DNA of 64,000 nt. It comes from a virus (lineage: Duplodnaviria; Heunggongvirae; Uroviricota; Caudoviricetes). Position numbers and translations under genes: made by a program. Of this stretch, positions 1 through 64,000 are shown one piece after another. The stretch lies in IMG/VR virus record IMGVR_UViG_2657245091_000008; one strand, 5' to 3'. Numbering within the stretch: position 1 is the first letter of the stretch; each line of letters starts with the position of its first letter. Below the pieces are notes generated by a model, which was not told the origin of the DNA, did no database searches, and saw nothing but the letters and a program-made list of their open reading frames with translations.

Positions 1-431
1 GTCTGCGTAATGCTTACGTCATTAAGGCTGAACGCGTGGAGAAAGATGCCGAAGGCAATATCACCACCATCTTCTGTACTTATGACGCCGACACCTTAAG
101 CAAAGATCCGGCAGATGGTCGTAAAGTGAAAGGCGTTATTCACTGGGTGAGCGCGGCACATGCGCTGCCGGTTGAAATCCGCCTGTACGATCGTCTGTTC
201 AGCGTGCCGAACCCAGGTGCTGCGGATGATTTCCTGTCGGTGATTAACCCGGAATCGCTGGTGATCAAACAGGGTTTTGCTGAACCGTCGCTGAAAGACG
301 CGGTAGCGGGTAAAGCATTCCAGTTTGAGCGTGAAGGTTATTTCTGCCTCGACAGCCGCCATTCCACGGCGGAAAAACCGGTATTTAACCGCACCGTTGG
401 GCTGCGTGATACCTGGGCGAAGTTAGGTTAA
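1..431 (+). CDS. glnS: glutaminyl-tRNA synthetase, C-terminal fragment (5' end lies outside the window)
   Basis: Open frame from the window edge to TAA at 429-431; translation ...[29 protein letters not shown] is recognisable as the enterobacterial GlnS C-terminus. Confidence 0.9.
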
Positions 432-456
432 TAGGTATTTCGCCACATAAAAAAGT

Positions 457-481
457 AAACGCCGCTACTGCGGCGTTTTTT
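457..481 (+). terminator. rho-independent terminator of glnS
   Basis: GC hairpin aaacgccgc-tact-gcggcgttt followed by a T run, immediately after the glnS stop. Confidence 0.7.
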
Positions 482-1385
482 ACTTCATTATTGCAATTAT
501 ATCGTTAGCAACTACACGTGTTGACGCCTTGCAGGACACCGACCGTCTGGCTGCCATATGATGTACTTTAAACCCGTTTCCTTCATATAGTTCACGGATG
601 TTTGGCGCACCACTATTTGTTATCACTACCTTAGCGCCGCGCTGGTGGGCTTCCACCAATAGAGATACCAGCCGTTTCTGTTCGTCGAAACGGAAGCTAT
701 TTCCTGAATAACTGGTAAACCCTTCTGTATCCGGCAGCGGTTCATACGGCGGATCGCAAAAAATCACATCGCCTTCACCAGCCGCCTCGATGACGCCAGC
801 AAAGTCACCTGATACAAAGTACGTGTTTTTGAGTACGTCATCAGCCAAAAATGCCTCCATCTCTGCATGTGGGAAGTAGGGCGCTTTGTATTTGCCATAC
901 CCCACGTTGAACTCGCCATTTTGGTTGTACCGCGTTACGCCATTAAAACAGTGCCGATTAAGGTACAAAAAGGCGGCAGCATGATGTAGCTGGTCATACT
1001 TTCCTCTGTTAAATGCCTCACGCACTTCGAGGTAAGCGTCAGCGTTGTTGTAATTTTGGAAAAAACTATATGACAGCGTGACGAGCGAATGTCCTTCTCG
1101 CTGCAATGTCTGATAGAAGTTAATCAGGTCACCGTTAATATCATTAAGCAGGTTGTGGCGAAATCCTGCATTTGTAAATACGGAACCGCCACCAACGAAT
1201 GGTTCTATTAACCGCTTGCCGTGTGGTAGATGCTCAAGCACTGTAGGCAACTCTGAGAATTTACCGCCTACCCATTTGAAGATCGGGCGCTCATATTCAT
1301 CCTGAGTCCGAATGGTGCGCATATAGCTAATTTCAGCCATCGTATCCTGTTTTTCTATGGCTATGCTTGCTATAGATTTACTCAT
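480..1385 (-). CDS. DNA adenine (N6) methyltransferase, Dam family
   Basis: PIFKWVGGK motif near the N-terminus and DPPY catalytic motif; start chosen at ATG 1383-1385 (AGGGGG Shine-Dalgarno, ATGAGTAA overlap with the upstream stop). ORF track extends to 1442. Confidence 0.8.
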   Translation of the reverse strand: MSKSIASIAIEKQDTMAEISYMRTIRTQDEYERPIFKWVGGKFSELPTVLEHLPHGKRLIEPFVGGGSVFTNAGFRHNLLNDINGDLINFYQTLQREGHSLVTLSYSFFQNYNNADAYLEVREAFNRGKYDQLHHAAAFLYLNRHCFNGVTRYNQNGEFNVGYGKYKAPYFPHAEMEAFLADDVLKNTYFVSGDFAGVIEAAGEGDVIFCDPPYEPLPDTEGFTSYSGNSFRFDEQKRLVSLLVEAHQRGAKVVITNSGAPNIRELYEGNGFKVHHMAARRSVSCKASTRVVANDIIAIMK

Positions 1386-2028
1386 AGAGCACCCCCTTAT
1401 TCGCTTCGAAAACTGCCTTTGCGAATCCATGCGGAGTAGCACTTCGAAAATTAGCCCTTTCAGGTCCAGGTGGCGCGGTATGGATTCTGTTATCTGGCTT
1501 GCCTAATGATTCGTCCATTAGGGCATCAGGCATGACAAAGCCTTGCCCGCTCCAGAGGCATGTTTTTTTGGTGTAATTGTCTTCCTTGCAATATGCAGTG
1601 AAGTGGTAAGGATGGAAGATGTGATCAGGTTTACGCCAGAATGTCGATATTTGGCTGACCGGGTTTTCAATCATGTACGGGCAACCAATCATCTTTGCAA
1701 TATCGTAACACTGCCAGACGACCTGCATCGCTTTGAACTGGAAAAACGGATCTTTGTCAGCCTTATGCGCAAACCAGCGCGCACCGGAAACAGCAAGGTC
1801 CGTGCACGGCGGAAAACCAGCTAAAAACACAATACGTTGTAAATTATTTCGGAGAAAAGCATAAACTTCATCACTATCGATAATCGCACTGATACGTGTC
1901 AGAACTGCGCCTGATTGCATCAGCTCATCTCTGGTCTCTGCGTGTTGTGGATCGACGATAACAGCATCTATACCATGCTCCAGCCAGGGGGCGACCATTT
2001 TCCCCGTGAAATCACAAAGACTCACCAT
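1378..2028 (-). CDS. small DNA methyltransferase-like protein with C5-cytosine MTase-like motifs
   Basis: Ordered motifs LCDFTGKM (motif I-like), GFPPC (PC catalytic motif) and ENPV (ENV-like); start taken at internal ATG 2026-2028 just after the rdgC-like stop; too short for a full C5 MTase, so the function is tentative. Confidence 0.4.
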   Translation of the reverse strand: MVSLCDFTGKMVAPWLEHGIDAVIVDPQHAETRDELMQSGAVLTRISAIIDSDEVYAFLRNNLQRIVFLAGFPPCTDLAVSGARWFAHKADKDPFFQFKAMQVVWQCYDIAKMIGCPYMIENPVSQISTFWRKPDHIFHPYHFTAYCKEDNYTKKTCLWSGQGFVMPDALMDESLGKPDNRIHTAPPGPERANFRSATPHGFAKAVFEANKGVLYE

Positions 2029-2041
2029 CAGAGGTCTATTG

Positions 2042-2947
2042 TTAACGTTCTGCTTCACCACCAACGGCCTCCACCAGCGAAGTGAACATCGCGGATAATT
2101 CAGCAGTAAACAGGATAAAGTCAGCGTCAAATCGTTGCGCAACATCCTCTCGATCAATATCGTCGTTCTGGTCGTACAATTCGTCGCTGAACGACAAAGC
2201 CTTGATACTCATATCGTCATTCAGTCTGAAAAATGCACGGTCTTGCCAGTTAACCGCAACTGTGGTTGCAACCTTACCAGCTTCTATATGACTCATGATC
2301 TCGTCGGATAGCAGGTCCACTTTTTTGCAGCGGACCGCGCCGCCATCATCAAGCAATGCTTTTAAGGTCGCTTCCTCACCGGCACGGAAACCGTTCGGGA
2401 AGCCATTTTTAATCCAGCCAGTGATGGTCAGTTCTAATGGGTCTTTCGGAGAGAAGGGGACAACGGGCAAGCTGCCAAGCGATTTCCGTAACAAAGCCAG
2501 CTGATCCTCTGCTTTTTTAGCACTGCTGGCCTCGACAAAAACCAGATGATTGCTTCGGTCTATCAGGATTTTAGCGACTGATTTTCTCGTGAAAGCACGA
2601 GGAAGCAGAGAGTGAAGCACTTCATCCTTCAGCGAATCTTTTTCAGTCTTCTTCAGCTTTCTGTCTTGCTCTTCTTCAAGTGTCAGGATTTTTTTCTGTA
2701 ACTCTTCTTTGAGCACTTGAGAGGGTAGGATTTTTTCCTCTCGTTTATGCTGTATCAGAAGAAAACCTTGGTATTCATGGGTGAGGTTGTCGCCAAGAAC
2801 GGGGGTCCAACCAGCTTTAGCCATATCCTGAGAACCGCATGGGGTAAACACAAACTTGCTAAGGGCTGCATTTACTTCTGCAGTATCCCAGCTAACTTCG
2901 CGTGAAAGACGATAGATGAAGATATTTTTGAAAGCGACTGATCTCAT
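2042..2947 (-). CDS. rdgC: recombination-associated protein RdgC homolog
   Basis: 301-aa ORF; N-terminal [12 protein letters not shown]...[14 protein letters not shown] is characteristic of RdgC. Confidence 0.85.
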
Positions 2948-2953
2948 GTCTCA

Positions 2954-2997
2954 CCATTTGTGTTAGAAAATACATATTAATTATCTAACACAAATGG
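2954..2997. promoter_or_regulatory. palindromic pair of operator-like half sites (CCATTTGTGTTAGA ... TCTAACACAAATGG)
   Basis: 14-bp perfect inverted repeat with 16-bp AT-rich spacer immediately upstream of the rdgC-like start; contains the recurrent TGTTAGAAA core. Confidence 0.5.
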
Positions 2998-3006
2998 GTG
3001 CATTTT

Positions 3007-3660
3007 CTATCCTTTCTTGAAATCGAAGTTGCTAGCAGTGGCCTGAAAGGTTCCTCCTGCCTTGAAAGCTATGTCTCCGTTAGCGGTGACAGCAATATTT
3101 TCCCCTTTAACATTGATGTTGTTGGCTGATTTGACGTTAACACTCCCTCCTGCATTCACGATTACATCAGCCGGACCAATGATATATATCTGCCCGGACT
3201 CATTCATGCCAATCCTTGAGCCTGCTGCCGTATTGGCAATTTCATAGCCGCCACCAGCAGTTCGTACTTCAAGAATATTGTTGCGGTGAATAACGAAGTC
3301 TTTCGTTGCTGAGATTTGGGGGCGGGGAGGTGCTCCATCTACTTCCGGCGGCGTCCAGCCGTTGCCTTTGCCAGATGCTTCTGGTGCAACGTTTGGAATT
3401 CCTCCCGGTGCATCCTGAGCGGCACCAACTATCATTGGGCGTCTGGTGTCTATTCGACCGTTAACATCTAAATAAGGAAACTCTACCCAGACCAGGTCAC
3501 CTTTGACTGTGGGTACAAAAGCGTTCCCGATGGGTAACTGGTATTCCGCCCAGGGTAGATCGTCATCAGGAACGCCATTCCAGTCAGGTAAAACACGGAC
3601 TTGAGCACGCATAAGCCCTGCCGGGTGCACAGTTCCAACAATTTGCGCTCTACGCTTCAT
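3007..3660 (-). CDS. hypothetical protein, Gly-rich C-terminal repeats (last gene of a 4-gene operon)
   Basis: 217-aa ORF; start overlaps the stop of the upstream gene; C-terminal G/N/V-rich repeat (NVKSANNINVKGENIAVTANGDIAFKAGG). Confidence 0.5.
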   Translation of the reverse strand: MKRRAQIVGTVHPAGLMRAQVRVLPDWNGVPDDDLPWAEYQLPIGNAFVPTVKGDLVWVEFPYLDVNGRIDTRRPMIVGAAQDAPGGIPNVAPEASGKGNGWTPPEVDGAPPRPQISATKDFVIHRNNILEVRTAGGGYEIANTAAGSRIGMNESGQIYIIGPADVIVNAGGSVNVKSANNINVKGENIAVTANGDIAFKAGGTFQATASNFDFKKG

Positions 3661-4637
3661 TTGTTCGGCACTCCCAATATCATTCGTGTTGTGTAGCCTA
3701 CGCGGTCCTCAAAGTGCGCAACATTTTTTACTATCAGCTTACGGGGCATTGATTCATCAATGCGGTTTTCCTGGTCATAGCGGTATACGATAATCTCTAT
3801 TACCATCCCCGGTTTTATATCAGGATTGCCTGCGACTTCTATATCCATTTTGGGGACGAGAGACAGCTGCATATTGCGAAGAGTTTCCATATCAGAGTCG
3901 GATATATAACGCACTGGGAGTGAGCTATCGCCATATTCGACGTAGCCATCGGTCATGGAATACCCAACAAAACGATATTGATTCTTTGCTGTTGTCGCAT
4001 GTTCCTGTTGGAGTAGGCGCATTTTGGACAAAGTGTATTCTGCTTTAGGGTTATTCCCCTCGTAGGTAAATGATGGCGTTTGCTTCATCAGATCAGCCAG
4101 GGTGTAAAAGTTAAATTCCCCCCGGCATACCCAACATAATGCACCTTTGTCTCGCGCTATCTCCGAAAGCATTTTTGACGGTTTGTCACCGGCATTCAGA
4201 TGATATGTAACTGCGCGTTTTAGCACGCTGCTGGTAATTTTAAGCTTGCCGGAATATGCCTTGAATATAGCGTCTGGTGTTTTGTTGGTATGTAAATTTG
4301 TGCGCGGGGAGGGGATCTTAAACCTGCGCACGTCTTCACTGACAGCAATAACGGTAACAACATCACCAGCCAGCATTGCAGACGTAACAAAGAAATCTGT
4401 TTTAAAAGTGCCTGCATTACCGTTTGGATCGCCCATTTCAGCCACCAGCGATGCACCGTATTTGGCTTTCCAGTCATCAATTACGGTGCCGGTAGCGTCA
4501 TGAATTTCCAGTTTTAGCAAAGGGGCTTTGAGGCTGGTTTTTTCTACATATACTGCGGTAAAAATCCAGTCTCGTGGCACTTTGTTATCGTTAATGAGCA
4601 CTGACTGTAGAAAATATTGTTGTAACTCCTGGGCCAC
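3657..4637 (-). CDS. hypothetical protein (operon gene 3 of 4)
   Basis: 326-aa ORF, translationally coupled to its neighbours. Confidence 0.55.
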   Translation of the reverse strand: MAQELQQYFLQSVLINDNKVPRDWIFTAVYVEKTSLKAPLLKLEIHDATGTVIDDWKAKYGASLVAEMGDPNGNAGTFKTDFFVTSAMLAGDVVTVIAVSEDVRRFKIPSPRTNLHTNKTPDAIFKAYSGKLKITSSVLKRAVTYHLNAGDKPSKMLSEIARDKGALCWVCRGEFNFYTLADLMKQTPSFTYEGNNPKAEYTLSKMRLLQQEHATTAKNQYRFVGYSMTDGYVEYGDSSLPVRYISDSDMETLRNMQLSLVPKMDIEVAGNPDIKPGMVIEIIVYRYDQENRIDESMPRKLIVKNVAHFEDRVGYTTRMILGVPNK

Positions 4638-4640
4638 TTA

Positions 4641-5408
4641 TCACCCCATAGATATCGAGGTTTCGGTAATAATACGTTTTGCGTCCAACTCCCATGCTGT
4701 GATCACGTCTGCAATCACACTTATCGGCGCTTGTGTGGCATAAATACGCTCTTCTCCAATTGGTGCTGAAACATCCGTAAAGCCGACTTCTTTGGCATCC
4801 TGTATCGAGCAAATCAACGGGACCGGGACACGAACAAGGTGAGTGGTGGCTTCAAATTGTGTACCTGTCATCAGGCGAAGCCGTGCGCCCAGTGAATTAC
4901 ACATCAGACTCATGGTCGCTTTATCAGTTGCCATTAACGTAACGTCATACGTCAGAATGGCCTGGGTGTATTCCAGTTCTGCTAAAGGCATTCCGGTATC
5001 CGGTTCGCAAAAACTGGCTACTTTTTTGCGGTCAATCTGCTGATCATCGTTGATATAATTGATATCCATAGTGCGTGAGATATTGACCAGGGGGAGAGCA
5101 TCCCGGTTAATGTTCTGGTTTTCAGGTTTTCTCCCTTGCCCGGCATTTGCGCGACGAACTGCTTTAAGAAACTCGATCGCATTGTCGAAACGGGCCACAT
5201 AGACACGCTCTGCTGGTGGACGATTCAGGAATGACGCAAAGCGTTTTTCTTCCGGCGCGGGGGCCACCAGTAAGATATCAGAAAAAATGTTGCTGATTAG
5301 CGTCGCAAACGCGTTATCCACGCTTTCAAAGCCCGTGGTCTGGAATTTTCCTGTGCGTGAGGTTTGCCATTCACCTGTTCGCGCCAGGAGGGTTTTATTT
5401 GAAGTCAT
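4641..5408 (-). CDS. hypothetical protein (operon gene 2 of 4)
   Basis: 255-aa ORF; 4-bp overlap with the upstream gene. Confidence 0.55.
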   Translation of the reverse strand: MTSNKTLLARTGEWQTSRTGKFQTTGFESVDNAFATLISNIFSDILLVAPAPEEKRFASFLNRPPAERVYVARFDNAIEFLKAVRRANAGQGRKPENQNINRDALPLVNISRTMDINYINDDQQIDRKKVASFCEPDTGMPLAELEYTQAILTYDVTLMATDKATMSLMCNSLGARLRLMTGTQFEATTHLVRVPVPLICSIQDAKEVGFTDVSAPIGEERIYATQAPISVIADVITAWELDAKRIITETSISMG

Positions 5409-6208
5409 TCGATCACTCCGTTTTGAGTCGTATCAAAATTCCTGGCAGGTATGCAGTAGTAAAGCGAACCAACATGCTGTGTGCCGTAGCTAAAAATACG
5501 GTGCACGTACCACCAGCGGCGGGCTACGCCGTTTACCATCTCTTCATTCCATTCAAGAATTGATCCGACGGGGACGTTATTTGCTGCAATACGCAGAATC
5601 AGAACATCATCGGTTAAGCCATCCTGCTCACCGTCTGCGTCAATTGCATGGAAAGAGTCACGCCCGTCCGGGTTATCCAGCACATAAACGATTTCAGGTT
5701 CCTGGTAAGTCAGTTCGCGCTGGTTGTTATCCAGTTCAGTGAATGACTCTTCTCCTGTTTCGTCGCTGACTACCCCATATGTGCCAACATCTGGTCGATA
5801 TAAGAGAGCCTGAAACGCGTCTGGGCTGGATTCAATAATCAGCATCCAGTCTGCGCGGATTTGGTCGTTAAAGGCTTTATGCCCGTTATAGCGTGCTTTT
5901 AACTGTGGAGTCGGTTCTCTGCCAGCCAGGGAAGATGGAAGTATGGCTATATCTGATTCGCCAGCATCCGGAGTAAGGCCACCGTTGCTATCAGCAAAAT
6001 TATCATGGCTATCAGCTTTGGCGGCGGGTTGCTCTTCCAGAATGCTGAATGAATCCGAACCTGTATTGCCATGTTCCGGCGCGCCTCCTGCATTCGCTTC
6101 AATCGGCGCTGGCGTTTCTCTCTGCGTGCTGTCATGTTCTGACTCCTTACTTGCCAGGTTTGCATCGTCAGCAAACCATTCGTCAAAACGGCCCATAAGC
6201 ATCCTCAA
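5405..6208 (-). CDS. hypothetical acidic protein (operon gene 1 of 4)
   Basis: 267-aa ORF with an Asp/Glu-rich low-complexity N-terminal half. Confidence 0.5.
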   Translation of the reverse strand: MRMLMGRFDEWFADDANLASKESEHDSTQRETPAPIEANAGGAPEHGNTGSDSFSILEEQPAAKADSHDNFADSNGGLTPDAGESDIAILPSSLAGREPTPQLKARYNGHKAFNDQIRADWMLIIESSPDAFQALLYRPDVGTYGVVSDETGEESFTELDNNQRELTYQEPEIVYVLDNPDGRDSFHAIDADGEQDGLTDDVLILRIAANNVPVGSILEWNEEMVNGVARRWWYVHRIFSYGTQHVGSLYYCIPARNFDTTQNGVIE

Positions 6209-6290
6209 AGGTCGATCTGTCAGGTATCGAAAGGAAGATTTTCGGGAGATTGTGATTTTGGATGAAGGAGGGGGAATTCATAAAATGCAC

Positions 6291-6319
6291 TTGCGCACAG
6301 TGCAACGGTGCGCTATAGT
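6291..6319 (+). promoter_or_regulatory. sigma70-like promoter with embedded palindrome upstream of higB
   Basis: TTGCGC -35, 17-bp spacer, TATAGT -10; the spacer carries inverted repeat GCGCAC...GTGCGC, a plausible autoregulatory operator. Confidence 0.5.
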
Positions 6320-6358
6320 TATGGCATTCGGTAATCATCACGGAGGATCAAATGACTA

Positions 6359-6661
6359 ATGACCAAAAAAATTAACATAAAGGATTTCAGGGATGCGTGG
6401 CTTGATGATTTTTTTGAATTTTCAACACCACATAGAAAGATACCTCCTGATATTCATATGACATTGTCACGGAAGTTGGACATTATCAATGCCGCAACTA
6501 CCTGTAAGGATTTAAGATCACCACCAGGTAATCGGTATGAGGAACTGTCAGGGAAGCTAAATGGCTATTCATCAGTAAGGGTGAATAAGCAATATAGGTT
6601 AATTTTTAAGTGGGTTAACGGAAAGGCCGAGGACTTGTATCTCGACCCTCACAAATACTAA
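6359..6661 (+). CDS. higB: type II toxin HigB (RelE/ParE superfamily)
   Basis: 100-aa ORF; small basic protein immediately upstream of an HTH antitoxin gene; RelE-like C-terminal region. Confidence 0.75.
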   Translation: MTKKINIKDFRDAWLDDFFEFSTPHRKIPPDIHMTLSRKLDIINAATTCKDLRSPPGNRYEELSGKLNGYSSVRVNKQYRLIFKWVNGKAEDLYLDPHKY

Positions 6662-6731
6662 AACAGATACCCGGTTACGGACCGGGTTCTGACCAGAGTC
6701 CACTTAATACGCACGCTAGTAAGGGCAAAAA

Positions 6732-7070
6732 ATGAAACAGGCAACCAGAAAACCGACGACCGTAGGTGATATCCTGCTGTACGAATACCTGGAGCCGTTA
6801 GAGCTGAAGATCAACGAGTTGGCAGAAATACTTCATGTTCATCGTAACACCGTAAGTGCTCTTGTTAATAATAATCGTAAGCTAACGATGGATATGGCAT
6901 ATCGCCTGGCAAAAGCATTCGATACTTCTGTAGATTTTTGGATTAATCTTCAGACCGCAGTAGACCTGTGGGAAGTCGAAAATGATATGCGCGTTCAGGA
7001 AGAGTTAAGTCGTATCAATACTGCTGAAAAATTTATTTCTCAGCGGAACCTGAATAAAAAAGCAGCCTGA
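6732..7070 (+). CDS. higA: antitoxin HigA (XRE-family HTH)
   Basis: 112-aa ORF with an N-terminal HTH (ELAEILHVHRNTVSALVNN). Confidence 0.75.
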   Translation: MKQATRKPTTVGDILLYEYLEPLELKINELAEILHVHRNTVSALVNNNRKLTMDMAYRLAKAFDTSVDFWINLQTAVDLWEVENDMRVQEELSRINTAEKFISQRNLNKKAA

Positions 7071-7126
7071 TATAGTAAAACACATACAAAAAGCCCACTT
7101 AGCAAGTGGGCTTTCCTTTGTAATTA

Positions 7127-7486
7127 ATGAACATTAAACCTATCCGTACAGAACAAGATTATGAGGCCGCACTGCGTGCGGTCGAACCGATGTTCGATAA
7201 CGAACCGGAAATGAATACTCCGGAAGGTGATTTCTTTGAGGTTATGAGTCTTCTCATTGAGGAGTACGAGAAAAAACATTACCCAATTGAGCCACCATCA
7301 CCTATTGAGGCCATTAAATTCCGTATGGAACAGCAAGGGCTGACCGTGAAGGATCTGGAACCGGCGATTGGTAAGTCAAATCGTGTTTACGAAGTGCTAA
7401 ATGGGACACGAAATTTGACGTTACCTATGATTCGCCGTTTACATTCCCAGTTTGGCATTCCTCTTGAAAGCTTGGTTGGTATTTGA
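7127..7486 (+). CDS. second HTH protein, HigA-like with C-terminal HTH
   Basis: 119-aa ORF; C-terminal HTH (GLTVKDLEPAIGKSNRVYEVLNGTR); no cognate toxin gene directly upstream. Confidence 0.5.
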   Translation: MNIKPIRTEQDYEAALRAVEPMFDNEPEMNTPEGDFFEVMSLLIEEYEKKHYPIEPPSPIEAIKFRMEQQGLTVKDLEPAIGKSNRVYEVLNGTRNLTLPMIRRLHSQFGIPLESLVGI

Positions 7487-7548
7487 GTTTGGCGGTCTGG
7501 ATGACCGCTATTTTCATAAAATAGATATTAGAAATCACGGTAGTTTAT

Positions 7549-8277
7549 ATGAATACAGATTCATCAACAGAAAAATTGACTGAAAATGATCTAATCAAAG
7601 TATCTTTTGGAGATGCCATAAAAGACAAGCTATTTAATAAAGTGTTTGCATATATATTAATTTCTTTTCTAATTATTAATTGGAAAGATATACTAATATT
7701 GATGAAGTCAAAGGATGATATCCTATATACTTTATCTGTAACATTTGTTGGAGGTAAGATTCCTCTAGTTTATGAAGGCGTTTTGTCTCCTTGGCTTTAT
7801 CATTTTTGCTTGCCATTTATTTTTGGAATTATTGCATCAATTGCAGCTCCGATTGTCACTCTTTGCGTATCAAAGCTAACAAGTAAAATATATACAGAGA
7901 TAAGGTATTTGGATGCCGACATGGATCAAAATAAAAGAAAGGCGTTGCAAATAAAAGAGACTGAAATAATAAAAAGCATTAATGATACACAATTCAACAA
8001 AAGAATTATGGATGAAAATAAAAATGAACTTGAGAGATTGCTTAGGCAGCAAAAAGAGATTATGGCGGCAATAAAGTTATTATATGATGATGTTGGAGTT
8101 ATCATTGAGCTTTTTAAAAGTAGAGGGGTTGGTATTGACTCCCCAGAAAAGTTATATGATTTTGTAATGGCAATAAAGAAGACTTCGCTTTATAATGGCG
8201 ATCATGATTTTAATAAATTGGTTGCTGATATTTCAAATTTATTTGATAAAACGGAAATTGATTTTTCAAAAAGATGA
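7549..8277 (+). CDS. hypothetical membrane protein encoded in a strongly AT-rich islet
   Basis: 242-aa ORF; two hydrophobic segments then a charged coiled-coil-like tail; base composition clearly lower in GC than the flanks. Confidence 0.5.
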   Translation: MNTDSSTEKLTENDLIKVSFGDAIKDKLFNKVFAYILISFLIINWKDILILMKSKDDILYTLSVTFVGGKIPLVYEGVLSPWLYHFCLPFIFGIIASIAAPIVTLCVSKLTSKIYTEIRYLDADMDQNKRKALQIKETEIIKSINDTQFNKRIMDENKNELERLLRQQKEIMAAIKLLYDDVGVIIELFKSRGVGIDSPEKLYDFVMAIKKTSLYNGDHDFNKLVADISNLFDKTEIDFSKR

Positions 8278-8310
8278 AAGCCTAGCCTAGGCAGCTAGGC
8301 TATGTGTGGT

Positions 8311-9504
8311 TTATGCTTTTTTTACATACTCCATGAACATTTTTTCAGCTTGTGCTGGTGGTGTTCCAGCCATGACAAGCGCATCAATGAACGCCTGCTT
8401 CTTCAGTGCGAACTGATCGGCAAGGCGTTGCTGAAGCTCCTTGTTTTTCTGTTTCTCACGTTGCAAGGCCGCTTCTTTTGCTGCCGCCCGTTTTTTCTGT
8501 GCATCTGACAACTTTCTGGCCTTGGTCAATTGGTCACGTAGTTTGTCGATCTTGCCGTTGTCCTTTGCCAGTTTTGTACTTAAAGCTGCCTGGCGCTTCT
8601 GATAGAGCCTCCATTCGCGTTTGGCGGCTTCAACGTTCGTTTTACTGCTACGATTGCGATTAAACTCCTTCTCGTCTTCTTTTGAGAAGTGTTTGGTTGT
8701 ACGGCGGCGATCGTCACCAAATGCAATTTGCGTTGCAGCCTTTTGTAGCGCACGAGCAATACTCATTTGCCAACTGGCGGACTGTAACCGCGTCATTGAG
8801 TGGATCACGTGTTTACAGGCGACGCCTTGCAGCTTCGGGTTGCGAACTTTTGGATAGGCGTATTCTTTTGGCGGTGCCAGGGCAAAGTTACCCGCAGTGG
8901 CGATGTAACGATACCAGTATTGATGACGACCACAGTCACAATCGAAAGACACTCGCCCGGCGCACAGTGATTTAGTGATTTTGAGAGCTGATTTATCGTC
9001 TTCTGCGATGTCATCAACCATCTGATCCCATTCTTCAAAGCGTATCCGGACGATATGGTGCTGGTGGACGGATATATCCGATGCTTCTACGCGGATATTA
9101 ATCACATTGTGGCGAAGAGATACGGGTGTAGCTCTTTTGATACCAGATCCGTCATCCACGGCGTTATTTGCACGCTTAATATCGATTGCCTGGCTGGATG
9201 CCACCAGCTGGGCGTATGTGATGCCAGCCGTCTTGCTGTCATATTTTTCGCGCGTTTTACTCCGTAGCTTTTCGAAACCTTTCAGGTCGTCTCGCGTGAA
9301 GAACGTGCCGCCTTTTTTCTTCCCTAACTTGAGAATATCTTCGGCGGATTTGTTCCTCAGTCTACCTGGCGTCAGCGTCCGGTGAGCTTGTCGGCGCTTA
9401 CGGGTTTGTTCTTTCCTGATAAGGTCGAATAAACGCGTGAAGTCCTTAGAGGACAGGCCGTCAGTGATATAGCGCCCGTCCTGGTTTTTCAGGAAATCAG
9501 GCAT
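8311..9504 (-). CDS. SWIM-type zinc-finger protein with basic coiled-coil C-terminus
   Basis: 397-aa ORF; CxC...CxH arrangement (FDCDCGRH...QGVACKHV) and a Lys/Arg/Gln-rich tail. Confidence 0.5.
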   Translation of the reverse strand: MPDFLKNQDGRYITDGLSSKDFTRLFDLIRKEQTRKRRQAHRTLTPGRLRNKSAEDILKLGKKKGGTFFTRDDLKGFEKLRSKTREKYDSKTAGITYAQLVASSQAIDIKRANNAVDDGSGIKRATPVSLRHNVINIRVEASDISVHQHHIVRIRFEEWDQMVDDIAEDDKSALKITKSLCAGRVSFDCDCGRHQYWYRYIATAGNFALAPPKEYAYPKVRNPKLQGVACKHVIHSMTRLQSASWQMSIARALQKAATQIAFGDDRRRTTKHFSKEDEKEFNRNRSSKTNVEAAKREWRLYQKRQAALSTKLAKDNGKIDKLRDQLTKARKLSDAQKKRAAAKEAALQREKQKNKELQQRLADQFALKKQAFIDALVMAGTPPAQAEKMFMEYVKKA

Positions 9505-9826
9505 TTTCTATCTCCGGTTCCGCGCTCGCGTAATCACGGATCTTGTTCCTCAGCCATGCCACATCAGGAAGAGTTAACGTGGTCCCGGCGGGCATTTCTT
9601 CCATTTCTGACTCATGGCCCACCAGCACCCGGAATACCCAGCGCAAATCTGCATTGCCATACGCCCTGTAGGCTGCAAGGTCTGAACGATATACTTCATC
9701 AATCTTTATCGTGTACTGGAAATTATCAGAGTGATACTCCGATACCCGCTTAATCATTTCCTGGTGAAACAGCGCACGAAAAATATCGTCTTCAATGTAC
9801 CTATCGTCGAGTCTGCTATAGCCCAT
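9497..9826 (-). CDS. hypothetical protein
   Basis: 109-aa ORF whose stop overlaps the start of the SWIM protein gene. Confidence 0.45.
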   Translation of the reverse strand: MGYSRLDDRYIEDDIFRALFHQEMIKRVSEYHSDNFQYTIKIDEVYRSDLAAYRAYGNADLRWVFRVLVGHESEMEEMPAGTTLTLPDVAWLRNKIRDYASAEPEIENA

Positions 9827-10154
9827 AACAAAGCCTCTCAGTCATAACCTGGGGGAAACTGTATGCAGGGTGTGAAATGCGAGAAACAGACAGGCCACCA
9901 GTTCAGGGGGATGTGGTTCATAAATCCCCTCACTGGTGACAAGTGACTTTCATTAATCTTTATGCGGGGGCCAGCTTCCTTTGCTGGCATTAGATTAAAA
10001 ATTAAACGGAGTGAATGACATGGATGTTATCTTCGAATTATTAATGCTAATTGATCTGTTTATGAACGCTTCATTGACCACTCAAATACTCGCGTCAATA
10101 TTTTTGTTACTCTTCTACCTGGTATTGAGGGAGTTAACAAAGCTACTAATGTGA

Positions 10155-10808
10155 TCAAAGTATCACGGTATCTTCATCAACTTCTTTCCCAGCCAGTGAC
10201 TTTGGCTGGGAGGTGCCTGCTTTAACTTTTTCATGCCCAATAATGGAAAGGAACGAAGCGAGTATGCCTGTTTTTTGCTCTTTCTCGACTGTACCGGTCA
10301 TCTGCTCTACGTAATCCGCACTGGCAACGTTGTGGTATACGGTCGCGTAGCAACACAGTATCATCAGAATATGCTCCGGCCTGATATCCTGCCAGTTCAC
10401 CCTGTAGACTTCTTCTCCGTTACCGTTGTATTCGGTATCAACGATAGAGTCGGGGATTTCGAAAGCACCTTTGTTATTTTGCGGCAGGGATAATAGCTTC
10501 TGGAGTTTTAACTCTCTGTATCTTTCCATCCCGACGATGATTGCTGCTCTGCCATCGGCATGACGGGTCTTGAGAGTCACCTGGCTTGCTCCGGTGCCAG
10601 CGGAGATCGTTGGCGTAATTTCGTCTACCAGTACCTTAAATTTGCTTTTCCGCAGGGCTGCTATAGCTGGAGGAATTTTTTGCTTTTGCTCCAATGCTGA
10701 CGCGGGAAGGGGTTTTACTTCGTTAATAATGAGAGCGCCGTCTTTCAGTATTGCAGTGAGCATTTGAGGCTTGCTGGTGGTCAGGCTGAATATTGCGATC
10801 TTTTCCAT
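10155..10808 (-). CDS. hypothetical protein
   Basis: Start set at ATG 10806-10808 preceded by GGAGGAAGG; a GC hairpin plus T run lies just upstream on the minus strand. Confidence 0.5.
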   Translation of the reverse strand: MEKIAIFSLTTSKPQMLTAILKDGALIINEVKPLPASALEQKQKIPPAIAALRKSKFKVLVDEITPTISAGTGASQVTLKTRHADGRAAIIVGMERYRELKLQKLLSLPQNNKGAFEIPDSIVDTEYNGNGEEVYRVNWQDIRPEHILMILCCYATVYHNVASADYVEQMTGTVEKEQKTGILASFLSIIGHEKVKAGTSQPKSLAGKEVDEDTVIL

Positions 10809-11153
10809 TGTCCTTCCTCCACGGATGACGGATACAAAAAAAGGCCGCACATGGCGGCCTGCTTTGGCGTTATGACTCCCTACCGCGCTTCGGCTGAAAG
10901 TTAATCGTCAAAAGAACCTTCAACGGGAGCCGTTAGCGCGATGGATTATGTGCAGTTTGTGATTTCAAAAATAGTGTCAACCACTTTTTTTGGATTTTAT
11001 TTTTTGACAGAAATTTGGCCTAAATCATGTTGATTTGGCTGATTATTTTTATAACATAAAAGTCATTTTGATTGCATGAAGGACGGTGCAGTGAAGTTAA
11101 GGGTTTTAGGGACCGCGCTCGCGGCTAAGATGGTAAAGTATGGAGTTAATGAA

Positions 11154-11996
11154 ATGTTTTTTATAAAAAATGGAAAAAGATGTTCCTCAACAATACTTGC
11201 TACTGTTGTTGCTCTCTCTGTTCCCACATTTGCCTTTGCTTATGATTTTAGCAAAATTGACTGCAATGCCCCTAAAACCAGACAGATGTTAATCGATGAT
11301 TATAATGAACTGCTGAAGGACGATCAGGAAGCAATCTCTGTAATTGATGCTTATAATCAGATCAATGAGATAAGAGAAAAAAATAAGCTCCAATGCCTGG
11401 GAACGTATGAATTCTCAGATGGAAGTGCGCTTAGGGTTAGATATAAGTTATATTTAAATAGCCTCGGCACACCCATATATGAATTTGCTCCAGTTGAGGA
11501 ATTAACGCAAGATGACGTAAGTGCATCTATTCATAATTCCCCTGCAACTCCTGCAACTACAGCGAGCATGGCTGGACATGATAAAAAAAATAATGGTGAA
11601 ACGTATGCCTGTAAGGTGGCTGTAACTTACAAGGGGGAGCGTTCTAACTATATGGGGGATTCCGGAACATGGGATCGTGTGATTACTGACTATGGCACTT
11701 ATTTTTCATGGGATTTGCCACGCGGGAACCGAGGTAACAGCACAGGTCAGGATGCTTTTAGTGGCATGGACGAATCAAAGCCTGTATTAGAAAATCAGCT
11801 AGTGAGAAAGGAAATTGAAAAAGATGGTAGCGTGGTTGATGAGTTTAGGACAGAAGTGAGTTATGGAGACAAACAACCGGTACATAAGTTTGTATATGCC
11901 CGTAGAATAAAACCTACAGGAACGAGAGAATATTATGTCACTGATTTGACGGACAAGCGGGCATTTATGTTTCTGAATTGCCAGCGAGATTCGTAA
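11154..11996 (+). CDS. hypothetical secreted protein
   Basis: Signal-peptide-like N-terminus MFFIKNGKRCSSTILATVVALSVPTFAFA; start chosen at the ATG with GGAG 9 nt upstream. Confidence 0.5.
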   Translation: MFFIKNGKRCSSTILATVVALSVPTFAFAYDFSKIDCNAPKTRQMLIDDYNELLKDDQEAISVIDAYNQINEIREKNKLQCLGTYEFSDGSALRVRYKLYLNSLGTPIYEFAPVEELTQDDVSASIHNSPATPATTASMAGHDKKNNGETYACKVAVTYKGERSNYMGDSGTWDRVITDYGTYFSWDLPRGNRGNSTGQDAFSGMDESKPVLENQLVRKEIEKDGSVVDEFRTEVSYGDKQPVHKFVYARRIKPTGTREYYVTDLTDKRAFMFLNCQRDS

Positions 11997-12002
11997 TTGA
12001 TA

Positions 12003-12032
12003 AAGCAGGCTTAACGACTAAGCCTGCTTTTT
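12003..12032 (+). terminator. rho-independent terminator
   Basis: Hairpin aagcaggctt-aacgact-aagcctgctt followed by TTTTT, between convergent genes. Confidence 0.65.
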
Positions 12033-12037
12033 GGATT

Positions 12038-12388
12038 TTACTCGGTAATAGTTTTGCAGTTGTTTTGGTTTAAGGCCAATCCAAGTTTGCTGGCGGCTAA
12101 CTCATTTTCTGTGTGAGAACCAGCAAATACAAATCCTTGTTTTATCTTATTTACGGTGAAATATTTATTGTATATAAATGCCCAGACAAGTGAAGCTACC
12201 CAAGGACCAATTCCTGCAGTGAGAAATGCCAAGATTAGCATCACAACGAACACCCCGATGAAAGTTATAAAGTCTTTCCTGAACAAAGCCGGGAAGGCAC
12301 CAAAAAAGAACGTAGTCCAGGAGAATCCATAAAAGCCTGAGATGGACTCGCCTGTCCGAGGGTTTTCTAAGTTAATTTTAGTAGCCAA
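12038..12388 (-). CDS. small integral membrane protein
   Basis: 116-aa ORF with two long hydrophobic helices. Confidence 0.5.
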   Translation of the reverse strand: MATKINLENPRTGESISGFYGFSWTTFFFGAFPALFRKDFITFIGVFVVMLILAFLTAGIGPWVASLVWAFIYNKYFTVNKIKQGFVFAGSHTENELAASKLGLALNQNNCKTITE

Positions 12389-12556
12389 AGTTATTCATCC
12401 TTTAACGTAAAAAAACAAATAATTATAAAGCTGTGTGAGTGCGCTATTTTACTAATCTACACTATGTTATGCAATTTATTGGTATCAGGCCCCGGCTAGG
12501 CCGGGGCAAAAGCTATTAACTAACGATCCAGTCCATAGCAATAACATCCTCTGGAG

Positions 12557-13456
12557 CTAAATCAATAGCATGGATTTTCCCGTCCCGGATGGTGCGCCAG
12601 TGCTTTCGTGATCCACCTTCGGGCCATACCATACACCTTCAGGCCAGGAAGAACGACGACACACTGTTGCGTATCCAGTCCTGATCTTCTCTCTGGCGGT
12701 ATGTAGTGACAGATTATCCTTTGGGCTTTCAGGCACAGGATGGTGGATTGCCTGAAACATCCCCATCTTTGGATGATACCAGCGTTTATTGCGTGGTTCT
12801 GCCTCCGACATCACCTGCTTAAAGGCTTTCCGGAAGGGGGCCAGGGCCACAATGGAGCGTCGCGCAAGCAAACCATCTGGAGTTAAAAACTCATGCGTAT
12901 CGGTGGGAATCCGGTAAGCGTTGACCAGGTTTCGGCATTTGGCTTCAGTCAGGCCGCATTTCGCCGCCAGCTGGCGGTAGCCAATGTAGCCTTCCGGCAT
13001 ATTGCCTTTCTTTATTTGCTCGACGGTTTCAGCGACTTTGGACACTTGTGCCGATACTTCGGCTACCTGGGCATTAACAGCGTTGATCCGGCGTTCATGC
13101 TCAAGATGCATTTGCGCCATTTCAGCCAGGATTTCGGCTTTTGATTTTAACGGTTCCCTGGCATTCTCCAGTTCGCGCCAGCGGTCCACCAGCCGGGCGG
13201 TGAATTCCGGAGAGAGCTGTGCGACGACAATGATACTATCGCGCTTGCCTTGTTCGCCTTCGAAGACGTAAGCCTCGACACTACGGCGTAGTCCTAAGTT
13301 GTTGATTTTTTCGAAAACCTCAATTTGAGGAAACCGGACAACGCCACCTTTGGCTAATGTCTCAATAGTGCGTTTCACATTATCATGACGCTTACCCACC
13401 AGTTCCGCGATCTCAATACTGGTCATTGTCGCTTTGCGAGAGATGGGCAGATTCAT
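12557..13456 (-). CDS. antirepressor-like protein (Rha/Ant family), copy 1, with C-terminal extension
   Basis: Clear paralogue of the protein at 53637-54344 over about 230 aa; here the stop is absent and the frame continues about 70 aa through sequence homologous to the small ORF 53440-53640. Confidence 0.65.
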   Translation of the reverse strand: MNLPISRKATMTSIEIAELVGKRHDNVKRTIETLAKGGVVRFPQIEVFEKINNLGLRRSVEAYVFEGEQGKRDSIIVVAQLSPEFTARLVDRWRELENAREPLKSKAEILAEMAQMHLEHERRINAVNAQVAEVSAQVSKVAETVEQIKKGNMPEGYIGYRQLAAKCGLTEAKCRNLVNAYRIPTDTHEFLTPDGLLARRSIVALAPFRKAFKQVMSEAEPRNKRWYHPKMGMFQAIHHPVPESPKDNLSLHTAREKIRTGYATVCRRSSWPEGVWYGPKVDHESTGAPSGTGKSMLLI

Positions 13457-13671
13457 CAGTGCACCTCCACGCAGTTCATCGGCAGATTCCAGTAATTGAG
13501 GATCTCCATCGCATCAAGAGTGAAGCGAGCAGCAAAAATGCAGGGTTCTTCGGGAAGGTATGAGCGCGCTTCTGCTTCGGTTGTAGCCATGACGCAGATA
13601 TACAGGTGTTTTTGGCAGGAATAGAAACGCCAGATAAATTCAGAATGAGTTGGGGTAGGGATAGTAGCCAT
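13456..13671 (-). CDS. Icd-like small protein, copy 1
   Basis: 71-aa ORF overlapping the ant start; paralogue of 54344-54568 (shared EFIWRF, TEAEARS); position matches P1 icd upstream of ant. Confidence 0.5.
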   Translation of the reverse strand: MATIPTPTHSEFIWRFYSCQKHLYICVMATTEAEARSYLPEEPCIFAARFTLDAMEILNYWNLPMNCVEVH

Positions 13672-13980
13672 ATTGGCAGCCTCCTTTTGCTAAGTTAAGG
13701 AGCTACCGCGTGAGGTTCCAATCTCAATGGCGGTAGCACTGACTGGGTTGGAACTACCGGCGCAAAAGGGAACCGGCCTGCCTTTCGGCAGCCCAGCCAG
13801 CACTACCATTGATCTCTGAGCTAAACGCTACGTATGGCTGTGCGATGGCATGACACAAAAAAAGACGCTTTCGGCGTCTGTGTCGCCTTTTGCATTATCC
13901 GGGGTTCCAATCCCGGCACCCGTTTTTCTAAGGTGCCGTAGAAATATACCCCACGATAATGCCAGGGCGCAACAGTCAGT
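13672..13980 (-). ncRNA. structured untranslated leader, candidate c4-like antisense RNA region (copy 1)
   Basis: No credible ORF; GGTTCCAATC occurs twice (13706-13715, 13903-13912) with a partial complement at 13736-13745; hairpin plus T run on the minus strand around 13856-13880. Confidence 0.3.
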
Positions 13981-14482
13981 ATTTTATGCTTTGGCGGATT
14001 TCTTCCGGGCTTGCTTGCAGGCGTAGGCCATTGCTTTAGCTTTCACTTCATCCAGCTTCCCGGTAATCACTTCTTTTCCGAGAGTGACAAACCAGTCATA
14101 GCAACCGCCAGTAATGTTCTTGATTTGAAAGTTGAGGTAGCGAACAGTCATTTTGACACCCCCAGCGCGAATAAAGAATGCAGATTATCGCGTGAGTGGT
14201 GGACGACGAGTGATGGGAAAAGACTGTAGTTGTTCATAGTGTAGTGACTCCTTGCTTTCGGAGCCGCCATCGACTGTTCCACGGTCTGGTGGCGGCGCAA
14301 TAAAGGCTGGAACACCGTGAGTCAACGGGGGCTTTTCAGCCACCTATATTGCACCGCCATAGGTATGGCGGCGGCAATAATACGAAAAACTAAATAGTTT
14401 GTCTCAAAAAGTTGACCGGTGTGCCAATCGGTAGTGAATGTACATCGGAGAAATTTTCAATTCAACTTAAAATGTTAGAAAA

Positions 14483-15061
14483 CTAATTTATCAATTCAAT
14501 TGCCATCTGATACAACGCCATTTCATCGGCATTGTGCCGTATGAAATCTGCTTTTCCGCCTATTTTTCCATCAGCATGAACAGGGACCAGCCAGGGATAT
14601 TGTTCTCGGACCTCGGCTGGCGCTGCGTACTGGTGGTGCCATTTACACAAAGGGAGGACATATTTATGCGCGTTCTCTGCCGTTCTCCCGAAGATATGGT
14701 GCAGGGATACCACTGGGCTATGTTGCCCGTGAATATGGCAGGCAATGCAGGGGAGAGTACCGATAGCGGTCTGTATCCGGCGTTCATCGGCTGTGAGTGA
14801 TCTGCCCTTCAGGCCGCGTGACGTGCGTGTTTTTTTGGGCGGAGCGGATACAGCTTTATCTTTTCTCCGCTGTTCATATTGCTTTGCTTTTTCAATTTTC
14901 TTTTGCCGATATTCAGGCGATGCGGCTTTTTCTCTCGCTCGCTGCTGCTGGCGTTGAGCTTGTTGAAGGCGCTTTGCCCTTTGTTCCTCTCGCCAGGCCG
15001 GGTCAGCCAATTTTTGCATGGCCTTTTGTCTCTGTTTCTCCCAATAACTCTGTTTCTGCAT
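14483..15061 (-). CDS. ref: Ref-like recombination enhancement HNH nuclease
   Basis: 192-aa ORF; highly basic Gln/Arg/Lys-rich N-terminal half and Cys/His-rich C-terminal core (PCIACHIHGQH...LPLCKWHH). Confidence 0.55.
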   Translation of the reverse strand: MQKQSYWEKQRQKAMQKLADPAWREEQRAKRLQQAQRQQQRAREKAASPEYRQKKIEKAKQYEQRRKDKAVSAPPKKTRTSRGLKGRSLTADERRIQTAIGTLPCIACHIHGQHSPVVSLHHIFGRTAENAHKYVLPLCKWHHQYAAPAEVREQYPWLVPVHADGKIGGKADFIRHNADEMALYQMAIELIN

Positions 15062-15107
15062 GATGGCTGCCTCTTACTTTTCAGCGATTTTTCTATGATT
15101 GATCAAA

Positions 15108-15140
15108 ATGGTTAGATATTCAAAATTGATTTTCTAACAC
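15108..15140. promoter_or_regulatory. operator-like inverted pair upstream of ref
   Basis: GGTTAGATATTC ... GATTTTCTAACAC about 50 bp upstream of the ref start. Confidence 0.5.
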
Positions 15141-15333
15141 AAAACATTAATATCATTCCTGATAACTGTTTGGAGGACATGATGCTTATAGCTTTAAGTG
15201 CGATCCACCAGCCATCTGTGAATGAGATTGGCCTGTTCTATGTGTTGTTTTTCGGGGCGTTGGCGCTACTTGAGCTTGGTATTGAGCTTTTCGCAGTGCT
15301 TATGTTTTGCGTCACGATTTTGGGGAAATTTTG

Positions 15334-15945
15334 ATGGTGAAACGTGTTTTGAAAATTTACATCGCGGGGCCGATGACTGGTTATCCAGATTACAACCGTG
15401 CGGCGTTTAATGCGAAAGCGAGCGAGCTGATGGCTGAAGGGCATATCGTTCTGAATCCAGCGGTGTTACCTGGTGGCCTTTGCCAGAGTGAATACATGGA
15501 TATTTGCCTGGCAATGGTGCGTTCTGCTGATGCGATCTATTTGCTCAATCGATGGGAAGAATCGGTTGGTGCTCGTGCAGAGCACGCGCTGGCTGAAAAG
15601 CTGGGGCTGACTGTAATTTATGAGTCACCAACCAACATTGAATGCCAGGTTGCTCCGCATATTTACCGGGAACTGGTCAATGCACTGCGTGATATCGCTG
15701 CTGTATATCACGGCACAGAACAGCTTCGTGAGCGTTTAGCCCATACCATTTCCTATTACCTTTCTTTATCTCATGAGCACAAGCTCCGCCAGAAGGTAAT
15801 GATCAAATTTATCATGAGGTTATCGAAATCCCTGGCAAACGCCGATCCAAAGAATCCATTACCGAAAGAGGCAATGAATTACCTGAAGTCCTGCAACGTT
15901 GTTTCTGAAGATGGCGTTCTTTTGGTTAGAAGGAGTTCTGCGTGA
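15334..15945 (+). CDS. DUF4406-like protein (nucleoside 2-deoxyribosyltransferase-like fold)
   Basis: N-terminal IYIAGPMTG motif; start at the ATG with an upstream purine-rich stretch. Confidence 0.5.
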   Translation: MVKRVLKIYIAGPMTGYPDYNRAAFNAKASELMAEGHIVLNPAVLPGGLCQSEYMDICLAMVRSADAIYLLNRWEESVGARAEHALAEKLGLTVIYESPTNIECQVAPHIYRELVNALRDIAAVYHGTEQLRERLAHTISYYLSLSHEHKLRQKVMIKFIMRLSKSLANADPKNPLPKEAMNYLKSCNVVSEDGVLLVRRSSA

Positions 15946-16259
15946 GCTGGCGGGGATGGGGAAGGGCAGAAATCATGATACTCCGCCAGTGCGCCGGAAC
16001 TATGACGGTCGAGAGTATTGGGAAGCTGATCGGTCGTACCGGTGATGCCGTCAGGACTAAAGCGCGGGAGTTGGGGATCAGCATGATTCTGAAAGGAGAC
16101 TTTCATCCGTCAGCCAAATACCGGCAGAGCGATATAGAACTGGCACGGCAGCTTCATCAGTGTGGTGTTCCCCGCCGTGAGATCGCGGAAAAACTCGAAA
16201 TGCCCCTGGGCATGATTAATCAGTACGTTTATTTCGAAAGGAGAGTGTATGAAGTCTGA
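15942..16259 (+). CDS. hypothetical protein
   Basis: 105-aa ORF in a chain of overlapping start/stop early genes. Confidence 0.45.
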   Translation: MSWRGWGRAEIMILRQCAGTMTVESIGKLIGRTGDAVRTKARELGISMILKGDFHPSAKYRQSDIELARQLHQCGVPRREIAEKLEMPLGMINQYVYFERRVYEV

Positions 16260-16644
16260 AGGTTTAACGCCCGCACAACTGGCAGAGCGTAACGCTGAGT
16301 ATGTAACGGAAATTTCCCGGCTTGAGAAAGCGTGTGCTGCGCTGGCGGCGGAGAATGCGGCGCTGAATAAATTTATCGCACAGAGTTGCTACGTGTTTGA
16401 TGGCGAGCAGGATGAAGTATCTGATGCGTATATCTGCGCAACAGATGGAGGGATGCCGCAAACCCCAGCCACCGACGCTTTTCTGGCTGATGTACGGGCG
16501 GTGGCGTTTAACGAGCTTCGCGCGGCGTTTGTCAGGCACGCAAAAGTTGCAGGACTGGATGATGCCGATACCGTAACGCTTAAGGAAGTGACAGAAGCAT
16601 TGTTGCATTGTGCGGAACAGATTCGCAAAGGAGCTGACAAGTGA
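16249..16644 (+). CDS. Ea22-like protein
   Basis: Coiled-coil ALAAENAALN followed by TPATDAFLADVRA, shared with the 17060-17845 paralogue. Confidence 0.55.
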   Translation: MKSEGLTPAQLAERNAEYVTEISRLEKACAALAAENAALNKFIAQSCYVFDGEQDEVSDAYICATDGGMPQTPATDAFLADVRAVAFNELRAAFVRHAKVAGLDDADTVTLKEVTEALLHCAEQIRKGADK

Positions 16645-17051
16645 AGAAGATGATTTTTGTGGCGGCATTGCTGACCATTACCCAACAGGCGCAGGCTTCA
16701 GCAGTTATTGTGGCATCTACCGCCGCGACCACGGCTGCTGTAGCTGCTGCGAACTCTGCGAATATCGCAAACCAACAGTCACAGCGTGCTGCCAATGCAT
16801 CAGCCAGTGTTCACCCAATCGCCATTAAGGCCAGCAAGAAAAATATAGGTTTCATAACATGCGGCAAACGTTCTGACGAGGCTGTAGGTTCGCTTGGATG
16901 TACGGTATATGGGGATAGTGAGAGTAGAGAAATTCCATGGAAAACGTGGCCCGGATACGTTCTCGGCTCGAAGCTTCCTGCCAGCTATGAAGTAAACGCC
17001 GTATCGTTTGATCACTATAACGGTGTGGCAACTGTCTATTTTGCATATTGA
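16641..17051 (+). CDS. hypothetical secreted protein
   Basis: Signal-peptide-like N-terminus MKKMIFVAALLTITQQAQA. Confidence 0.45.
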   Translation: MKKMIFVAALLTITQQAQASAVIVASTAATTAAVAAANSANIANQQSQRAANASASVHPIAIKASKKNIGFITCGKRSDEAVGSLGCTVYGDSESREIPWKTWPGYVLGSKLPASYEVNAVSFDHYNGVATVYFAY

Positions 17052-17059
17052 GGCTCCGC

Positions 17060-17845
17060 ATGAAATTCTCCAAATTTTCTGAGTTGGTGAATCGTATTTT
17101 GTCCAATAACCACAGCCATCGTCGCGATATGGATGTAACGATCGTTGTTCATTCGCCTGGCAGCATTGGTTCAACACCCTCAGTTGAGGTTCAGTCAATT
17201 CACGCTGGTTTTGATTGGGATTCCGGGAAAGTGCTGATTTTCCCAGCACAGCCACTGACTACGCTAACACCAGAACAGATTACTGATATTACTGATAGTG
17301 TGCGCAAAGGTCAGTCCTGGCACGCATATCAGGAATACAAGAAGCATAAAGAGCGGTTGGAAAAATTATCGATTGAACTTGATACCGCAAAACAGCGCAT
17401 TGCAGAGCTGGAGGGTAATCGCGCGGCGCTGGCTGCGGAGAATGCGAAACTGAAGGCGATATGTGAGGATCGCCGCACGTTCATTATGAATGGCGTGCAG
17501 CTTGGTTTTATCAAGGTGCCGACAGTGGAAATAGATCCAGCTCTTGAAACAATTCGTATCGCCCTATCACCACAAAAAACCACTCCTGCGACCGACACTT
17601 TCCTGGATGAAGTGAAGACTGAAGCACGCAAGGAGGGCGCTTACTTTGTGGCGAACAGGATGCTGGCTGCATGGGAAGCTGGTTTTATTGATGATACTGC
17701 GAAGAACGCCGCGGATATTGCCCGGATGATTCTTACCTCTACTGAGTTTATGGCTAATGCGCGGGAAGGCGATTTTGACCGCTCATTCTCTGATGGCGTT
17801 CTCGAAGATATCGCCGAACAGCTTCGAAAAGGAGGCAAACAGTGA
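17060..17845 (+). CDS. Ea22-like protein (longer paralogue)
   Basis: Same ALAAENAKL coiled coil and TPATDTFLDEVK motif; start at the ATG with upstream GAGG. Confidence 0.55.
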   Translation: MKFSKFSELVNRILSNNHSHRRDMDVTIVVHSPGSIGSTPSVEVQSIHAGFDWDSGKVLIFPAQPLTTLTPEQITDITDSVRKGQSWHAYQEYKKHKERLEKLSIELDTAKQRIAELEGNRAALAAENAKLKAICEDRRTFIMNGVQLGFIKVPTVEIDPALETIRIALSPQKTTPATDTFLDEVKTEARKEGAYFVANRMLAAWEAGFIDDTAKNAADIARMILTSTEFMANAREGDFDRSFSDGVLEDIAEQLRKGGKQ

Positions 17846-18090
17846 GTAATTCCGCACGACTACAGCTTGGTTTTTCACCGCTATCAAAAACCATCGTGTT
17901 GGCAAAAATGCGTGACTTAGGGGATGGAACAAAACGTCGTGTCGGCAATGATCGCGGTCGTGATGTAACCAACGAGGCCGCACAACTCGTTTGGCATCTA
18001 GTCATGGCTGAAGGCGGTGAAATTAATTGGGAGCTGGATGATGGTTCTCGCATGGTATTGAAGGCAGAAAAGCAGGAGCCACCACAGTGA
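17842..18090 (+). CDS. hypothetical protein
   Basis: 82-aa ORF with overlapping stop/start coupling. Confidence 0.4.
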   Translation: MSNSARLQLGFSPLSKTIVLAKMRDLGDGTKRRVGNDRGRDVTNEAAQLVWHLVMAEGGEINWELDDGSRMVLKAEKQEPPQ

Positions 18091-18362
18091 ATATCGACAC
18101 CACGATAACAATCGATACGGCCCTAAATACCGGTCTGGCACTTTTCGGTTGGCTTTACATCATGTCCCGTACCTGGCGATGGCTGGGTTCCATTTTCCTA
18201 AAAGAGTGGAAAAAACGGCGCAAACAGGAACTACGCCAGAAGGCATTAGAAGCGTTCTATGACGCATTTGAGCTTAGCCGCATTGAACCAGGCACAACAG
18301 CCAGAATAGCGACAAAAGGCGACCTGATGATAGTGATGTTCAGACAGGAGAAAACCAAATGA
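18087..18362 (+). CDS. hypothetical small membrane protein
   Basis: 91-aa ORF, one hydrophobic helix. Confidence 0.4.
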   Translation: MNIDTTITIDTALNTGLALFGWLYIMSRTWRWLGSIFLKEWKKRRKQELRQKALEAFYDAFELSRIEPGTTARIATKGDLMIVMFRQEKTK

Positions 18363-18583
18363 CAGAACAGACGATGACAAATCGCGAACTTGTTGATGCC
18401 GCGATTGAACTTGCTGGCGATTTTTATTCCATGATGGGTTACGAGCATCGACCTGGTTTTAAGTATTGGGAGTCACCGCATCCGCAAGAACAACAGGTGT
18501 TTGAAATGGCCTGCCGTGCTTTTGAGGTTATTCGCGGTTCTGATGTGATGGAGGCCGTTGCCGACTTGGAGGATGAAGAGTGA
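18359..18583 (+). CDS. hypothetical protein
   Basis: 74-aa ORF, coupled. Confidence 0.4.
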   Translation: MTEQTMTNRELVDAAIELAGDFYSMMGYEHRPGFKYWESPHPQEQQVFEMACRAFEVIRGSDVMEAVADLEDEE

Positions 18584-18891
18584 GCATCATTAAAGAAATG
18601 CCGGTAGAACGTGATGAATATGGCTGCTGGACACATCCGGAGTATGAGAAGTTTTGCGCAGGTCGTGAATATATTTCCACTGAGGAATTTGACGCCTGGA
18701 TGAAGGAAAATAATCTTCAGTGGACTATTCGCAGTATGGATGAAGATGATTTTGATCTGGACGCAGCTGGACCCGATATTGCCGCCTGGGAACCGGAGCG
18801 ACCAGAGGGTGAAGGCTGGTTTGTTGGCTCTATCCATGACACTGAAGATGGTCCAGTTTGTATCTGGCTGCGGGAGAAGGTTGCCGCATGA
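18580..18891 (+). CDS. hypothetical protein
   Basis: 103-aa acidic ORF, coupled. Confidence 0.4.
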
Positions 18892-19580
18892 TCCAGGCTA
18901 TGCATGAAGTGAATTTATATAGCCGTATTGATGGTTCTGGCTACAGAAACATATGGGTTGTTGGTGATCTGCATGGTTGCTACACCAGACTGATGTCCGA
19001 ACTCCATCGTGTGGATTTTGACCCGGCGCAGGATTTACTGATATCGGTTGGCGACCTTATCGATCGCGGCACCGAAAATGTTGAATGCCTGGAGCTATTG
19101 CAGATGCCCTGGTTTCGGTCAGTTATGGGAAACCACGAGCGATTAATGATCGATGCGTTAAGTCCTGATGGCAACGTGAATAACTGGCTAATGAATGGCG
19201 GACAATGGTTCTTCATGCTGGACGCTGATCAGGAAATATTAGCCAGGGCGCTGGTGGAGTTGGTAAGACGTCTGCCCTATATCATTGAGTTGAACACCGG
19301 GCATGAAACTATCGTTATAGCCCATGCCGACTATCCAGGTGGAGAGTACCAGTTCGGTAAGGATGTGTCGCTTTTTGATGTTGTCTGGTCGCGCAGTCGC
19401 GTCGGTGATTCGATAGATGGCATTGGTGGAGAAATCACAGGCGCAGATCGCTTTATCTTTGGGCACACACCGGTACGAAGACCAAAAGCATACTGGAATC
19501 AGCACTACATAGACACGGGTGCGGTTTTTTGCGGAAATCTGACGCTAATGCAGGTGAAGGGAGGGCAGCTTAAAGTCTGA
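18888..19580 (+). CDS. Ser/Thr protein phosphatase (calcineurin-like, NinI/PrpA-like)
   Basis: Metallophosphatase motifs GDLHGC, GDLIDRG, GNHE; start ATG overlaps the upstream stop. Confidence 0.75.
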
Positions 19581-19607
19581 TCAAATCATTTACGCACTCA
19601 AAATTAC

Positions 19608-19636
19608 GTTAGAACATTGATTTTAGTTTTCTAACA
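19608..19636. promoter_or_regulatory. operator-like inverted pair
   Basis: GTTAGAACATTG ... TTTTCTAACAT about 45 bp upstream of the 19679 start. Confidence 0.5.
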
Positions 19637-19678
19637 TATTATTTTACCGCTCGGAACAAAACAGAGTCGGTATGCATT

Positions 19679-20674
19679 ATGAGTGCAATAATCACCCCAT
19701 ATGTCGTAAATGAAACTGGTGTGGCTGTCTTTCCTGTAGATAAGCCCACCAGCAATTACATCGGCGCAGGACGTCGTTTTCTTATATCCCCATTGCCGCG
19801 TGAACAGGCTGAAAACACCCCTGATGGTGTCGTTGACCTGAATTATTCACTGGTTACCAACCAGTCACTGGCACCCTTTTTTCAAAGTGAGCGCGTATTT
19901 AACGCGTTAGGTGGTGAGGATTCTCTCGTTCACTGGGTTAGCACCAACATTCACGATTGCCAGGCGCATGATAAGCGCGATTGCAGCCACCAGCTAACCA
20001 CCCATTTCTATAACGGTTCTGCCGTTCGCCTGTGCTGGAAGCATGATGCGGAATACATGATGAAGGGATACGGCAAGCTGGAAGACCAACTGTCACTGAA
20101 TCGCGCCAACTGGATTATGAACTGGGCTGCCAGCGAGTTAAAACTTCCGCCAGATCGCGATCTGAGCATGGTTGAACTCACCTTTTGGGCCATTCGCCGG
20201 AATCTTAAAGACGAACTGCCTGATGAAGCTGGTCGCATTGCATTTTGTCAGCCAAAAACTGAAATCCCTACCGGCACTCTGAAAGAGTCGGATATTACCT
20301 GGGAGCATAGTACCCGCGAGCTGGTGGATATTTCCGCAGAGCAGATCGTCAATCTGTCCGTCGATGAAGATTCTGGCCTCCTATATATGCGCCGTCCAAA
20401 AACCTTACTCGGAAAAAGCCCGGCTTATCTCCGGTTTGTGGTGTCTCGCCCGTGTGTAGGCTGCGGCGGTAAGGTTAATCACCCATTCATGTACCGCGCC
20501 CGCTCGTTAAACGAACACGACCGCTGGGCTGTTCCTCTTTGCGATGACTGCGCCAGAAGCGCAGAAAACGATGTCCGGGCATGGGAAAAAGCACATGGCA
20601 TACGCCTTTACGTAGCCGCTAACCAGCTTTTCGACTTCGCCATCGAGCGCGGAGTAATCACGTTTAATAACTAA
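19679..20674 (+). CDS. hypothetical protein with C-terminal Cys4 zinc ribbon
   Basis: 331-aa ORF; CVGCGG...CDDC near the C-terminus. Confidence 0.5.
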   Translation: MSAIITPYVVNETGVAVFPVDKPTSNYIGAGRRFLISPLPREQAENTPDGVVDLNYSLVTNQSLAPFFQSERVFNALGGEDSLVHWVSTNIHDCQAHDKRDCSHQLTTHFYNGSAVRLCWKHDAEYMMKGYGKLEDQLSLNRANWIMNWAASELKLPPDRDLSMVELTFWAIRRNLKDELPDEAGRIAFCQPKTEIPTGTLKESDITWEHSTRELVDISAEQIVNLSVDEDSGLLYMRRPKTLLGKSPAYLRFVVSRPCVGCGGKVNHPFMYRARSLNEHDRWAVPLCDDCARSAENDVRAWEKAHGIRLYVAANQLFDFAIERGVITFNN

Positions 20675-20710
20675 TGAGATGGTTCGGATAATTCTTGGCG
20701 GGAATAACGA

Positions 20711-21589
20711 GTGACTATGCATCAAGTCGTCAGTTTTTCAGGTGGACGAACATCGGCCTATCTCGTCCATCTGATGGAGGCACAGCGAAAAGCTGGCGCT
20801 AGCGTCCATTTTATTTTTATGGATACCGGCTGTGAACATCCTCTGACGTATCGCTTTATTCGTGAGGTTGTGAAGTTCTGGAACGTACCGCTAACGGTGT
20901 TGCAGGTCGATATAAATCCAGAACTTGGGCAGCCAAATGGTTATACGGAATGGGAGCCAAAGGATATTCAGACGCGAATGCCGGTGCTTAAACCGTTTAT
21001 GGACATGGTTAAAAAGTACGGTACGCCATACATCGGCGGCGCGTTCTGTACTGACAGGCTAAAACTCACCCCTTTCACGAAATATTGCGATGACCATTTC
21101 GGACGAGGGAATTACATCACATGGCTGGGTATTCGTGCAGACGAACCCCGTAGGCTGAAACCGAAACCGGGCGTCCGGTATCTTGCCGAGCTGTCAGATT
21201 TTGATAAGTCGGATGTTATCCGGTGGTGGCGTAAACAACCTTTTGATTTGCAAATCCCGGAGCACCTCGGGAACTGTGTTTTCTGCATCAAAAAGTCAAC
21301 GCAAAAGCTGGGGCTTGCATGTAAAGACGAACCAGGTCTGATGCGAGTTTTTAATGAGCTGGTTACAGGCAAACACGTCAGGGATGATCATCGCAGAACA
21401 GGTAAAGACATTATGTACCGTGGTCACCTGACGCTTGACGGAATTGCCAGAATGTCTGCCAACAGCGACTACAGAAATTTGTATCAGGCGATGGTACAGG
21501 CCAGGCGATTCGATACCGGCTCGTGTTCAGAGTCATGTGAAATCTGGGGTGATCAATTGGAATTGAAATTCGAAGAGGTAGTGGCATGA
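20711..21589 (+). CDS. phosphoadenosine phosphosulfate reductase family protein
   Basis: N-terminal SFSGGRTS PP-loop-like motif typical of the PAPS reductase / ATP pyrophosphatase fold. Confidence 0.6.
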   Translation: MTMHQVVSFSGGRTSAYLVHLMEAQRKAGASVHFIFMDTGCEHPLTYRFIREVVKFWNVPLTVLQVDINPELGQPNGYTEWEPKDIQTRMPVLKPFMDMVKKYGTPYIGGAFCTDRLKLTPFTKYCDDHFGRGNYITWLGIRADEPRRLKPKPGVRYLAELSDFDKSDVIRWWRKQPFDLQIPEHLGNCVFCIKKSTQKLGLACKDEPGLMRVFNELVTGKHVRDDHRRTGKDIMYRGHLTLDGIARMSANSDYRNLYQAMVQARRFDTGSCSESCEIWGDQLELKFEEVVA

Positions 21590-21789
21590 CAATCGTAAAA
21601 ACCCATACCGGTACCGTGATCACCAAAGATGGCCCGCAGGTAAAAAAACTGCACCAAACAGAGCGGATGTGGGTCGTTGGCAAAAACGAGTTTTACCACA
21701 AAGAAACTGGACGCCGCCATTTTGCAGAAAATACGCGCCGCCGACTGCTGTTAGACACCATCAAGCCTATCGAGGTGAAGCATGTTTAA
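21586..21789 (+). CDS. hypothetical protein
   Basis: 67-aa ORF, coupled. Confidence 0.35.
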   Translation: MTIVKTHTGTVITKDGPQVKKLHQTERMWVVGKNEFYHKETGRRHFAENTRRRLLLDTIKPIEVKHV

Positions 21790-22021
21790 ACAGAACGAAA
21801 AAGCTATCGCTCAAATTGCTGATTATATCCCGCGTGCGTGCCGGGGTATGCAGTTGCAGGAAGCCAAAGCGCGCCTGGAGAAAAAAATTGCGCTCTATAT
21901 TGATGACGGCTGTGATGCCGCCGTTCTTAACGAGGCGTTCGCACCAGCTCTTAACAGTCATACTCGGGAGTCTTTTTTTTCGTGCATCGCAGCGCAACTC
22001 CACCAAGGAGGCATCCAGTGA
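21782..22021 (+). CDS. hypothetical protein
   Basis: 79-aa ORF, coupled. Confidence 0.4.
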   Translation: MFKQNEKAIAQIADYIPRACRGMQLQEAKARLEKKIALYIDDGCDAAVLNEAFAPALNSHTRESFFSCIAAQLHQGGIQ

Positions 22022-22662
22022 GTAACCGTTTTTACATGATGTGCTTGCGTGAAACTGTGGGTAATAACGCCTCATTCCATTGCCATAACGGCAATGGTTA
22101 CAGTTCTGATATCGATCGCGCTCATATTTACACGCTGGAAGAAGCCCAAAAAGCCTGGAATTGTGGGCGAGATATCGATCAGCCTGTTTGTGCCGATAGT
22201 GTGGATGCAATGGCTGTGTGGCACGTTGATTGCCAGTACATCCCTACAGAAAGCCTGATTGAGTCAGATTGCACTGCGTATGTGGCCTACAAAAAAGGTA
22301 GCTGGAACGGCAACGATGTTTACTGGCTTCAACACGGTGGATTGCCAACAGATGACTTCAGTAAAGCGACCATCTTTAGCGTCGCCAACAAAAACGAACC
22401 AGGAATAGTTTGGTTGCCATTTTCCATTGCTGATGCAGCAAAGCGCCGGACGTTCAATATCAATAACTTTAACCGCAGAACAATGGTTCAGGGCGCAGGT
22501 TTGGTCATGCCTGACTGGTTGAAAGAGCAGAACAGAAGAAAGAAGTCGCGAAGCGGGAAGGTGCGTTGGAATTGTCCGCATTGCGGAAAAATAACCTGGC
22601 AGTACAGCCCATATGATTTTGAAGGCTGTAGTGATTACAACTGTGAAGGATGGCGAGAATGA
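22018..22662 (+). CDS. hypothetical Cys-rich protein
   Basis: GTG start overlapping the upstream stop, AAGGAGG 6 nt upstream; C-terminal CPHCG...C cluster. Confidence 0.45.
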   Translation: MSNRFYMMCLRETVGNNASFHCHNGNGYSSDIDRAHIYTLEEAQKAWNCGRDIDQPVCADSVDAMAVWHVDCQYIPTESLIESDCTAYVAYKKGSWNGNDVYWLQHGGLPTDDFSKATIFSVANKNEPGIVWLPFSIADAAKRRTFNINNFNRRTMVQGAGLVMPDWLKEQNRRKKSRSGKVRWNCPHCGKITWQYSPYDFEGCSDYNCEGWRE

Positions 22663-23237
22663 CAATTGACTATCAAGAACTGCGCGAGGCAGCGGAACAG
22701 GCAACTCAAGACGAATGGGTAGCATATATTTTGCCGGGTCATAACGGCATTTATCCTGCGCGCACGTCTGAGGGTAGGCATTGCGGATACTTTATTGACT
22801 GTCCTGGCATTGATGGACAAAGGAATGCTGGTGCTAATGCCCGTTATATTGCGGCTATCCCACCAAAAGTTGCGCTGGCACTCCTGGGCGAAATTAAGCG
22901 CCTGGAAGACACAAATATTGATGCCATGTGCCGAATTGCAGAACTGGAAGCACGGGAAATAAAACCAGCCAAAGGCGAAGTTCTTGTCGTTGTATCTGGT
23001 TTTACTGGTTGCGGAAAAAGCGCCATTGCCGGGGAAATAGAAATTGCGATGAAGGCTATTGGTGTACCGGTTCAGTGGACTAATGGCGATGCAGAAAAGC
23101 GCATGACTGGTGCTGACTGGCTGACAGCAATTGAGATGTACAAACCAACTGTGCGCATCGTGGAAGTTAATGTGCCACGCGTCGCTGGCATTCGCATCAA
23201 AGGAGACGCAGGAGAGCAAAACGATGAAAAACCGTAA
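22650..23237 (+). CDS. hypothetical protein with Walker-A-like motif
   Basis: 195-aa ORF; SGFTGCGKS resembles a P-loop. Confidence 0.45.
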   Translation: MARMTIDYQELREAAEQATQDEWVAYILPGHNGIYPARTSEGRHCGYFIDCPGIDGQRNAGANARYIAAIPPKVALALLGEIKRLEDTNIDAMCRIAELEAREIKPAKGEVLVVVSGFTGCGKSAIAGEIEIAMKAIGVPVQWTNGDAEKRMTGADWLTAIEMYKPTVRIVEVNVPRVAGIRIKGDAGEQNDEKP

Positions 23238-23412
23238 AGCAAAGATTCTGTTAGTTCGTAGAAACGCTCCTGGCGTCTGGCAGTGGGTGAGACTCAGCAA
23301 CCGACGGATGGGGTTGATGAAATATTACGGGATGATGGATTGTGGTTTTTGCAAAAAGCCCAGCGCGGCGCAAAACCGCTGGAAAAACCACTTGCGCACT
23401 AAAGGAGAGTGA
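23224..23412 (+). CDS. hypothetical small Cys-containing protein
   Basis: Start at the internal ATG overlapping the upstream stop. Confidence 0.35.
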   Translation: MKNRKAKILLVRRNAPGVWQWVRLSNRRMGLMKYYGMMDCGFCKKPSAAQNRWKNHLRTKGE

Positions 23413-23413
23413 T

Positions 23414-23929
23414 ATGGCGTTAACACACCGCGAACTCTGTCAGATTGCGTATAAGTTCCTTAAGCGCAACGGGTTCAAGGTTTGTTTTCATGACCGCTTT
23501 ATAGCTGTAACCAGTACCGGAGAACAGCCAGATGCTATGGGATTCAGAAATTCAGCATCATGCCTGATAGAGGCGAAGTGTTCTCGTGCTGACTTGTTGG
23601 CAGATAGAAAAAAGCGTTTTCGTAAAAATCCATCTCTTGGAATGGGCGACTGGCGATTCTTTATTAGTGAGCCGGGAATTATTTCAGTTGAGGATTTACC
23701 ACCTGGCTGGGGATTACTTCACGTTGTTAACGGAAGAGTACGGAAAGTACATGGGTGGCCCAAGGGTAATTGCTGTTGGGGTAATCCTGACGATAAGCCA
23801 TTTACTGGAAATAAGCAGGTTGAATGCGATTACATGTTATCTGCATTAAGGCGCATGGAGTTGAGAGGGCACCTTAATGAAATATATGACGGTGTAATTG
23901 TTAATAAGAAAGAAGGAAACGCGGCATGA
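23414..23929 (+). CDS. PD-(D/E)xK nuclease-like protein (MmcB-like)
   Basis: D...EAK arrangement (DAMGF...LIEAKCSRAD); start at MALTHREL. Confidence 0.4.
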   Translation: MALTHRELCQIAYKFLKRNGFKVCFHDRFIAVTSTGEQPDAMGFRNSASCLIEAKCSRADLLADRKKRFRKNPSLGMGDWRFFISEPGIISVEDLPPGWGLLHVVNGRVRKVHGWPKGNCCWGNPDDKPFTGNKQVECDYMLSALRRMELRGHLNEIYDGVIVNKKEGNAA

Positions 23930-24789
23930 TCACTATTACCAAAGAGCGACTGCTGACAATCAAGCAGTGGCGCGAAACATACGGACCTGATAGCAACGTT
24001 GTACTGCCAGCAGAAGAAGCGGAAGAACTGGCGCGTATCGTGCTGGCATCGCTGGAAGCAGAGCCTGTTCTGTATCAGTCCTGCACTCGCCCCACCTGGA
24101 ATAGCGGTGTTCCGTGGACGGAATGGAAAGAACGTAGTCGTGAGTGCTACGAAGACGATTTGCGTTTTACAGACACGCCTGACCATGCCGGTTGGATATA
24201 CAAATGTCGAAAACTATATACCACTCCGCCAGCGCCGATAGCGTTAGAGGCCATTGAAAACGCAATTGAATACATTCGTAGTATCGCTTTTCACATCGAT
24301 GAAGACGATTACCACGGCAAACATATTGCGTATTTCATGCGACAAGCATTGGCCTGGCTGGAAGGGCATTCATGCAGCGACGACAGACTGGGTAAAGCCG
24401 ACAATCAACCAGTACGCGGCAACCAGGCTGCCGAATCCAATCGCGGTAATGAGTGGACCGGCAATCCTGATATTGATAACGCCATCATCATGCTCGACCG
24501 CATAGATACGCTGGAAAATTGCGATGATGACCGTATTGAGGCTGTTAAGGCTGTTTTGCGTAGACTGGCAGGCAACTCTCCGGTAACTCCGGATGGTTGG
24601 ATAAGCTGTAGTGAGCGAATGCCGGATAAGTTAATTCCGGTAATGGTCATGTATGAAGACGGTGAGATGTGGTCTGCAATGTGGAATGGTAATCGCTGGG
24701 ATGATGGCACCGAATATCCGGATCCGCACTCAGTTACGCACTGGCGTGAAATGCCAGCAGCACCGAAGCAGGAGGTTAACCGTGGCTAA
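23926..24789 (+). CDS. DUF551-domain protein
   Basis: C-terminal ...HSVTHWREMPAAPK resembles the DUF551 signature. Confidence 0.55.
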   Translation: MITITKERLLTIKQWRETYGPDSNVVLPAEEAEELARIVLASLEAEPVLYQSCTRPTWNSGVPWTEWKERSRECYEDDLRFTDTPDHAGWIYKCRKLYTTPPAPIALEAIENAIEYIRSIAFHIDEDDYHGKHIAYFMRQALAWLEGHSCSDDRLGKADNQPVRGNQAAESNRGNEWTGNPDIDNAIIMLDRIDTLENCDDDRIEAVKAVLRRLAGNSPVTPDGWISCSERMPDKLIPVMVMYEDGEMWSAMWNGNRWDDGTEYPDPHSVTHWREMPAAPKQEVNRG

Positions 24790-25081
24790 CCTGCAACTTG
24801 CCGTTAAAGGTGAATACTTCGATGCCATGATTCGCGGAGAGAAAACGGAAGAGTATCGCCTGTGTAATGACTACTGGAATAAGCGAATTATGTTCCGGGA
24901 GTATGACCGCCTGATTATCACAAAGGGATATCCGAAGCGCGACGACTTCAGTCGCAGAATTGACGTCCCGTATAACGGATATGAAATAAAAACAATCACA
25001 CATCCCCACTTCGGCGATAAACCGGTAAAGGTGTTCGCGATAAAGGTAAAATTAACACGGAGTAATTATGTGGCGCGGTAA
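24782..25081 (+). CDS. ASCH-domain protein
   Basis: GTG start with GGAGG upstream; AVKGEYFDAMIRGEKTEEYR matches the ASCH GxKxxExR motif. Confidence 0.5.
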   Translation: MANLQLAVKGEYFDAMIRGEKTEEYRLCNDYWNKRIMFREYDRLIITKGYPKRDDFSRRIDVPYNGYEIKTITHPHFGDKPVKVFAIKVKLTRSNYVAR

Positions 25082-25361
25082 TAATCATGGCGGAAGCCAG
25101 ATGATACTTACCGAATATACGTTCGACCACAAAACCAATAAATCACGTTCAGTATATTTGCTTCGGCACAATAGCCGCGTAAGAAATACCGTGCTGGAGC
25201 AAAATCTGACCGTCGAAATGGATAATTTGGGAAACTTCAAGCCAACAATATCGCTTGATGATTTTCCGTGTGGTTTAAGCGAAAGAGAAGCAATGCTGAA
25301 ATTAGCAGAATGGTTACAAAGATTGAGCATTGCTATTGAAGATAACTGGATTCAACCATAA
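25068..25361 (+). CDS. hypothetical protein
   Basis: 97-aa ORF, coupled. Confidence 0.4.
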   Translation: MWRGNNHGGSQMILTEYTFDHKTNKSRSVYLLRHNSRVRNTVLEQNLTVEMDNLGNFKPTISLDDFPCGLSEREAMLKLAEWLQRLSIAIEDNWIQP

Positions 25362-25385
25362 TGAAAAACAGAAAGAAAGATTGCT

Positions 25386-25595
25386 ATGACAACATTTAGT
25401 AAATTCGCAGTAATTATGATTTTATTAATCCCCCTCACTGTTACAGCAGGGGAACAGCAACATTGCACAAAAGAGAATGAACACCCTTTCATCGTTATTC
25501 AATGCGATGACGGAACGGTGACTGTGGTTAATGTAAGAAATGACCGTGTAGCTGTTTGCCGTAAAGGCGAACCATGCAAGGAAATAAAACTATGA
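25386..25595 (+). CDS. hypothetical small secreted protein
   Basis: 69-aa ORF with signal-peptide-like N-terminus and 4 Cys. Confidence 0.4.
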   Translation: MTTFSKFAVIMILLIPLTVTAGEQQHCTKENEHPFIVIQCDDGTVTVVNVRNDRVAVCRKGEPCKEIKL

Positions 25596-26341
25596 CAAGA
25601 ATCACTAAAGAGCGTATTTCAGATATTATTTCCCGTATCGAAATGTATGGTCACGGTGCTGGATACACAGCAGATGAAGTATTGGAGCTTGCCAAAATAG
25701 CTTTAGCGCCTTGCAAGGATGGTAAAGCTATGACACTGATTGACTTGTTAGTGAAGGAATTATCTAAGGGGCGTGGATGGCCTGATGGAAAAGATTTTTG
25801 CCATCTATCCATTACGATGCCAGGTAGTAGTCGCGCTACGGTTCTTTTTGGTACGCGCCATAAAAATTACCAATCATCAAAGAATTATTCCATTGATGGC
25901 ATTATTTGCGATATCAGTGACCTTGATCGCAGTGCGTTTACATCGGTTGTCACTCGTGAACAGTATGAAGCAGCTCGCATAGCGTCTCAGAAAGTTAAGT
26001 CTGAAAGTAAGGCTTACAAGTTAGATTTTGAGCAATGGCTGGAACAGCAACGCGGGAAAATCGATGTGGACTGCGGTTGTGTGTCTGCGGAAACATTCAT
26101 GCACTGGTTGCGGGTAGCTTATGAGGCTGGCAACCATCCGGATTTTCCGGATAGTTCCCAACAATCGCCCAAGAAAAGCGTAAAAACCACTCTGGAAAGA
26201 GGCTATCTTGAGGCCGCATTAAAGATTAAGCCGGGCCATACGCTAGGCGTCATTGATGCCATGTTGGTTCATGAAATGGCTAAGGCTTTATTGCCACTGG
26301 TAGCAGATCAACATGAGGCGAGTCATGCCAACGAAAGCTGA
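25592..26341 (+). CDS. hypothetical protein
   Basis: Start at the ATG overlapping the upstream stop; about 249 aa. Confidence 0.45.
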   Translation: MTRITKERISDIISRIEMYGHGAGYTADEVLELAKIALAPCKDGKAMTLIDLLVKELSKGRGWPDGKDFCHLSITMPGSSRATVLFGTRHKNYQSSKNYSIDGIICDISDLDRSAFTSVVTREQYEAARIASQKVKSESKAYKLDFEQWLEQQRGKIDVDCGCVSAETFMHWLRVAYEAGNHPDFPDSSQQSPKKSVKTTLERGYLEAALKIKPGHTLGVIDAMLVHEMAKALLPLVADQHEASHANES

Positions 26342-26609
26342 ACTACAGACGCGTGTAGAGGAACTTGAAAAAGAGAACGCTGGCCTCAAAAAAATGCTGG
26401 CCCGGGCAGAAAGGGAGTTGTCCGGCAAACTTCTGCCAGAAGAACTGCCACCAGCAGATATACCCGAGCGAGTGTCCCGGTGGATGAAATCTTTTTGTTT
26501 GCCGTGGGAGACTTTTTGGTGCTACGACCATCGCAGATGGTGTGATGAGCTTGATAGCAGTTTCCCCTATTTTGCGGAAGGGAACTCTTGCCCTGAATGT
26601 AGGAGTTAA
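26313..26609 (+). CDS. small coiled-coil / zinc-ribbon protein (tandem paralogue A)
   Basis: 98 aa; C-terminal W..F.C.DH..W.DELDSSFPYF...CPEC shared with the next gene. Confidence 0.45.
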   Translation: MRRVMPTKAELQTRVEELEKENAGLKKMLARAERELSGKLLPEELPPADIPERVSRWMKSFCLPWETFWCYDHRRWCDELDSSFPYFAEGNSCPECRS

Positions 26610-26914
26610 TGATGACCGGCGAGCTTTATTTTAAAATGGCACGGGAGCGGCGTGTGCATCTGGATCGGATATTTCATCTCCAGAAGAGAGTAGAAGAACT
26701 GGAACGTCGTCTGAACTGTTATCCTGTTGATATGGTGTCTGCAATACCGCCGATTCCAATAGAAATGCAGATCCGCCTATGGATGGAAGAATATGGAATG
26801 CCGTGGGAGATATTTTTCTGCTTCGACCATAAACAGTGGGTAGATGAGCTGGATAATAGTTTCCCATATTTCACAGAGAACACATGCCCAGTATGCAGGA
26901 AGAACGGAATATGA
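26609..26914 (+). CDS. small coiled-coil / zinc-ribbon protein (tandem paralogue B)
   Basis: 101 aa; same C-terminal motif (WEIFFCFDHKQWVDELDNSFPYF...CPVC). Confidence 0.45.
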   Translation: MMTGELYFKMARERRVHLDRIFHLQKRVEELERRLNCYPVDMVSAIPPIPIEMQIRLWMEEYGMPWEIFFCFDHKQWVDELDNSFPYFTENTCPVCRKNGI

Positions 26915-27435
26915 CAAAATTTGGAAAGCTGGAAGCTCATTTGCTAACTCGTAACTACCGCCATGATATACACCCATATAGACAGTGGATCGATGAAAGC
27001 GAAGGAGTAGTTACATTCCCTCTATACAGGTTTGATGGGATGTTGGCTGGGTATCAGACATATAGACCAGGTGCTCCTAAGCAGCATAGCAATCCGAAGA
27101 TGGCCCGGTATTTCACGCGATCACACGGCAGACAGTTACTTTGGGGAACCTATCTTCCTTTAAAAGATGGCCCAATATGGATAACTGAGTCTATTTTTAA
27201 GAGCGCAGCTGTACACAACGCGGGCGGCAATTCGTGGGCGCTGTTAGGTTCAACTTTCTCCGCAGGATTACGCCGTCAACTTGCGATGCTGCCGTATGAC
27301 TTTCGTGTAATAGGTGACAATGATGCGGCTGGTGAATCACTTGTGAAGTCTTTCGGAAAAGGTTTTGTGGCCCCGGATCTTGACGAGCTACAACCACATG
27401 AAGTGTCTCATTTGATTTTTAGCCATAGCCAATAA
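26911..27435 (+). CDS. Toprim-domain protein
   Basis: Conserved ITES...VIGDNDAAG (Toprim Glu and DxD) arrangement; start overlaps the upstream stop. Confidence 0.45.
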   Translation: MTKFGKLEAHLLTRNYRHDIHPYRQWIDESEGVVTFPLYRFDGMLAGYQTYRPGAPKQHSNPKMARYFTRSHGRQLLWGTYLPLKDGPIWITESIFKSAAVHNAGGNSWALLGSTFSAGLRRQLAMLPYDFRVIGDNDAAGESLVKSFGKGFVAPDLDELQPHEVSHLIFSHSQ

Positions 27436-27643
27436 GCATCTCTCCCCTTTGAGGTCACAATTAGTGGCCTTAAACAATGTGTTTTCTACCTCGATTTAGC
27501 CTTTATTATCGTTTTGCATTTCTCTAATCCGGGCAACGAGGTTACGCTGATCCGTTGGTGATGAATAGTAGCAAAGCGCACAAAATCATCAGCGGTGGTT
27601 GATGTACGTAACGCGTTTGCACCAAAGGTGTCTCTTTAATGTA

Positions 27644-27663
27644 TACTGTATAAATGAACAGTA
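27644..27663 (+). promoter_or_regulatory. LexA (SOS) box
   Basis: TACTGTATAAATGAACAGTA fits CTGT-N8-ACAG exactly, 20 bp upstream of humD. Confidence 0.75.
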
Positions 27664-27682
27664 TCATTGAGGTGAAAACGCT

Positions 27683-28072
27683 ATGGGCTTCCCTTCTCCT
27701 GCGGCGGATTATGTTGAAAGCCGAATTTCTCTTGATCAGCAACTAATCAGGCATCCATCAGCAACCTACTTCATGCGGGCGGCAGACAGCCATCACCGTG
27801 AGGGAATATTGCAGGGTGCTTTGCTGGTGGTTGATTCTTCGCTTACTCCAGTTGATGGTTCGCTGCTTGTGTGCGCTATGGAGGGTGAATATCGCATAAA
27901 GAGATACCGAAAGTATCCGCGCCAGCACCTGGAGGATTTAAGCACCGGGAAGAAAGAGGCGTTACCAGTAGATGACGATGGTTACACGGGTAGTAATGCT
28001 GTTTTTGGTGTGATCACTCATGTCATCAATGATGCCCGAAGTGGGGAGTTTGATGATTGTCCGGTCATTTAA
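27683..28072 (+). CDS. humD: UmuD'-like protein (HumD)
   Basis: Begins MGFPSPAADYVE, i.e. at the position of the UmuD cleavage product; SOS box upstream; followed by phd-doc as in P1. Confidence 0.8.
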   Translation: MGFPSPAADYVESRISLDQQLIRHPSATYFMRAADSHHREGILQGALLVVDSSLTPVDGSLLVCAMEGEYRIKRYRKYPRQHLEDLSTGKKEALPVDDDGYTGSNAVFGVITHVINDARSGEFDDCPVI

Positions 28073-28144
28073 GCTGCAAAGTGCTGGTGCTTTATGCCTG
28101 TGAAGTTTATGATTGTGTACACATAACGAGTACACGAGGTGTTT

Positions 28145-28366
28145 ATGCAGTCCATTAACTTCCGTACCGCGCGCGGCAACCTTTCTGAATTGCTCAACAA
28201 TGTTGAAGCCGGGGAAGAGGTTGAAATCACCCGCAGAGGCCGTGAACCAGCAGTAATTGTCAGCAAGGCTACTTTCGAAGCCTACAAAAAGGCGGCGCTG
28301 GATGCTGAATTTGCATCCCTGTTTGACACCCTGGACTCCACCAACAAGGAACTGGTTAACCGATAA
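28145..28366 (+). CDS. phd: antitoxin Phd
   Basis: 73-aa product [39 protein letters not shown]...; GAGGTG Shine-Dalgarno; overlaps the doc start. Confidence 0.9.
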
Positions 28367-28746
28367 TGAGGCATATATCACCGGAAGAACTTATTGCGCT
28401 TCATGATGCGAATATAAGCCGCTACGGCGGCCTGCCGGGAATGTCAGATCCGGGTAGGGCAGAGGCCATTATCGGGAGAGTTCAGGCCAGAGTTGCCTAC
28501 GAAGAGATCACCGACCTTTTCGAAGTCTCCGCAACCTACCTGGTGGCTACTGCGAGAGGGCATATATTCAATGATGCCAATAAGCGTACCGCGCTAAACA
28601 GTGCGCTGCTATTTCTACGCCGTAACGGTATACAGGTATATGATTCTCCCGTGCTGGTGGAACTTGCGGTGGGGGCTGCAACTGGTGAAATCCCCGTATC
28701 TTCAGTAGCGGAAAAACTACGTGAACTATATGGTTCCAATATTTGA
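28366..28746 (+). CDS. doc: toxin Doc (Fic family)
   Basis: 126-aa product [22 protein letters not shown]..., recognisable as P1 Doc. Confidence 0.9.
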
Positions 28747-28781
28747 AAAGAAGCCCGCTCAACCAGGCGGGCTTCCTACTA

Positions 28782-29888
28782 TCACTCAATGATTTTTTCT
28801 GCTGTCAGCCAGCTAATTTCTTGCCTGTCTTTCGGCGGTTTTAGCATGTGGGCGTATTCAGCAACATTCTCCCACGGAATTGTTTTTGCCCACTCAACGA
28901 TAGCATTGTGATCTGCAGTGAAGAGTGGAATGGTGTGCGATTTCAACCACTCCAATGTTGTAACGCCATGTTTTTTGGCGTGGTGCTGTGCATGATGCCG
29001 GGCTATCACTCGTAATGGCATTATCCATTCACTACCATCAGGCATCGAAAAGCGCATTGTCTTCGGCATATCTGATTCAAGAACAGCCTCCCTAATACCA
29101 GGAAACTCACCAAGAACCATACGACGGTAGTAATCGCTGTTTTTACCACCATATATTTCTGCAATGTTATCAAGATAACCTTGAGAAATAATGGGGGTAT
29201 CTTCTGCGTTCAGCTTGATGGCTGTATAAATACCACATGGATTTTCTTCTGATTTAGCACGACCATGATGGGAATCGTAAAAGTGTCCATGCTCCTCCTC
29301 TGAAGGAGCGGACATTAAAAGTATACGTGAATCGTCACTTACTAACGATGCTCTTAACATGCTGAATAGCCGATCGCCAGCAAGAGCCGCCTCCGTAACA
29401 ATGATTAAAAGATGTTCAGCATAATATCCACCGAAACCTTCCTCATAATTTCGGTGATATGGCTTAATTTCGCAGCCCCAATATTCCCGGTAACGATGAT
29501 TGATGCCGTTTCCATCGACTTTAAAATATTCTCCCAGCAATGGGATTCTGTTACTGACTCTATCCCAATACGTACTTATGTATTGGATAACTTGCCTGCG
29601 ACAATTATAGAACTTTGGGGAAACAATAACCGTTTTAGACTCAGGCATCAGGATTGTATAAAGAATACTAATTATAGCGATAACCGTCTTTTGGCCTATC
29701 CCTTCAGGAGTGGTGACGCTGACTGCTGAACCTTTTTGTTGAATCGCCTCAACAATTAGCTTTTGCTGGTGGGTTAACTTAACACCCATCAACTCTTCTG
29801 CTGCTAATGCCCAGTCATGGCTATATTTGCTTACCAGCTCTCTCCACTCTGGTAATTCGGTGATGTTTTTAGGCGTCAGCATCAGCAT
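28782..29888 (-). CDS. terminase-large-subunit (PacB)-like ATPase paralogue
   Basis: Region GFGGYYAEHLLIIVTEAALAGDR...LLMSAPSEEEHGHFYDSHHGRAKSEENPCGIYTAIKLNAEDTP aligns by eye with the PacB core at 35223-36731; Walker-B-like DEAS is replaced by TEAA. Confidence 0.5.
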   Translation of the reverse strand: MLMLTPKNITELPEWRELVSKYSHDWALAAEELMGVKLTHQQKLIVEAIQQKGSAVSVTTPEGIGQKTVIAIISILYTILMPESKTVIVSPKFYNCRRQVIQYISTYWDRVSNRIPLLGEYFKVDGNGINHRYREYWGCEIKPYHRNYEEGFGGYYAEHLLIIVTEAALAGDRLFSMLRASLVSDDSRILLMSAPSEEEHGHFYDSHHGRAKSEENPCGIYTAIKLNAEDTPIISQGYLDNIAEIYGGKNSDYYRRMVLGEFPGIREAVLESDMPKTMRFSMPDGSEWIMPLRVIARHHAQHHAKKHGVTTLEWLKSHTIPLFTADHNAIVEWAKTIPWENVAEYAHMLKPPKDRQEISWLTAEKIIE

Positions 29889-30675
29889 CCTCCGCTACCT
29901 CTGCCTCCACATCTGCCGCGACTTCATCGGACTGTTCTTCTTTGGCCTGTTCTGCAATCGCCGCACGGCATTTGGCCCTTGCTGTGGCGATTGCTTCAGC
30001 ACGCACATCATCAGGAATCGTTGACGTGATATACATATCCAGTTCTTCGGCGCGGAACACTGTTTGGTCCAGATATTCGCGTAGCATCCAGGTAAATTCG
30101 AAATCACACGCGATAATCTCTGCGCTACCTTCTGCACCATTTGGGAAATGAATAAATGCCTGTTTAGCCAAACCGATAACACGACATGCGGTTGCCAAAA
30201 CAGCGACAACCAGATTTACATTTTCACACGCTACGGGCTGATTAACGCCGGAGATTACTCCATTTAACTGTCGGTTATATGGAAGGTAGTTTGAGATGCG
30301 TTCTACGCGCCATGTGCCAGTCAGGCTGCCATTTTTAAAGATAATTGGTGTAACGGATAGCCCAAGCTCGCGTATAAGTCGTTGCGCTATAGCAGGATCA
30401 TTAAACAGGTCTAATGCTACACATTCGAAAGACTGCGCAAGGGCAAACAGTTCTTCCAGAGAGTAGTCTTTGCCCCTGGCGGTGATGTAACGACGAACGC
30501 CGCTGTCTGCATCACTCCATATAGCTACGCCATGCTCTTCATTCAGTTCTTCATTAAAGCCGAGATACGTCATGATAGTGCGTTCAATCGTGTCAAACGG
30601 CAGTGACATGTCGGCGTTAACAGCCACCAGCAGGCCATTACGCAAGCGGTATTGAATTGTTTTGGTGCTTTCCAT
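29869..30675 (-). CDS. hypothetical protein with acidic C-terminal tail
   Basis: 268-aa ORF in the dre operon. Confidence 0.45.
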   Translation of the reverse strand: MESTKTIQYRLRNGLLVAVNADMSLPFDTIERTIMTYLGFNEELNEEHGVAIWSDADSGVRRYITARGKDYSLEELFALAQSFECVALDLFNDPAIAQRLIRELGLSVTPIIFKNGSLTGTWRVERISNYLPYNRQLNGVISGVNQPVACENVNLVVAVLATACRVIGLAKQAFIHFPNGAEGSAEIIACDFEFTWMLREYLDQTVFRAEELDMYITSTIPDDVRAEAIATARAKCRAAIAEQAKEEQSDEVAADVEAEVAEDADADA

Positions 30676-30681
30676 GTCAAA

Positions 30682-31338
30682 TTACTCCACTACAAACCAG
30701 TCACATGCCAGTAAATCAGCAACAGACGGCAACCAAACGTTGTCTATATTTTGCGCATCCTTCAATACAAAATGGTCGCCATAAGGAACCTGAATGTCGT
30801 GGAAATTGACGCACCCAGCTAGAACTAACCAGCAGCATTGCTTTTCGCCTTTCCACCCGCGTCGAGATACCTTTCTTCCTTCTTTCAACCACGTCAGCGC
30901 GACAGAAAAGTCGGCTGCTTCAAGGTCGATTTCTTCTTGTTGGGTAGTGATACCACCAGCAGAAATAGTTACGTCCCTGGCTGTAATGAATGTCACCCCA
31001 TTGTGACCTTCAATCCTGAGCGATACCCCATTTTCGAAGATGTCGTTAGTTCGACTAAAGCCATCTTTAAATTTCTTTTCTGATAAACAGGACAGATGAC
31101 CTTCTTCATCAACGACAAGATAGCCGCCAACTTGTGGTAGGTGTTTTTGCAAAAACATTGCATCAACATAGATTCTTACTCCTTTGGGTTCTGTGACCTC
31201 GATTTCACCACAATTAGGCATCACAGGAGTAATACCACCGATGTATTTGATATTCTTGATTTTCGATGCACTAACGTTTTTGTGAGCTTTGTATTTGGGA
31301 AGGAACTTAAAAAGCTCTTTCGTTGCCATGTTATTCAT
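30682..31338 (-). CDS. protein with C-terminal DUF2829 (Tad2-like) domain
   Basis: C-terminal FSVALTWLKEGRKVSRRGWKGEK matches the DUF2829 pattern A..LK.G.KV.R.GW.G. Confidence 0.45.
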   Translation of the reverse strand: MNNMATKELFKFLPKYKAHKNVSASKIKNIKYIGGITPVMPNCGEIEVTEPKGVRIYVDAMFLQKHLPQVGGYLVVDEEGHLSCLSEKKFKDGFSRTNDIFENGVSLRIEGHNGVTFITARDVTISAGGITTQQEEIDLEAADFSVALTWLKEGRKVSRRGWKGEKQCCWLVLAGCVNFHDIQVPYGDHFVLKDAQNIDNVWLPSVADLLACDWFVVE

Positions 31339-31352
31339 AGTCTTTTCTCTGC

Positions 31353-31847
31353 TTATAACTTTTCGTACTGAAGCGGTGAACGCTTAATTTCAAAGTGGCC
31401 TTCCGATGTGCTACCAAAGCCACCAGCACCACGTTCCGTTTCGTTGAGTTCCTCAACCTCGACTAGTGAGACTTGTTCAACACGCTCAAAAATGCCTTGC
31501 ATGACAGCCATTCCAGGCTTGAGACAAACGCCTTCCCCGCCGGGATCAGTAATCAGTTTTGCCATGATTTCACCGCGATAATCGGAGTCGATAATTCCTA
31601 CGCAGTTAGCCAGGCGAGTATGTTTTTTGCAGCCCAATCCGGATCGCGGATAGAGTTTCAGACACCAGCCGGGCGGGATCTCCATAGCCAGTCCGGTATA
31701 CACCCACCAGCTTGAGGAAATTGCACCATTGCTATCGACGCATGGTTTTATTTCAACAGCCTCAAAATCCATCGCCGCCGATCCGGAGGTGGCATAAGCT
31801 GGAAGTTTTGCTGCCGGATGTAGGCGTTTCACTTTTACGTAAATCAT
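31353..31847 (-). CDS. dut: dUTPase
   Basis: dUTPase motifs GIIDSDYRGE (motif III) and RGAGGFGSTSEG (motif V). Confidence 0.7.
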   Translation of the reverse strand: MIYVKVKRLHPAAKLPAYATSGSAAMDFEAVEIKPCVDSNGAISSSWWVYTGLAMEIPPGWCLKLYPRSGLGCKKHTRLANCVGIIDSDYRGEIMAKLITDPGGEGVCLKPGMAVMQGIFERVEQVSLVEVEELNETERGAGGFGSTSEGHFEIKRSPLQYEKL

Positions 31848-32320
31848 TGTTTTTTAGCTCTCTGCGTGAAGGTGTAAACCCGACGTTTGATATGTGGAAC
31901 GGTAGGAACAGGAAGACAGGAACTTTCAATAACTCCTTGCTCCTCCAGCGATCGCACCGCCCGCAAGAACTGCGACGTGTCGCCGCCAAACTGGCGGGCA
32001 TAGGTGCTGCCGTTATGAAGTATTTGAGCTATTACCCGAGCTTTTGTCTGGCTGACACGATATGCGAATAGCCGCACGGCCTCTTCTGGCGCAATCGCTA
32101 ACTGATAGCCTTTCCCGGCACGGTGTCGAATGAATCCATGCGCCAGTAGGTTTTTGAGTTCGTTACGAGTGCGAACAGATCCGTAATCCAGGAAGTGTGG
32201 ATTGATAACGACTGGCTTAAACCATTCCGTAGGTGCTTTAGCTAATAGAGCTAACAGCTTCCCGGATAATTCTGGATAGGAAGACGGGTAACAATTCAGA
32301 GATGGGTAATAAGTTTTCAC
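31844..32320 (-). CDS. hypothetical protein
   Basis: 158-aa ORF, coupled. Confidence 0.45.
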   Translation of the reverse strand: MKTYYPSLNCYPSSYPELSGKLLALLAKAPTEWFKPVVINPHFLDYGSVRTRNELKNLLAHGFIRHRAGKGYQLAIAPEEAVRLFAYRVSQTKARVIAQILHNGSTYARQFGGDTSQFLRAVRSLEEQGVIESSCLPVPTVPHIKRRVYTFTQRAKKQ

Positions 32321-32661
32321 CGACGCCCCCTTGCAGGATATCGACCTGCATTAGTATCCGGTGCAATAAAGCCGGTAGTGGGGCGAGTGAAAGCGAGATT
32401 AATCTTCTCGACCATAGTGCGATAATTTTCCTGATAGTGGGCCAGGAGTTTTTCGGCGGCAATGATGGTTACTTTCCGGACGTAGCTTTCTGCTTCCTCC
32501 AGATTTCGCCAGTTTTTTTCGAGGGTAAACACAGGGACGGCCTCAAGCCCGGTCATGATGCCGAACACAACGACAGCATGACTGTTCTTAACACCAGCGG
32601 CGAAGGTTACGGTGTAACCATCCACCTTGAAGCGTCTTGATTCCGTGATTTGACTCTGCAA
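32317..32661 (-). CDS. hypothetical protein
   Basis: 114-aa ORF; operator-like site directly upstream. Confidence 0.45.
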   Translation of the reverse strand: MQSQITESRRFKVDGYTVTFAAGVKNSHAVVVFGIMTGLEAVPVFTLEKNWRNLEEAESYVRKVTIIAAEKLLAHYQENYRTMVEKINLAFTRPTTGFIAPDTNAGRYPARGRR

Positions 32662-32706
32662 AGCACCCTCCTAAATAGGCGAGGGTACTTTACAGCAAAG
32701 GCGTTA

Positions 32707-32726
32707 ATCTAAAAAGATGTGTTAGA
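32707..32726. promoter_or_regulatory. operator-like site
   Basis: GTGTTAGAAATTTAAT between the recombinase stop and the next gene start. Confidence 0.45.
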
Positions 32727-32734
32727 AATTTAAT

Positions 32735-33763
32735 TTACGAATCCATCAGGCGGCTATTAGCCCCCACAGACACGCCGCCACGGCGAAGATACCGCATAAG
32801 TGTTTCCGGTTTCTTCCAGGTTCCTTCCTGCATGATCTCCACCATAGACACCTGCTTTTCAGCCATATCAATAGCGGCCCCGACGCGTGCACTATGCCCG
32901 GTCCACGTCCGGTATCTTCCTTTGTTTGGCGTAGCATCTCTTTTATTCAGCAACACCCAGGCGTCGCTGAATATTTTCTCCATTGCAGGTGCAGTAAGGG
33001 GTGTTGTCGTGATCCTGGCCTTATTGCTACGGTGTATCGGCGGGAACAGCACTGCGTCAGGATGTTCGCGAAGCCCGGAAACATCCAGCCAGTCATTCAG
33101 CACAGCGGTAGTGCGACGGGAAAGCACCTTATCAAGCCCGGCGGCGGTCGTTATTGTCTTCGTGTGTGAAATATGTAGCGTGACAGTGTCACCTGTTTGA
33201 TCCAGATCTCCTACACGAATACGCGAGATTTCCGACATACGCATCAGCGTATTGTATGCAACAAAGAGAAAAGCCCGGTTGCGCAGGTCCACCAGCCGTT
33301 CTGACCTGGACAACAGGACGTCGAGCAGTTTCAGATCGTCCCACCGAAGCGGTATAGCCTGGCCTGTTCGTTCGCCTTTTTCAGTTGCCGCTTCGCGCCG
33401 GATGCGCCGCATAGCCAGAGAAACACTTTTATCATCCGAAAGTGGCGGAAGACCACAATGCGAAAGCAGCATGTTCAGCATGGCGTAGTGCTTATCAATG
33501 GTGGTCGAAGCCAGATCGGCATCATGCAGCTGAAGAAAATACTCGCGGGCCATTTCTGGTGAGATCGGAAACCAGGCAAGCTGGCGAGCGTGACACCAGC
33601 GCGCCCAGGAATGAAACACCAACCGGAGGTCGCGCAGAGTATTCGGCGCATAAGCCCCCTGGTCATTCATGAACCGCATAAAGTTTTCTGCGGCTTCCTG
33701 GTACTCTTTGCCAATGTTGCGCAGAAAACCACCGGAACTGCCAGAGATAATTAATTCACTCAT
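32735..33763 (-). CDS. dre: Cre-family tyrosine recombinase (Dre-like)
   Basis: 342 aa; blocks aligning with Cre by eye (AFLFVAYNTLMRMSEISRIRVGDL; TWTGHSARVGAAIDMA with catalytic-region His/Arg, C-terminal Tyr region); a rox-type site about 150 bp upstream. Confidence 0.8.
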   Translation of the reverse strand: MSELIISGSSGGFLRNIGKEYQEAAENFMRFMNDQGAYAPNTLRDLRLVFHSWARWCHARQLAWFPISPEMAREYFLQLHDADLASTTIDKHYAMLNMLLSHCGLPPLSDDKSVSLAMRRIRREAATEKGERTGQAIPLRWDDLKLLDVLLSRSERLVDLRNRAFLFVAYNTLMRMSEISRIRVGDLDQTGDTVTLHISHTKTITTAAGLDKVLSRRTTAVLNDWLDVSGLREHPDAVLFPPIHRSNKARITTTPLTAPAMEKIFSDAWVLLNKRDATPNKGRYRTWTGHSARVGAAIDMAEKQVSMVEIMQEGTWKKPETLMRYLRRGGVSVGANSRLMDS

Positions 33764-33915
33764 GAAACTATTTGACCTCTATATACAGATGACGCTACGC
33801 GAAAAATATAAAAATGACAGGGTAGCTATAAGTTAATTTTCAAAATACAAGCCTTTGATTCGAGGCACGTATTTTCAGTGATGTCAACACTGTTCATCTA
33901 CACATGATTATAGCC

Positions 33916-33947
33916 TAACTTTAAATAATGCCAATTATTTAAAGTTA
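33916..33947. other. rox-like recombination target site (14-bp inverted repeats, 4-bp spacer)
   Basis: TAACTTTAAATAAT-GCCA-ATTATTTAAAGTTA, a perfect inverted repeat; arms begin TAACTT like loxP arms; matches the published rox site as I recall it. Confidence 0.75.
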
Positions 33948-34044
33948 CAGAATGGCGATTTTTTTTAATCCATCATAGATTGATTTTGACCAGTAACACG
34001 TTGCCTTCATGGTCTTTAATTTGCGAAGTGTGGTTTATACAGTT

Positions 34045-34145
34045 GGTTTTCTAAAATTGATGACAAAAAATCACAGTTCGATCCTTTACTCACTCTGTTA
34101 TTCGACATAAATTTGTCATAGTAATTTTATGTTAGAAAACTAAAT
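34045..34145. promoter_or_regulatory. two operator-like sites in the promoter of the candidate repressor gene
   Basis: GGTTTTCTAAAATTGA (34045-34060) and ATGTTAGAAAACTAAAT (34129-34145), the second only 12 bp before the start codon. Confidence 0.5.
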
Positions 34146-34157
34146 CGAGTAGGAATA

Positions 34158-35195
34158 ATGAGTAAGAAGTCGATCGAGAAAGAGTACAAACGGTTCCTGC
34201 AAACCGCTGAACGGTGGAAAGAGCTGGTGGTCGCAAACTCTGTTTTCCATGATACCAGTTATGCTGGCGAGGAATTCCGCCATGTTGCATTAACGCATGA
34301 CCAAAACATATTAGAAGAAGCTGAAAAATGTCTTGCTGAATGGAAAGCCTTCGTTGACATGTGCCGCGATGCCGACGGCAAAGCGTCGAACATTGTTGAG
34401 TCTGTATATTCTCCGATCCCATTCATCATTGAGGACACCAATCAAAGCACGCATGTTGTTGTGCAAAGCGCTACAACAACACGTACATTTACACGTGAAC
34501 AATTGCTCAAAAAATACGACAAAATCATAAAGAAAAGCCTGAAAAATAGGGTTTTTTCTCAAATTGTAGGTGCTCTTGAAGAAGAACAGCGCTTCTTTGA
34601 AGCTGAGCCTGAAGGCGAGATCTACCGGGCGCGTAAAGAGGCATATACAGATGTTGTGCTGACAACAAACATCGAAGGCAGCAATGCCCTTTCTCGCTTT
34701 AGAGTTGGCGCACATGGCGCATTGGTTTTCGCAAGACTACCGAAGACAACGATCCCCGTTGTCAATAATGTTGGTGAACGCCGGAGCATTACAATTTATT
34801 CAGGCGTCGAATCGGTACCTTGCAGCCTTCTCGGCGATTTTAACTTATATCGTGTTCGTGACCTGGAAAAACACCAGCCAAGCTACGTTGCGAAGTCGTA
34901 CATCTTAAGGAACATCGATATTCGCAATGAAAGCCTTAAGCAGAAATCCGCTAAGATGCTGGAGGATGCCGATCCGGCTATTCGCCATATCATTGAGCGT
35001 AAGATACGTACATCACGTGAAGCAATGGCAAGGCTGGATAAAATGGATCTGGAATTGTTAGACGTAATGATGGCCTCTGGAGACGACCTGACCGGCATTA
35101 AACTGAATGAAGCTCGTAAAAAATACGGCAAAGCAATCGAAGAACGTTACGGATACACATTCCCCCAAACGCAGTACGCCGCGAAGCTCTGGTAA
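34158..35195 (+). CDS. candidate master (C1-analogous) repressor
   Basis: 345-aa ORF at the c1 position (convergent with pacB, beside the rox site) with two operator-like motifs just upstream; no similarity to P1 C1 that I can recognise by eye. Confidence 0.35.
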   Translation: MSKKSIEKEYKRFLQTAERWKELVVANSVFHDTSYAGEEFRHVALTHDQNILEEAEKCLAEWKAFVDMCRDADGKASNIVESVYSPIPFIIEDTNQSTHVVVQSATTTRTFTREQLLKKYDKIIKKSLKNRVFSQIVGALEEEQRFFEAEPEGEIYRARKEAYTDVVLTTNIEGSNALSRFRVGAHGALVFARLPKTTIPVVNNVGERRSITIYSGVESVPCSLLGDFNLYRVRDLEKHQPSYVAKSYILRNIDIRNESLKQKSAKMLEDADPAIRHIIERKIRTSREAMARLDKMDLELLDVMMASGDDLTGIKLNEARKKYGKAIEERYGYTFPQTQYAAKLW

Positions 35196-35203
35196 TCACA
35201 ACC

Positions 35204-35224
35204 GGCCCCGCATCGCGGGGCTTT
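35204..35224. terminator. bidirectional terminator hairpin between convergent genes
   Basis: CCCCGC-atc-GCGGGG hairpin flanked by T-rich sequence. Confidence 0.5.
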
Positions 35225-36731
35225 ATATATCCAGATCTGGCATTTCGATATCCGCCAGAACCTGATCTCGGAAAGTTGCCATTTCGGCACCAATATCTTC
35301 ATTAGCAGGCACATAGTCCACCAGCATAGTGAAGCAGTAGGTATCCCATCGGTCAGGCGATTTGATGTTTAGCTTTTGCCGCATGTGCTCTTTGCGCATC
35401 ATCGCCATTTTCCCTTCCTCATTCAGTAAAAAGGGGATTTTTGACGCTTGCTCTGCCGTTTTAGGGTCACTGTCTATCCGCATACGCCCTGACTTTATGG
35501 CATCACGCGCCATAATATTTGCGTAGGCACGCTGATTAACAAATCGCTCCCTGTCTTTGTTCGCAAACATGGGTTTTCCCCACCGAATACGTACCGGGTT
35601 CGCACCACGACGCACCAACTGCGCACACGTATCAGAACCAAAACCATCGGCATCAACCGCGATTGTTATATTCGGGTATTTTTCCGGCGTACATTCGTTA
35701 TATATAAAGTCAGCAAAGGCCAATGGGTCCATAGTGCCAGGCATCTCCATTACCTTAAAGTTAACAACGCGCCGCTTATCCCTGTGACCAGATACCTTGC
35801 AGATGTTGAGGACCGACTTATCTCGCCCATTACCAACGTCAGCCGTTGCCACCCATCCCCAGTTTTTCTCCAACAACACCTTGCGGCGAGCAGCGCGATC
35901 GCATTCATCACGACCAAGCAAATAGCCGTTAATTTCTCGTGGGAACTGACCAAGCACCTTGACCATATACTCAATAGAATCGCGCCCACCATATTCCAGA
36001 AGCTTCTGCTTGATGAATTGTGGTGTGACGAACGGTGATTCTTCCGAGTTAAGAACAATTGCTGTCCAGATCCCTTTCGGGTTGTCTGGGGTTTTTGCTT
36101 GAGAATGGTGCGAATCGTAGAAATAACCACTTGGCCTTGTTGGCTGGGATAGCATCAACATCCGGTTATCTTCTTCAGTAAGAGCACCGGTCATTACGCC
36201 GATCGCCTTATCAGATATACCAGATGCTTCATCCAGAATTAGAAGCAAATGTGCCGCGTGTTCCCCCGCCAGCGCTTCTTCGTTGCCGAGTCGATAACCT
36301 TTGCAGAGAACTTCCCAAATCCCCTTACGGGAGCGCTCATAAAACATGGTGTCAGAGAGGACAAAATAGGTCTGCAACCACCCATGACGCTTAACTGCAT
36401 TCGCCCAATACTGTTTAACGTATTTGAATACGCCTGTTTTTACCTGGCCTATCTTGTTAGCAACAATGATGACACGGGCATCGGGGAACAGGATCATAAA
36501 AATCAACAGCAACATCGCGGTAAGGGACGACTTCCCCGTTCCGTGTCCGGACGTGACGGTCGTCCTACTCCCCGTTTCCTGCACTGACTGAATGATCTGC
36601 TGCTGCTGGTGGGAGGGGAACATCCCAAAAATATCGACAACAGCCTGGGTAAAGTTGTAGCGGTATTTGATTACCATATCGCGCCAGCGTGGATCGCTGG
36701 TGACGCATTTAATCTTGCGCCCGCCAGCCAT
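35223..36731 (-). CDS. pacB: terminase large subunit PacB
   Basis: 502 aa; Walker A TSGHGTGKSS, Walker B LLLILDEASG, C-terminal nuclease-like region; directly after pacA. Confidence 0.8.
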   Translation of the reverse strand: MAGGRKIKCVTSDPRWRDMVIKYRYNFTQAVVDIFGMFPSHQQQQIIQSVQETGSRTTVTSGHGTGKSSLTAMLLLIFMILFPDARVIIVANKIGQVKTGVFKYVKQYWANAVKRHGWLQTYFVLSDTMFYERSRKGIWEVLCKGYRLGNEEALAGEHAAHLLLILDEASGISDKAIGVMTGALTEEDNRMLMLSQPTRPSGYFYDSHHSQAKTPDNPKGIWTAIVLNSEESPFVTPQFIKQKLLEYGGRDSIEYMVKVLGQFPREINGYLLGRDECDRAARRKVLLEKNWGWVATADVGNGRDKSVLNICKVSGHRDKRRVVNFKVMEMPGTMDPLAFADFIYNECTPEKYPNITIAVDADGFGSDTCAQLVRRGANPVRIRWGKPMFANKDRERFVNQRAYANIMARDAIKSGRMRIDSDPKTAEQASKIPFLLNEEGKMAMMRKEHMRQKLNIKSPDRWDTYCFTMLVDYVPANEDIGAEMATFRDQVLADIEMPDLDI

Positions 36732-38095
36732 TAATCATCCTCCGGCGGTTCTATCGCGATATCATCATCTCCGGCGTCATACCCTGCATCAGATGCATCA
36801 TAATCACCGTAAATTTCAGCCGTTGCCGAAGGGTCAATATCCAGCTCTTCGTCGTTGGCCTCGAATTCTCCAGCTTTACGCTCGCCATTGCGGTCGTAAT
36901 CTCCGCACCCCAATTCTTCAACAATGGTTGCCACATCCGCCCGGCGCTCTGCCAGCCATTGCGGATGGTTAGCCTGAAGCGTTGCAAACTCCCTTGCCTC
37001 TTTGTCCAGCTGTTCATCATCAACATCATTGACGTCAGAAACAGGTGGTTCGAGAAGAGTGATAGCTTTCGCCGCGCGCGCCGCGAGGATAGCCGGGACG
37101 CTGACCCCCTGGCGCTCGATGTATTCAGCAACACCGATATCATCCAGTTCCTCGCGCTCACGCATACGTATAGCGGCGGCGATAACTCTGGCAGCGCGTG
37201 CGTCAGCGCCAATGCGATATTCAATCTCTTTGCCACGCTGTTCGGCCTGTAGGCGTGCTAATTCGAGTTTTTCTCTGGCCTCAGCCTCTTTGAATGCTTG
37301 CTGGCGAGCGCTCTGACGAAGCTTTTCATCCCCCTGTCGCAGCTTTTGTTCGGACTGATATATAGCTGCCAACCTACTGATAAAATCATTCATGTAGTAG
37401 GCCGCGTCACTGATTAGACCGAGAAGGCGCTGCCCAGGGTGCATTCCTTCTGGCTCTTTATCGCCCAAGGCGTCTATTTCCGCCTGTAGACGTTCGGCCT
37501 CCTGATCAACAATGCTTTGATACTGAAGTGCGCGCTCTTGCGCCATTTGAATTGCTAACCGCAGGTGTTCTTCTGCGCCGTTCTTCATCATATCGCGAGC
37601 CACATTCGTAGTGGGCAATGTGGCACGCTGCACAGCACCGCCAGGGATCATTGCTGAAGATCCCTCAATTTTTGGGGCGCTTTTATCTTCTTCGGGGATC
37701 ATTTTCGCCATTTTTTCGCGCAATGATCTCCTGACAGATTCTTTTATCTCATTGTTATTATTGGTATTACTTTCATGATCCGAAGTTTTCTTTCTTGGCA
37801 TACTTCGGAAAGAACCTGCACCCTGCGAATTGTCAATTTCTGTAAATTTTGTTTTTTCTGCACCCTCTTCCAGCTTTTTTGTTGCTCTTCCCGCCCGTTT
37901 TTTTTCAGGTGATTTGGTGCTTTTTTTTGTTGTCTTTACCTGCGACCGCACCTCATTTTTTTTCATATTGAGATGCTTTCTGGCTGTATTGAAGCTAAGA
38001 CCATGCTCCTCACAGTATTCCTTTACAGTGATCCCTTTTTCTTCACGCAACGCTATAAAGCGGGCGCGGTGCTCCTCCCAATTAACCAGACTCAT
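36731..38095 (-). CDS. pacA: terminase small subunit PacA
   Basis: 454 aa; N-terminal HTH-like region (MSLVNWEEHRARFIALREEKGITVKEYCEEHGLS), acidic C-terminus; 1-bp overlap with pacB. Confidence 0.7.
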   Translation of the reverse strand: MSLVNWEEHRARFIALREEKGITVKEYCEEHGLSFNTARKHLNMKKNEVRSQVKTTKKSTKSPEKKRAGRATKKLEEGAEKTKFTEIDNSQGAGSFRSMPRKKTSDHESNTNNNNEIKESVRRSLREKMAKMIPEEDKSAPKIEGSSAMIPGGAVQRATLPTTNVARDMMKNGAEEHLRLAIQMAQERALQYQSIVDQEAERLQAEIDALGDKEPEGMHPGQRLLGLISDAAYYMNDFISRLAAIYQSEQKLRQGDEKLRQSARQQAFKEAEAREKLELARLQAEQRGKEIEYRIGADARAARVIAAAIRMREREELDDIGVAEYIERQGVSVPAILAARAAKAITLLEPPVSDVNDVDDEQLDKEAREFATLQANHPQWLAERRADVATIVEELGCGDYDRNGERKAGEFEANDEELDIDPSATAEIYGDYDASDAGYDAGDDDIAIEPPEDD

Positions 38096-38484
38096 AAAGC
38101 AACACCACGCTTTTTAACGGCGGCATTCCACAGCTTATTCGCCATGTCCACCAGCTCTCGTTGCTCTTTTCGCGCCTGTTCGACTGATTTCCTGCTACAG
38201 TTTTTAACCAGTAAGCTACCGTATTCAGGCGTGCGCCCGCGCACCTTGAACTGATATCCGTTCAGACCATGTAGCCAGTATTTTCGTGGATACACACGAT
38301 CATCCAGCTCACAGATTGCCCTGCTTGAACGAACAAAATGACGAATGATGTTAGTTACACTTACTCGTGAAACATGGAGATGAGGGTATTTTTCTTTGGC
38401 GAGAGTGGTAATTTCAGTGACTGTCAGATAGCAGTCAGCCCTGATCATGATATCCGCAATTTCTGCGCTGCTGATTTGTTCCAT
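38092..38484 (-). CDS. lpa: late promoter activator Lpa
   Basis: 130-aa ORF immediately upstream of pacA with an operator-like site in its promoter, as for P1 lpa. Confidence 0.55.
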   Translation of the reverse strand: MEQISSAEIADIMIRADCYLTVTEITTLAKEKYPHLHVSRVSVTNIIRHFVRSSRAICELDDRVYPRKYWLHGLNGYQFKVRGRTPEYGSLLVKNCSRKSVEQARKEQRELVDMANKLWNAAVKKRGVAL

Positions 38485-38560
38485 TAATCCCCCGGGCAGG
38501 AAATGACCGAGGGGATGATAATGAGAATGTTAAAACTGTATAGACTGGTAAAAAGATGAT

Positions 38561-38577
38561 TGTATTAGAAAATTAAT
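38561..38577. promoter_or_regulatory. operator-like site upstream of lpa
   Basis: TGTATTAGAAAATTAAT about 80 bp upstream of the lpa start. Confidence 0.45.
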
Positions 38578-38592
38578 ATTAAACACCTAATG

Positions 38593-38985
38593 CTACCAGC
38601 GAGACAAACGAACAACATGTTTCACTTTTGCGATCCACTTTCCGCGATAACTATTGATTACGGCCTGTGCCAGCTTCAAATTGGCTTCAAAATCAGCCTT
38701 ACTACCATCAGACTCCACCAGCATTCCTCCATCTATTTCTGGTAAACATAGATAATCCTGCTCAACCTGCAGCGGCATTGATGGCTCTCTGAATGGCGTT
38801 ACTTGCTCTGCTTTCCAGCGAAATCTAACCCTCATCCCCCTGGTGGTCATTACTAGATAGCCTGTTATAGTGCTTTTATGGCCCACATCAGTACGCGTGG
38901 CATTGCATGACACGATCTTACAGTTAGCGATAGACCACTCCATATTGGTGGCCTGTTGAGTGCTTAATTTGGTAGTCCCGTACAT
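38593..38985 (-). CDS. hypothetical protein
   Basis: 130-aa ORF. Confidence 0.45.
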   Translation of the reverse strand: MYGTTKLSTQQATNMEWSIANCKIVSCNATRTDVGHKSTITGYLVMTTRGMRVRFRWKAEQVTPFREPSMPLQVEQDYLCLPEIDGGMLVESDGSKADFEANLKLAQAVINSYRGKWIAKVKHVVRLSRW

Positions 38986-39560
38986 CAGAAAGCCTCCCAG
39001 TCAGTCGCGATAATATCCACACCAGTTGCAAACCAGTCTGTCTGCGCCTGTAAATCCCCATTCATCATTACCAGGCGAGGCATCACCATCACATCGCACC
39101 CTTCCACAATATCGAATGCCTCTTCCGGCAAGAATTCGAAGAGCTTTTCTTTGCTGCCAATGCTGCCACGGAACATCGATATATAGCTCCCTTTAGGCCA
39201 TGATGTCCGCCGGGCATCAAGCCCTTTCATCATCCAGTAAAAAGCCGAGGAAAAAGGGATATTCTTTTTGCCAATGATTACATTATTCGCTTCTGTGTAC
39301 TTCAGGAACTTAACTAACCTTACCATTGACTCGGATAACGCAACGTATGGCTCATGATTGATTGCTGACACGCTTACACCGTGCAATCCAACGCTTACCA
39401 CTGTCATATCGCCGCTCTGTGCGGTTTCGATATTGACGCCTTTGCGAACTAATGAGGCGTAAAGTTCCTCTCGCTTTTGGGTCCAGCGTTCCCGCTTCCC
39501 TATGAAGTCACTCAAAATGAGATCTTCTTCTGCATATGCGTTATCGTTCGCCATTAACAT
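38985..39560 (-). CDS. hypothetical protein with DUF2829-like segment
   Basis: 191 aa; FSSAFYWMMKGLDARRTSWPKGSYI resembles the DUF2829 core. Confidence 0.4.
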   Translation of the reverse strand: MLMANDNAYAEEDLILSDFIGKRERWTQKREELYASLVRKGVNIETAQSGDMTVVSVGLHGVSVSAINHEPYVALSESMVRLVKFLKYTEANNVIIGKKNIPFSSAFYWMMKGLDARRTSWPKGSYISMFRGSIGSKEKLFEFLPEEAFDIVEGCDVMVMPRLVMMNGDLQAQTDWFATGVDIIATDWEAF

Positions 39561-40014
39561 AACGTCTCCTTTTTTACGCGCGCGACTATCCCCCGGAAGT
39601 ACCGGTAGTGATGTCGTAACTTCGTATTAATTAAGGGGTACAGCCTGAGCGGCTATATGATGAATTGAAAGGAGTTGTGGCGGTGGTGCCTCCACCTGCC
39701 AGGTTAGCCACTCCTGGCGACGTCACTTATCAGAACGTAGTGAATGAAAATGGCTTCGTCACGAGCGCATAGCCGCAATTACCACAACGGAAACGGCGCT
39801 CGCATTAATTAAACGCCTTTTCCTGTTGTGCGCCGTACTCTTCCGGCTGTCACACCGAATCGCCAGGATGGTGAGTCCCTGAGTCCGCTATCCCTCCAGC
39901 GGTGACTTGCACATTCCGGCTACCTGATGTGCCCATGCAGTGTTAGTAAGGTACCTAACAGCTACACCAGACCGCTAACGACGCATGTGCCATACGTCGT
40001 GTTACAACCAAATA

Positions 40015-40090
40015 TGGTGGCCCCTACCGGATTTGAACCGGTGACCGTGCGATTATGAGTCGCCTGCTCTAACCACTGAGCTAAAGGGCC
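40015..40090 (-). tRNA. tRNA-Ile (anticodon CAU, ileX-like) or tRNA-Met
   Basis: Minus-strand GGCCCTTTAGCTCAGTGGTTAGAGCAGGCGACTCATAATCGC...GGTTCAAATCC...GGGGCCACCA; cloverleaf with CAU anticodon and encoded CCA; very close to E. coli ileX as I recall it. Confidence 0.8.
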
Positions 40091-40227
40091 AGATTACTGT
40101 TAATTCCGCTTACGCTTTTTGCCAGAACCGCGTAAGGCTTTTGCCGCTTGCTCGACCCCATATGCAACCACCAGCAAAAATAAAAATGTCCAACCAGGGT
40201 TCTTATCGGCAAACGCCCAAAAATTCA

Positions 40228-40551
40228 TCACTTACAGCCACCTTGCATTTCCTCGGATAATTCATTGATTTTAGTGCTCAATAAGTAATCAAAGTAAAGA
40301 TAAAACACAAAAGTAACGATAGTGCTTAAAGTGTCTGAAATTGCGTATTTCAGCTCAGGAAGCATGACAAAGCAGACAAATAGCGGAAGAAATAACTGCA
40401 CTATGCACAGGCTCTCCTTCCACAACCATCTATATCTGAAGTCTGACAACAAAAACTCCATTGCTTGAAACTTTATTAGATTGCGGTGCCTGGTGCCTCC
40501 AGGTGACGTTAACCAGTTAACAATTAACGCCGGGATGTTTGACTTAACCAC
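40228..40551 (-). CDS. possible small membrane protein between tRNA genes
   Basis: 107-aa AT-rich ORF with hydrophobic stretches; no clear ribosome-binding site. Confidence 0.25.
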   Translation of the reverse strand: MVKSNIPALIVNWLTSPGGTRHRNLIKFQAMEFLLSDFRYRWLWKESLCIVQLFLPLFVCFVMLPELKYAISDTLSTIVTFVFYLYFDYLLSTKINELSEEMQGGCK

Positions 40552-40711
40552 TAAGGAGGATTGTTTTAACTGTTCCGCGTGCGCTTAGCCGCATTCACCG
40601 CAATGGTAAGAGCACTTGGCTGGCTGGGCGGCGATGACGCCTGTACGCATTTGGTGATCCGGTTCTGCTTCCGGCATTCGCTTAATTAGCCAAATACTCT
40701 TAACGTTGCGC

Positions 40712-40798
40712 TGGCGGAGAGTAATGGAATCGAACCATCATCGCTTGCGCAATGGGACGGTTTTCAAGACCGCTTGAGCACCATGCTCCCTACTCTCC
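40712..40798 (-). tRNA. class II tRNA, anticodon UGA (tRNA-Ser-like)
   Basis: 87 nt; acceptor GGAGAGT/ACTCTCC, anticodon loop CUUGAAA, variable arm with GCAA tetraloop, T loop TTCGATT, discriminator G, encoded CCA. Confidence 0.65.
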
Positions 40799-41170
40799 CG
40801 TTATTGTGGCGACCGGTGCTGATCTCCGGCTTGCGGTTATTTCAGACTCTCACGGGCGTTTAATTGCCCCGCCGAACAGCTCTTTTCCGCAATAGCTGCA
40901 ATGTCTTTCGCGCATCAGCCTGCGCATTCACCACAATGTTGAGAACACTGGTTGTCACGCTGCAACGCAACATTTATTCGTAGATTGGGATATGACCCCG
41001 TTACGCCAGTGTTCTCAACGTTGTAGTGCCGGTTACGGTTCCGGCCAGGCCTCTTCCTCAACGGGGTGTTCTCCATACGGACTACCGTTTATTGGTCGTT
41101 CCTGCGGTTTATGTTGTGAAGCCAGATGCTTATCTTCTGGTTGCTTCAAAGAGCTGCACTTCCTCACAAC

Positions 41171-41244
41171 GGTAAGGGTACTTCGTAGGGATTCGAACCC
41201 TCTGCCAAGCTCGGCGATCTCCGACGTCGCAAAATACCCTTACC
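41171..41244 (-). other. tRNA-like fragment / degenerate tRNA
   Basis: Contains a T-arm-like GGGTTCGAATCCC and a 10-bp terminal inverted repeat (GGTAAGGGTA...TACCCTTACC) but no foldable anticodon or D arm. Confidence 0.3.
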
Positions 41245-41252
41245 TGTTGTGC

Positions 41253-41328
41253 TGGTGCCGATTAACGGACTCGAACCGCTGACCATTCGCTTACAAAGCG
41301 ACTGCTCTACCAACTGAGCTAAATCGGC
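41253..41328 (-). tRNA. tRNA-Thr (anticodon UGU)
   Basis: GCCGATTTAGCTCAGTTGGTAGAGCAGTCGCTTTGTAAGCGAATGGTCAGCGGTTCGAGTCCGTTAATCGGCACCA on the minus strand. Confidence 0.85.
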
Positions 41329-41332
41329 AATT

Positions 41333-41419
41333 TGGTGGGGAGTGATGGAGTCGAACCACCCGAGTCGCAATGACAGTAGATTTACAGTCTACCCCGCTAC
41401 CCCTACGGACTAACTCCCC
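41333..41419 (-). tRNA. tRNA-Tyr (anticodon GUA)
   Basis: 87-nt class II tRNA; anticodon arm GTAGACTGTAAATCTAC, T loop GGTTCGACTCC, discriminator A, CCA. Confidence 0.8.
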
Positions 41420-41424
41420 TAAAG

Positions 41425-41501
41425 TGGCGATGGTGGGTGGATTCGAACCACCGACCGACAGCTTAGAAGGCTGCTGCTCTATCCTACTGAGCTACACCAT
41501 C
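41425..41501 (-). tRNA. tRNA-Arg (anticodon UCU, rare AGA/AGG decoder)
   Basis: GATGGTGTAGCTCAGTAGGATAGAGCAGCAGCCTTCTAAGCTGTCGGTCGGTGGTTCGAATCCACCCACCATCGCCA. Confidence 0.8.
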
Positions 41502-42735
41502 ACTTGCCGGGTACGTCTCCGGCGAGGGCTTCCACCTCCGTATGCTTTTCGGCGCACCGCGCCCTGGCTGCAATTCGGTAACAGGGGATGCATAACCCTG
41601 GCTTCCAGCGTGATTAGCGCCTTCAGCATGACGGGATATACCCGTTACAAGAAATTCCCCCAGGATGCCATTAAGCAATGGCTGTTACGCGGGAGGGACG
41701 TAACAGGTAAGGGCGCTGACCAGAAAGACCTGACCCTTCTCATTCATCTGGTTAATCACACCAGCGCCCTTGCCTGTTATGCCTCCCCGTTCCCTAATAC
41801 ACAGACGGGGACACTCTGCGGTCGATTTTTTGACGGGGGACGACTCATACCCCGTGGCGTCTGGCTTCTTAGGCCGCTACCATCATCAGATCATCGTTTG
41901 CATTTACTTTAATGGTCGGTTTCTAAACCGCCGCAAAGTCGCTAACCATGACGAAAACCCTAAAAAAGCCCACCCGAAGATGGGCAAATACGCTACATCT
42001 CACACAAGAAAGAAGCCGACTGCCTGAGCTGGATTCACTTTCAAATGCCCGCAGAAAGGGATCACAAGTCGGCTTCTTTCTTGATGCGGCACTCTCTCCG
42101 CCCGTCACCGCTCTGTCTCGGTTGTCGCGTTTGCCACGCCAGCCGTAACGAGGTTTAAAGTCTTTGCACGTTTCCATCACTCGACTGCCGTCTGTGGCTG
42201 TTCGTTGCAGCGGGGGTGCCTCCCCCTGGGGATATCCCCGGCCTTACCCCATTCTTTCAAGACACAATGCAAGGCCACATCCGCATAGGTGCATTACCGC
42301 AACATTAAGGAGACTCAGGGCAAAAGGTAACCGCCACAAAAATCCCTATGCCTCCTTAATGTTGAAGATGTGCATTGATGATTAGATGCAGCATGTACTG
42401 TTACTCTCTGCCGGACCATCATCAATGAACACCTTAAAAAGACCTTCCGTGGCTCAACATGTATTGTCGTTTACTCCGCAAAGTGCTCTCTCTGAAACCA
42501 CTTTCCGCACTAAACCTGTTGAACTTTGGTCAGCTCGGTGCCAAAGCGTGCTTTTGCTTTACTATACTTTTCTAACACTTTAATTTGTTAACAGCCGGTG
42601 GGCAAACAATAACCAATAAGTGACTATCAAGCCCAGCAAGCGAAACGTGGGTGCCGCCCACCAGCAAGGAAAATTCTATGTTAAGTTATCATCACAATCA
42701 ATACATTCGAATTGTGATTTTAGATTTCTAACACA

Positions 42736-43959
42736 TTACTTCCCGTAAAGATCTTCTACGCCCCCATTCTTCTTATCCCATTCGTTCGCCCATACCCGGC
42801 AAGCGTCAATGATTTCCTGACGACGATCTCCTTGCATGAACGGGATGCTTTCATGGAAACAGCTTGGAATGCAGGCCACACTGAATACGGTATCAAACTC
42901 CGTCTGCTTGATTGCCTCCAGCGTCTCTGGACGCATTTTTAATTCATCGATTGGCGCATCCTTAGAGTCCATAATCCGGCGATATAAGCGCGGAAAATCC
43001 GTCTCCAGGTACGCCATAATTTTATCTGCGAGACATTCGTCTATGTCGGTATTCCAGTCCTTTTCGAAGCCCGGCAGGCGATAGTAAAGCGGCGTTCCCC
43101 ATACCGATGGGATCACATCCATCGTTAACAGGCGATTGGTTCTGATTTGTTGATGGTAATTAGCCGTCAGCAGTGCTTCGCCACGCTGCCCAGTTTCCGC
43201 AACCAGGCCGTGCGGATACTCATGGATGTAGGCAATGGCATCCCTTCCATCATACATAAGTGGAAATGTCTCTGGTCTTTGTCCCATGCCACAAGCACGG
43301 TTCAGATCGTGACCAAGCTGTGAGCACTCTCGCTTTAATGTTTCGATAATGCTCTGCGCTGTAGCCAACTTTTTACGCAGTGTGACGCCTTCGCCTTGAT
43401 AATCAATGCATTGCTGATTGAGCTTGGTTAAACGCTCTTTTAGTTCCCGGCGCTCTCTTTTCAGCGTGCGGTTATCCTTCTCCGCAACATCCAGCCGCTT
43501 TGTCAGGCTGGGCGGATAGTCTTTTTTGTAACGGTTCAAATCGGCTTCGGCAGATTTACGCAGTGTATTTGCCTGTTCAAGACGCGCTTCCAGATTGCCG
43601 ATCTCATTACGCATATTCGCGGCAAATTGATTAACTGCATCACCCAGGCTTTCAACTGTCGCTGATACGCCTGTGACTTGTGAAAAACGGATCAAGCCAT
43701 CATTAACGGCTTGTTGGTATTCCTCAAACTGATCCACCAGCTTATTGTAATCAACTGCCCCATCATCAAGCAGCTTGTTGATTTCCGCCACCAGGTTATC
43801 TGTAGTGGCAATGACACTCTCGTGCAGTCGCTTTGACAGGTCATCACCCGGATTCCGTTTCTGTATAAGAGCGATTTGTGTGCGCAGCGTTTCAATTGCT
43901 GTCGAGATAATTTCCAGATTAGAAGTATCAGTGTGTTGACTCATTGCTGTTCCCGTCAC
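42736..43959 (-). CDS. hypothetical coiled-coil protein
   Basis: 407-aa ORF; operator-like sites both upstream (43962-43988) and at its 3' end (42719-42738). Confidence 0.5.
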   Translation of the reverse strand: MTGTAMSQHTDTSNLEIISTAIETLRTQIALIQKRNPGDDLSKRLHESVIATTDNLVAEINKLLDDGAVDYNKLVDQFEEYQQAVNDGLIRFSQVTGVSATVESLGDAVNQFAANMRNEIGNLEARLEQANTLRKSAEADLNRYKKDYPPSLTKRLDVAEKDNRTLKRERRELKERLTKLNQQCIDYQGEGVTLRKKLATAQSIIETLKRECSQLGHDLNRACGMGQRPETFPLMYDGRDAIAYIHEYPHGLVAETGQRGEALLTANYHQQIRTNRLLTMDVIPSVWGTPLYYRLPGFEKDWNTDIDECLADKIMAYLETDFPRLYRRIMDSKDAPIDELKMRPETLEAIKQTEFDTVFSVACIPSCFHESIPFMQGDRRQEIIDACRVWANEWDKKNGGVEDLYGK

Positions 43960-44057
43960 CTTGTTAAATTAGTTTTCTAACATATTTTATTAGTTTGATG
44001 GCGGTATCGGAAGATGCAATAAACAAAAAACCCGCTAATTGGCGGGTTTTTATGCAA

Positions 44058-44372
44058 TTACTGTGTTGCAGCCTGATAAATAAGATACGCGATAAATACA
44101 GGTACGATGGCCCATTGCAGCAATGAAAGTAGCCTCATTACTGTTATTGGGGTAACTCCATCCACGTATTGTTTCTCTGACATTTTCCCGAACCAACTAA
44201 CCGACAACAGTGCCGAGTTTTCCCCCAATTCCAGCTCTCTGAGAGCTTCACGGATTAACGGCGCTGTCACAGCCTTAACCGGTGTGCTCAACGTGATACT
44301 CCGCGTCCTCCCCGCATCGTCAGCGAACGCCAGACTCACATAATATTTTTTGCTCAATGTACAAACTCCCAA
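44058..44372 (-). CDS. hypothetical small membrane protein
   Basis: 104-aa ORF with a C-terminal hydrophobic helix. Confidence 0.4.
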   Translation of the reverse strand: MGVCTLSKKYYVSLAFADDAGRTRSITLSTPVKAVTAPLIREALRELELGENSALLSVSWFGKMSEKQYVDGVTPITVMRLLSLLQWAIVPVFIAYLIYQAATQ

Positions 44373-44554
44373 TCATCAGCGCTTGCACTTTCCGGGGTTA
44401 TGTGAACCTTATCGCCAGTAACAATATTGCGAGCTTCAAAACTTCCATTGATACGTTTCGAGATCTCAATACATAGAGCCTGCTGCCATGAGCGACGACG
44501 AGCGATAGCATTAGTTCCTGCAGGGATAAGTTCTGCCACGTTAAGTAAACGCAA
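44354..44554 (-). CDS. hypothetical protein
   Basis: 66-aa ORF overlapping the next gene. Confidence 0.3.
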   Translation of the reverse strand: MRLLNVAELIPAGTNAIARRRSWQQALCIEISKRINGSFEARNIVTGDKVHITPESASADDWEFVH

Positions 44555-44568
44555 AACGATTTCTCCGT

Positions 44569-45063
44569 TTAATCAAGACAAACATACTCCGTGATAGCTT
44601 TTATGGCTTCAGCGGCACTGCGCGCCTCAAAGCAGTAGTAACCGGCTTCAGTGAGGCGAGTCATCCAGACGAGTTGTTCGGGAGTCAGGCGATTTCTCCC
44701 ATGTTTCATCTCAATGCGCATTCCGTGGTATCCCCCACAAGCAAGGTCTATAGAAAGATCGGGATATCCCTTCTTTTGGCCCTCTGCCACCATTTTTATT
44801 GCCGTCCTTATGCCTCGCAGGCCACCGTTTGGAGTGGCGTGAGTATGCTCATACACATAACGCATATTGCGATACAACCAGTCCAGGACGCGAACCTGCT
44901 CGTAATGCTCATGGTTCCTTTTGATTAGATCTGGGTTTTTCTCCAGTTCTCTAAGAGCTGCGGCATGTGGGGATGTTTCAGAATATTCACTGCGACGCCT
45001 TCTCTTTCGCGCTATTTTTCTAACACACCCATTGATAGTAAATGTGCGAAATAATAACAACAA
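44569..45063 (-). CDS. VRR-NUC domain nuclease (start uncertain)
   Basis: ...HATPNGGLRG...GQKKGYPDLSIDL...MRIEMKHGRNRLTPEQLVW matches the VRR-NUC pattern; the ORF begins at TTG and runs through an operator-like site, so the true start is probably further downstream. Confidence 0.55.
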   Translation of the reverse strand: MLLLFRTFTINGCVRKIARKRRRRSEYSETSPHAAALRELEKNPDLIKRNHEHYEQVRVLDWLYRNMRYVYEHTHATPNGGLRGIRTAIKMVAEGQKKGYPDLSIDLACGGYHGMRIEMKHGRNRLTPEQLVWMTRLTEAGYYCFEARSAAEAIKAITEYVCLD

Positions 45064-45199
45064 CGTTAGATTTGTAAAACAAGAGAGATACTACTCAAGG
45101 ATGGTCTATATGCAACAGGTCGGATTTGCTTTTAGAGTAAAGAGTGACCTTAATCAACAAGGAGGGTAAATCGCATGGCATTTACCCAACCTGTTATTT

Positions 45200-45460
45200 T
45201 TAAAGGGTTATTTTATCCTGTTCGGATAATTCTTTGATTGTCTTGTCGATTGCGATCAACCAACCTTCATAGGTTAAATCATCAACAAGTTCTACCAACT
45301 TATCATCGGTGTGAGGAAAGTATATCCAGCTCCAGTTCGCAGGGTTTTCTGCTTTTCGCAGCGTAAAAACCTTCTTGTATCGGTGGAACTCAAGGATATA
45401 CCCCTTCGATATGGAATATTCCTTTAGGTCTTCGACCGTAAACCTACGATTCTTTCGCAT
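45200..45460 (-). CDS. hypothetical protein
   Basis: 86-aa ORF downstream of darB. Confidence 0.4.
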   Translation of the reverse strand: MRKNRRFTVEDLKEYSISKGYILEFHRYKKVFTLRKAENPANWSWIYFPHTDDKLVELVDDLTYEGWLIAIDKTIKELSEQDKITL

Positions 45461-45462
45461 GG

Positions 45463-45897
45463 CTACCCCATGATTCGATATTTCTCTATAGACTCGTCGT
45501 AACTTGTGTACACGTATGGCTCTGTATCATCGGCATAAGGTGCGACTTCCAGAGCATGAACAGGATTGTATACCGCGTCATTTTCCAGGCGATCGCTCGA
45601 ATACAGATGCCCAGCCAAAACCGTAAGCGCCGGGCGACTCATTTTGTAGATCTCTGCCACATCACTATCTACAACTTGTCCAAATGATATGTCGCCGCGC
45701 TCCAGCAATAACGTTTTAAGCGCAGGCCACCACGGCCCATAAAGGTGATAAAGCTGTGGATCTCGTTTCAGCCTTTCCACCATGCCATTCAGATATGCAT
45801 CCAGAAACGCCTCTTCACTCCTGCCATTGAGCGCCTGCGGCAAAATGTCCTCAAGGTAGGATTCCGTCGGTTTTACAGTGTCAATTAATGTCGTCAT
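45463..45897 (-). CDS. hypothetical protein
   Basis: 144-aa ORF downstream of darB. Confidence 0.45.
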   Translation of the reverse strand: MTTLIDTVKPTESYLEDILPQALNGRSEEAFLDAYLNGMVERLKRDPQLYHLYGPWWPALKTLLLERGDISFGQVVDSDVAEIYKMSRPALTVLAGHLYSSDRLENDAVYNPVHALEVAPYADDTEPYVYTSYDESIEKYRIMG

Positions 45898-45933
45898 TCA
45901 AATTCGGCCCCGGTTGGGGCCGCTCCTTATCTG

Positions 45934-48900
45934 TTAGGCCGCATCGGCGATTATTTTACGCAGTTCATCTACCGAGTAACGCGTAGATACCATCCATGCA
46001 GGACGGTCAAAGTTCACATCAGCAACCGGGTTTGCTTCAAAATTCCAGAAACGCCCGCCAATCTTCTTAATCGCGTCTTTGGCGTTCCGTATTGTCGAGG
46101 AACCTGGTTGGTCGGCAATGAGATAAACCGCGCCAACGTCCTCGCTGACGCTCCACCAGCGCCCGCGAACACGCGCCTTAGCGCGAATCGGCTTATCATT
46201 AACCACAATGATATAGTCATCATTCGCCGCTTCATCAGCTCTGGCTTCAGCCACTGCCGCCTGCTCTTCTCTTTTGCTTTCAGCCTGCTCAAGCCTTTCC
46301 GCGATCTCTGATTCAGTGGCCCCGCCGTTTTTCAGCGATACATAGTCCTGCCACGTTGCCGATTTGAGCGCATCCGGCAACTCATTCACATAGTCGCCGT
46401 CTTTCAACTCACGGGCGCGACGGGTAGCCATTTCTACCAGGCGATTAACAGAAACAGCATCAGCAAAATCGTCCTTACTAATGTATTTTTCATCAAATGC
46501 ATTGATGACAGCCCCCACCTTAATCCACTGTGCTGCCGGTGATTCCAGGGGGTTATCAGCCTGAACAATGGCTAGTTTTGCTCCATCTACCCCATTATTC
46601 GCCAGCTGTTCCAATGCCGCCCATCCATCTGCATCACTGAGTGATTTATATTGCTCAAACAATGCATCGCGCCAGGCCACCAGCGCAGAACGTGTTTTTT
46701 CGATCTTCGTCTTAATTTTCGCTATCTTGACCTGATTAAACATCCGTTCAATATCATCGATATTGCTAAAGGCTTTCATCCTGCCCTGGAATAAACGGTA
46801 TGCCAGCACGGTCCTCCAGAATGATTCCAGACCTTCTCCGGACGGTTTGCGGAACAAGCTAAGAATATCTTCAGAAGTGACTTTATTAAGCGAACGACCT
46901 GACAGACCACGCCCAGCCATCCAGTTTTCGAACTCCTGGGCAACATCATCCATCGTTGCCTGTGCGCCCCATGCCTGCATTCCCTGGATGTAATCATACC
47001 CATACAATGCCTGGAGGAATCCCTCGCCGTCCACGATATTCAGCGGGTTATCACTGGCTTGTATTTTTGCCACTTCACGCTTCAGCGCCTCGTCGTTGCC
47101 ATCAGGATATATCCATCGCTCAGGTGCTATATCCGATGCTCGCCCGATTTTTTGGCCTATCACGCCATCATAGGTCGATGACAGTGCGATCTGACCATCA
47201 TCTGTGCGATAAGCCCAGTATTTAATAGCTGACCCACCGCCCCATGCATTACCAGGTTTACCAGCAATAACATTCATTACCCCATTACGAATAGCATCAT
47301 AGAACTGATCGCGAGTAAGTATTGTTGATAGCTGGTGGCACTGAACACCACGCGCAGCCGTTGCGCGCGATTCAGCAACCCCCTCTTCAAAAGTTACCGC
47401 TTCAATCACAGAGTCAAACGGCAATGTAACGATTGACCCCGGTGATCGAGCGTAACGACTTGCTCTATCCAGCCAGGCGATACGGCAGATGTATTGTGCT
47501 TTTTCACCGTCAATTTTTTCCACCCGGACAATCGCTGTTGTTTCGCGATCATCAATGACTGCACGGTAATAACTACCTTTATGCAACAGGATATTCTTGT
47601 CAGTGCGCATATATTCCTGTGGGTTCTGAATAACATCGATACTGATATCCAGCACACCAGACTTAATAGCGCGCTCCACATCACCACGAGAGCGTTTCAT
47701 TATGGTATCCGCGTCTTTTGCCCTGGTGATCGCAAACCGCAGCACCCGCGCACGTTTTCTGTAGCTACTCAACTGCTCAAGCGCGTATTTTTGCCCATTC
47801 CTGTTCGTACCCGCTTTTATCAGGTCGTCAAGATTGCGCTGGTAATACTCTATCTGTTCCATCGCGCTTTTCAGTTCTGTCTCCATCATGCCGATATCTT
47901 TTCCGGCGGCGTTTGCCGCTTTCAGGTAGATATCGAGAGCATTGTTGGCCTCGCGCTGTGCTTTCAGTTTCAGACGTTCTTCACGCTCTTGCGCCTGGCG
48001 AGCCATGATTGCGCGGCGTTCTTCCGGGTTTGCCGCCAGCATAATGGCGCGTTCATCAGCATCATCCGCATCACCATTGGCGATCTCTGACATGTCGGAG
48101 GTCATCACCATCTTGATCCAGTCTTTCTTACGTTTCAGCGTATCCAGACGGAAGTCGTCGAATGTGCCTTTGCCACAATAGTAGTGAACATTGACCTTTT
48201 CTTGCGGTGAACCTACGCGCGCACCGCGCCCATTTCGTTGGTCGATACTGGCTGGCGTCCAGGGCAGTGTCAGGTGGTGGATATCGGTTGTCCCGATGTG
48301 CAGGTTAATACCTACTTCAGCCTTCTTGTTACAGATTATGATGCGCGTGCGACCTTCGTTATAGTCGGCGGCAATACCTTCCATGCCCTCAAGGCCAGCA
48401 TCATTTTTAGCGGAGAGATAATCCTCATATTGGGCAAGTTTGCTGTAGTAGGTTTCCCATGCCCCTTCTTTGTATTCACCGTTTTTGTTTGGAGTAGGTT
48501 CGGTCGGCTTATTCACCTTCTTCAGCTTGATGCCGCCAGCCTGGCTAACTGTCGTTGCATTGATAATGCCAATCTCCTGCTCCGGCATTTGCAGTGCACT
48601 GGCGATAATACGGCGCAGCTTCTGGTGCTGGGCTTTTTCATCAATAAAGACGATCTGCTTACCGTTCTTCAGACCTTCACGAAGATTTTCGATCAGCGCG
48701 GCATACTTCGGCGGGATGGGGTGCGATACCTGCTGCATATCAATACCGGCAGCCGCAATGGCCTTAAGTATTTCAGCTTCCAGTTCAATGCTGGCACGTA
48801 TTTCAACATGCGTCGGATGTTCACTAAAAGCGGTCTTCACTACCTTGCTGGTACGCGTACTGACCAGCCCGCCAGCGCCGTCTTCCTCGGCCTCATCAAC

Positions 48901-51900
48901 ATCATCTGCCACTTTACCGCCAGCTACTTTTGGCAAGGCATCAGCAATAGCTTTTACCTGGTCTGCAAGCTCAACGGGGAACTGGAATGTAATCGCACTG
49001 GCATACAGATCCGGGTCTATAGCAACCTTGTCCATGTCACGGATGATGGAGAAGATGAAATCATCCGGTTTGTCGTTAGTGATATGCCCGTTTTCATCGA
49101 CTGTCAGCTCATCATTGCGACTTAACTCCTGAGCACGCTTACGAAGCTCTTCATAAGCAGTCTCCTGCTCCCCTGTCATCGGGATCTGCAAGGTGTTCTC
49201 AATGATGTCGGGAATTTTAACCGTTGCTCCGACATCTGCAGCAGTCTTCAGAGTGGTCCAACGATGGAAAATACCACGCAGGCCGTCAAGGTTCTGGAAG
49301 CCCACCAGCCCCTGCTTCTCTTCCACTTCCCCGGAAATTTTCTGGACCTGAACTGTGGCTGTTTTGCCAAACACACGAACGAAATCATCAGGCGTAATGA
49401 TGCCCATGCGCATCCACTCTTCCTGCGGAATGACAGTAGACAGCATGTTGAAGGCATCAATCGGACTGTTCACCAGCGGAGTTGCCGTCAGCATGACTAC
49501 ACCACGCCCGTTGTTGCGTTTCATCATGTACGCAGCTTTTACAGCCATGTCGCGGGCCATCTTGGATACTGCCGGGTTAGGCAAATATGCCAGTTGTCCC
49601 GCTTCACGCCCGGCATTAAAGGAGTTGCGGTAGTTATGCCCCTCGTCGGCAATCACGCTATCGAAGTTCATATCCTCAAAGTACGGGATATTCTGCTTCT
49701 TCGTTGTACCGGTATTCGCGGCCTGATCCTTAATCTTGTTCTTCTTCTGCGCATCACGGTGTTTACCGGACGCCAGGTCAAGACGCCCCATTTCCACAGC
49801 ATTAAAGACAGCTTGCTGTGAGTTCTCCTCGATGGTTTTTTCTCGTAGCGGGATAGACGCGAATTGTTCTTTTGTCATGATGACCGTTCGCCAATTTGAC
49901 GACGGGATCATGTTCATGCGCTGAACGATAACGGCGCTGGCGGACTCTTTCACAACATTTCTGGTAAGAGGCTGCCCGTTACTGTCGAGGCGTGGTTCGC
50001 CATTTTCATCAAGCACCGGCGCGGTCAGAATATTTCCGCTGTCATCACGAACTTCATCCAAACCGATAAACATCATATTGGCGAAGGCATCAGCACTGTA
50101 GAAACTCTGTGCCTCGTGATACCAGTTCTGATAAACCGCCTTCGGAACAACAATACACGTGCGTTTAGTGCGACCTGTTTCGAAGTTATACGCCTCAAGC
50201 GCAAGCGCGGTCGTGGTTTTACCCAGCCCGGTACCAAATCCCATGATGCCGCGCCCATCTTCTGACAAGCGCCGAACTTCTTCATTCTGATAAGTCAGAG
50301 GAATGCGCTTTCCACTAATCCCTTCCAGGCCAAGCGGTGCGTCAGAATGCGTGAACGGAATGAAACCATTGAATGCGTCGTTATACTCGCGGGCTATCTG
50401 ATCAGCCTGCGGGTGAGTGCGTAACCAGTCGTTAAAGCTAACTTCCAGTTGAGCAATTTTATCCAGGTACTCGTTAGCGTTCTGCCCACGCGGTTTAACA
50501 CCGTTCAGGTAGTTTTCTAACTGGTTCAGGAAGCCGTCTTTATTGTTGGCCTTCTTGAACTCATTCCCGTTTTTGCCGTTTACGGTTCGTAGCTGATAGC
50601 CGGTAAATACACCGTCCTTACCTTCGTAATCGTCCGGAGATACCAGAATGCCATCGACGACCTTCAGATCAGGTTCAGTGTACTTAAACTCGTCATAGCC
50701 CTGCTCTGCCAGGAACTCTTTTATCAAGCGGCGATCCAGCCAGCGGGCATTCAGATTAACGGTGACTTTATTTAGTGGCGTGAAAATACGTTTCTCTTCG
50801 ATTTTCGCCAACTGACGCTCAAAGTTGGCTTTCTGCTCACCTGTTGACGCATCACGCCAGCTCATCAGCAAAGCTGTTTTGGTTGCAATATCGCCGCTGG
50901 TGGCGCGGTCCATCGGCAGCAGGCAGCCATACCCATCAATAGCGATATCATCAAATTTCGCCAGGTATTCAAGGGCCGCGTCGTCGTCCTCTGGCAGTTC
51001 ACCAGCAAACGCCTCACGAAAGTCTCCCAGCGTTATAGGATTAAGGGCTACATCACTGAAAAGATGTGCTATCACTTGTTCAGGACGTGTAAAGTCAATA
51101 CCGGCAGCACCATCCGTTACATCAAGTCGCCCTGCCAGAAGGTCAGAAGTGGAACCATCCTGTTTCACATTGCCAGTGAACGTCATCCAGTTTTTAGCGC
51201 CAGCTTCAGCAAGCCCATTCAGCTTAATGGCGTGCGGTGGCCCATACTTCGCAACTTCTGCTGCCGCCAGGCGGGATGCATCTGCCAGTTTGTCATCAAC
51301 GTTCACACCCAGGTTACGCAAATCAAGTGCCTTGTTGATCAACTGACCTATCAGCGCACCGCGCATAACGCGCTCCCTGTCTTTTTCTCGCTGCTTGCCA
51401 GCAAAGCGAATCATTGCTGCCACTTCATCACTGACAACCGATGGATAGTCGGACGCGATCGCCGATATCTGGTCCCATGACAAAGCCAGAATCCCGTTTG
51501 TTGACTGGAACGCGATCTGCAGATCGCCAAACGTCGAAACACCATATCGACTTACATCAAGCGCGGAGGATTTGGTTGTCGTGTCCTTAACCCATTTCAG
51601 ACCATCAAACTCATGCCAGATACCGCCTACAAGGCGTTTATCGCCCACTTTCGCGCCCTGCCATGCCTGAGTAGTTACGCCGAGCAAATCCCAATTGATG
51701 CGACTATCAAAGCGACGAGATAGCGCGGTTTTCATCGACTCATTGGATACACGACCGTCTTTTTTCACCACCAGGGTATTGCGGAAGCTGGTACGTTCCA
51801 TGTCGCCGTAAACAAATCGCTTCCCTTCGGTTGTAAACCATTTTCCTTTGAGGAAGGTATCCCAAAGGACGTTTGCCGATTTGAGTGTTGAATCATCCGT

Positions 51901-52770
51901 GTCGGGGATCATCTCCAGGAAGGTTTCCGGGTGTTTACGCAATACCCATACGTCCACCACGGTATCTGTACCGGATTCGCTGAACGTACCAGAAGGCATA
52001 CGATGTGCGCCCAAAAATTCCGCTTTACGGCTGACTTTATCGCGCAATTTTTTATATTTCGCACCATCGGTCATGCCATTCGGCACCACCAATACGATAA
52101 GCCCACCAGGCTTAACCTTGTCGATCGTGCGCAGCACAAAGTAATTGCCAACGTTCTTCTCGTTTGCATATGCCGGATCAAGCCCGGCGACACCGGAACG
52201 CCCTTCACCAAACGGTACGTTACCAACAGCGTGATCATACATTGCGTCTTTCGCCGCCAGCGCCTCAAACGCCCCGATATTCACATCGTCTTCCGGGTGC
52301 AAAAGCTGGTTTATTCGACCGGAAATCGGAGACAGTTCGGCGCTGGTCATTATCATGCCCTGCCGTTTTGTCTCCTGGAAAATACCTGTGCCCGCTGATG
52401 GTTCCAGTACGTGCCCGCCATCAATACCGTAGTCAGCAAACAGATCCCATATACCTTCAGCCATAAACTGTGGCGTGTAGTATTCGTATTGGCTGCCCTC
52501 ACCATCTGTCAGGCCGCCTTCACCGGTATACCCGGCAAGAATCTGACGTTGTTCGTCAGTTAATTTCGCCCCATCGAAGCCGGGCGGAAGGGAATTAAGA
52601 AGATTTACTGCGGCATTATTTGCTGCCCGGCGTGTTTTCTGAATACTGACGCCATCGGCTTTCCTGACGCCAAAGGTCGCAACAGCACGTAATTTATGCA
52701 ACCGACTAACAATTTCAATCAGTTCGCCTAAGCTGGAGGCTTCACTGATTGAATGAAGTAGTTTGTCCAA
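45934..52770 (-). CDS. darB: DarB-like antirestriction protein (N6-adenine methyltransferase plus SF2 helicase)
   Basis: 2278-aa single ORF; methyltransferase motif GNVPFGEG near the N-terminus, helicase DEGH box mid-protein; size and architecture match P1 DarB; TTG start with GAGGGGGA Shine-Dalgarno. Confidence 0.75.
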   Translation of the reverse strand: MDKLLHSISEASSLGELIEIVSRLHKLRAVATFGVRKADGVSIQKTRRAANNAAVNLLNSLPPGFDGAKLTDEQRQILAGYTGEGGLTDGEGSQYEYYTPQFMAEGIWDLFADYGIDGGHVLEPSAGTGIFQETKRQGMIMTSAELSPISGRINQLLHPEDDVNIGAFEALAAKDAMYDHAVGNVPFGEGRSGVAGLDPAYANEKNVGNYFVLRTIDKVKPGGLIVLVVPNGMTDGAKYKKLRDKVSRKAEFLGAHRMPSGTFSESGTDTVVDVWVLRKHPETFLEMIPDTDDSTLKSANVLWDTFLKGKWFTTEGKRFVYGDMERTSFRNTLVVKKDGRVSNESMKTALSRRFDSRINWDLLGVTTQAWQGAKVGDKRLVGGIWHEFDGLKWVKDTTTKSSALDVSRYGVSTFGDLQIAFQSTNGILALSWDQISAIASDYPSVVSDEVAAMIRFAGKQREKDRERVMRGALIGQLINKALDLRNLGVNVDDKLADASRLAAAEVAKYGPPHAIKLNGLAEAGAKNWMTFTGNVKQDGSTSDLLAGRLDVTDGAAGIDFTRPEQVIAHLFSDVALNPITLGDFREAFAGELPEDDDAALEYLAKFDDIAIDGYGCLLPMDRATSGDIATKTALLMSWRDASTGEQKANFERQLAKIEEKRIFTPLNKVTVNLNARWLDRRLIKEFLAEQGYDEFKYTEPDLKVVDGILVSPDDYEGKDGVFTGYQLRTVNGKNGNEFKKANNKDGFLNQLENYLNGVKPRGQNANEYLDKIAQLEVSFNDWLRTHPQADQIAREYNDAFNGFIPFTHSDAPLGLEGISGKRIPLTYQNEEVRRLSEDGRGIMGFGTGLGKTTTALALEAYNFETGRTKRTCIVVPKAVYQNWYHEAQSFYSADAFANMMFIGLDEVRDDSGNILTAPVLDENGEPRLDSNGQPLTRNVVKESASAVIVQRMNMIPSSNWRTVIMTKEQFASIPLREKTIEENSQQAVFNAVEMGRLDLASGKHRDAQKKNKIKDQAANTGTTKKQNIPYFEDMNFDSVIADEGHNYRNSFNAGREAGQLAYLPNPAVSKMARDMAVKAAYMMKRNNGRGVVMLTATPLVNSPIDAFNMLSTVIPQEEWMRMGIITPDDFVRVFGKTATVQVQKISGEVEEKQGLVGFQNLDGLRGIFHRWTTLKTAADVGATVKIPDIIENTLQIPMTGEQETAYEELRKRAQELSRNDELTVDENGHITNDKPDDFIFSIIRDMDKVAIDPDLYASAITFQFPVELADQVKAIADALPKVAGGKVADDVDEAEEDGAGGLVSTRTSKVVKTAFSEHPTHVEIRASIELEAEILKAIAAAGIDMQQVSHPIPPKYAALIENLREGLKNGKQIVFIDEKAQHQKLRRIIASALQMPEQEIGIINATTVSQAGGIKLKKVNKPTEPTPNKNGEYKEGAWETYYSKLAQYEDYLSAKNDAGLEGMEGIAADYNEGRTRIIICNKKAEVGINLHIGTTDIHHLTLPWTPASIDQRNGRGARVGSPQEKVNVHYYCGKGTFDDFRLDTLKRKKDWIKMVMTSDMSEIANGDADDADERAIMLAANPEERRAIMARQAQEREERLKLKAQREANNALDIYLKAANAAGKDIGMMETELKSAMEQIEYYQRNLDDLIKAGTNRNGQKYALEQLSSYRKRARVLRFAITRAKDADTIMKRSRGDVERAIKSGVLDISIDVIQNPQEYMRTDKNILLHKGSYYRAVIDDRETTAIVRVEKIDGEKAQYICRIAWLDRASRYARSPGSIVTLPFDSVIEAVTFEEGVAESRATAARGVQCHQLSTILTRDQFYDAIRNGVMNVIAGKPGNAWGGGSAIKYWAYRTDDGQIALSSTYDGVIGQKIGRASDIAPERWIYPDGNDEALKREVAKIQASDNPLNIVDGEGFLQALYGYDYIQGMQAWGAQATMDDVAQEFENWMAGRGLSGRSLNKVTSEDILSLFRKPSGEGLESFWRTVLAYRLFQGRMKAFSNIDDIERMFNQVKIAKIKTKIEKTRSALVAWRDALFEQYKSLSDADGWAALEQLANNGVDGAKLAIVQADNPLESPAAQWIKVGAVINAFDEKYISKDDFADAVSVNRLVEMATRRARELKDGDYVNELPDALKSATWQDYVSLKNGGATESEIAERLEQAESKREEQAAVAEARADEAANDDYIIVVNDKPIRAKARVRGRWWSVSEDVGAVYLIADQPGSSTIRNAKDAIKKIGGRFWNFEANPVADVNFDRPAWMVSTRYSVDELRKIIADAA

Positions 52771-52921
52771 AGGATTTCCCCCTCTAAACCGTAAAAAATT
52801 CCGCTATGCGGTACGGTTGAGAGGGTATGGAGAATGTTATTTTCAGGGGGACGATACTACCGTCAAAATCACATACTCCCCATAGTTTGCCTACTTATTA
52901 ACCCATGACCGGGAGAAAAAT

Positions 52922-53407
52922 ATGGCAAACATTGAACCTCGCTGGCTAATTGAAGCCCGTAAGCACATTGGCCTGACTGAAATAAAAGGCGCTAAACACA
53001 ACCCTGAAATCGTTCAGTTCTGGCGCGACATCAAGCGCGGCGGAATTAAAGACGATGAAACGCCGTGGTGCGCAGCATTTGTCGGTGCAATGCTGGAACG
53101 TGTAGGCATCCGCTCAACAAGATTTGAGTCGGCAAAATCCTATCTGGATTGGGGCGAGAAATTAGATACACCGGCATACGGATGTATCGTTGTATTTACC
53201 CGCGTAGGCGGTGGACACGTAGGCTTCGTTGTCGGACGCCGCGCCAATGGCGATCTGCTTGTCTTGGGTGGGAACCAGGGGGATGCGGTTAATATTCGCG
53301 CATTCCCAACATCAAGAGTGTCTGGCTATCGCTGGCCTGCTGGCGAACCACGCAATACCGCTCTGTTACCAGTCGGAGACGCAGCAACCTCAACTAATGA
53401 GGCATGA
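52922..53407 (+). CDS. putative cell-wall hydrolase (NlpC/P60-CHAP-like, TIGR02594-like)
   Basis: 161 aa; conserved Cys in TPWCAAFVG and His in GGGHVGFVVG. Confidence 0.5.
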   Translation: MANIEPRWLIEARKHIGLTEIKGAKHNPEIVQFWRDIKRGGIKDDETPWCAAFVGAMLERVGIRSTRFESAKSYLDWGEKLDTPAYGCIVVFTRVGGGHVGFVVGRRANGDLLVLGGNQGDAVNIRAFPTSRVSGYRWPAGEPRNTALLPVGDAATSTNEA

Positions 53408-53431
53408 AAAAAGCCCCGGCCAGGCCGGGGC
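53406..53431 (-). terminator. GC hairpin plus U run (minus-strand terminator); also present as a repeat at 12489-12507
   Basis: GCCCCGGCCAGGCCGGGGC preceded on the plus strand by AAAAAA. Confidence 0.5.
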
Positions 53432-53439
53432 ATCACGCT

Positions 53440-53640
53440 TCAAGTCACGATCCAATCATTACCGACTATATCAGCCGTCGATAAATCAACTTCCCGGATC
53501 TGGAGTCCATTAATACAAAACCATCCGGTAGTAGAGTAATTATCAGGCCAGGCCCATACACCAACACTCCATGCTTTACGGCGGCACACTTCAGCCTGTC
53601 CTTCCCTGATTTTTTTTACCGCCTGCATGATGTCCATCAC
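53440..53640 (-). CDS. hypothetical small protein downstream of ant copy 2
   Basis: 66-aa ORF; its homologue in copy 1 is fused in frame to the ant gene. Confidence 0.35.
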   Translation of the reverse strand: MMDIMQAVKKIREGQAEVCRRKAWSVGVWAWPDNYSTTGWFCINGLQIREVDLSTADIVGNDWIVT

Positions 53641-54344
53641 TCACCTCCCCAACCGATCACCTGGAATTGCCCCATTTTGGGGTGATACCAGCGTTTTCCT
53701 CGGTGTTCAGCCTCCGACATCATCCGGTTAAAAGCATTCATGAAGGGATATAAGGCCACGATGGAACGACGCGACAATACCCCCTCTGGAGTTAAAAACT
53801 CATGCGTATCGGTGGGAATCCGGTAAGCGTTGACAAGGTTGCGGCATTTGGCTTCAGTCAGGCCACATTTCGCCGCCAGCTGGCGGTAGCCAATGTAGCC
53901 TTCCGGAATATTGCCTTTCTTTATTTGCTCGACGGTTTCAGCGACCTGGCTAACCTTTGACTCAACAGCATGAATCCGCTTTTGCTGCTGAACTGCATTC
54001 GCAGCCATTGCAGCGATCATCTCTATTTCGGTCAACGGCTGGCGTACTTGTTCTTCCAGTTCGCGCCAGCGGTCCACCAGCCGGGCGGTGAATTCGGGAG
54101 AGAGCTGCGCGACGACAATGATGCTGTCTCGTTTGCCTTGCTCGCCTTCGAAGACGTAAGCCTCAACGCCACGACGCAATCCTAAGTTATTGATTTTTTC
54201 GAAAACAGCCATTGGCGGTTTTCGGATAATGCTTCGAGCAACCATACGCTCAATACTACGTTTAACGTCAGAGTGTTGGCTTCCCACCAGCTCCGCAATC
54301 TCAATGCTGGTCATTGATAGTTTTTCGAGAATGCAGATACCCAT
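53637..54344 (-). CDS. antirepressor-like protein (Rha/Ant family), copy 2
   Basis: 235 aa; paralogue of 12557-13456; coupled to the upstream Icd-like ORF. Confidence 0.65.
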   Translation of the reverse strand: MGICILEKLSMTSIEIAELVGSQHSDVKRSIERMVARSIIRKPPMAVFEKINNLGLRRGVEAYVFEGEQGKRDSIIVVAQLSPEFTARLVDRWRELEEQVRQPLTEIEMIAAMAANAVQQQKRIHAVESKVSQVAETVEQIKKGNIPEGYIGYRQLAAKCGLTEAKCRNLVNAYRIPTDTHEFLTPEGVLSRRSIVALYPFMNAFNRMMSEAEHRGKRWYHPKMGQFQVIGWGGE

Positions 54345-54568
54345 CAGTGAGCCTCCGCAATGCCGGGATTGGTAATATTGCGATACCAGGGATTAGTGTT
54401 TGGTTGTGGGGAAGTAGAGAAACGACCAGTAAGAACACCATGCTGATCAGGGATCAGAGAACGGGCTTCTTTTTCGGTTGCGGCAATTGCGAAGTGATCG
54501 CAGCGTTTTTGCAGGGAGTGGAAACGCCAGATGAATTCTGGACGTGAACAAGGATTGGCATTAACCAT
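54344..54568 (-). CDS. Icd-like small protein, copy 2
   Basis: 74 aa; paralogue of 13456-13671. Confidence 0.5.
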   Translation of the reverse strand: MVNANPCSRPEFIWRFHSLQKRCDHFAIAATEKEARSLIPDQHGVLTGRFSTSPQPNTNPWYRNITNPGIAEAH

Positions 54569-54890
54569 AGTTACGGCCTCACTAACAGGTTTAACAACCT
54601 GCCACCCGCTGTCAAACAGGTGGCAGGACGTGACAGGGTTGACAGACTGGCGTTAGTGAAACCAGCAGGCCGAAGCCTCCCCATCACGCCCCACCATAAT
54701 TCGGGCGTAACGCGGTTTACGGACACAAAAATACCGCAATATCGGAAATCTGCGGTTGTCCGCACTAACATTCAGGCTGTCAAACCCGGTCGCAGAATTT
54801 GCTACGACGGCATGAATATAAGCCTGAAAACATGGAAGATCAACTAAAAATTTCAGCAATGGATGACTTCAGTCGATGATGCAGATCATA
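54569..54890 (-). ncRNA. structured untranslated leader, candidate c4-like antisense RNA region (copy 2)
   Basis: CTGTCAAAC occurs twice (54609-54617, 54777-54785) with its complement GTTGACAG at 54638-54645; 9-bp stem hairpin CCTGCCACC...GGTGGCAGG. Confidence 0.3.
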
Positions 54891-54894
54891 CATT

Positions 54895-54931
54895 CCGTTT
54901 TAGAAACAGCAAATTAATTTTCTAACATAAA
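54895..54931. promoter_or_regulatory. operator-like inverted pair upstream of immI-like module 2
   Basis: GTTTTAGAAACAGC ... ATTTTCTAACATAAAT. Confidence 0.5.
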
Positions 54932-54981
54932 TCATCGGCCGAGCATTTTCCGATCATTGGGATGTTTTGTAGACACACAGG

Positions 54982-55944
54982 TCATCCCCTAAATCCCGCA
55001 GGGATTGACCAATCCTCACGGTCAAATTCAGACCGATAGCCACGCTGTTTCATCAGGTCAAAGGCTTCACCAATGGTTGCACACCCCTGGGAGCCAGAAT
55101 AATCCATTGAGAAATCTAGGGCACTGGATTGTTTAGGCTTATTCACTGCGGTAGCGGCACTACGTATCCATGCAAATTTTTTTGCCAGCTTTTCAGCGGT
55201 ACGATACAGAGCCTGCCGTTTTGCGTGCCCCTCGTCTGAACGACGCTTTGCAGCTCTCGCTTTTGCCGCCGCCAGGCAGTGGTTGGTATGTTCTTCCCTG
55301 ATTACTGGTTTTTTATCCAGTACCACGTTATCCGTTTGAGAACTATCTGCTGGTGAAGCCTTTGGCTGAACCGCGCATGATCTTTCTCTTCTTTTGGCTA
55401 TAGAGTGACTCTTATTTTCTATTGGCTGTTCATTTTGAACATGGGGGGACTTGTTCAATTTGAACAGGGGGTTCCCAGTTTCAAAAAAATAACGAACCTT
55501 TGAAATCAACTGCTTAACCAGTTTTGTGGCGTTGGCAAATTTGATGCCCTGCTTACCCCCTATCTCCATTGCTACATGAATGAAGTGGAGAAATTGTGTC
55601 GTAAACCGATATACGTTACACACCTGGGCATTGTTATTCGCTACCTGATGTTGCTTAACAAGCATTCCGCACTTCGTCGCTTCAGCAAATGCCCGGCGCA
55701 CAGTAGAAATACTGCGTCCTGTAATCTCGGACATATCAGCATATGAGCGACGGATCATGTATTCATCGGTAGACCCTGCCAGGTTAGCGAACTCGGCAAT
55801 AATGGCGCTATGTGAAGGGGAAAGAAGACCGCTATGACGAGCAAAAAAACTCAACTGATGACCTTTGATTTTTTTGTGGTATTCAGTGTTGTTTTTATAC
55901 TCAGAAGTGTTGAAAGTTACTGAAACTGAATTTAAAATACTCAC
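54982..55944 (-). CDS. putative replication / DNA-binding protein with HTH (RepL-like?)
   Basis: 320 aa; HTH-like segment YADMSEITGRSISTVRRAFAEATKCGMLV and a basic C-terminal half; operator-like site in its promoter. Confidence 0.35.
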   Translation of the reverse strand: MSILNSVSVTFNTSEYKNNTEYHKKIKGHQLSFFARHSGLLSPSHSAIIAEFANLAGSTDEYMIRRSYADMSEITGRSISTVRRAFAEATKCGMLVKQHQVANNNAQVCNVYRFTTQFLHFIHVAMEIGGKQGIKFANATKLVKQLISKVRYFFETGNPLFKLNKSPHVQNEQPIENKSHSIAKRRERSCAVQPKASPADSSQTDNVVLDKKPVIREEHTNHCLAAAKARAAKRRSDEGHAKRQALYRTAEKLAKKFAWIRSAATAVNKPKQSSALDFSMDYSGSQGCATIGEAFDLMKQRGYRSEFDREDWSIPAGFRG

Positions 55945-56112
55945 CAGATAGTTCCGTGAAAAAATCTATCTACCGTATAAATCTATGGCAGTGGATTTAT
56001 ACACCCAAAAAGCCGCTTCTCAGCGGCTTTTGCTTTTTTGGCAGTCGCTACCGGAGCAGTGACCGCGATCCTACTCGATCCCATCCACCAGGATCAACAG
56101 TGTATATAAATA

Positions 56113-56132
56113 CACTATGTTAGAAATTTAAC
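56113..56132. promoter_or_regulatory. operator-like site
   Basis: ATGTTAGAAATTTAAC upstream of the 55944 start. Confidence 0.45.
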
Positions 56133-56144
56133 TTAACAAGGCGA

Positions 56145-57143
56145 TTACCCCCTTCTAGAAACGAAGAGTAACGGGGTGGTGTTTTTGTTCTCTTTCGGTG
56201 ATAACTCTGGTTCTTTCTTGCCTGATACCGGTAAGCCATAAGTAGCATTTGCCCCAAGAGATTCAAGCATCGCAGCCACTATGCGGGCATCATCTTCAGA
56301 CTGCATACGGCAGAGCGCCCGGCGCTGTTCTGCGCTGATAAAAACAGGCATTTCCTGGATAGCGTCACGCAAAATCCGGCGGCATTGCTTTGCATTTTCC
56401 CCCTGGCTTTCCATCATCGCTGTTTGAGCGCGCAGCTTATCTCGAAGCTGTATGTTTTCCACTTCAAGGAGCATCAATTCTGATTCCAGGGCTTCACGAT
56501 GTGCAGATTCGAGCATGGCTTGCTGATTTTTCATTGCTGAAAAGTGGTGAACCAGATCCGTAGCAGCGTTATCAGTAAAACCTTGTTCGATAAGTGCTGC
56601 ATGAATAGCCGCATCGCGCTCTTCTGCTGATTCAAGCATCAGGCTTTTCTTGTCGAGGCTGATATAGTTAGGCACAGTTACGTAATCAAAGCCGTGGAAA
56701 GACTTTACCAGGGATACCGATGAATCTGGACCAGATGTAGCCCACGACCAACCACCAGCACCAGAATTAATCATGCCCTGAACAATACGCCCGGTGTCTG
56801 TATCCAGTATTTCCTGCGTATGCGTAACAATGCCGTTGTCGTCAATCGAAATGTCGATAGTCCTGTTTGACGGCACGTTCTCCAATACAACAGGCTTCCC
56901 ATCTACCATCACAACAGAGACTTCCGGCAAGTTCAGGCTTTTCGTTTTGTTATAGTGCATCGCCCGGCGACCATGACCGTAATAACCATACATCTCACCC
57001 AGCGCGATACGCTCTTTTGTTTCTGGCGAGTTGAATGTGTCTCGTACCGACTGAATGACGTAATTTCGGTTGTTCTGCGGTGTGTGTTTGCGGATTTTCT
57101 CTACCAGGGAGAAGCGATCCGTAACAGTATTCAGTGATTGCAT
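56145..57143 (-). CDS. hypothetical protein
   Basis: 332-aa ORF, 13 bp downstream of the 560-aa gene. Confidence 0.45.
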   Translation of the reverse strand: MQSLNTVTDRFSLVEKIRKHTPQNNRNYVIQSVRDTFNSPETKERIALGEMYGYYGHGRRAMHYNKTKSLNLPEVSVVMVDGKPVVLENVPSNRTIDISIDDNGIVTHTQEILDTDTGRIVQGMINSGAGGWSWATSGPDSSVSLVKSFHGFDYVTVPNYISLDKKSLMLESAEERDAAIHAALIEQGFTDNAATDLVHHFSAMKNQQAMLESAHREALESELMLLEVENIQLRDKLRAQTAMMESQGENAKQCRRILRDAIQEMPVFISAEQRRALCRMQSEDDARIVAAMLESLGANATYGLPVSGKKEPELSPKENKNTTPLLFVSRRG

Positions 57144-57156
57144 TATTTCCCTCCGG

Positions 57157-58839
57157 TTAATTGCTCATCACAAATTTTGCAAAGTTTATTAACTGTTCTG
57201 GCGTCCAGTTTTCCGGATCGTCACCGGACGACAACGGCGCGGATTCGTACATACCATGCTCGTTGTTTTGCTCTGATTCATTCGCCTTAAACTCTTTGAT
57301 CATGGTGTTGAGAGTGTCATCGTCGATGTGCAACTGCTCGATGAACAGATAACGCATAAACGCGTCACTACCAGCCAGTTTCGGGTTGTTCTGGATCTGG
57401 TCCATAATTTGGGAGATGACAGCAACAAAGTTGGCGCGTGCATCCAGTTCCCGGTTTTCCTCTTCCTGGATAGCAGTGTTCATTGAGTTGAATTGCACGT
57501 CATAAGGACGGTTTTTTTCGGTGTAAACCTTCCCGTATTTATAAGCGAGGTGAATATCATGAAGCCGATAAATAGTTCGCTGGGCGGCCTGTCTGATCCA
57601 GTTCGCACGTAATGCGGCCTGGATAGCTGTTTGCTGCCAACCGCCTTCCCCAAGTCCACCACTCATCTGATCAGCCCAGCCAAGCATTGTTGCGTCAATG
57701 CCTAGGCTTGCAGCAAGCTGCCGGAGGTGAAACATAACGTCTTCGATACCACTGATATCTGCGGGTATGGATTGCGTATCAATGGTGATGCCATTCTTCC
57801 CATCCCCCATAACAGGTATCAGGTGGTTTAGCACCGTCGGAATAGCGTTGGCATTAATCGACCTTTGCGCCACCAGGTCACTATGACGCTTCAATGCCTG
57901 ACTGACGCCACGCGTATAGTTCGCCGCATTAACCGGGTCCAGTGTATTCGTCGTAAGAGCAATCAGGCGGTCAATTTTGGCTGCATTATTTCGCGTTGAT
58001 TTCAGCGCGGCGAGCGCAGCACATAAATTCAGGTAAGGTTCATAGCTGTATTCAAGGAATGAAGTTCCGTAATTCTGCGTCTCCATTAACGGCTTATCAG
58101 CCTGCTCACTTAACAGTGAGTACCCTTTTGTGCCGTAGCTAACCGGAATAACTTTATGCTGCGGCGTCCAATAGGGATTTTTCATGGAAACCAGATTCCA
58201 CGGTTCGGTTATTACTCTGCGCAAACTATGCGTATCCAGGATGTAATCACCACTGAAACCTACCAGCTGGCTACCACGATAAAACTCCTGGACGAAGTGT
58301 GGCAGAGTGTAATAACTGGACTCAATGCCTGTTATCCCCCTGCCCTGTTCAGCATAAGGGCGGACATAAGACACCCCAAAGATCGCCATAATCATGGCCC
58401 ATGAAGGAAGTCCGTCATTAATCATCGCCCCCAAATCAGCGGTTAACTCTTCACATCTACTTACTGCCTCGGCATCGGAACCATCCTTTGGCGAAAGGAT
58501 GAATGCTTGTCCGGTTTTTTTTGAAGGCGCAAGCGCATGTGCAATGTGAATGTTTAAAGCCGTCGAGATAGTCGGGCTTTTAGCCATCGTTTCCAGGATG
58601 TTGTACTTTTGCAGGCGCTCGCCGGGCAGTTCAGCGGATAAAGAAATTGAATCTGCTGCACTCGTCATGCCATCGCTGTTGCTCCCCAGTATACCTGGAC
58701 GTAAAGCAGACAGGCCGGAACGAGCAACGACACTATGCCCGCTCGTAAAAACGACCGGATCGGCGGGCGTAACATCACCACCGTTGAAGGCTTTCTTCAA
58801 TGCTGACAGAAAGCCTTTATTTTTGTCTTTCGTTGCCAT
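57157..58839 (-). CDS. hypothetical protein, possible virion structural protein
   Basis: 560-aa ORF in the late-looking operon; no diagnostic motif recognised. Confidence 0.45.
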   Translation of the reverse strand: MATKDKNKGFLSALKKAFNGGDVTPADPVVFTSGHSVVARSGLSALRPGILGSNSDGMTSAADSISLSAELPGERLQKYNILETMAKSPTISTALNIHIAHALAPSKKTGQAFILSPKDGSDAEAVSRCEELTADLGAMINDGLPSWAMIMAIFGVSYVRPYAEQGRGITGIESSYYTLPHFVQEFYRGSQLVGFSGDYILDTHSLRRVITEPWNLVSMKNPYWTPQHKVIPVSYGTKGYSLLSEQADKPLMETQNYGTSFLEYSYEPYLNLCAALAALKSTRNNAAKIDRLIALTTNTLDPVNAANYTRGVSQALKRHSDLVAQRSINANAIPTVLNHLIPVMGDGKNGITIDTQSIPADISGIEDVMFHLRQLAASLGIDATMLGWADQMSGGLGEGGWQQTAIQAALRANWIRQAAQRTIYRLHDIHLAYKYGKVYTEKNRPYDVQFNSMNTAIQEEENRELDARANFVAVISQIMDQIQNNPKLAGSDAFMRYLFIEQLHIDDDTLNTMIKEFKANESEQNNEHGMYESAPLSSGDDPENWTPEQLINFAKFVMSN

Positions 58840-58903
58840 GAATCACCGCAAATTGTTTCCAGTTTTGCGGCAGCATAATCAGTATGTGATTTCAGCGGTT
58901 GGT

Positions 58904-60301
58904 TTAGTTTTCCGTACGGCAATTATTTAAATCTGTAGAATTTTCAAACATAGCAAAGTTCAGACCTTTCCCTTCGCCAAATTCACCCTCAATTTCATCA
59001 GATACAGCAGACAAAATACGACGCAGATCAACATCGCCACCGCCGAACATATCGCCTAATGCCTGTTGTTTATGAGTCAGCTCGTCGTTGATTTTTTGCG
59101 CCATTTTTTTGAATGCTGCCCCCATACGCTTCGCACTGCGATTATTTGCTACGATGAATAACGCCAATGCCTCAGCTTCCGGTGTACTGTCGCCGAATAA
59201 CCCCCTTTGGGCGATCACTTCTTCAACGGCCTGACCGTTGTCTTTGGCTTCACGTACAAGATTAATTGCTTCCTGGAGTGCTGCTATCGCCTGTGTATCC
59301 AGGCTATTAACCTGCTCTATACCGTCCACTAATCCTGTTACTGCGTCATGGTGAGCGTCGCCAGACAGCGACTGCATTTGCGCAAAATCGCTGGCTGCCG
59401 TATTTAATGCGGTCAGGATATTACGCATTTCCGGATCTGGCTCTTCCGACACCAGCCGAACAAGCCTTTCATCCTTGTACGCTTTGGCAAAAATTGCATT
59501 CTGAATGCGATCGATAAGCTGTTTCGTGGGACGCCCATCGGCAGTAAGCAAGCCTGCCGTCGCTGTATCGCCAATTTCACGCAAAAACGCACGAATAAAC
59601 GCATCATTGGATCGCGCCAGCAGATTTCCATCATCTGAAGGATTAAATAGCGCCATGACGCTCTCAGTGAGAAATTGCGCATCCGCATACGCTTTTTCAC
59701 TTGCTGCCATCTCTTGCAGATCGCTAATGTTTGAATCGCGGGCAAATTGAGCGCGGTCTACATCTGTGAGTCTTTCTCGCACCAGTACGGGCATAGACAT
59801 TTGCGAAATTTCGTCAGGATTCAGACCAAACTCTTTCGCATGGTCGATCAGGTACTGGCGATACTCATCCGCCTGTCCCTGCTCATAGGCACGCCAGATA
59901 CCCATACTCCTTCCGTTGCCGGATTCAACAACGTTGTCCGGACCGACTATCGGCGCTCCGTGGCTGCTCATACCGGAATCCGTTAATTGTGCCGGGCGTA
60001 AATTAGAGGCAATACGGTTAACCTGGAGTTTGCTGGATAGCCGGGTACGATCTCGTGGTTGGAGTTCTTCCGGGAAGGCCGGGTTAATCGTACCGTCAAG
60101 GTTGTTCGAAATGATCAGACTGCTGGCATCAACGACCTTAAAAGCCGTCTTTACCTCTGCACCTTTGCTGGTGACTACGTAGCTACTTCGCCCCAGACGT
60201 GTTTCTTCCCTTTCTAATGAAGAAACCAGAGCAATGACGCTGTTAATATCTGCGGCCTCGGAAAGCGCAGAAGTAACTGATTTGTTCAAAATACACTCCA
60301 A
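58904..60301 (-). CDS. hypothetical protein (DdrB position in a Dar-like operon)
   Basis: 465-aa ORF. Confidence 0.4.
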   Translation of the reverse strand: MECILNKSVTSALSEAADINSVIALVSSLEREETRLGRSSYVVTSKGAEVKTAFKVVDASSLIISNNLDGTINPAFPEELQPRDRTRLSSKLQVNRIASNLRPAQLTDSGMSSHGAPIVGPDNVVESGNGRSMGIWRAYEQGQADEYRQYLIDHAKEFGLNPDEISQMSMPVLVRERLTDVDRAQFARDSNISDLQEMAASEKAYADAQFLTESVMALFNPSDDGNLLARSNDAFIRAFLREIGDTATAGLLTADGRPTKQLIDRIQNAIFAKAYKDERLVRLVSEEPDPEMRNILTALNTAASDFAQMQSLSGDAHHDAVTGLVDGIEQVNSLDTQAIAALQEAINLVREAKDNGQAVEEVIAQRGLFGDSTPEAEALALFIVANNRSAKRMGAAFKKMAQKINDELTHKQQALGDMFGGGDVDLRRILSAVSDEIEGEFGEGKGLNFAMFENSTDLNNCRTEN

Positions 60302-60383
60302 CTATAGAGAAAGCTGTGAGTGTAAAAAGTGTGTGATTTATGTGAGAACAGATAAGTGAAAGGGGCATTTCAGCCCCTTTTGA

Positions 60384-60752
60384 TTACCCGGCATAACCGT
60401 TAGCTTTCACCCAGCTTATGGTCTGCTCTTTAGCCTGCTCCAACGTAAGGAACTCGCCAACATAGTTTGAGATCCCACGCAGCGCATCAATAAATTCCAT
60501 TTGTGTGGACTTTGTGAAGACACCGCCCAAGAAGTCAGTCACTATCTTAGGGACTTCATCTACAACAGGATCAGTCTGTTGTTGCGGTTCCGCTACCGGT
60601 TGCGCGGCAGTCCCCAGGCCCAATTTCAGCATCACATCAACAATCTGCTTACCAATGGTGACGCGTTGCAATACTGGCGCAGTTTTCTGCGCCTGCATTA
60701 GATCTGATAGCTCTTTACCTAATTTCAGGCGGTCTAAAACAGATATGGTCAT
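60384..60752 (-). CDS. hypothetical protein (DdrA position)
   Basis: 122-aa ORF, 1-bp overlap with the upstream gene. Confidence 0.4.
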   Translation of the reverse strand: MTISVLDRLKLGKELSDLMQAQKTAPVLQRVTIGKQIVDVMLKLGLGTAAQPVAEPQQQTDPVVDEVPKIVTDFLGGVFTKSTQMEFIDALRGISNYVGEFLTLEQAKEQTISWVKANGYAG

Positions 60753-62671
60753 TAAGCACCTCCCTGCTGAATTTCAGCCAGAATGTTGATCAGGTAGTCA
60801 ACTGCTGCACCCACAGTGGCTTCGTTCTCGTCGTATCGACCTGCACTGATTAGAGCGTTTGCTGCTTCCTGCACATGATCAAGTTCAGCACTGATGACCG
60901 TCAGATCGCGGGATGTAAACTGCTCCGGCACGGATTTCAGGTACTCCAGCGCTTTATCTGCCTCCTGATCAGCTTCACTTGCTGATTCACCCGTTTCTTC
61001 TGGCTCCTGTTCTGGTGCTGGTTGTGGTTGTGATTCTGGCTCAACCATATGCTCTGTTTTTACTTCGCTTGAATGATTTTGAAGGGCGTTATACACGTCC
61101 ATAATGAAAAGGTTCTCCCCATCACTAAGTGGATACGCCACGTTTGGAAACGCTTTGCGGAAAAGAATTTTCACTTGCGCCTTGAATGTTTTCAGGTCAC
61201 TGCCAAACAGGTCCACATAGCCATCAATATGTTTCGACATGCTGGACGCAACCAATTGGCCTGCAAAATCTTTCAGCTCATCTTCATCAGGAAGATAGAG
61301 CAACTCGTACTGGCTGACTTCTTCATCTGTCAGTTTACGGTCATACGTAATGATACCGTGACGAGCATATTCGTAATACTGATCAGCCTGGTCAGGACGA
61401 TCAAGCACGGCTTTATTTCCATCCGGAACAGCACCAACACCAGCCGGGCGAGATTGAAGTGCATAGTGGTATTTACCTACATCTTGGCTCTCTGGTTGTA
61501 ATACTGGGTTCGTTTCGGGGTCTGTCTGTGGTGGTTCGGAGTCTTCCAACTGGCCTGGTAACACATCAACTTTATATTTATCTGCGTTATGCTCTCGGTA
61601 GGCTTTAAGTAATTTGGTTGCAGCATCTGCCAAACTGCCTCCTTTGACAGCACTGGCATCAATACTGAATTTACCTTCAGGTGCTACTATCGTAACGAAA
61701 TTGTCACTGCCGGACGTGACATAATTAACTTCAGCGCCATTATCCAGCACTGTTTTTCCGTCAATGGCAAGATTATGTTTTACATGTCGCAGCTGGTCAC
61801 TAAACGCTCGTTCTTTCGTTTTTTCACCTTTAGCAGACAACAATTTATCGCGTTTTGCTTGTAATTCCTCGTTGATGGCTTTCTGGGCATCAAGTTTTTT
61901 TTGCATCTCCGTAAGAGCAGCACGCTTTTCAGTCAGCCCACGTTGCGCAACTTCCACCTGATCAATCATTATTGACCGTTCTTCTGCCAGTTTATCTGCT
62001 TCATTGAGATAACTCTCAATATCTGCCTTCATTTTGTCCTGGCGCTCTTTTGCTTTCTTAAATTTTTCGCTGTTACGCTCAATCAAATTAGATAGCGCCT
62101 GGCATACCTGGCTTAAAGAAACATCTCTCCCACCAATCGGGGCGACAACGTGAGTTACGTTACGTTTATTAAGTAAAAACTGAAATGCAACAAGCTCGTC
62201 GTTACTCTTTATTTTTGCCCCGTCAGCTGTTGGAGAGTGGAAAATTATGCTTGTACTCTGCCCGTCAGTAAGCGGTATCTGCGCGGTCAAAACAGGGATA
62301 TTAGCTACCCGACGTACACGACCGATAATCGCACCACCAATACAATTACGTCCATTTTCATCGGTCCCAGCTTCATCAGTCCCTGCCATAATATTCGTAC
62401 CATTCAGGCCACGATTCAGCGCACGGACGAAAGCTCGCATTGTTTGAGCTAACCGAATTCTGGTTGTAGTTATGGACTCAAACATAGCTTCGTCAGACAC
62501 AACCAGAATTTCATTGCCCATATAGGCAAGCTCAATATCTTCTAAGGTCGCCGCCTCAAAAATCAGGTCATCTTCGCTTAATTCTTCTGAAGACCAGCGA
62601 CTTGGCATATAGCCGGGGATCGTATCAGCAAAAGTAGACTGAATATTAATTCGTAAAGGATTGTTAATCAT
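60752..62671 (-). CDS. DarA-like internal head / antirestriction protein (tentative)
   Basis: Start placed at the ATG with GGAGG 6 nt upstream, giving about 639 aa; coiled-coil middle and acidic C-terminus; operon context with a DarB homologue elsewhere. Confidence 0.35.
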   Translation of the reverse strand: MINNPLRINIQSTFADTIPGYMPSRWSSEELSEDDLIFEAATLEDIELAYMGNEILVVSDEAMFESITTTRIRLAQTMRAFVRALNRGLNGTNIMAGTDEAGTDENGRNCIGGAIIGRVRRVANIPVLTAQIPLTDGQSTSIIFHSPTADGAKIKSNDELVAFQFLLNKRNVTHVVAPIGGRDVSLSQVCQALSNLIERNSEKFKKAKERQDKMKADIESYLNEADKLAEERSIMIDQVEVAQRGLTEKRAALTEMQKKLDAQKAINEELQAKRDKLLSAKGEKTKERAFSDQLRHVKHNLAIDGKTVLDNGAEVNYVTSGSDNFVTIVAPEGKFSIDASAVKGGSLADAATKLLKAYREHNADKYKVDVLPGQLEDSEPPQTDPETNPVLQPESQDVGKYHYALQSRPAGVGAVPDGNKAVLDRPDQADQYYEYARHGIITYDRKLTDEEVSQYELLYLPDEDELKDFAGQLVASSMSKHIDGYVDLFGSDLKTFKAQVKILFRKAFPNVAYPLSDGENLFIMDVYNALQNHSSEVKTEHMVEPESQPQPAPEQEPEETGESASEADQEADKALEYLKSVPEQFTSRDLTVISAELDHVQEAANALISAGRYDENEATVGAAVDYLINILAEIQQGGA

Positions 62672-63284
62672 GCTCATCCTCCAGGCGCGCGATTTCTTCT
62701 TTAAGAGCACGTGTCTTAGCTACTTCCTGAGACAAGGCAGCTTTAACATTACCCGTATCTTGCATTACTTTGTCTGACTTGCTCTGGAGTTTAGACAGTT
62801 TGTCGTTAGCATTAGCGATATCTTCACGGAGTGCATCACGTGATTCTTTCGCTTCAGCTAATTTCTGAGCGTTAGATTTAACTCCCTGCCGCTTCTTATT
62901 TCCGTCATCAATATTTTTTGCTGCACGAGCAAGTTTTCGAGCTAATGACTTCTGGAAAGAAGTTGCTCCACGATTAAATAAAGCCGCAAGAGATTGCCCC
63001 AAAGCCGACATTGTTTTTACTGGCTTGAACGGTACTGTTTTACCATTCAGTTTGATCCCAGATATATCACCGGTATCGTTAACCTGAACTTCCATTGTCT
63101 GTTCATCAATACCAATAAGGGTAAACGTGCGCGTCATGATCCCATCTTTCTTCCTGCCATTACTTGCAGGGATCACCCTCGCTATCTTGTAACCACCTTT
63201 GCTGATTTCTTTGACGAGTTTTGCCAGCCCCTTTTCGTTTAACTCATCATAATTAAGAAGAACATAATTATTCTTATTTGACAT
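62664..63284 (-). CDS. hypothetical protein (Hdf position, tentative)
   Basis: About 206 aa from the ATG preceded by GAAGGAGA. Confidence 0.35.
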   Translation of the reverse strand: MSNKNNYVLLNYDELNEKGLAKLVKEISKGGYKIARVIPASNGRKKDGIMTRTFTLIGIDEQTMEVQVNDTGDISGIKLNGKTVPFKPVKTMSALGQSLAALFNRGATSFQKSLARKLARAAKNIDDGNKKRQGVKSNAQKLAEAKESRDALREDIANANDKLSKLQSKSDKVMQDTGNVKAALSQEVAKTRALKEEIARLEDEHD

Positions 63285-63720
63285 CCCAGTCTCCTTCACG
63301 CTTTTCGATCGTAAACTGGCGCTCTATGCAGTCATTGATAGGGAAAATGCGATAAAGCGGATTCAGTCGACAGTTACCGTTAGTCAATGTGACTTTCAGA
63401 TCCCACTTCGTTGGCTCAAGATATTTCGTATCGATGAGCAAATACTCTTCTCTCTCACCGCGTTTTGAGGCGTCAACTGGTCGCGTTTTCCCTGAAATAA
63501 CCACAGATGGATTTTTCAGGTCTTGCAACCAATATTCGATTTGAGCATTGCTGACCCAGCTTCGCTTAACACGTAGCGAAACAGGAAATGCTATAGCGGA
63601 TTCTTTCACTACAGCGTCACCAATACTCAAAATCTCAACACTCTTGCGACGAAAAATGAAACGGTCAATGATGGCAACAAATGCCATGATAAAAATGAAA
63701 TAATTTCCAAAGTTACCCAT
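63274..63720 (-). CDS. membrane protein (LydB-like position, tentative)
   Basis: 148 aa with an N-terminal transmembrane helix. Confidence 0.35.
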   Translation of the reverse strand: MGNFGNYFIFIMAFVAIIDRFIFRRKSVEILSIGDAVVKESAIAFPVSLRVKRSWVSNAQIEYWLQDLKNPSVVISGKTRPVDASKRGEREEYLLIDTKYLEPTKWDLKVTLTNGNCRLNPLYRIFPINDCIERQFTIEKREGDWDVK

Positions 63721-63920
63721 TATTTCTCTCCACCTTTTCCCCCATTCGCTATTACGCTTAAGAGATTCAAGACGTTACTAGCTCTGGACTTCAAGCCCTG
63801 TAAAATTTCACTACCGTTGTTACTGGCAATCAGAACAACGCAGAAAATGATACCTTCAGGCCATTCTTGGCTAACCGCCACCCCATACCCCGCAAGCCCG
63901 GCTGTTACCGCAGTAAACAA
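63720..63920 (-). CDS. small membrane protein (holin-like position, tentative)
   Basis: 66-aa hydrophobic ORF at the window edge. Confidence 0.3.
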   Translation of the reverse strand: MFTAVTAGLAGYGVAVSQEWPEGIIFCVVLIASNNGSEILQGLKSRASNVLNLLSVIANGGKGGEK

Positions 63921-64000
63921 TTCACTCGCAAGATTGAGCAGGGACGCAGAAATGCGCCCGTCTCTAACTCCGAGAAGGAATACGCCGGTTCCACTTAGTA

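What the first reader, a model, noticed from the sequence alone, without database searches (positions are those of the whole stretch)
54344..54931. immI-like module 2 uses a different repeated sequence, implying two antirepressor switches with distinct antisense specificity in one genome
Copy 2 has CTGTCAAAC twice (54609-54617, 54777-54785) and its complement GTTGACAG at 54638-54645, in a leader that otherwise shows little primary-sequence similarity to copy 1, while the downstream Icd-like and Ant-like proteins are clear paralogues. The operator-like pair at 54895-54931 sits where Op51 would be in P1. Two heterospecific c4-like systems would resemble the P1/P7 heteroimmunity determinants co-resident in one phage.
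Basis: partly seen in the sequence, partly recalled or inferred. Interest (0 to 1): 0.75.

Follow-up and report, generated by a model that had tools for sequence, protein, structure and literature searches.

The report
Two orthogonal c4 antisense-RNA immunity switches
This D6-like E. coli phage-plasmid carries two copies of the well-known phage P1 "c4" antisense-RNA switch, one of them identical to P1's own, with recognition sequences that cannot cross-pair; the reading is correct but the system, and its duplication in this phage group, are already known.

Summary
CTGTCAAAC occurs only at 54609-54617 and 54777-54785 in the 64 kb window, with its complement at 54638-54645.

All features lie on the minus strand. 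They are the a1, a' and a2 elements of a C4 antisense RNA (Rfam RF01695, 68.8 bits) whose 77 nt are identical to phage P1 c4. b2 covers the Shine-Dalgarno sequence of icd.

A second, IsrK-type C4 module lies at 13936-12557 (76.7 bits). Its elements are unrelated: a' GUUCCAA and b' CCUUUUGC.

Across 53 distinct relatives, 100% of the a and b pairings are kept through compensatory changes. At least 12 specificity classes exist for the P1-type scaffold and 4 for the IsrK type.

The window is a D6-like phage-plasmid, 95.6% identical to D6. D6 itself, RCS47, JL22 and about 30 IMG/VR contigs also carry two or more modules.

Two heterospecific switches in one genome is therefore supported by sequence, with these caveats:
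- The cargo proteins are Rha-family, not P1 Ant.
- Only one arm of the "operator pair" matches the dispersed operator motif.
- Orthogonality in vivo is untested.
- A second c4/icd region in D6-like plasmids is already published.

This is an ordinary member of a known kind. The allele combinatorics are a modest bonus.

The parts
54914..54927 (-). Module 2: single copy of the dispersed operator motif TGTTAGAAAATTAA (candidate D6-type C1 operator, Op51 analogue)
   Evidence: 16 sites in the window against 1.24 expected; 0 mismatches here. Conserved in D6. Binding by C1 is inferred, not tested.
54815..54843 (-). Module 2: sigma-70 promoter-like site TTGATC-17-TATATT, positional equivalent of P1 P51b (P1c4)
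   Evidence: It aligns with the annotated P1 P1c4 promoter.
54769..54821 (-). Module 2: Rfam c4-a1b1 motif (RF03163, 55.2 bits)
54777..54783 (-).
   Evidence: covariation.
54763..54769 (-). Module 2 b1 target (GUUAGUG)
54619..54695 (-). Module 2 c4 antisense RNA, 77 nt, identical to P1 c4. Ends set by analogy with the P1 annotation; the Rfam hit is 54616-54701.
   Evidence: 68.8 bits, cut-off 45; identity to P1; MFE -42.5, z -4.66.
54652..54658 (-). Module 2 b' (CACUAAC) in the loop of hairpin II
54639..54645 (-).
54609..54615 (-).
54579..54586 (-). Module 2 b2 target (GUUAGUGA), overlapping the icd Shine-Dalgarno GAGG (54580->54577)
   Evidence: sequence.
54344..54568 (-). Module 2 icd-like ORF (74 aa)
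   Evidence: NF033153 phage_ICD_like, 38.4 bits; annotated in D6.
53637..54344 (-). Module 2 cargo: Rha-domain 'Ant/Roi-like' protein (235 aa). Its start overlaps the icd stop (TGATG).
   Evidence: (PF09669).
14473..14486 (+). Module 1: operator motif copy (1 mismatch) at the 3' end of ref, upstream of the module
   Evidence: conserved in D6.
13858..13936 (-). Module 1: IsrK-like leader RNA (RF01394, 62.5 bits) carrying a1 (13910->13904, UUGGAAC) and b1 (13893->13886, GCAAAAGG)
13863..13879 (-). Module 1: intrinsic terminator hairpin followed by a U-run, between a1/b1 and c4
13726..13813 (-). Module 1 c4-type antisense RNA (Rfam hit), with b' 13769->13762 (CCUUUUGC) and a' 13754->13748 (GUUCCAA)
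   Evidence: 76.7 bits; MFE -46.4, z -5.46.
13715..13721 (-). Module 1 a2 target (UUGGAAC)
13683..13690 (-). Module 1 b2 target (GCAAAAGG), overlapping the SD AAGGAGG of the icd-like ORF
   Evidence: sequence.
13456..13671 (-). Module 1 icd-like ORF (71 aa)
   Evidence: NF033153, 49.7 bits.
12557..13456 (-). Module 1 cargo: Rha-domain Ant-like paralogue (299 aa), 71% identical to the module 2 protein
34158..35195 (+). Distant C1-repressor homologue (345 aa) with an operator motif copy just upstream (34130-34143); presumed regulator of both modules' operators
   Evidence: tblastn, 21% identity, E 2.6e-7; NF041318, 25 bits, far below cut-off.

Best explanation
The finding is the leader of a P1-type immI switch read on the minus strand. 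A constitutive promoter (54843->54815), with a C1-type operator copy upstream, transcribes a1-b1, then c4, then a2, a hairpin, b2/SD, icd and a Rha-type effector. c4 is excised from this transcript. In P1 this is done by RNase P, giving a 77-nt RNA; that step is established knowledge and was not tested here. The b' loop and a' linker of c4 pair with b2, which covers the icd ribosome-binding site, and with a2. This blocks icd translation. Because the effector gene is coupled to icd (TGATG overlap, plus Rho polarity in P1), the effector is kept off. a1/b1 in the 5' leader are extra cognate sites. In the IsrK-type module they sit on a separately terminated small RNA that can titrate c4 (anti-antisense), as IsrK does in Gifsy-1. 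The same genome carries a second, IsrK-type module (13936->12557) built on the same plan but with unrelated a and b sequences. Each c4 should therefore lock only its own icd-effector operon: two orthogonal RNA locks on two paralogous effectors. Shown here: the RNA family membership, the folds, the cis-complementarity, its covariation in relatives, the lack of cross-complementarity, and the gene order. Inferred: processing, repression in vivo, C1 binding to the operator, and antirepressor activity of the Rha-type proteins.
For: Rfam C4 at 54701->54616 (68.8 bits) and 13813->13726 (76.7 bits), c4-a1b1 at 54821->54769, isrK at 13936->13858. The module 2 c4 and all four targets are identical to annotated P1 c4/a1/b1/a2/b2. 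Both c4 RNAs fold into the family structure with b' in a loop and a' unpaired, z -4.7 and -5.5. All four perfect targets are present in 114/114 P1-type and 71/72 IsrK-type loci from IMG/VR and reference phages. On 53 distinct leaders, 100% of a'/a2, b'/b2, a1/a' and b1/b' cells are paired; 6 of 8 (b'/b2; 6 of 7 for b1/b') 'b' pairs and 2 of 7 'a' pairs carry compensatory changes; slid controls give 27-52%. Cognate duplexes are -8 to -13 kcal/mol against -2 to -6 for the other module's targets. Both icd-like ORFs hit NF033153, and each effector start overlaps its icd stop. The operator motif is 13-fold enriched (16 sites against 1.24 expected) and lies upstream of both modules and of the C1 homologue. 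For the IsrK-type design, Gifsy-1 experiments show that IsrK in trans activates the downstream anti-repressor-like gene 140-fold, and that an ~80-nt RNA is processed from read-through (PMC4825925).
Against: There are no expression data for this element. The effectors are Rha-domain proteins (PF09669) with no detectable similarity to P1 Ant1 (PF03374), so 'antirepressor' is a positional label. The C1 homologue is only 21% identical to P1-type C1 and scores far below the NCBIfam cut-off. The module 1 operator copy is about 70 nt from the nearest promoter-like site and in the opposite orientation. A P51a-like promoter next to the module 2 operator did not pass the scanner. One non-cognate duplex (module 1 b' against the module 2 upstream leader) reaches -8.9 kcal/mol, at a non-target site.
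Confidence: 0.82

Rival explanations
1. The two modules are independently acquired mobile c4-icd-effector cassettes. Their different recognition sequences reflect separate ancestry (IsrK-type versus P1-type subfamilies), not selection for a two-lock, heteroimmune design. One of them may be accessory or decaying.
For: Module-1-type cassettes occur in lambdoid-size contigs (40-60 kb) and at a different site (between pacB and c1) in the P1-like phages RCS47 and JL22, with a different cargo (ORF6N+ANT). The two leaders are only about 47% identical. PGAP marks the module 1 Rha gene as a pseudogene in the near-identical plasmid NZ_CP031917.1. With 15 co-resident P1-type pairs, 'never the same class' is expected by chance about 15% of the time (my estimate from the class frequencies).
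Against: Both modules are retained with intact c4, targets, icd and effector in D6, the window and 22 IMG/VR contigs. All eight target elements are perfect matches. The effectors are 71% identical paralogues, which suggests they act on related partners.
Confidence: 0.3
2. The RNA switches are real, but they do not control antirepressors of the prophage repressor. The Rha/Roi-type proteins and Icd would then serve another purpose under c4 control, such as host takeover, exclusion of other phages or cell-division arrest.
For: The cargo is PF09669 Phage_pRha and is not related to P1 Ant1/2. D6 annotators liken it to HK97 Roi. Cargo differs between cassettes that share the same RNA switch. In Gifsy-1 the IsrK-controlled product acts through the antiterminator AntQ and causes growth arrest (PMC4825925).
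Against: The position is the same as ant in P1. The Gifsy-1 AnrP output is de-repression of a phage operon. C1-type operator copies lie upstream of both modules.
Confidence: 0.25
3. The repeats are chance short matches in an AT/GC-mixed intergenic region.
For: The repeats are only 7-9 nt long.
Against: The 9-mer occurs only at these two sites in 64 kb. The repeats lie inside Rfam hits, are identical to the annotated P1 a1/a2/a' and covary perfectly in 53 relatives.
Confidence: 0.01

Closest known systems
Phage P1 immI (c4 antisense RNA - icd - ant1/ant2; Citron & Schuster 1990, Lobocka 2004 annotation AF234172)
   Same: Module 2 has the identical 77-nt c4, identical a1/b1/a2/b2, the same order and spacing, a P51b-equivalent promoter, icd directly downstream with b2 over its SD, and an upstream repressor-operator copy.
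   Different: The effector is a 235-aa Rha-domain protein, not Ant1/Ant2 (KilAC). The operator has a different sequence (TGTTAGAAAWTTAA versus P1 ATTGCTCTAATAAATTT). The module lies downstream of repL rather than upstream of kilA-repL, and there is no sim operon beside it.
Phage P7 immI (the classical heteroimmune partner of P1)
   Same: Same scaffold. Specificity is set by a and b. P7 has a' CUGCUAA and b' CACAAUC with matching targets.
   Different: P1 and P7 differ by 2+2 nt on one scaffold and reside in different phages. Here the two co-resident modules differ in scaffold subfamily and at nearly every a/b position.
Gifsy-1 IsrK - orf45/STnc1160 - AnrP locus of Salmonella (PMC4825925)
   Same: Module 1 hits Rfam isrK (62.5 bits) directly upstream of a C4 hit. 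It has an intrinsic terminator after the a1/b1-bearing small RNA, and a processed ~80-nt RNA is expected from read-through.
   Different: In the window an Icd-like ORF lies between c4 and the effector. The Gifsy-1 work interprets the c4 region as a coding 'orf45'. That STnc1160 equals the c4 homologue is my inference from the adjacent Rfam hits in the window and was not tested on Gifsy-1 sequence.
Phage D6 and D6-like plasmid prophages (NC_050154; pYU39_89, PMC6799933)
   Same: The window is 95.6% (module 2 region) and 91.9% (module 1 region) identical to D6. D6 has both icd/Ant pairs annotated and both C4 RNAs by Rfam. [quoted passage not shown]
   Different: Specificity alleles differ from D6 in one element of each module. 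In module 2, b' is CACUAAC here and CGUAAGU in D6. In module 1, a' is GUUCCAA here and GUCUCAA in D6. c4 RNAs are not annotated in the D6 record.
Satellite phage P4 CI RNA with seqA/seqB/seqC
   Same: A processed small RNA excised from the leader of the operon it controls pairs with repeated sites upstream and downstream of itself. The analogy is drawn in PMC4825925.
   Different: The outcome in P4 is transcription termination of replication genes. It was not compared at sequence level here.

Membership tests
C4 antisense RNA (Rfam RF01695) / P1 immI switch | Covariance-model score at or above the family gathering score | tested here: met
   68.8 bits (54701->54616) and 76.7 bits (13813->13726) against a cut-off of 45.
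C4 antisense RNA (Rfam RF01695) / P1 immI switch | Long closing stem enclosing two hairpins, with b' in the second hairpin loop and a' in the 3' single-stranded linker | tested here: met
   The MFE and centroid structures of both RNAs show this, z -4.66 and -5.46. The stems are kept in 53 relatives.
C4 antisense RNA (Rfam RF01695) / P1 immI switch | Cis-encoded targets a2 and b2 downstream of c4, with b2 overlapping the ribosome-binding site of the next ORF | tested here: met
   Module 2: a2 54615->54609, b2 54586->54579 over GAGG. Module 1: a2 13721->13715, b2 13690->13683 over AAGGAGG (sequences). 100% paired with compensatory changes.
C4 antisense RNA (Rfam RF01695) / P1 immI switch | Upstream duplicate targets a1 and b1 in the same transcript | tested here: met
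   RF03163 at 54821->54769 and RF01394 at 13936->13858; exact complements; covariation.
C4 antisense RNA (Rfam RF01695) / P1 immI switch | icd-like ORF immediately downstream, coupled to the effector gene | tested here: met
   NF033153 hits at 38.4 and 49.7 bits. One-base TGATG overlaps at 54344 and 13456.
C4 antisense RNA (Rfam RF01695) / P1 immI switch | Effector is the Ant1/Ant2 antirepressor (KilAC/ANT domain) that inactivates C1 | tested here: not met
   Both effectors carry PF09669 Phage_pRha and have no significant similarity to P1 Ant1 (PF03374). Activity was not tested.
C4 antisense RNA (Rfam RF01695) / P1 immI switch | C1-controlled operator (Op51) upstream of a constitutive promoter | tested here: inconclusive
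One perfect copy of a 13-fold enriched dispersed motif lies 71 nt upstream of the P51b-like -35. A distant C1 homologue is present.
C4 antisense RNA (Rfam RF01695) / P1 immI switch | Excision of a ~77-nt RNA by RNase P and repression of icd/ant in trans | not testable with these tools
   Needs Northern blot or RNA-seq and reporter assays.
IsrK Hfq-binding RNA (Rfam RF01394), module 1 leader | CM score above gathering and an intrinsic terminator ending the short isoform | tested here: met
   62.5 bits against 50. Terminator 13879->13863 plus a U-run.
P1/P7-type heteroimmunity pair | Two c4 RNAs whose a'/b' cannot pair with each other's a2/b2 | tested here: met
   The elements share no register of complementarity. 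Duplex energies are -8 to -13 kcal/mol (cognate) and -2 to -6 (non-cognate target regions).
P1/P7-type heteroimmunity pair | Lack of cross-repression in vivo, giving heteroimmunity | not testable with these tools

The most novel reading that the evidence does not exclude
The a'/b' elements of c4 RNAs may form a combinatorial, population-wide immunity barcode. At least 2 a-alleles x 7 b-alleles are seen on the P1-type scaffold (12 combinations) and 2 x 2 on the IsrK-type scaffold (all 4 combinations). Every class keeps four perfectly matched cis targets. The classes are shared between Punavirus and D6-like backbones, even though the elements are interleaved (a1-b1-b'-a'-a2-b2) and cannot be swapped by one crossover. 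Genomes would then stack two to four orthogonal locks. This would broaden the set of incoming relatives they silence and make their own effectors harder for a resident prophage to silence. The a1/b1 leader (IsrK) would serve as a built-in sponge for c4. On this reading the window phage would share immI module 2 specificity with P1 itself and be heterospecific to D6 in both modules.
Probability: 0.4. Interest if true: 0.55.

Novelty: new member of a known kind. Interest (0 to 1): 0.3.

Why it matters
The switch itself is textbook P1 biology, so nothing about the mechanism is overturned.

What the analysis adds is the following:
- A precise, checkable map of both switches in a common E. coli plasmid-prophage lineage. 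The module 2 leader is found in 536 of 5426 complete E. coli genomes and the module 1 leader in 310. In these records the RNAs are unannotated, or are annotated as an 'ash family protein'.
- Direct comparative evidence that c4 and target pairing is the selected feature.
- A list of specificity classes that predicts which P1-like and D6-like phage-plasmids should be homo- or hetero-immune at immI.

These phage-plasmids often carry resistance genes. Predictable RNA-level cross-immunity could therefore help explain which of them can coexist or displace each other.

Tried and rejected
- **Chance repeats.** Rejected.
- **Bivalent operator at 54895-54931.** Rejected. Only 54927->54914 fits the dispersed motif; the inverted TTAGAAA arm mismatches at 5 of 14 positions (my count against the motif).
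- **A P51a-like promoter abutting the operator** (TTGCTG-16-TATGAT, 54912->54885). It did not pass the scanner and is left as a weak inference.
- **Module 2 as a new specificity.** Rejected. It is P1's exact allele.
- **The effectors as homologues of P1 Ant1/2.** Rejected.
- **First IMG/VR scan.** It returned nothing because I mis-counted the loop length (7 N instead of 6). It was repeated correctly.
- **The D6 genome paper** (Gilcrease & Casjens 2018; DOI and PMC5800970). It is not held, so I could not check what it says about the two regions.
- **Avoidance of identical classes within a genome.** I considered claiming this, but with only 15 co-resident P1-type pairs it is not significant.
- **Literature on c4 allele diversity.** Searches found none beyond P1 and P7. 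Absence from this library is not proof.
Full report
**What the window is.** The region 53600-56000 is 95.6% identical to Escherichia phage D6, a P1-supercluster plasmid prophage. A 372-bp core (54457-54828) is 92.8% identical to the P1 c4-icd region. The leader is 100% identical to E. coli O45:H2 plasmid NZ_CP031917.1. All genes of the finding are on the minus strand. They are an icd-like ORF 54568->54344 (74 aa) and a 235-aa 'Ant' 54344->53637. repL lies upstream and a DarB-like giant ORF lies further downstream.

**Checking the observation.**
- The coordinates are exact. CTGTCAAAC occurs only at 54609-54617 and 54777-54785 in 64 kb, and GTTGACAG occurs only at 54638-54645.
- Rfam places a C4 antisense RNA (RF01695) at 54701->54616 (68.8 bits, cut-off 45) and the c4-a1b1 motif (RF03163) at 54821->54769.
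- Rfam also finds a second C4 RNA at 13813->13726 (76.7 bits), preceded by an isrK hit (RF01394) at 13936->13858.
- In the richly annotated P1 record, a1 = a2 = TTGACAG, b1 = GTTAGTGC, b2 = GTTAGTGA, and c4 is 77 nt. The window carries exactly these sequences.
b2 overlaps the GAGG Shine-Dalgarno 8 nt before the icd ATG.

**Anatomy of module 2.**
- A sigma-70-like site, TTGATC-17-TATATT (54843->54815), aligns with P1's constitutive P51b.
- Seventy-one nt upstream of it lies one perfect copy of TGTTAGAAAATTAA (54927->54914).
- This motif occurs 16 times in the window against 1.24 expected. Copies lie just upstream of a distant C1-repressor homologue (34158-35195; 21% identity to RCS47 C1, E 2.6e-7). 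Others lie upstream of a cre-like gene, repL and ref, and as an overlapping inverted pair at 2961-2990.
- The motif is the obvious candidate for the D6-type C1 operator, analogous to P1's dispersed asymmetric operators. Binding was not tested.
By my count it mismatches the motif at 5 of 14 positions, so I read this as a single, monovalent operator like P1 Op51.
- c4 folds as the family requires. b' sits in the loop of hairpin II and a' in the unpaired linker (MFE -42.5 kcal/mol, z -4.66).

**Anatomy of module 1.** It follows the same plan, in this order:
- An operator copy at 14473-14486, overlapping the ref stop codon.
- Two small ORFs.
- An IsrK-like leader with a1 (13910->13904, UUGGAAC, in a hairpin loop) and b1 (13893->13886, GCAAAAGG).
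- An intrinsic terminator at 13879->13863.
- c4 with b' CCUUUUGC (13769->13762) and a' GUUCCAA (13754->13748) (z -5.46).
- a2 at 13721->13715.
- b2 at 13690->13683, over the SD AAGGAGG.
- An icd-like ORF 13671->13456.
- A 299-aa effector 13456->12557.

The two leaders are collinear but only about 47% identical.

**Are the two switches heterospecific?**
- The a and b elements of the two modules share no register of complementarity.
- Duplex energies of the single-stranded c4 elements are -8.1 to -13.1 kcal/mol for cognate targets.
- They are -2.0 to -6.0 kcal/mol for the other module's target regions. One value of -8.9 falls at a non-target site with an internal loop.
- My module 2 upstream segment in that call stopped just short of b1. 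That explains the single weak 'cognate' value there; b1 is a perfect 7-nt complement.

- I scanned IMG/VR with the invariant hairpin-I cores. This gave 117 P1-type loci and 71 IsrK-type loci.
- Every P1-type locus with complete flanks (114/114) and 71 of 72 IsrK-type loci carry all four perfectly complementary targets.
- On an alignment of 53 distinct P1-type leaders (A2), 100% of cells are paired in a'/a2, b'/b2, a1/a' and b1/b'.
- Compensatory double changes occur at 6 of 8 (b'/b2; 6 of 7 for b1/b') 'b' pairs and 2 of 7 'a' pairs.
- Sliding the partner by 1-3 columns drops pairing to 27-52%. No shuffle out of 500 reaches the observed covariation score.
- The rest of the leader is about 91% conserved. 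Variation is therefore concentrated in the six recognition elements and is always coordinated.

**Specificity classes.**
- On the P1-type scaffold there are two a' alleles: CUGUCAA (P1) and CUGCUAA (P7).
- There are seven b' alleles: CACUAAC (P1), CACAAUC (P7), CGUAAGU (D6), CAUGUAC, CAUUCGU, CACAAGU and CUUGAAC. Twelve combinations are observed.
- On the IsrK-type scaffold there are two a' alleles (GUUCCAA, GUCUCAA) and two b' alleles (CCUUUUGC, CCUUUGAC). All four combinations are observed.
- The window is P1-class in module 2 and GUUCCAA/CCUUUUGC in module 1.
- D6 differs in one element of each module: b' CGUAAGU in module 2 and a' GUCUCAA in module 1.
- D6-type backbones (-10 TATATTC) carry at least four b and two a alleles, as do P1-type backbones. 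The alleles therefore cross lineage boundaries.

**How common is more than one module?**
- D6 has both.
- The P1-like phages RCS47 and JL22 have an IsrK-type module inserted between pacB and c1, in addition to the canonical immI.
- Among IMG/VR contigs, 22 carry one of each type, 6 carry two P1-type modules, one carries four, and one carries 1+3.
- No co-resident pair shares both a' and b'. With 15 same-scaffold pairs, however, this is not statistically compelling.

**Prior knowledge.**
- PMC6906374 notes extra ant or icd-ant insertions in P1-like plasmids, including the pacB-c1 site.
- Neither paper analyses RNA specificity, and I found no paper that does so beyond P1/P7.
- The D6 genome paper is not in the library.
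- For the IsrK-type design, Gifsy-1 experiments show three things (PMC4825925). The short IsrK RNA ends at its terminator. Read-through gives the operon mRNA, from which an ~80-nt RNA (STnc1160) is processed. IsrK supplied in trans activates the downstream anti-repressor-like gene 140-fold.
- Given the adjacent isrK and C4 Rfam hits in the window, I infer that STnc1160 is the c4 homologue and that IsrK, which bears a1/b1, acts as its sponge. This is inference only.

**The cargo.**
- The two effectors are 71% identical paralogues.
- They carry the Rha domain (PF09669) and show no similarity to P1 Ant1 (PF03374) or to the RCS47 second-module protein (ORF6N+ANT).
- The RNA switch with its Icd leader ORF is therefore a portable controller attached to different effectors.
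- Calling these proteins antirepressors rests on position and annotation only.

**Most likely mechanism.**
- Each module is transcribed from a constitutive promoter, with possible extra C1-controlled input.
- c4 is excised and pairs through b' and a' with b2/SD and a2 of its own operon. This blocks icd translation and, through coupling and polarity, blocks effector expression.
- a1/b1 add cognate sites in the leader that can titrate c4.
- The two c4 RNAs are mutually blind, which gives two independent locks.
- Shown: family membership, fold, complementarity, covariation and gene order.
- From established P1 work (own knowledge: Citron & Schuster 1990; Biere, Citron & Schuster 1992; Hartmann et al. 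1995): RNase P processing, translational repression of icd and Rho-dependent polarity on ant.
- Inferred: all in vivo behaviour in this element.

**Verdict.**
- It is a new member of a known kind. Module 2 is literally P1's c4, and the duplication in D6-like phages has already been remarked on in print.
- The modestly novel residue is the combinatorial allele structure and the stacking of orthogonal modules.

Noticed in passing
window 13690-13809 (-): The in-frame translation of the module 1 c4 RNA gene (39 aa) hits Pfam PF10554 Phage_ASH above its cut-off (32.5 against 26 bits). PGAP annotates an 'ash family protein' at the same place in NZ_CP031917.1. This protein family appears to be modelled, at least in part, on an RNA gene; compare 'orf45' in Gifsy-1 and the old 'c4: CDS' in X15639.
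   Followed up: partly
window, 16 sites: 2961, 2977, 11043, 14473, 15126, 19623, 32720, 34130, 38563, 42564, 42580, 42720, 43969, 45012, 54914, 56118: Dispersed asymmetric motif T-R-TGTTAGAAAA-y-TAA-t-n-T, 16 copies against 1.2 expected. Copies lie upstream of the C1 homologue, a cre-like gene, repL and ref, and as an overlapping inverted pair at 2961-2990. It is the likely D6-type C1 operator set.
   Followed up: partly
L025 (IMG/VR 2778261639_000014), IsrK-type module: This is the only one of 186 loci with a mismatched target. Its a1 is TTGAGAC (the other allele) while a'/a2 are GTTCCAA/TTGGAAC. It looks like a patch-wise recombinant in which only the upstream decoy site is mismatched.
   Followed up: partly
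alignment A2 (53 P1-type leaders): The recognition elements are interleaved (a1-b1-b'-a'-a2-b2), so swapping one set needs at least two exchange patches. Even so, nearly all a x b allele combinations exist, on both D6-type and P1-type backbones.
   Followed up: partly
window 12557-12720 (-) and 53440-53640 (-): The C-terminal tail of the module 1 effector (KIRTGYATVCRRSSWPEGVW...) resembles the separate 66-aa ORF downstream of the module 2 effector (KIREGQAEVCRRKAWSVGVW...). This suggests a gene fusion or frameshift in module 1. PGAP marks that gene as a pseudogene in NZ_CP031917.1.
   Followed up: no
L005 (RCS47) 1316-2920 and L006 (JL22) 1234-2835: These P1-like Punavirus genomes carry a second, IsrK-type c4 module between pacB and c1. 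Its cargo (ORF6N+ANT) differs from the D6-like Rha-type cargo.
   Followed up: partly
IMG/VR contig 2703718869_000013 (L188-L191) and 2713896909_000009 (L068, L168, L169): Single ~97-kb contigs carry four c4 modules (four P1-type; or three P1-type plus one IsrK-type), all of different specificity classes. Assembly artefacts were not excluded.
   Followed up: no
window 40018-41501 (-): A cluster of four tRNA genes (Rfam tRNA hits at 40018, 41256, 41336 and 41428), as in the D6 tRNA region.
   Followed up: no
window 54715-54750 (-): Between b1 and c4 of the P1-type module there is a hairpin followed by AUUUUUGUGU (ACCGCA...UGCGGU, 12-nt loop). It resembles the IsrK terminator of module 1 but was not reported by the terminator scan, which allows loops of only 3-8 nt. 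It may yield a short a1/b1 RNA in P1-type modules as well.
   Followed up: no
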